Positions 1-12,981 are shown, counted from the stretch's first letter. The stretch is DNA of 12,981 nt from Thermodesulfovibrionales bacterium (GCA_963715195.1 CAVQRT010000032.1:1-12981); one strand, 5' to 3'. The notes: generated by a model not told the origin, from the letters alone. Program-made: numbers and translations.

Positions 1-124
1 AAGACGCACCTAAAACCATCCGCATTTCATGTTGAATATATTTGGAATGTTGCATCCTTAAGGTCAGATTATGGTTGCGACTTAGTCTACGATCTATACC
101 TAAATATTTAGTAAATGTTATTTG

Positions 125-1087
125 TCACTCTTTTAAAGTAGCCACTTCTTCACGTAAGATGGATGCAGACCTCAAAAGGGCTTTAAGTTCTTCAGATGAT
201 AGCTTCGCTTCCAAAATACGTTCCACACCTCTTTGGGAGATAATGCATGGAACACTCAAGCTAACATCTGATAAACCATATTCTCCTTCAAGAACAGTTG
301 AAACTGTAAGTACACTTTTTTCATTCCGAAGTATTGCGCCTACAATACGAACAAGAGCGAGACCAACTGCAAAGTATGTCGCACCTTTGTAATCGATGAT
401 GTGATAGGCAGAACTTCTCACAGACTCTTCAATTGCTCGACGTTCTGCATCCCAATTACTACACTTTCTACATATCTGGCAATATTCATCAATCGCTATC
501 CCTGCAAGGTGAGTCATAGACCAAGCTGCAAATTCACTGTCGCCATGTTCTCCAAGGATGTATGCATGAACATTGTGGACATCTATGCCACACTTTTCGC
601 TTAAACGATAGCGAAATCGTGAACTATCTAGTACTGTACCTGAACCAAAGATACGCCCTCTCGGCCAACCTGTGCGCCTATGAGCAATGTAGGTGAGAAC
701 ATCAACAGGGTTACTCACAACCACTATCACTGCTTGTGAATGCTGACCAACGATTTCATCAACAATGCTGTCGATGATTGTTTTATTCTTTTGAAGAAGA
801 TCAAGGCGTGATTTACCACTAGTCTGCATTTTAGCTCCTGCAGTAATCACGATTACAGTGGCATCTGCAAAGTCGCTGCTAGATCCTTCACGGATCTTAA
901 CGGAAGGGAAAAACGGTACCCCATGTGTCAGATCAAGCACCTGCCCTTTGACTAGCTCACGATTCATATCGGTAAGGACAATTTCATCTGATAGGCCATG
1001 TTGTGCAAGTGCATAGGCAAATGTGGACCCTACAGCACCTGCTCCAACGATAACTACTTTTCTGGCTGTCCATTGTTCATTAATCAT
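125..1087 (-). CDS. ldh: L-lactate dehydrogenase (NAD-dependent, probably the FBP-activated type)
   Basis: Rossmann motif IVGAGAVG; VVSNPVDVLT; GSGTVLDSSRFR (substrate-binding Arg); catalytic LGEHGDSE; Gln in the substrate loop six residues before the Arg of SRLDL, which indicates LDH rather than MDH; SD GAGGGGG upstream of ATG 1087. Confidence 0.93.
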   Translation of the reverse strand: MINEQWTARKVVIVGAGAVGSTFAYALAQHGLSDEIVLTDMNRELVKGQVLDLTHGVPFFPSVKIREGSSSDFADATVIVITAGAKMQTSGKSRLDLLQKNKTIIDSIVDEIVGQHSQAVIVVVSNPVDVLTYIAHRRTGWPRGRIFGSGTVLDSSRFRYRLSEKCGIDVHNVHAYILGEHGDSEFAAWSMTHLAGIAIDEYCQICRKCSNWDAERRAIEESVRSSAYHIIDYKGATYFAVGLALVRIVGAILRNEKSVLTVSTVLEGEYGLSDVSLSVPCIISQRGVERILEAKLSSEELKALLRSASILREEVATLKE

Positions 1088-1099
1088 AGTTTTTCCCCC

Positions 1100-1165
1100 T
1101 CAGTTATTTTTATTGTAGCAAAGACTCCCTATATCTTCATCTTCATATGGAGTCAGTGTATACAT
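1100..1165 (-). CDS. Candidate 21-aa small ORF upstream of ldh (MYTLTPYEDEDIGSLCYNKNN)
   Basis: SD-like AAGGGAG 8 nt before ATG 1165; the TGA stop (1100-1102) overlaps the ldh SD. No homology recognised. Confidence 0.25.
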   Translation of the reverse strand: MYTLTPYEDEDIGSLCYNKNN

Positions 1166-1311
1166 CGGTTTCTCTCCCTTTATCAGACCGCGGAGATGTT
1201 AGTAGTTCTATATCGCTGAGCGTAAACCCTCCGGGCAACTCATAAGGGATATCTCTCTTGCAGGAAAGATGGTTGCCTCCGTGCCACTAATATGGGATAT
1301 TAACTGTAATC

Positions 1312-1345
1312 AAAATAAAAAGGGCGAGATGTTAAACTCGCCCTT
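1312..1345 (-). terminator. Rho-independent terminator downstream of the OmpA-domain gene
   Basis: 9-bp inverted repeat AAGGGCGAG (1320-1328) / CTCGCCCTT (1337-1345), followed on the minus strand by TTTATTTT; starts 22 nt after the stop at 1368. Confidence 0.85.
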
Positions 1346-1367
1346 GACCTGTTTATTGATAAACGCT

Positions 1368-2546
1368 TTATCGCTTCATCTTCTCAGCACTTACTCCTTC
1401 ATCTAAAATAATAATTTCCACACGGCGATTTTGCTGTCTACCAGCAGGTGTTTTGTTGCTTGCTATGGGGAACTGTTCACCGTAACCCTTTGTAGTAATC
1501 CTTTCGGCACCAATACTCCTTGTGTTTAAGAAATCCCGAACAGCATCTGCACGCTGTTGTGAAAGACCCAAATTGTAAGTTTCAGTGCCGACGCTGTCAG
1601 TAAAGCCTTCAATTAAAACATTACGCTTTGGGTACTTCTTCAAAAAATCAGCAAGGATATCCATGGAACGCACAGCGCCTGACATTAAATGAGCTTTTCC
1701 GGTTTCAAATAGTATGTCTCCTAAGGTGAGGACGATACCTTTTTCAGTTTGTTTGGCTTTTAATTCCGAAAGTTCACTTTCTATTTGTTTTCTCTGTGCT
1801 ATGGCTTCCTGTTCTTTTGTACGAGCCAGTTCTGTTTCAAGCCTTTTGGCTTCAGCTTCCTTTTTAGCTTTCTCAAGTTCCAATGTCCTCGCCTCGGCTT
1901 CCTTCTTCAAGCTTTCCGCTTCTAATGCTTTTGCCTCAGCCTCCTTCTTCAATTTTTCAGCTTCTAGTGCTTTTGCCTCGGCTTGTCCTCTTGCCTGCTG
2001 AATCTCAAGCGCTCTTGCTTCAGCTTCCTTCCTGGCCTTATCCGCTTGCTGGGCTAATGCTTGGGCTTCTCCTTTCGCTCTCTCGATCTCACGTATTTTT
2101 TCCTCGGTTTCCTTCTTTGCACGCTCGGCTTCAAGTGTCTTTGCCTCAGCTAAGCTTAGTGCCCTCTTTGTTTCAAGTTCACGAGCCTGCAATACTAACT
2201 TGTCCTTTGTTTTGATCAGCTCTTCTCTTTCCTGTTCGGCAATCTTTTTGTCTGCTTCTGCAATTGCAAGCTGGGAGATTCTCTCTGCCCGAAAGGAAAG
2301 GTAATTCATTTCCTCAACGTTTTTTGCCTGCTCGGCCATTTTCAATGCTTGTTCAGCCTCATACATAGTAACGGGAGCGTTTTCCTTTACCTCAGGATTT
2401 GCTGCAGCTTGTTCATAAGCTGCACGGGCACGGTCTAAAGCTGGATTTTCAGGTATCGTTGCACACCCTATCGCTAATAATATGACTGAAAGAAGAATTG
2501 ATATGCCGAGACTCTTTCTATGATAATTCTTTGACAGCTTTCTCAT
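1368..2546 (-). CDS. OmpA-family peptidoglycan-binding lipoprotein with an N-terminal DUF4398-like domain and a long coiled-coil stalk
   Basis: Lipobox LAIG-C; C-terminal OmpA-like domain (LGDILFETGKA, IEGFTDSVG...YNLGLSQQRA, GYGEQFPIASN...GRQQNRRVEI). Start moved to ATG 2546 because SD AGGGGG lies 8 nt upstream; ATG 2570, which overlaps the previous stop as ATGA, remains an alternative. Confidence 0.9.
   Translation of the reverse strand: MRKLSKNYHRKSLGISILLSVILLAIGCATIPENPALDRARAAYEQAAANPEVKENAPVTMYEAEQALKMAEQAKNVEEMNYLSFRAERISQLAIAEADKKIAEQEREELIKTKDKLVLQARELETKRALSLAEAKTLEAERAKKETEEKIREIERAKGEAQALAQQADKARKEAEARALEIQQARGQAEAKALEAEKLKKEAEAKALEAESLKKEAEARTLELEKAKKEAEAKRLETELARTKEQEAIAQRKQIESELSELKAKQTEKGIVLTLGDILFETGKAHLMSGAVRSMDILADFLKKYPKRNVLIEGFTDSVGTETYNLGLSQQRADAVRDFLNTRSIGAERITTKGYGEQFPIASNKTPAGRQQNRRVEIIILDEGVSAEKMKR
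1815..2150 (-). repeat. Eight tandem 14-aa (42-bp) repeats, consensus AEAKALEAEKxKKE, inside the OmpA lipoprotein
   Basis: Units read from the translation: AEAKTLEAERAKKE / TEEKIREIERAKGE / AQALAQQADKARKE / AEARALEIQQARGQ / AEAKALEAEKLKKE / AEAKALEAESLKKE / AEARTLELEKAKKE / AEAKRLETELARTK. Confidence 0.85.
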
Positions 2547-2566
2547 GGCATTTTCCCCCTCTCTTT

Positions 2567-2959
2567 TCATTGACCACGTTGTTGCGACCGCTCAATCTCT
2601 TGACGCAATGTCTCAATAGTATTGCGCAACTCTTGAGTGGTTTTCTTGGCTTCTTCCGACCGTGATTTGGCTTCAGCGAGTTTTGCATCTAACAGCGCCT
2701 CGTTTGCCAGTTGCAGAGCTTCCTCATACTCTTCTGCTTGCAGCGCTGTTCTGGCCTGACTGAGTTTGTCTGTTGCAAATTTCAGTTCGAGAGGCGCATA
2801 CACAGCAGCGTCACTCTCTTCTGCCTCCTTAATAGCCATTTGTGCATTCGAAATGTCTTCGATTGGTGCAACCTTTGCGGCACAACCAACCATAAGTAAA
2901 ATGGTCACTGCAACCAACATACTAAATACTACACGGACTCTTGCCTCCTGTGCTATCAT
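2567..2959 (-). CDS. DUF4398-domain lipoprotein
   Basis: Lipobox LMVG-C; AQMAIKEA...AAVYAPLELKFATDKLSQA...EALLDAKLAEAKS pattern typical of DUF4398; usual position directly upstream of a DUF4398-OmpA gene; SD AGGAGG. Confidence 0.85.
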   Translation of the reverse strand: MIAQEARVRVVFSMLVAVTILLMVGCAAKVAPIEDISNAQMAIKEAEESDAAVYAPLELKFATDKLSQARTALQAEEYEEALQLANEALLDAKLAEAKSRSEEAKKTTQELRNTIETLRQEIERSQQRGQ

Positions 2960-3053
2960 CTCGTCCCTCCTTTCTTTGATAGTACGATTTTAGTTCCTAA
3001 CAAAAAACTTCTCTTAACAATTTTATTTTTGCGCTTATCAACCCCCCTTGTTT

Positions 3054-3076
3054 TGAGCTCATAATGAATGAGCTCA
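3054..3076. repeat. Tandem palindromes TGAGCTCA-N7-TGAGCTCA in an intergenic region (possible hairpin or protein-binding site)
   Basis: TGAGCTCAT (3054-3062) and ATGAGCTCA (3068-3076) are inverted repeats, and each contains the self-palindromic octamer. Confidence 0.5.
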
Positions 3077-3132
3077 TCAAAATATTATAAGCTTATGGTG
3101 TTTGTTCTGTCTCCATGTGCAAAAACGAAAAG

Positions 3133-3561
3133 TTACTCAACCTTAAAAGAAACTGATTGAACTGAGTTTCCTGCAGCGTCTTTTATCTCCACCTTCCAGT
3201 TCCCGGTCTTCCCATATAAGTTCTTGTATGCGAACGTCCTCCACCTTGGGCCTTGCATAAGTGGAAGAGTAAATGTACGCATTTCCTGCCCTTCATGATA
3301 CCAGACAACGGTAGCCTCTGTGTCCTCTGAAATATTCGTGGCTTCTATGAAACAATACACCTTCTCTGTTGATGCGGGGAATGTCTCTTCAACTCCAACG
3401 GGTTCTCTGTCTTGCACATTTTCAGCAACAACCATTGTTGATATACTGAATAACTGAACTCCCTTTTCAGCTTGCTCCTGCCCTATAGCAGGAGAAGTTA
3501 TCCCGAGTGATGCAATGACAGCAAAAGATAAGATAATCACCAAAATCATCCTGTTTTTCAT
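3133..3561 (-). CDS. Exported DUF2914-domain protein
   Basis: Signal peptide; V.DREPVG...F......VYCF, VVWYHEG, PRWRTFAYK, GNWKVEIKD pattern resembling DUF2914; SD AAGGAGG. Confidence 0.8.
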   Translation of the reverse strand: MKNRMILVIILSFAVIASLGITSPAIGQEQAEKGVQLFSISTMVVAENVQDREPVGVEETFPASTEKVYCFIEATNISEDTEATVVWYHEGQEMRTFTLPLMQGPRWRTFAYKNLYGKTGNWKVEIKDAAGNSVQSVSFKVE

Positions 3562-3658
3562 TGTCTTCCTCCTTATTTTGTATTTGTTAAAATTGTCATT
3601 ATTTCAAGCATTAAACATCAATGTGGAGTTATCCCATCTACTATTGTCATTGAGCTTG

Positions 3659-5158
3659 TTACGTCTTTTTCGATTTTATCGATTTTACCCATTCTTCAAT
3701 TTCACGTGCGGCAGTTTCACGTCCTCCCAATCCAAGAGCTATTGCAGCTGCAATTGCAACTGCCCCGAACATTATTCCAAAAGCTAAGTTAATAATGTCA
3801 TTTGCCAGACCCATCTGTCTCAATGACATTGCACCCGCCAAAACAAGAATAGCAATGCGTGCTGACAGAGCTAAAAGCTTGGCTTGAGCTGTATTCGAGG
3901 TGAGGATTGCTTTTCCAACCAAATTTGCAAGAAAAAGTCCTATGGTAAAGATAATGAGTCCCAAGATGATATGTCCGGAGAGAAAGATAAACTCTGAAAT
4001 AAGAGTCGATAGTTGTTCAAACCCCAGCTGGTTAGATGCTTCCATGAATGCAAAAAGCAAAATGCCCAACAGGACTAAATACCCAACAATTGCTGATGGT
4101 GTCATCTTTCCTTCGGTAACCTCTTTGCCAATGCCTAATTTTGCGAGAATTGCATTAAAGCCAATTCCGGAGAGAAGATTTGACACTAGATTGGAAACGA
4201 GCCGACCGATTATGTACGAAAGAACCAGAATCAAGCCTGCGACAAAGATATCCGGGATTGCTGTAGTGATCATTTCGAGCATTTTACTGGCTGGTTGCGT
4301 AAGTGCATCCAATTGGAGAGCGTTGAGAGCGGCAACCAGAACAGGGATAAGAATCAGCACGTATATGATGAGACCTATAATGTTAGAGAGAGATTGTTTC
4401 CCAAGCATAGACGTTAGTCCCACACGTTCACTCAGTTTTTCAGTGCCGATGGAGTCAAGTAACTTAGTTACGATCTTCTGGATTATTCGAGCAACGAACC
4501 ATCCAGCAAGAAGAATCACGGCTGCAGTTATCAGATTAGGAAGAAAATCAAGAACCTTATTGAGCATTACTTGAACTGGACTCAGAAGTCCATATAACCC
4601 TAAGGTGCTCAATATCGCGGGAAAGAAGAGCAAAAAGACCAACCAGTAGACTGCATCTGATAAGGTCTTTGTCAGGGGGAATTTTTCCTTCTCTATTGCA
4701 GCTTTGTCCGAAAGACGTTCATCGAGTTTGGTTGCACTTAACAGTCTTCTGACCAATAGTTTCATCACTCTCGCTACCACCCACGCAATGAGAATTAACA
4801 CTACAGCCCCAATCAACTGAGGAACAAATACGAACAATCTGTTCAGAAGATTGTTGAGAGGCTCCGTGATAAGTGTAATGCCCAGTGTCTGGAAGAATGC
4901 AATTAACACAAAAAGCATGAGGATAAAGAACACACCCTTTGAGATACCTTTTTCGACATTCATAGCTTGGGCTTTTTCCTCACCAGTTATCCATTGAGCG
5001 ATGCGATTGTCTATTGTTGTGCGCTGGAGTAAACTCCGGACGACTGCTGTAATCACGAGAGCGATAAAGCATCCAACTATGAGCACTGCCACAGCACCAA
5101 CGAGTTGAGGAACGTAAGACCCCGTCAGTTGCACTATTTGTTGAACGAAAGCTTCCAT
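3659..5158 (-). CDS. CmpX-like polytopic membrane protein related to mechanosensitive channels, with five conserved TM-helix repeats
   Basis: Repeats start YVPQLVGA, FVPQLIGA, FLPNLITA, AIPDIFVA, LSGHIILG; C-terminal AIALGLGGRETAA motif as in CmpX-type proteins; highly hydrophobic; SD AAGGGGG. Confidence 0.85.
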   Translation of the reverse strand: MEAFVQQIVQLTGSYVPQLVGAVAVLIVGCFIALVITAVVRSLLQRTTIDNRIAQWITGEEKAQAMNVEKGISKGVFFILMLFVLIAFFQTLGITLITEPLNNLLNRLFVFVPQLIGAVVLILIAWVVARVMKLLVRRLLSATKLDERLSDKAAIEKEKFPLTKTLSDAVYWLVFLLFFPAILSTLGLYGLLSPVQVMLNKVLDFLPNLITAAVILLAGWFVARIIQKIVTKLLDSIGTEKLSERVGLTSMLGKQSLSNIIGLIIYVLILIPVLVAALNALQLDALTQPASKMLEMITTAIPDIFVAGLILVLSYIIGRLVSNLVSNLLSGIGFNAILAKLGIGKEVTEGKMTPSAIVGYLVLLGILLFAFMEASNQLGFEQLSTLISEFIFLSGHIILGLIIFTIGLFLANLVGKAILTSNTAQAKLLALSARIAILVLAGAMSLRQMGLANDIINLAFGIMFGAVAIAAAIALGLGGRETAAREIEEWVKSIKSKKT

Positions 5159-5348
5159 ACTATCCCCCTTTCTTTGCCGATGATGCTTGTGTATCCCCTA
5201 GAAGCACCATACGTTAATATGTCTTCTGTTAATTACTGCAAATAACTCACAGCCCGATACTGTGATGATCGATGCGGAGTATTTACAGGCAGCACCTCTT
5301 TCAAAGTTTGCATTTTCTTCATCTTTTGAAACCCTGGCCCATTGTACA

Positions 5349-5822
5349 TTATGCAATTTGGAACTTAGTAAGTGAGGCAAGAACGTTCCCCTTATCGATA
5401 TCTGGAACAATTTTTAACTCAAGCACTCTCACACCATGGAGGTCAACAGCATAATCCTCAATTTCACGGAGAGTTTCAGGTGGGCTAAATGTATACTGTT
5501 GGCGTACAATTTCCTGGTAAGACTTTCCTTCGTTTGCTGAGCAGCGAAGGACAAATTCATGCGTGCGTTTTTGTGTTTCTTCATCAAACTGTAGACGGAT
5601 GCGTCGTATATTCTGTGGTTCATCAAAAAGAATGCGGATTGTTTGCTTCCCGGGTTGAGATGCTTTCCAGCCCGGACTATCTCCAAAAGTTAGTGCTGAT
5701 TCGATTGGGTACGCTGGATCTTCAGAGGTGATTTCGACCTGTGCAAGGTGCTTTAAATCTAACCATTGTTGATCAGCAGGAGGGATATCATGAGAACCTT
5801 GGGTAATAATTCTTTTCCGCAT
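5349..5822 (-). CDS. Hypothetical cytoplasmic protein with a probable galactose-binding-like (discoidin/APC10-type) beta-sandwich
   Basis: TSED..YPIESAL...GWKAS.PGKQTIRILFDEPQ.I..I.L pattern. ATG 5822 chosen over TTG 5825 because SD AAGGAG lies 6 nt upstream. Confidence 0.65.
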   Translation of the reverse strand: MRKRIITQGSHDIPPADQQWLDLKHLAQVEITSEDPAYPIESALTFGDSPGWKASQPGKQTIRILFDEPQNIRRIRLQFDEETQKRTHEFVLRCSANEGKSYQEIVRQQYTFSPPETLREIEDYAVDLHGVRVLELKIVPDIDKGNVLASLTKFQIA

Positions 5823-5860
5823 CAATATCTCCTTTGATTTCTCTATGGCCTATAGTTACA

Positions 5861-5896
5861 GAGCCTGCAGTATGATTCAAATATTACTACAGGCTC
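5861..5896 (-). repeat. Intergenic stem-loop GAGCCTG...CAGGCTC (copy 1)
   Basis: 12-bp stem with one G-U pair in the minus-strand RNA, GAGCCUGUAGUA / UACUGCAGGCUC; no U-tract directly after it. Confidence 0.65.
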
Positions 5897-5919
5897 CTCT
5901 GATAACGCAGTTCTTACGG

Positions 5920-6468
5920 TTATTTTTTGAATGGTGTTTTCAATATATCTACGGAACCATCAATGACTCCCTTAAGGGCATCTTTTACTGCATTTCCTGC
6001 ACCGCTTCCAATTTTTTCAGCTGCTTCAATTGCCCCTTCCGCAGTCGCTTTTGTTGCAGCAGTTACATCGCCGCCAACTTCCTTGACTCCCTGGACTGCG
6101 CCCCTTACTGCATTATAGGCTACCTCGACGACGCCAGTTCCGATTTCATTTGCCCCTGCAACGGTACCCATTACCGCATTCTTTGCCGCACCGACTACAT
6201 CGGTGGTGGTCTCTGAGGCAGCCTTCACCACACCTCGGACTGTACTAGATACTGCATCAGATGTTGCTACCCCTATCTCCTTTGTACCTCTTAATGTCCC
6301 TATAATGGCATCTTTCGCAATGGAGGCCACTTCGCCCACGACATCCTTGACCCCTCGAAGGGCACCAATGATAACATCTTTTACGGTATTTTCCAGTTCA
6401 ACTCCGATCTCTTTCGTACCCCTCAACGTTGTAATTATCGTGTTCTTCAACGGTTCAATTATGTTCAT
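5920..6468 (-). CDS. Hypothetical protein built from eight tandem 22-aa amphipathic repeats
   Basis: Gap-free 22-residue periodicity over 175 aa (last unit 21 aa); rich in Gly/Ala/Val/Thr/Lys; no signal peptide; SD AAAGGAG 7 nt before ATG 6468. Confidence 0.85.
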   Translation of the reverse strand: MNIIEPLKNTIITTLRGTKEIGVELENTVKDVIIGALRGVKDVVGEVASIAKDAIIGTLRGTKEIGVATSDAVSSTVRGVVKAASETTTDVVGAAKNAVMGTVAGANEIGTGVVEVAYNAVRGAVQGVKEVGGDVTAATKATAEGAIEAAEKIGSGAGNAVKDALKGVIDGSVDILKTPFKK

Positions 6469-6507
6469 CACAATTCTCCTTTCTTATGGTTTATGGAAAA
6501 GGAGGGT

Positions 6508-6534
6508 GGAGCCTGTGTTGAGATAACAGGCTCC
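6508..6534 (-). repeat. Intergenic stem-loop GGAGCCTGT...ACAGGCTCC (copy 2)
   Basis: Perfect 9-bp inverted repeat, 6508-6516 / 6526-6534, with a 9-nt loop. Confidence 0.65.
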
Positions 6535-6598
6535 TTGTACGCAAGTTTCTGGCATGACTTGCGATCCCAACGTCTAAAACAGGTCTATGGTTATGTTC

Positions 6599-7147
6599 TT
6601 ACCACAGAAAACCTAAACCTACTGTGACCACATGATTGCCATGACTGGTGTCAGAAACATCTCCAAGATCAAAATTGTCAAAGAACCATTCATAGCGGTA
6701 CCGAGTTAGGACAAAGGTCTTATCATTCAAATACGTTTTGAAGCCTATACTTGGGCCAGCTGCTCCAGTTGTATTGTTCTCGTTGTAAATTGCTCCAACA
6801 AATGCACCGAGGAATGGCTGGAACGAGTCATTCATGGCTAATCCGAGAAAATGGTAGGTTACGAAGGGTATAGTCGAAGCACTCCAGGTATCATCTGCAC
6901 CGTCGACGATATTGTAGTTTAATGTCTGTGCTATACCAATTTCCCAGGCCCTTGTCAGATAGTACCCGTATCCAACGTCGAGGGTTGCTGTACCGACATC
7001 GGTACCTTGTGACTTGAAGAAGCCACCTGAAAGTTGAATCTCGTTGTCTCCAACAGATTGCGCACTATAACTATTCACGGTAAAGCAGGCAATAAGGAGA
7101 CATATGCCTATTATTACGGACAGCCTTTTTGAAAAACCCTTTTTCAT
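6599..7147 (-). CDS. Small outer-membrane beta-barrel protein (probably 8-stranded)
   Basis: Signal peptide; alternating beta-strand patterns (LDVGYGYYL, FQPFLGAFVG, LTRYRYEWF); C-terminal VTVGLGFLW ending in an aromatic residue (BAM signal); SD GAGGAG. Confidence 0.8.
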   Translation of the reverse strand: MKKGFSKRLSVIIGICLLIACFTVNSYSAQSVGDNEIQLSGGFFKSQGTDVGTATLDVGYGYYLTRAWEIGIAQTLNYNIVDGADDTWSASTIPFVTYHFLGLAMNDSFQPFLGAFVGAIYNENNTTGAAGPSIGFKTYLNDKTFVLTRYRYEWFFDNFDLGDVSDTSHGNHVVTVGLGFLW

Positions 7148-7169
7148 TCTTTATTCTCCTCTCTTAAAA

Positions 7170-7904
7170 TTATTTCTTCTCAGGTTTTGGAGCATATTTC
7201 ATTAATGTATCATGAAGCACTTTGACACTGTCAGGCACTGTTTCTACAGCAAACAATATCTTCCGCGCATCAACATCTTTGCCATATATTTTGGTATTCG
7301 CCGTACTGTTATAGGTGATGGTTGAGCCTTCAAGGTTTAAACCGGCAAAGACCCCTTTGCTTCGGGCATAGCTGATTATCGAAGATTTCAGGAGGACATC
7401 GGTTCCAACAGCTGCATCACGACCCACTGGGCCAGCTGTAACACCGATATCTCCACCTAATGTAACTTTTGACTTGAGTATTCCATCAATTCCTTTTTGA
7501 TTCATGACAAGTAAAATGACATCAGCTGACTTAGCACCGATTTGTAATCCCCAGCTTACTCCGGTAATTTTGAAGAATGCGGGTGCACCCCACTCGCCGG
7601 TTTCCTTATCACGGCAGCTTACCAGCCCATCGCCACGCTTTGCCCCAACAATAAATCCCGCTTTGAGGACTGACGGGAACACAGCAACACATTGTGATTT
7701 CTGCAATAGATTGTTCGGAATTCGTTTGTCGAAATCCTGAGTCATTTGGGTCTCCAGCACCTTCGCTGCTTTTGCAGCCCACTCGGCTTCTCCTATTGTT
7801 TCTGTTGCCGGTTTTTCATCTGTCGCTATTGCTGTACCGGTGTAACCAGTAGTGAGAATAAAGAGAAAGCAGAACAAAATTACGAACGTTTTTTTAGAGA
7901 TCAT
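7170..7904 (-). CDS. Exported lipid-binding SYLF (Ysc84-like, DUF500) domain protein
   Basis: IP..LL....CVAVFPSVLKAGFIVGAKRGDG, W.APAF....VSWGLQIGA, LGGD..V.AGPVGR and SYARSKGVFAGLNLEG motifs; N-terminal signal peptide; SD AAGGAGG. Confidence 0.92.
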   Translation of the reverse strand: MISKKTFVILFCFLFILTTGYTGTAIATDEKPATETIGEAEWAAKAAKVLETQMTQDFDKRIPNNLLQKSQCVAVFPSVLKAGFIVGAKRGDGLVSCRDKETGEWGAPAFFKITGVSWGLQIGAKSADVILLVMNQKGIDGILKSKVTLGGDIGVTAGPVGRDAAVGTDVLLKSSIISYARSKGVFAGLNLEGSTITYNSTANTKIYGKDVDARKILFAVETVPDSVKVLHDTLMKYAPKPEKK

Positions 7905-8190
7905 ACCTTGCCTCCTTTTTTGATTGGTTTCGGGATCCCCTCATTTCGAGGTTATCACACATTTTTTTGGATTGCAAATTTGAAAGAAATACAGCATGTT
8001 TTCAAGGAAATCTTTCTTCCATAAGCAAGCTATCCAAGATCAAGTTTCGAAAACAAGAAAAAGCAGCATAGTACTAAATCATTTATCCCCCCTTTCCTTC
8101 GATTTGGTATTTAATGAATACCTGCGTAGCAAGTATTCGTAAATAAAGGAAAATAAAGCTTTTAAATAGATATTTCCGAGCTTACTATTA

Positions 8191-8221
8191 TTTAGACAAC
8201 CGAGGATATATTTCCGTCACA
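8191..8221 (-). promoter_or_regulatory. Putative ECF-sigma promoter for the SYLF-to-OmpA gene run: -35 TGTGAC (8221-8216), -10 GTCTAA (8197-8192)
   Basis: Matches 11616-11646 at 23 of 31 positions, with identical end boxes and the same 18-nt spacing between the hexamers; points toward the downstream minus-strand genes. Confidence 0.75.
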
Positions 8222-8371
8222 TTAATTTTTGAATTCATTCAAATAAATAAGTTGGCAGGCAAACCTATAAATCAATGAGGGGGAAAAGAGGTCTTATATA
8301 TGAAGTCGAGAGAAATTATAAATATGAAATCCTTTGATCAAATCTAATGATAGGTTTTCGGGACAAGGAAT

Positions 8372-9226
8372 CTAACCTTCTTTAGATTTTGCTGCCATTG
8401 AGCCTTCCTTAATGATCGTTTCATTCGGGATATATACTTCCTCTCCTTGATCTGTTTTGAGTACGACAGAAATAGGGGTTATTTTCGTAATCTTCCCCTT
8501 TTTCCCAGCAAGTGTTACCTCATCTCCTACGCTGAAAAGTTGATTGATATAGTATCTCGCAAGGATGTTTGACACAATAGACCTGCTACCAAGGCCAATC
8601 GAAAGAACAACTACCAATACAACTCCAGCAATAATTATTGTTATATTGGTCATAAAAATAGTCATTTCTAATCCAAGCTCATTGAGGGCTATCAATACTC
8701 CAAAAGCTACTATAATAATTTCCAGAGAGGAGCTTACGAGCCATGCATATCCTATGTTAAGATTGGATAAAGCTGATGCAGAGATATCCTTAATATATTT
8801 TGCAACAACAAGCGTGATAACCAGTACGATAAAAGCTCCAAGTACATGGGGCAGATAGAGAATAAATTTGTTGAGTGTCTCCAAAACCACTCTAATTCCT
8901 AGTATTTCAGCCGCAGACACTATAAAGACCATTAAAACGATGTAATACACGAGAGCAGCCATAATGTCATCAAGCCCCTTTTCAATCCCAACCTTTTTCA
9001 TGATTTCATTAAACTTAACCTTTTCACCTAAAGCAGCAAGTCCGAATATTTTTAACACTTTTTTCCCGAGCTCTCTGAAAATCGTTGCCACAATTAATCC
9101 AATGAGCATAACGAGTATTGCACCAAAAATATTTGGCACATACTCGCCAAGTTTTCTAAATAGGCTTTCAAAAAAAGTTAATACAACCTCACTCCATTCC
9201 TTGAAATAATTCTGAAGCCAGTCCAT
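8372..9226 (-). CDS. MscS-family / CmpX-like mechanosensitive ion channel protein
   Basis: Two TM-helix repeats (YVPNIFGA, YLPHVLGA); pore-helix-like LSIGLGSRSIVSNILA; MscS beta-domain VGDEV...GKITKI......LKT..GEEVYIPN; SD AAGGAGG. Confidence 0.88.
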   Translation of the reverse strand: MDWLQNYFKEWSEVVLTFFESLFRKLGEYVPNIFGAILVMLIGLIVATIFRELGKKVLKIFGLAALGEKVKFNEIMKKVGIEKGLDDIMAALVYYIVLMVFIVSAAEILGIRVVLETLNKFILYLPHVLGAFIVLVITLVVAKYIKDISASALSNLNIGYAWLVSSSLEIIIVAFGVLIALNELGLEMTIFMTNITIIIAGVVLVVVLSIGLGSRSIVSNILARYYINQLFSVGDEVTLAGKKGKITKITPISVVLKTDQGEEVYIPNETIIKEGSMAAKSKEG

Positions 9227-9237
9227 ATTAGACCTCC

Positions 9238-9420
9238 TTAATCAATTTTATTGTCATCCATTAAAATGCAAGGTATTGATAGGCTGAAAACTGCAAGCTC
9301 CTTTACGATCATCAGAAAATAGACCATCTGCATTAGTTTTTGTTTTGCTGTAATATCCGGCTCGGGAATTTTAATCATATCCAATACCTTCTGAAATATT
9401 ATTTTCTCTTCATCGTTCAT
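9238..9420 (-). CDS. 60-aa protein coupled to the ECF sigma gene (candidate anti-sigma or accessory factor)
   Basis: ATGA overlap with the sigma stop (9417-9420); its own SD GAGGGG; its stop TAA is fused to the SD of the channel gene; hydrophobic C-terminal half. Confidence 0.7.
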   Translation of the reverse strand: MNDEEKIIFQKVLDMIKIPEPDITAKQKLMQMVYFLMIVKELAVFSLSIPCILMDDNKID

Positions 9421-9935
9421 AGATTAAACCCCTCTCTAAGGTTTTTCATTAGTCTTGAAAGTCTCATTTTAACAGCACTAATGCCGATATCTAGTCTTTC
9501 TGCAATCTCTTGATAAGTGAATTCGTCCATATATTTCATCATCAAAAGAGTTCTGTCTTCAATTGATAATCTTGAGAGTATTTTTTTTAGTTCTGTAGAG
9601 GTTTCTTTTCCATTGTGATTAGGAATGTCCCTTTCCGTATTATTAATAGACAGTTCCGTTTTTTTCTTTACTTGATTGAGACAGTGATTTGTTGTGATTC
9701 TATAGAGCCATGTGGGGAAGGAAGATTTTTTTTGAAAGTTATTAATACTGAAAAAGACTTTTACCCATACATCATGCATTAAGTCCTTTGCTTCTTCAAC
9801 ATTAAGACAAAAAAAATAGCATTGTCTTAATACTTTTGAGGAATATCTATCATATAAACTCTCAAAAGCATCTGTATCTCCTTGGTTAATTAATTCAATT
9901 AGAGCGCTATCATCATATTGAGAGTATTTATTCAT
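9417..9935 (-). CDS. ECF-family (sigma-70 group 4) RNA polymerase sigma factor
   Basis: Region 2: GDTDAFESLYDRY...EEAKDLMHDVWVKV...SSFPTWLYRITTNHCLN. Region 4: LSIEDRTLLMMKY....TYQEIAERLDIGISAVKMRLSR. Start placed at ATG 9935 (172 aa), because the longer ORF overlaps the upstream gene; no SD visible at 9935. Confidence 0.93.
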   Translation of the reverse strand: MNKYSQYDDSALIELINQGDTDAFESLYDRYSSKVLRQCYFFCLNVEEAKDLMHDVWVKVFFSINNFQKKSSFPTWLYRITTNHCLNQVKKKTELSINNTERDIPNHNGKETSTELKKILSRLSIEDRTLLMMKYMDEFTYQEIAERLDIGISAVKMRLSRLMKNLREGFNL

Positions 9936-9963
9936 GTATAATTGCGACAATAGAGTATATTTA

Positions 9964-10494
9964 TTATTGAGTCGCCTCAATAGTAATCTTTTCAGGTTCA
10001 TAAACCATGAACAACATACCAAGCTTTTTGTTTAATCCCATTATGGGAGAGAGAATTAAAATATTGCCATTCTGATCATCCATAATTTCGATTTCGTCTT
10101 TCTCAAGCAGCTCAACTGGATACAGAGACGAAAAAGCAACTCCCTCAAGCTTCTTATCCGTCGCTACAGCTACCGTCCCATCAGATTTGACAACAAGAAT
10201 CTGTTTTATTTGGGGTTCTTTTACGAATTGGTTGAGATACTCATTGATCTGTTCGTAATTTTCCCTAAGCATCTCTTTCCTAATAGCCCAGACAAATGTA
10301 GTCGTGGTAAGACGGAGAAAGTAACGCGTCTTTTCTGTCATAACTTGTTGAGATTTCTCAATTATCTGTATCTGCTTTGCTTCCATTCGTTCCTGAACAT
10401 TCTTAACAGCATTAATCTTCCAGATATACATAATAAAAACTAAGACTACCAATATACCGATAACATATACATTTTTCTTTCCGCTTTGCTTCAT
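9964..10494 (-). CDS. Hypothetical single-pass membrane protein with an extracytoplasmic, possibly Cache/PDC-like domain
   Basis: Basic N-terminus, then the TM segment VYVIGILVVLVFIMYIW; long helix followed by QILVVKSDGTVAVATD and a terminal beta-hairpin ILILSPIMGLNKKLGMLFMVY. ATG 10494 chosen because SD AGGAGG lies 6 nt upstream. Confidence 0.7.
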   Translation of the reverse strand: MKQSGKKNVYVIGILVVLVFIMYIWKINAVKNVQERMEAKQIQIIEKSQQVMTEKTRYFLRLTTTTFVWAIRKEMLRENYEQINEYLNQFVKEPQIKQILVVKSDGTVAVATDKKLEGVAFSSLYPVELLEKDEIEIMDDQNGNILILSPIMGLNKKLGMLFMVYEPEKITIEATQ

Positions 10495-10507
10495 AATCAT
10501 CCTCCTG

Positions 10508-11437
10508 CTACTTACCCATGGTAGCATTAATTATTTCTTGCAGCCTTTCGGGAGATAGTCTACTACCTGTGCCCCGTGGAGATCCTCCGATTGTGTCACT
10601 ACCATCCCACCTATTACTATCAGTAATGACATCAGATTCCTCTTCATTGAGTCTCTCGTATAGCTTTTGAAGACTAAATGGTGTCCATACAGACCTTCGC
10701 CCTAAAGTGTAAACAAATGATCCATCTGCATTTTCTGCCACTAACGTAGCGAAGGCAGTGATTCCATCATTATACATAGCCATTCTTGAAGCGGGTCCCG
10801 TCTCCTTAGTAAAAGTCCAGTCAACTCCTCCCCCAATTATCTCATAATTTTCCTTAAGAGAAATCTCACCGCTTTCATCAAGAAAATACCGGTCAATTCT
10901 CTCTTCGACAGATTTAATAATCGCTCTCATTTCTGTTTCTTCCATCTGCGCTACTTTACCATCAAAACGTGCCTTATAATAAGGCTGAAAAATCCAAGCC
11001 ATTTTTTTTCGCATTGAAATATCGCCAAAAGGATACGCCCCGGCTGTACTATCCAGTCTGTCTTCGCAATATACGAGCCGAATGATCCGCGCGTCTGAAT
11101 ATTTTCTTACGCGGTCATTATTCTTCAGTAACCACCATGCGAGACACGTATCCTCATCCGGGTCGTTCACATAAATATGTGCTTCTGAAACCCCATTTTT
11201 TCTGAAGGTATCAAATAATCCCAGCTTGATTTCTATGTGAACTTGTTCAGAAGTAGAACGTGTTGCTAATCTATCAGTCCTGGAATGATGATCAAAATTA
11301 GCATAGGGACCTTTGGGATCTCTCTTTGTGGTTGCATTAACAAATCCGTCCAATGCAATAGAATATGCCGGTTTCTTTTTCTTAAAATCAGACCAACTGT
11401 AGACTTTTCGGGGTTCTATATGTAAATCAATTGACAT
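10508..11437 (-). CDS. Hypothetical protein, possible DHH/MYG1-like metal-dependent phosphoesterase
   Basis: 309-aa ORF with IALDG, NFDHH, VNDPDED, DRLD and C-terminal W.GS..IGGSPR motifs. The ORF is convincing; the function is inferred. Confidence 0.6.
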   Translation of the reverse strand: MSIDLHIEPRKVYSWSDFKKKKPAYSIALDGFVNATTKRDPKGPYANFDHHSRTDRLATRSTSEQVHIEIKLGLFDTFRKNGVSEAHIYVNDPDEDTCLAWWLLKNNDRVRKYSDARIIRLVYCEDRLDSTAGAYPFGDISMRKKMAWIFQPYYKARFDGKVAQMEETEMRAIIKSVEERIDRYFLDESGEISLKENYEIIGGGVDWTFTKETGPASRMAMYNDGITAFATLVAENADGSFVYTLGRRSVWTPFSLQKLYERLNEEESDVITDSNRWDGSDTIGGSPRGTGSRLSPERLQEIINATMGK

Positions 11438-11615
11438 GAGAAATAATCATCTTCAACATATTAATTCCGTTCTTCTTCGAGAACTTGACGAGCATGTTTA
11501 AGCTTCTAGAGCATTCGTCACCGAAATGCTAATGAAGAATTACCCTTTCACAGTTTGTACGGCCTGATTGTTTAAGCATTTCCAAGGACAAAAGAGATTT
11601 ACACGATAATACTCT

Positions 11616-11646
11616 TTTAGACAAATAGAAATATGTTTTCGTCACA
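11616..11646 (-). promoter_or_regulatory. Putative autoregulatory ECF-sigma promoter of the sigma operon: -35 TGTGAC (11646-11641), -10 GTCTAA (11622-11617)
   Basis: Second copy of the bipartite motif, about 180 nt upstream of the first gene of the operon that contains the ECF sigma. Confidence 0.75.
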
Positions 11647-11751
11647 CATTAACTAATGCATTCGCATGAACGTTTATATTTATCGGGGCTCCAAGATATG
11701 TGACATTCATGAAGAAAGCGAAACTCGATCAGAAAAAGCTCAGAGCACAAG

Positions 11752-11780
11752 TTTATATTTCGTATGCTCTATGATAGAAT
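11752..11780 (+). promoter_or_regulatory. Possible sigma-70 promoter for the DUF481 gene (TTTATA-N17-TAGAAT with extended TG)
   Basis: TG-A-TAGAAT at 11772-11780; -35-like TTTATA (4/6 match) at 11752-11757 with a 17-nt spacer; about 70 nt before ATG 11852. Confidence 0.4.
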
Positions 11781-11851
11781 TTTGACAGAGAATTTCTTTT
11801 CCTGCACGTTATTCCACAGCATAAGGTCAAAGAAGATGAAAGGAGAATATT

Positions 11852-12868
11852 ATGCTTAATAGGTTTCAGAATGGCTTGATGTTTGGGTTTATGTTCTTAT
11901 TTTCTTTCGTTTTGGTTCGAGAGTCTCTGGCTGATCAGGTCATTCTTTTCAACGGGGATTCTCTTAGCGGAACGGTCGAAAAAGTCGCAGATGGTAAACT
12001 GACCCTGAAGACTGATTATTCAGGGCCGATCGACATTGATATAACAAAAATAAAGAAAATCTCCACAGTCGCTCCTGTGGAAGTTCATTTGCACAGCGGC
12101 GAGGTACTGAAAGGGCAACTCAGGTCAATTGAGGACGGTCAGGTCGTCATTGAGAGGAGTGGCGAGCGAGAAGCAACCTCTATTGACTGGGAAAAGGTCG
12201 CATCTATCAATCCTCCACCCACCAAGTGGACAGGAAGCATCACAGTCGGAGGAAATACCCAGACAGGAAATACCCACAGGAACGGTGCTTCTTTTATCTT
12301 TGATGCTTCAAGAAAAACAGAGACAGACAGATTTAGCCTAGGATATCAGTTCAACTATGTTCATGAGGACACTGAGGTCACAGCGAGGAATCACTATGGT
12401 TATCTAAAATACGATTATTTTTTCACAAAGCAATTATATGGGTATCTCGGCATGGAATTACTGAGCGACACTTTCCGAGATGTTAGACTGAGGATTGCCG
12501 TTGGCCCTGGTGTCGGGTATCAAGTTTGGGATGACGCAATCAAATTCCTCTCTGTCGAAACTGGATTATCCTATGTGAATGAAACCCATAAGGTAGGAGC
12601 GGATGTTGATTTTCTGACTGCTCGACTTGGTGCGGATTTCAGATACAAAATCACCAAGCTCATCAGTTTTACTAACAAGGTTGTTCTTTATCCGCGCCTT
12701 GATCATATCGGTCGGTACCTTCTCCGTAATGAAGCTGCTCTGGTCGCTCCTGTCGGCTCAGGTTGGGCTATGAGGCTTGCTAATATTCTTGAGCGCGATA
12801 GTAATCCATCGGCCGGAATAAAAAAGAATGATTTGCAATGGATCTTGGGCTTACAGTATTCCTTTTAA
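11852..12868 (+). CDS. DUF481 (YdiY-like, 'salt-induced') outer-membrane beta-barrel protein with an N-terminal extension
   Basis: Signal peptide ending SLA-D; W.GSITVGGNTQTGNT, KYDYFF...LYGY, D.FRDV.LR...GPGVGYQ, LSVETGLSYVNE motifs; C-terminal LGLQYSF; SD AAGGAG. Confidence 0.88.
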   Translation: MLNRFQNGLMFGFMFLFSFVLVRESLADQVILFNGDSLSGTVEKVADGKLTLKTDYSGPIDIDITKIKKISTVAPVEVHLHSGEVLKGQLRSIEDGQVVIERSGEREATSIDWEKVASINPPPTKWTGSITVGGNTQTGNTHRNGASFIFDASRKTETDRFSLGYQFNYVHEDTEVTARNHYGYLKYDYFFTKQLYGYLGMELLSDTFRDVRLRIAVGPGVGYQVWDDAIKFLSVETGLSYVNETHKVGADVDFLTARLGADFRYKITKLISFTNKVVLYPRLDHIGRYLLRNEAALVAPVGSGWAMRLANILERDSNPSAGIKKNDLQWILGLQYSF

Positions 12869-12981
12869 TTAACCGTTCGGTCGAGATATATGGATGAAAA
12901 CTTAACATCGAAATAGGTCATGCATGTTTGTACGGGAAATAGATGATATAAAAAAGTTGATGAAGTGTCTATTCCTATGTG

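Follow-up and report, generated by a model that had tools for sequence, protein, structure and literature searches.

A putative ECF promoter motif accompanies a SigX-like sigma factor, a 60-residue partner and a CmpX-like membrane protein

Two similar intergenic sites on one contig raise the question of which factor reads them and how many of the genes behind them form one system. The window, a stretch of 12,981 nt, is the whole of contig C32 of the Thermodesulfovibrionales genome G000 (Table 1). An earlier note had described two matching 31-mers that lie between genes and face minus-strand clusters, one of which encodes an ECF sigma. We confirmed this at the coordinates of the table: the 31-mers are identical at 23/31 positions, both read TGTGACG-N16-TGTCTAA on the minus strand, and both are intergenic. 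Each points at a minus-strand cluster, one with five ORFs, the ECF sigma among them, and the other with eight. The genome scan proposed in the same note found this sequence exactly only twice in the 2,813,983-base G000 assembly, both times in the window. The two sites are very probably promoters of the neighbouring SigX-like sigma factor. The broader reading that we prefer, and consider highly probable, is that the dyad would be the -35/-10 promoter of this sigma, that the core would be a trio of adjacent genes, and that a site after cmpX would feed envelope genes. It draws on sequence-level evidence, namely the motif, its co-occurrence with the sigma, its position and strand, and the fit of DNA-reading residues.

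Table 1. Predicted features of the window, in order of position
Feature	Position	Strand	Basis
Intrinsic terminator-like hairpin closing left cluster	1320..1345	-	9-bp stem + T run
DUF4398 + coiled-coil + OmpA peptidoglycan-binding protein	1368..2570	-	PF14346, PF00691
DUF4398 lipoprotein-like protein	2567..2959	-	PF14346
DUF2914 exported protein	3133..3561	-	PF11141
Long multi-pass Msc-helix protein, 499 aa	3659..5158	-	PF05552 x4; NF033912 above cut-off
F5/8 type C (galactose-binding-like) protein	5349..5825	-	PF00754
Repeat protein, about 182-183 aa, Ala/Gly/Val/Thr-rich	5920..6468	-	no family
Small outer-membrane beta-barrel	6599..7147	-	PF13505 below cut-off
SYLF/Ysc84-domain exported protein	7170..7904	-	PF04366, NF049970
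ECF promoter P2 (predicted)	8191..8221	-	-35 TGTGAC 8221-8216; -10 GTCTAA 8197-8192
CmpX-like membrane protein	8372..9226	-	PF05552, PF00924; MscS conserved TM helix x2 + beta domain
orf60, 60 aa, candidate anti-sigma	9238..9420	-	overlaps sigma stop (ATGA)
ECF sigma factor, 172 aa, SigX/ECF102-like	9417..9935	-	Sigma70_r2 + r4_2
orf177, ~177 aa, one N-terminal hydrophobic segment	9964..10497	-	hydropathy; start inferred from upstream AGGAGG
orf309, 309-aa soluble protein, passenger between P1 and sigma	10508..11437	-	no Pfam family
ECF promoter P1 (predicted)	11616..11646	-	-35 TGTGAC 11646-11641; -10 GTCTAA 11622-11617

Taken alone, the window is weak evidence, only marginally beyond chance, since a 7+9 dyad common to two intergenic segments appeared in 8/150 dinucleotide shuffles of its intergenic DNA and a 7+7 dyad in 39/150. 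Judged by sequence comparison, it is the other genomes that settle that the motif exceeds chance. In f32, a family that shares the phylum of G000 but is only distantly related to it, exact TGTGAC-N18-GTCTAA occurs in 21/21 genomes with the trio (60-aa partner gene) vs 7/94 without it, and within single genera in 12/12 vs 3/38, 3/3 vs 1/35 and 5/5 vs 0/2; these genomes are kin, with 12 of the 21 trio-bearing ones from one genus, so that the counts overstate independence. Across a phylum sample the motif was present in 5/5 genomes with the module and 7/396 without, and those seven carry no module genes near it. The earlier note had proposed a MEME search upstream of orthologous sigma operons. 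A blind dyad enumeration in the flanks of five genomes, with the window excluded, recovered GTGAC-N18-GTCTAA as the sole dyad in 5/5 (none in 20 shuffles); these flanks are unalignable except for one congeneric pair. The motif also accompanies the trio across sigmas that are only 44-57% identical, and the flanks of P1 and P2 do not align with each other. Coincidence, duplicated AT-rich intergenic DNA or a site for a different host sigma, for which the 8/150 shuffles with an equal dyad could be cited, thus seems extremely unlikely, the more so as the one further ECF detected in G000 has other residues at the positions that set specificity (Asp/Gln at RpoE positions 171/84).

A matrix built from f32 sites only places P2 (29.3 bits) and P1 (27.4 bits) at ranks 1 and 2 in G000, and because no further site exceeds 14.7 bits the regulon in this genome appears local. 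At motif positions not used in selection, the window sites fall in the top 0.18% and 0.42% of background. The loose form GTGAC-N18-GTCT is near control level in the larger genomes (three) and slightly above it in the two smaller ones, and therefore cannot define distal targets. A third site (C14:17736) suggested by a 4-site matrix was dropped since it scores below 10 bits with the 33-site matrix. A CRP motif is expected to have a second TCACA half at 6 nt; none is present at that spacing, and visual inspection led us to reject a CRP-type site. Rfam gave 0 matches in the window. Contigs from one metatranscriptome run (word share 0.05), which give neither starts nor strand, covered 19/30 bins of the window and none over 8228-10392.

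The sigma factor (start codon ATG at 9935, a correction to the earlier note) matches PF04542 and PF08281, with TIGR02937 above cut-off, and has sigma2 and sigma4 only, as is characteristic of ECF (sigma70 group 4) factors. Its best NCBIfam model is PRK09640 SigX at 103.1 bits (cut-off 194), with a small margin over SigW (97.4). The same model ranked first, by small margins, in 10/14 relatives tested (maximum 120 bits) and exceeded its 194-bit cut-off in 0/401 phylum genomes. The window sigma and the 21 f32 sigmas form a supported clade in a tree built without a reference SigX member. All of them carry Lys/Asn at RpoE positions 171/84. Lys171 selects -31C (0.98), and Asn84 best tolerates TG at -13/-12 (0.19; every other residue <=0.075) (PMC7776599 Dataset S3). 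The DNA-reading residues, as aligned, thus appear to fit the motif; Met at position 172 showed no clear -34T preference (A 0.32, T 0.31) in the test against the same dataset.

In full, the motif takes the form TGTGAC(G)-A/T tract-...-TTGTCTAA, with N18 between the hexamers. Its geometry is that of the pan-ECF consensus T-36 G T A A C-31 ... C-13 G T C T A A-7 (PMC7776599 Table S1), and it shares the sequence features of ECF-type promoters: 18 nt between -31C and -12G, a fixed strand and a predicted start about 7 nt downstream. Such closeness to the generic consensus makes cross-talk possible. Starts near 8185 (P2) and 11610 (P1), as the earlier note had expected, are consistent with a pyrimidine-purine step at that offset in 24/33 orthologous sites, from which the P1 start was deduced. 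The dyad could alternatively be read as an imperfect inverted repeat, GAC-N18-GTC, serving as operator of a homodimeric transcription factor, given that TGTGAC and TTAGAC (the reverse complement of GTCTAA) agree at 4/6 bases. However, the two half-boxes are invariantly different from each other over 33 natural sites, orientation is strict, the start-like step lies at a fixed offset, spacing and bases equal the ECF consensus, and no other regulator gene is conserved across the loci, so that we regard an operator as very improbable. An ECF-type -35/-10 promoter, as claimed before, is instead supported at the sequence level by a dyad that travels with the sigma across genomes.

In terms of gene order, the core device is, by comparative evidence, the trio of sigma, 60-aa ORF and CmpX-like MscS-helix protein. 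The orf60 gene lies directly 3' of the sigma gene in 21/21 f32 loci and is conserved (75 clusters), and CmpX-like orthologs (54-61%) follow it in all 21. The orf60 protein gave no significant match in Pfam and NCBIfam; its predicted model is helical (pLDDT 75) and matched nothing in the PDB. We consider it a candidate anti-sigma that resembles CfrX only in its position and size. The conserved site appears to be the one after cmpX, and few genomes have one ahead of the sigma: a same-strand site lies within 1 kb after cmpX in 18/21 f32 genomes (opposite strand 0/21; no site in the remaining 3/21) and in metagenome locus L003, vs at most 600 nt before the sigma in 2/21 and in metagenome locus L005, with 19/21 lacking one. 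P2, which lies downstream of cmpX, is thus the positionally conserved site, and P1 heads orf309-orf177-sigma-orf60-cmpX. The proposed autoregulation would therefore stand for this locus, where P1 precedes the sigma operon, but not as a rule, and the expectation that orthologous sigma operons carry the motif upstream fails in all but 2/21 f32 genomes. Where autoregulation is absent, ECF motifs can be read from a site downstream of the sigma operon.

The genes placed between P1 and the sigma are, judging from gene order, an independent two-gene cassette inside the 'operon'. In genome G007 an orf177 ortholog (71%) adjoins orf309, and the pair occurs there without sigma module and without site. 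A paralog of orf309 (84%) is encoded on contig C21. The protein belongs to unnamed Atlas clusters, with DUF6687 (score 0.93) as a lead only; no relatives were found in viral contigs or PDB sequences, and a fold from a 2-sequence alignment reached pLDDT 33, which is no usable model. For orf177, Pfam gave no significant match.

How far the left cluster belongs to the system bears on the fullest version of the earlier proposal, an autoregulated sigma whose two promoters would serve a dedicated and self-contained module of 13 genes for envelope stress. Consistent with it, the 13 ORFs downstream of the two sites all run in one direction, the sole strong terminator-like element stands at 1345-1320, no other G000 site exceeds 14.7 bits, and L003 keeps the order cmpX-site-SYLF-barrel. 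In G000 the SYLF gene is the first after P2 (leader about 280 nt), followed after a 23-nt gap by the beta-barrel gene. However, left-cluster gaps reach 173-190 nt, and hairpins lie in the gaps, including those of 130 and 97 nt. A comparison with the 22 fetched loci (20 kb at most) gave, at E<=1e-8, no counterpart of the SYLF, barrel, F5/8, DUF2914, DUF4398, OmpA, orf309 and orf177 proteins. The only left-cluster genes that recur are those of the long Msc protein (7/22; first long ORF after the site in G296, G106, G260, G461 and G465) and the repeat protein (6/22; directly behind the site in G342, G478, G467 and G426). Paralogs lie on C21 and C35 (barrel) and C7 and C21 (F5/8), with two on C7 for DUF2914, and these paralogous clusters score at most 3.4 bits with the motif matrix. 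The last two cluster genes have a 99.8% identical copy on C7 without a site, the DUF4398 and DUF4398-OmpA proteins each being identical there. Homology to this copy stops at 3082-3090, beside a weak sigma70-like match (10/12, at 3113-3084); such matches are no commoner in the window than in shuffles (24 vs 27.2). The DUF4398 lipoprotein-like gene may nevertheless have its own promoter. We therefore consider the fullest version doubtful. A conserved 13-gene unit is not upheld, and the 13-gene set is, from its distribution, best described as a local assembly.

Our preferred model, with its transcription, anti-sigma role, signal and transcript extent all inferred, would run as follows. The small, translationally coupled orf60 protein would keep the sigma in an inactive state at the membrane or close to it, with the CmpX-like protein probably serving as a tension or osmotic sensor. 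Once released, the sigma would transcribe from the post-cmpX site into adjoining membrane and envelope genes, of which those for the repeat protein, Asp23 or an additional protein of Msc type are the most common. In G000, P1 would also drive the sigma's own operon through the two-gene passenger cassette. Transcription from P2 would take in SYLF and the beta-barrel as a minimum and plausibly continue up to the long Msc gene, and the DUF4398-OmpA pair may be partly independent of P2.

Which organism carries the module is uncertain, because C32 is compositionally atypical, the G000 bin has 6.57% contamination and, within its class, the module occurs in 1/251 genomes, G000 itself. A GTDB contig scan with the single sigma as query returned 1 unrelated locus, a metagenome scan yielded 3 true orthologs among 80 kept of 121 loci, and the two sigmas that turned up in plasmid searches, both from Bacteroidota, have no CmpX next to them. 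More tentatively, TGTGAC-N17/18-GTCTAA might be a general promoter of the SigX/ECF102 lineage, and the trio a minimal mobile mechanosensing switch with a new 60-aa anti-sigma family that recruits local stress genes. In such a switch, orf60 would couple the MscS-like membrane protein to the sigma, and the recruited osmotic or general-stress genes would be extra Msc proteins, Asp23 and the unnamed repeat protein. If real, a lineage-wide motif could have been missed because searches relied on autoregulation and the conserved site is downstream of cmpX. In G298, a more distant SigX-like sigma (31% identical) occurs with CmpX and without orf60; TGTGAC-N17-GTCTAA follows cmpX and TGTGAC-N17-GTCATA precedes the sigma, sites that on sequence would fit such a motif.

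Several known ECF groups have similar boxes: ECF288 (TGTCACA / TGTCTAAT), ECF278s1 (GTGAC / GTATA), ECF118s1 (TGTGAC / GAAAACC) and ECF281 (GGAACTT / GTCTAA). Each has one box, or almost the whole pair, in common with the window motif, and none pairs TGTGAC with GTCTAA as far as the group descriptions consulted go. Their contexts also differ. ECF288 has a Cys-rich extension and DUF2461, whereas the window sigma ends right after sigma4 and its +1 gene is orf60, without a Pfam match; the other three have membrane anti-sigmas. An A/T tract follows the -35 box in the window motif, as described for Bacillus ECF promoters in the part of the source consulted (PMC5758882). A literature search on the motif or on such a system in Nitrospira returned nothing relevant.

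The system resembles a known type, the closest being SigX-CfrX-CmpX of Pseudomonas, and the window sigma is a likely candidate member of ECF102. SigX of P. aeruginosa (group ECF102) occurs with CfrX, CmpX and OprF and reportedly controls cfrX-cmpX and oprF (PMC7826278, PMC8999054, PMC7641640). Likenesses are the best specific family model (PRK09640 SigX, first by small margins), a small soluble ORF nearby, a cluster gene with an OmpA domain and the CmpX-like MscS-helix gene, which as an ECF102 trait (PF05552/PF00924) is the second gene downstream of the sigma both here and in 21/21 f32 loci. In contrast, the window sigma and its relatives score far below the 194-bit cut-off, the order is sigma-orf60-cmpX rather than cfrX-cmpX-sigX-oprF, and the OmpA protein, which is of a DUF4398 coiled-coil type, lacks an OprF barrel; the scan of 15 window proteins revealed neither an OprF-type nor a CorA or aldolase gene. 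Records of ECF102 are confined to Bacteroidetes and Gammaproteobacteria, and its promoter motifs are given as 'not conserved' (PMC7826278 supplement), whereas the present motif is sharply conserved in trio-bearing genomes, mainly after cmpX. For flavobacterial SigX homologs, a regulon confined to neighbouring cmpX- and oprF-like genes is predicted and horizontal transfer proposed (Todor et al. 2020; 10.1101/2020.06.23.168245, PMC7776599). They share the small local regulon but belong to another phylum, and their predicted motif may or may not equal TGTGAC-N18-GTCTAA. The device is of a familiar kind with a motif near the generic ECF consensus, which limits the surprise. SigX is the only studied ECF proposed to be under mechanosensing control (PMC8999054); its promoter consensus is 'not precisely defined' (PMC7641640) and its anti-sigma only postulated (PMC8871633). 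In the clade described here, 33 natural sites define a sharp promoter, the core comprises three genes and a candidate anti-sigma is conserved, so that a SigX-type signalling model could be reconstructed from four parts and put to the test in E. coli.

The two 31-mers that the earlier note had read as a shared promoter (P1 and P2) lie where it had placed them; they are identical at 23/31 positions, both are intergenic and both face runs of minus-strand ORFs. A genome scan, which that note had proposed, returned exact TGTGACG-N16-TGTCTAA matches at only these two sites in the assembly (2.81 Mb, 36 contigs). Taken alone, the window is weak evidence for a shared promoter because an equally long shared dyad arose in 8/150 dinucleotide shuffles of its intergenic DNA (2,135 bases). 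Using a matrix built on 33 sites from f32, a distant family of the same phylum (35 found, 2 within long ORFs left out), the window sites ranked first and second in the genome (29.3 and 27.4 bits; next 14.7), and by the matrix positions not used in selection alone they outscore all but 0.18% and 0.42% of background.

Features of the window around the two sites
Feature	Position	Strand	Remark
L-lactate dehydrogenase gene	125-1087	-	after terminator
Terminator-like hairpin	1345-1320		after DUF4398-OmpA
DUF4398-OmpA gene		-	behind P2, eighth
DUF4398 gene		-	behind P2, seventh
DUF2914 gene		-	behind P2, sixth
499-aa Msc-helix gene		-	behind P2, fifth
F5/8-type gene		-	behind P2, fourth
Hairpin	5823-5919		beside repeat gene
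Repeat protein gene	5920-6468	-	behind P2, third; 183 aa
Hairpin	6469-6598		beside repeat gene
Beta-barrel gene		-	behind P2, second
SYLF gene		-	behind P2, first
P2 leader	7905-8190	-	ca. 280 nt
Direct repeat, 9 bases	8170-8178, 8209-8217	-	overlaps P2 -35 region and early transcript
P2	8191-8221	-	
CmpX-like MscS-helix gene		-	behind P1, last of run
orf60		-	behind P1; 60 aa, overlaps sigma stop
ECF sigma gene	ATG 9935	-	behind P1; 172 aa
ca. 177-aa gene (orf177)		-	behind P1; no family
309-aa gene (orf309)		-	behind P1; no family
P1	11616-11646	-	
DUF481 outer-membrane barrel gene	11852-12868	+	divergent; shares intergenic region with P1

The motif is absent for both the DUF481 and L-lactate dehydrogenase genes of the window. 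The hairpins beside the repeat gene share a GGAGCCTGT stem arm and are perhaps processing or stabilising elements; the repeat protein itself is Ala/Gly/Val/Thr-rich and family-less, with longer homologs in four genomes (G342, G106, G478 and G467), and its gene is repeatedly among the targets of the motif. The P2 leader has no Rfam match and carries a strong Shine-Dalgarno sequence followed by a two-codon ORF, as does the metagenome locus L003; an sRNA or the remnant of a small gene may lie within this leader. The direct repeat (CGGAAATAT) recurs in L003 with one mismatch.

The sigma factor was not found in 40 relatives, and orf60 was found in only 1/251 genomes of the class, the one that holds the window. 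Close sigma factors (E < 1e-55) are present in 5/401 phylum genomes, every one in f32, where 21/115 genomes carry orf60 and the order sigma-orf60-cmpX is kept in 21/21. The window sigma shares 44-57% identity with those of f32 and forms a supported common clade with them (100/99). Taxon names on 75 orf60 clusters are exclusively Nitrospirales, Nitrospirota and Nitrospira, which suggests Nitrospirota as the phylum; the protein is predicted to be helical with one hydrophobic segment and matches no family. In G426 (C6:1624981-1625150) stops interrupt orf60 yet sigma, cmpX and site persist; if the interruption is real, this may be a naturally occurring constitutive switch.

The motif follows this gene trio. 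Exact TGTGAC-N18-GTCTAA was present in 28/115 f32 genomes, comprising 21/21 with orf60 and 7/94 without (by genus 12/12 vs 3/38, 3/3 vs 1/35 and 5/5 vs 0/2), counts that overstate independence as these genomes are kin. In the phylum sample a 13-base pattern matched 12/401 genomes (5/5 with the sigma, 7/396 without), its reversed control matched 21 by our own tally, and no module genes lay near the pattern in the seven sigma-less genomes. When spaced word pairs were enumerated exhaustively in the flanks of five f32 genomes, blind and with the window excluded, GTGAC-N18-GTCTAA emerged as the sole dyad in 5/5, and on 20 shuffles no dyad occurred in all five. Among metagenome loci, L005 (sigma 65%) has a site directly before sigma, and L003 has one after cmpX, though at 87% identity there it is not independent. 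The L003 sigma ortholog (273-740) seems to have lost 11-14 codons at its start, and the coding sequence fused to it on that side is unrelated, which appears to reflect recombination or misassembly. Both before sigma and after cmpX, a distant SigX-like sigma locus with CmpX but without orf60 (L215, G298:C55; minus strand, 9030 and 10748) carries these boxes at a spacing of 17 nt.

Several features resemble those of ECF promoters. Among f32 genomes, 18/21 have a site after cmpX on the coding strand, and 0/21 have one there facing the other way. A pyrimidine-purine step stands 7 nt past the -10 box in 24/33 sites, thus predicting starts near 8185 and 11610, consistent with those expected earlier. 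Compared with the pan-ECF consensus (Todor et al., PMC7776599 Table S1), spacing agrees, as do 5/6 positions of the -35 and 6/7 of the -10. At RpoE positions 80, 84, 168, 171, 172, 175 and 176 the window sigma has the same residues as 21/21 f32 sigmas. According to Dataset S3 of PMC7776599, Lys171 selects -31C (0.98), Asn84 is the best of all residues at tolerating TG at -13/-12 (0.19; CG preferred, 0.40) and Met172 has no clear preference; the one other ECF detected in the genome has Asp at 84 and Gln at 171. An A/T tract follows the -35, a feature described for Bacillus ECF promoters (PMC5758882). A promoter role is strongly supported by comparison across genomes: the two window sites are real and very probably serve as working ECF promoters for a switch made up of a SigX-like sigma, orf60 and CmpX.

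The earlier note had further proposed an autoregulated sigma and a self-contained 13-gene envelope-stress regulon, and neither was borne out as a rule. Only 2/21 f32 genomes have a site on the sigma's own strand in the 600 nt before it, and in 4/21 the site before sigma faces away, towards a divergent gene. Of ten non-core window genes, only those for the long Msc protein (7/22) and the repeat protein (6/22) recur in fetched loci (up to 20 kb). Other first genes behind sites include Asp23-like (7 genomes by sequence, Pfam-confirmed in one) and EipA-like proteins, response regulators and CNNM. The 13 genes are thus a set assembled locally around the sigma-orf60-CmpX core. In the window, orf309 and orf177 look like a cassette inserted between auto-promoter and sigma, since they are paired in G007, which belongs to the same family as the window's genome, lacks the sigma module and has sites of at most 8.3 bits. 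Trehalose-glucan-type genes, which we take to be glgB, treS and glgE by sequence recognition, adjoin this cassette and the sigma trio in L221 (G007:C16), L088 (G361) and L104 (G296), the treS/glgE-type neighbours being a hint that this gene context relates to osmotic or desiccation stress.

Rearranged paralogs of most genes behind P2, orf309 and the L-lactate dehydrogenase gene occur elsewhere in the assembly (C7:1-8500, C21:10100-17250, C35:28125-28676), without sigma and with sites of at most 3.4 bits. On C7, the DUF4398-OmpA block has 99.8% DNA identity to window positions 1233-3082 over 1,850 bases, which suggests that both contigs come from one genome or population. Weighing against this shared origin, the window's contig (C32) is among the three compositionally most atypical of the assembly, and bin contamination is 6.57%.

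Most likely, orf60 would hold the sigma factor until membrane or osmotic stress, acting through the CmpX-like protein, triggers its release, and the freed sigma would then use P2 to express membrane and envelope genes and P1 to express its own operon. Here, the anti-sigma role of orf60, the stress signal and the extent of the P2 transcript are all inferred.

In the literature covered, we found no report of the motif or of this system in Nitrospira. The TGTGAC and GTCTAA pair appeared in none of the groups compared from the PMC7826278 supplement. Group ECF102 is recorded from Bacteroidetes and Gammaproteobacteria; its channel is given as conserved but its promoter motifs as 'not conserved' (Casas-Pastor et al., PMC7826278). 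The SigX consensus is called 'not precisely defined' (PMC7641640), and in Flavobacterium the cmpX and oprF homologs close to SigX are predicted to be under its control (Todor et al., bioRxiv 10.1101/2020.06.23.168245). Pseudomonas SigX is the best specific NCBIfam model for the window sigma (103.1 bits, against 97.4 for SigW). Of 14 relatives, 10 have it as their top family and 3 as the runner-up, and 1 does not match it. The window sigma is not a SigX equivalog, as score (103.1 bits vs a cut-off of 194) and gene order both fail, but the system would work like Pseudomonas SigX-CfrX-CmpX (ECF102).
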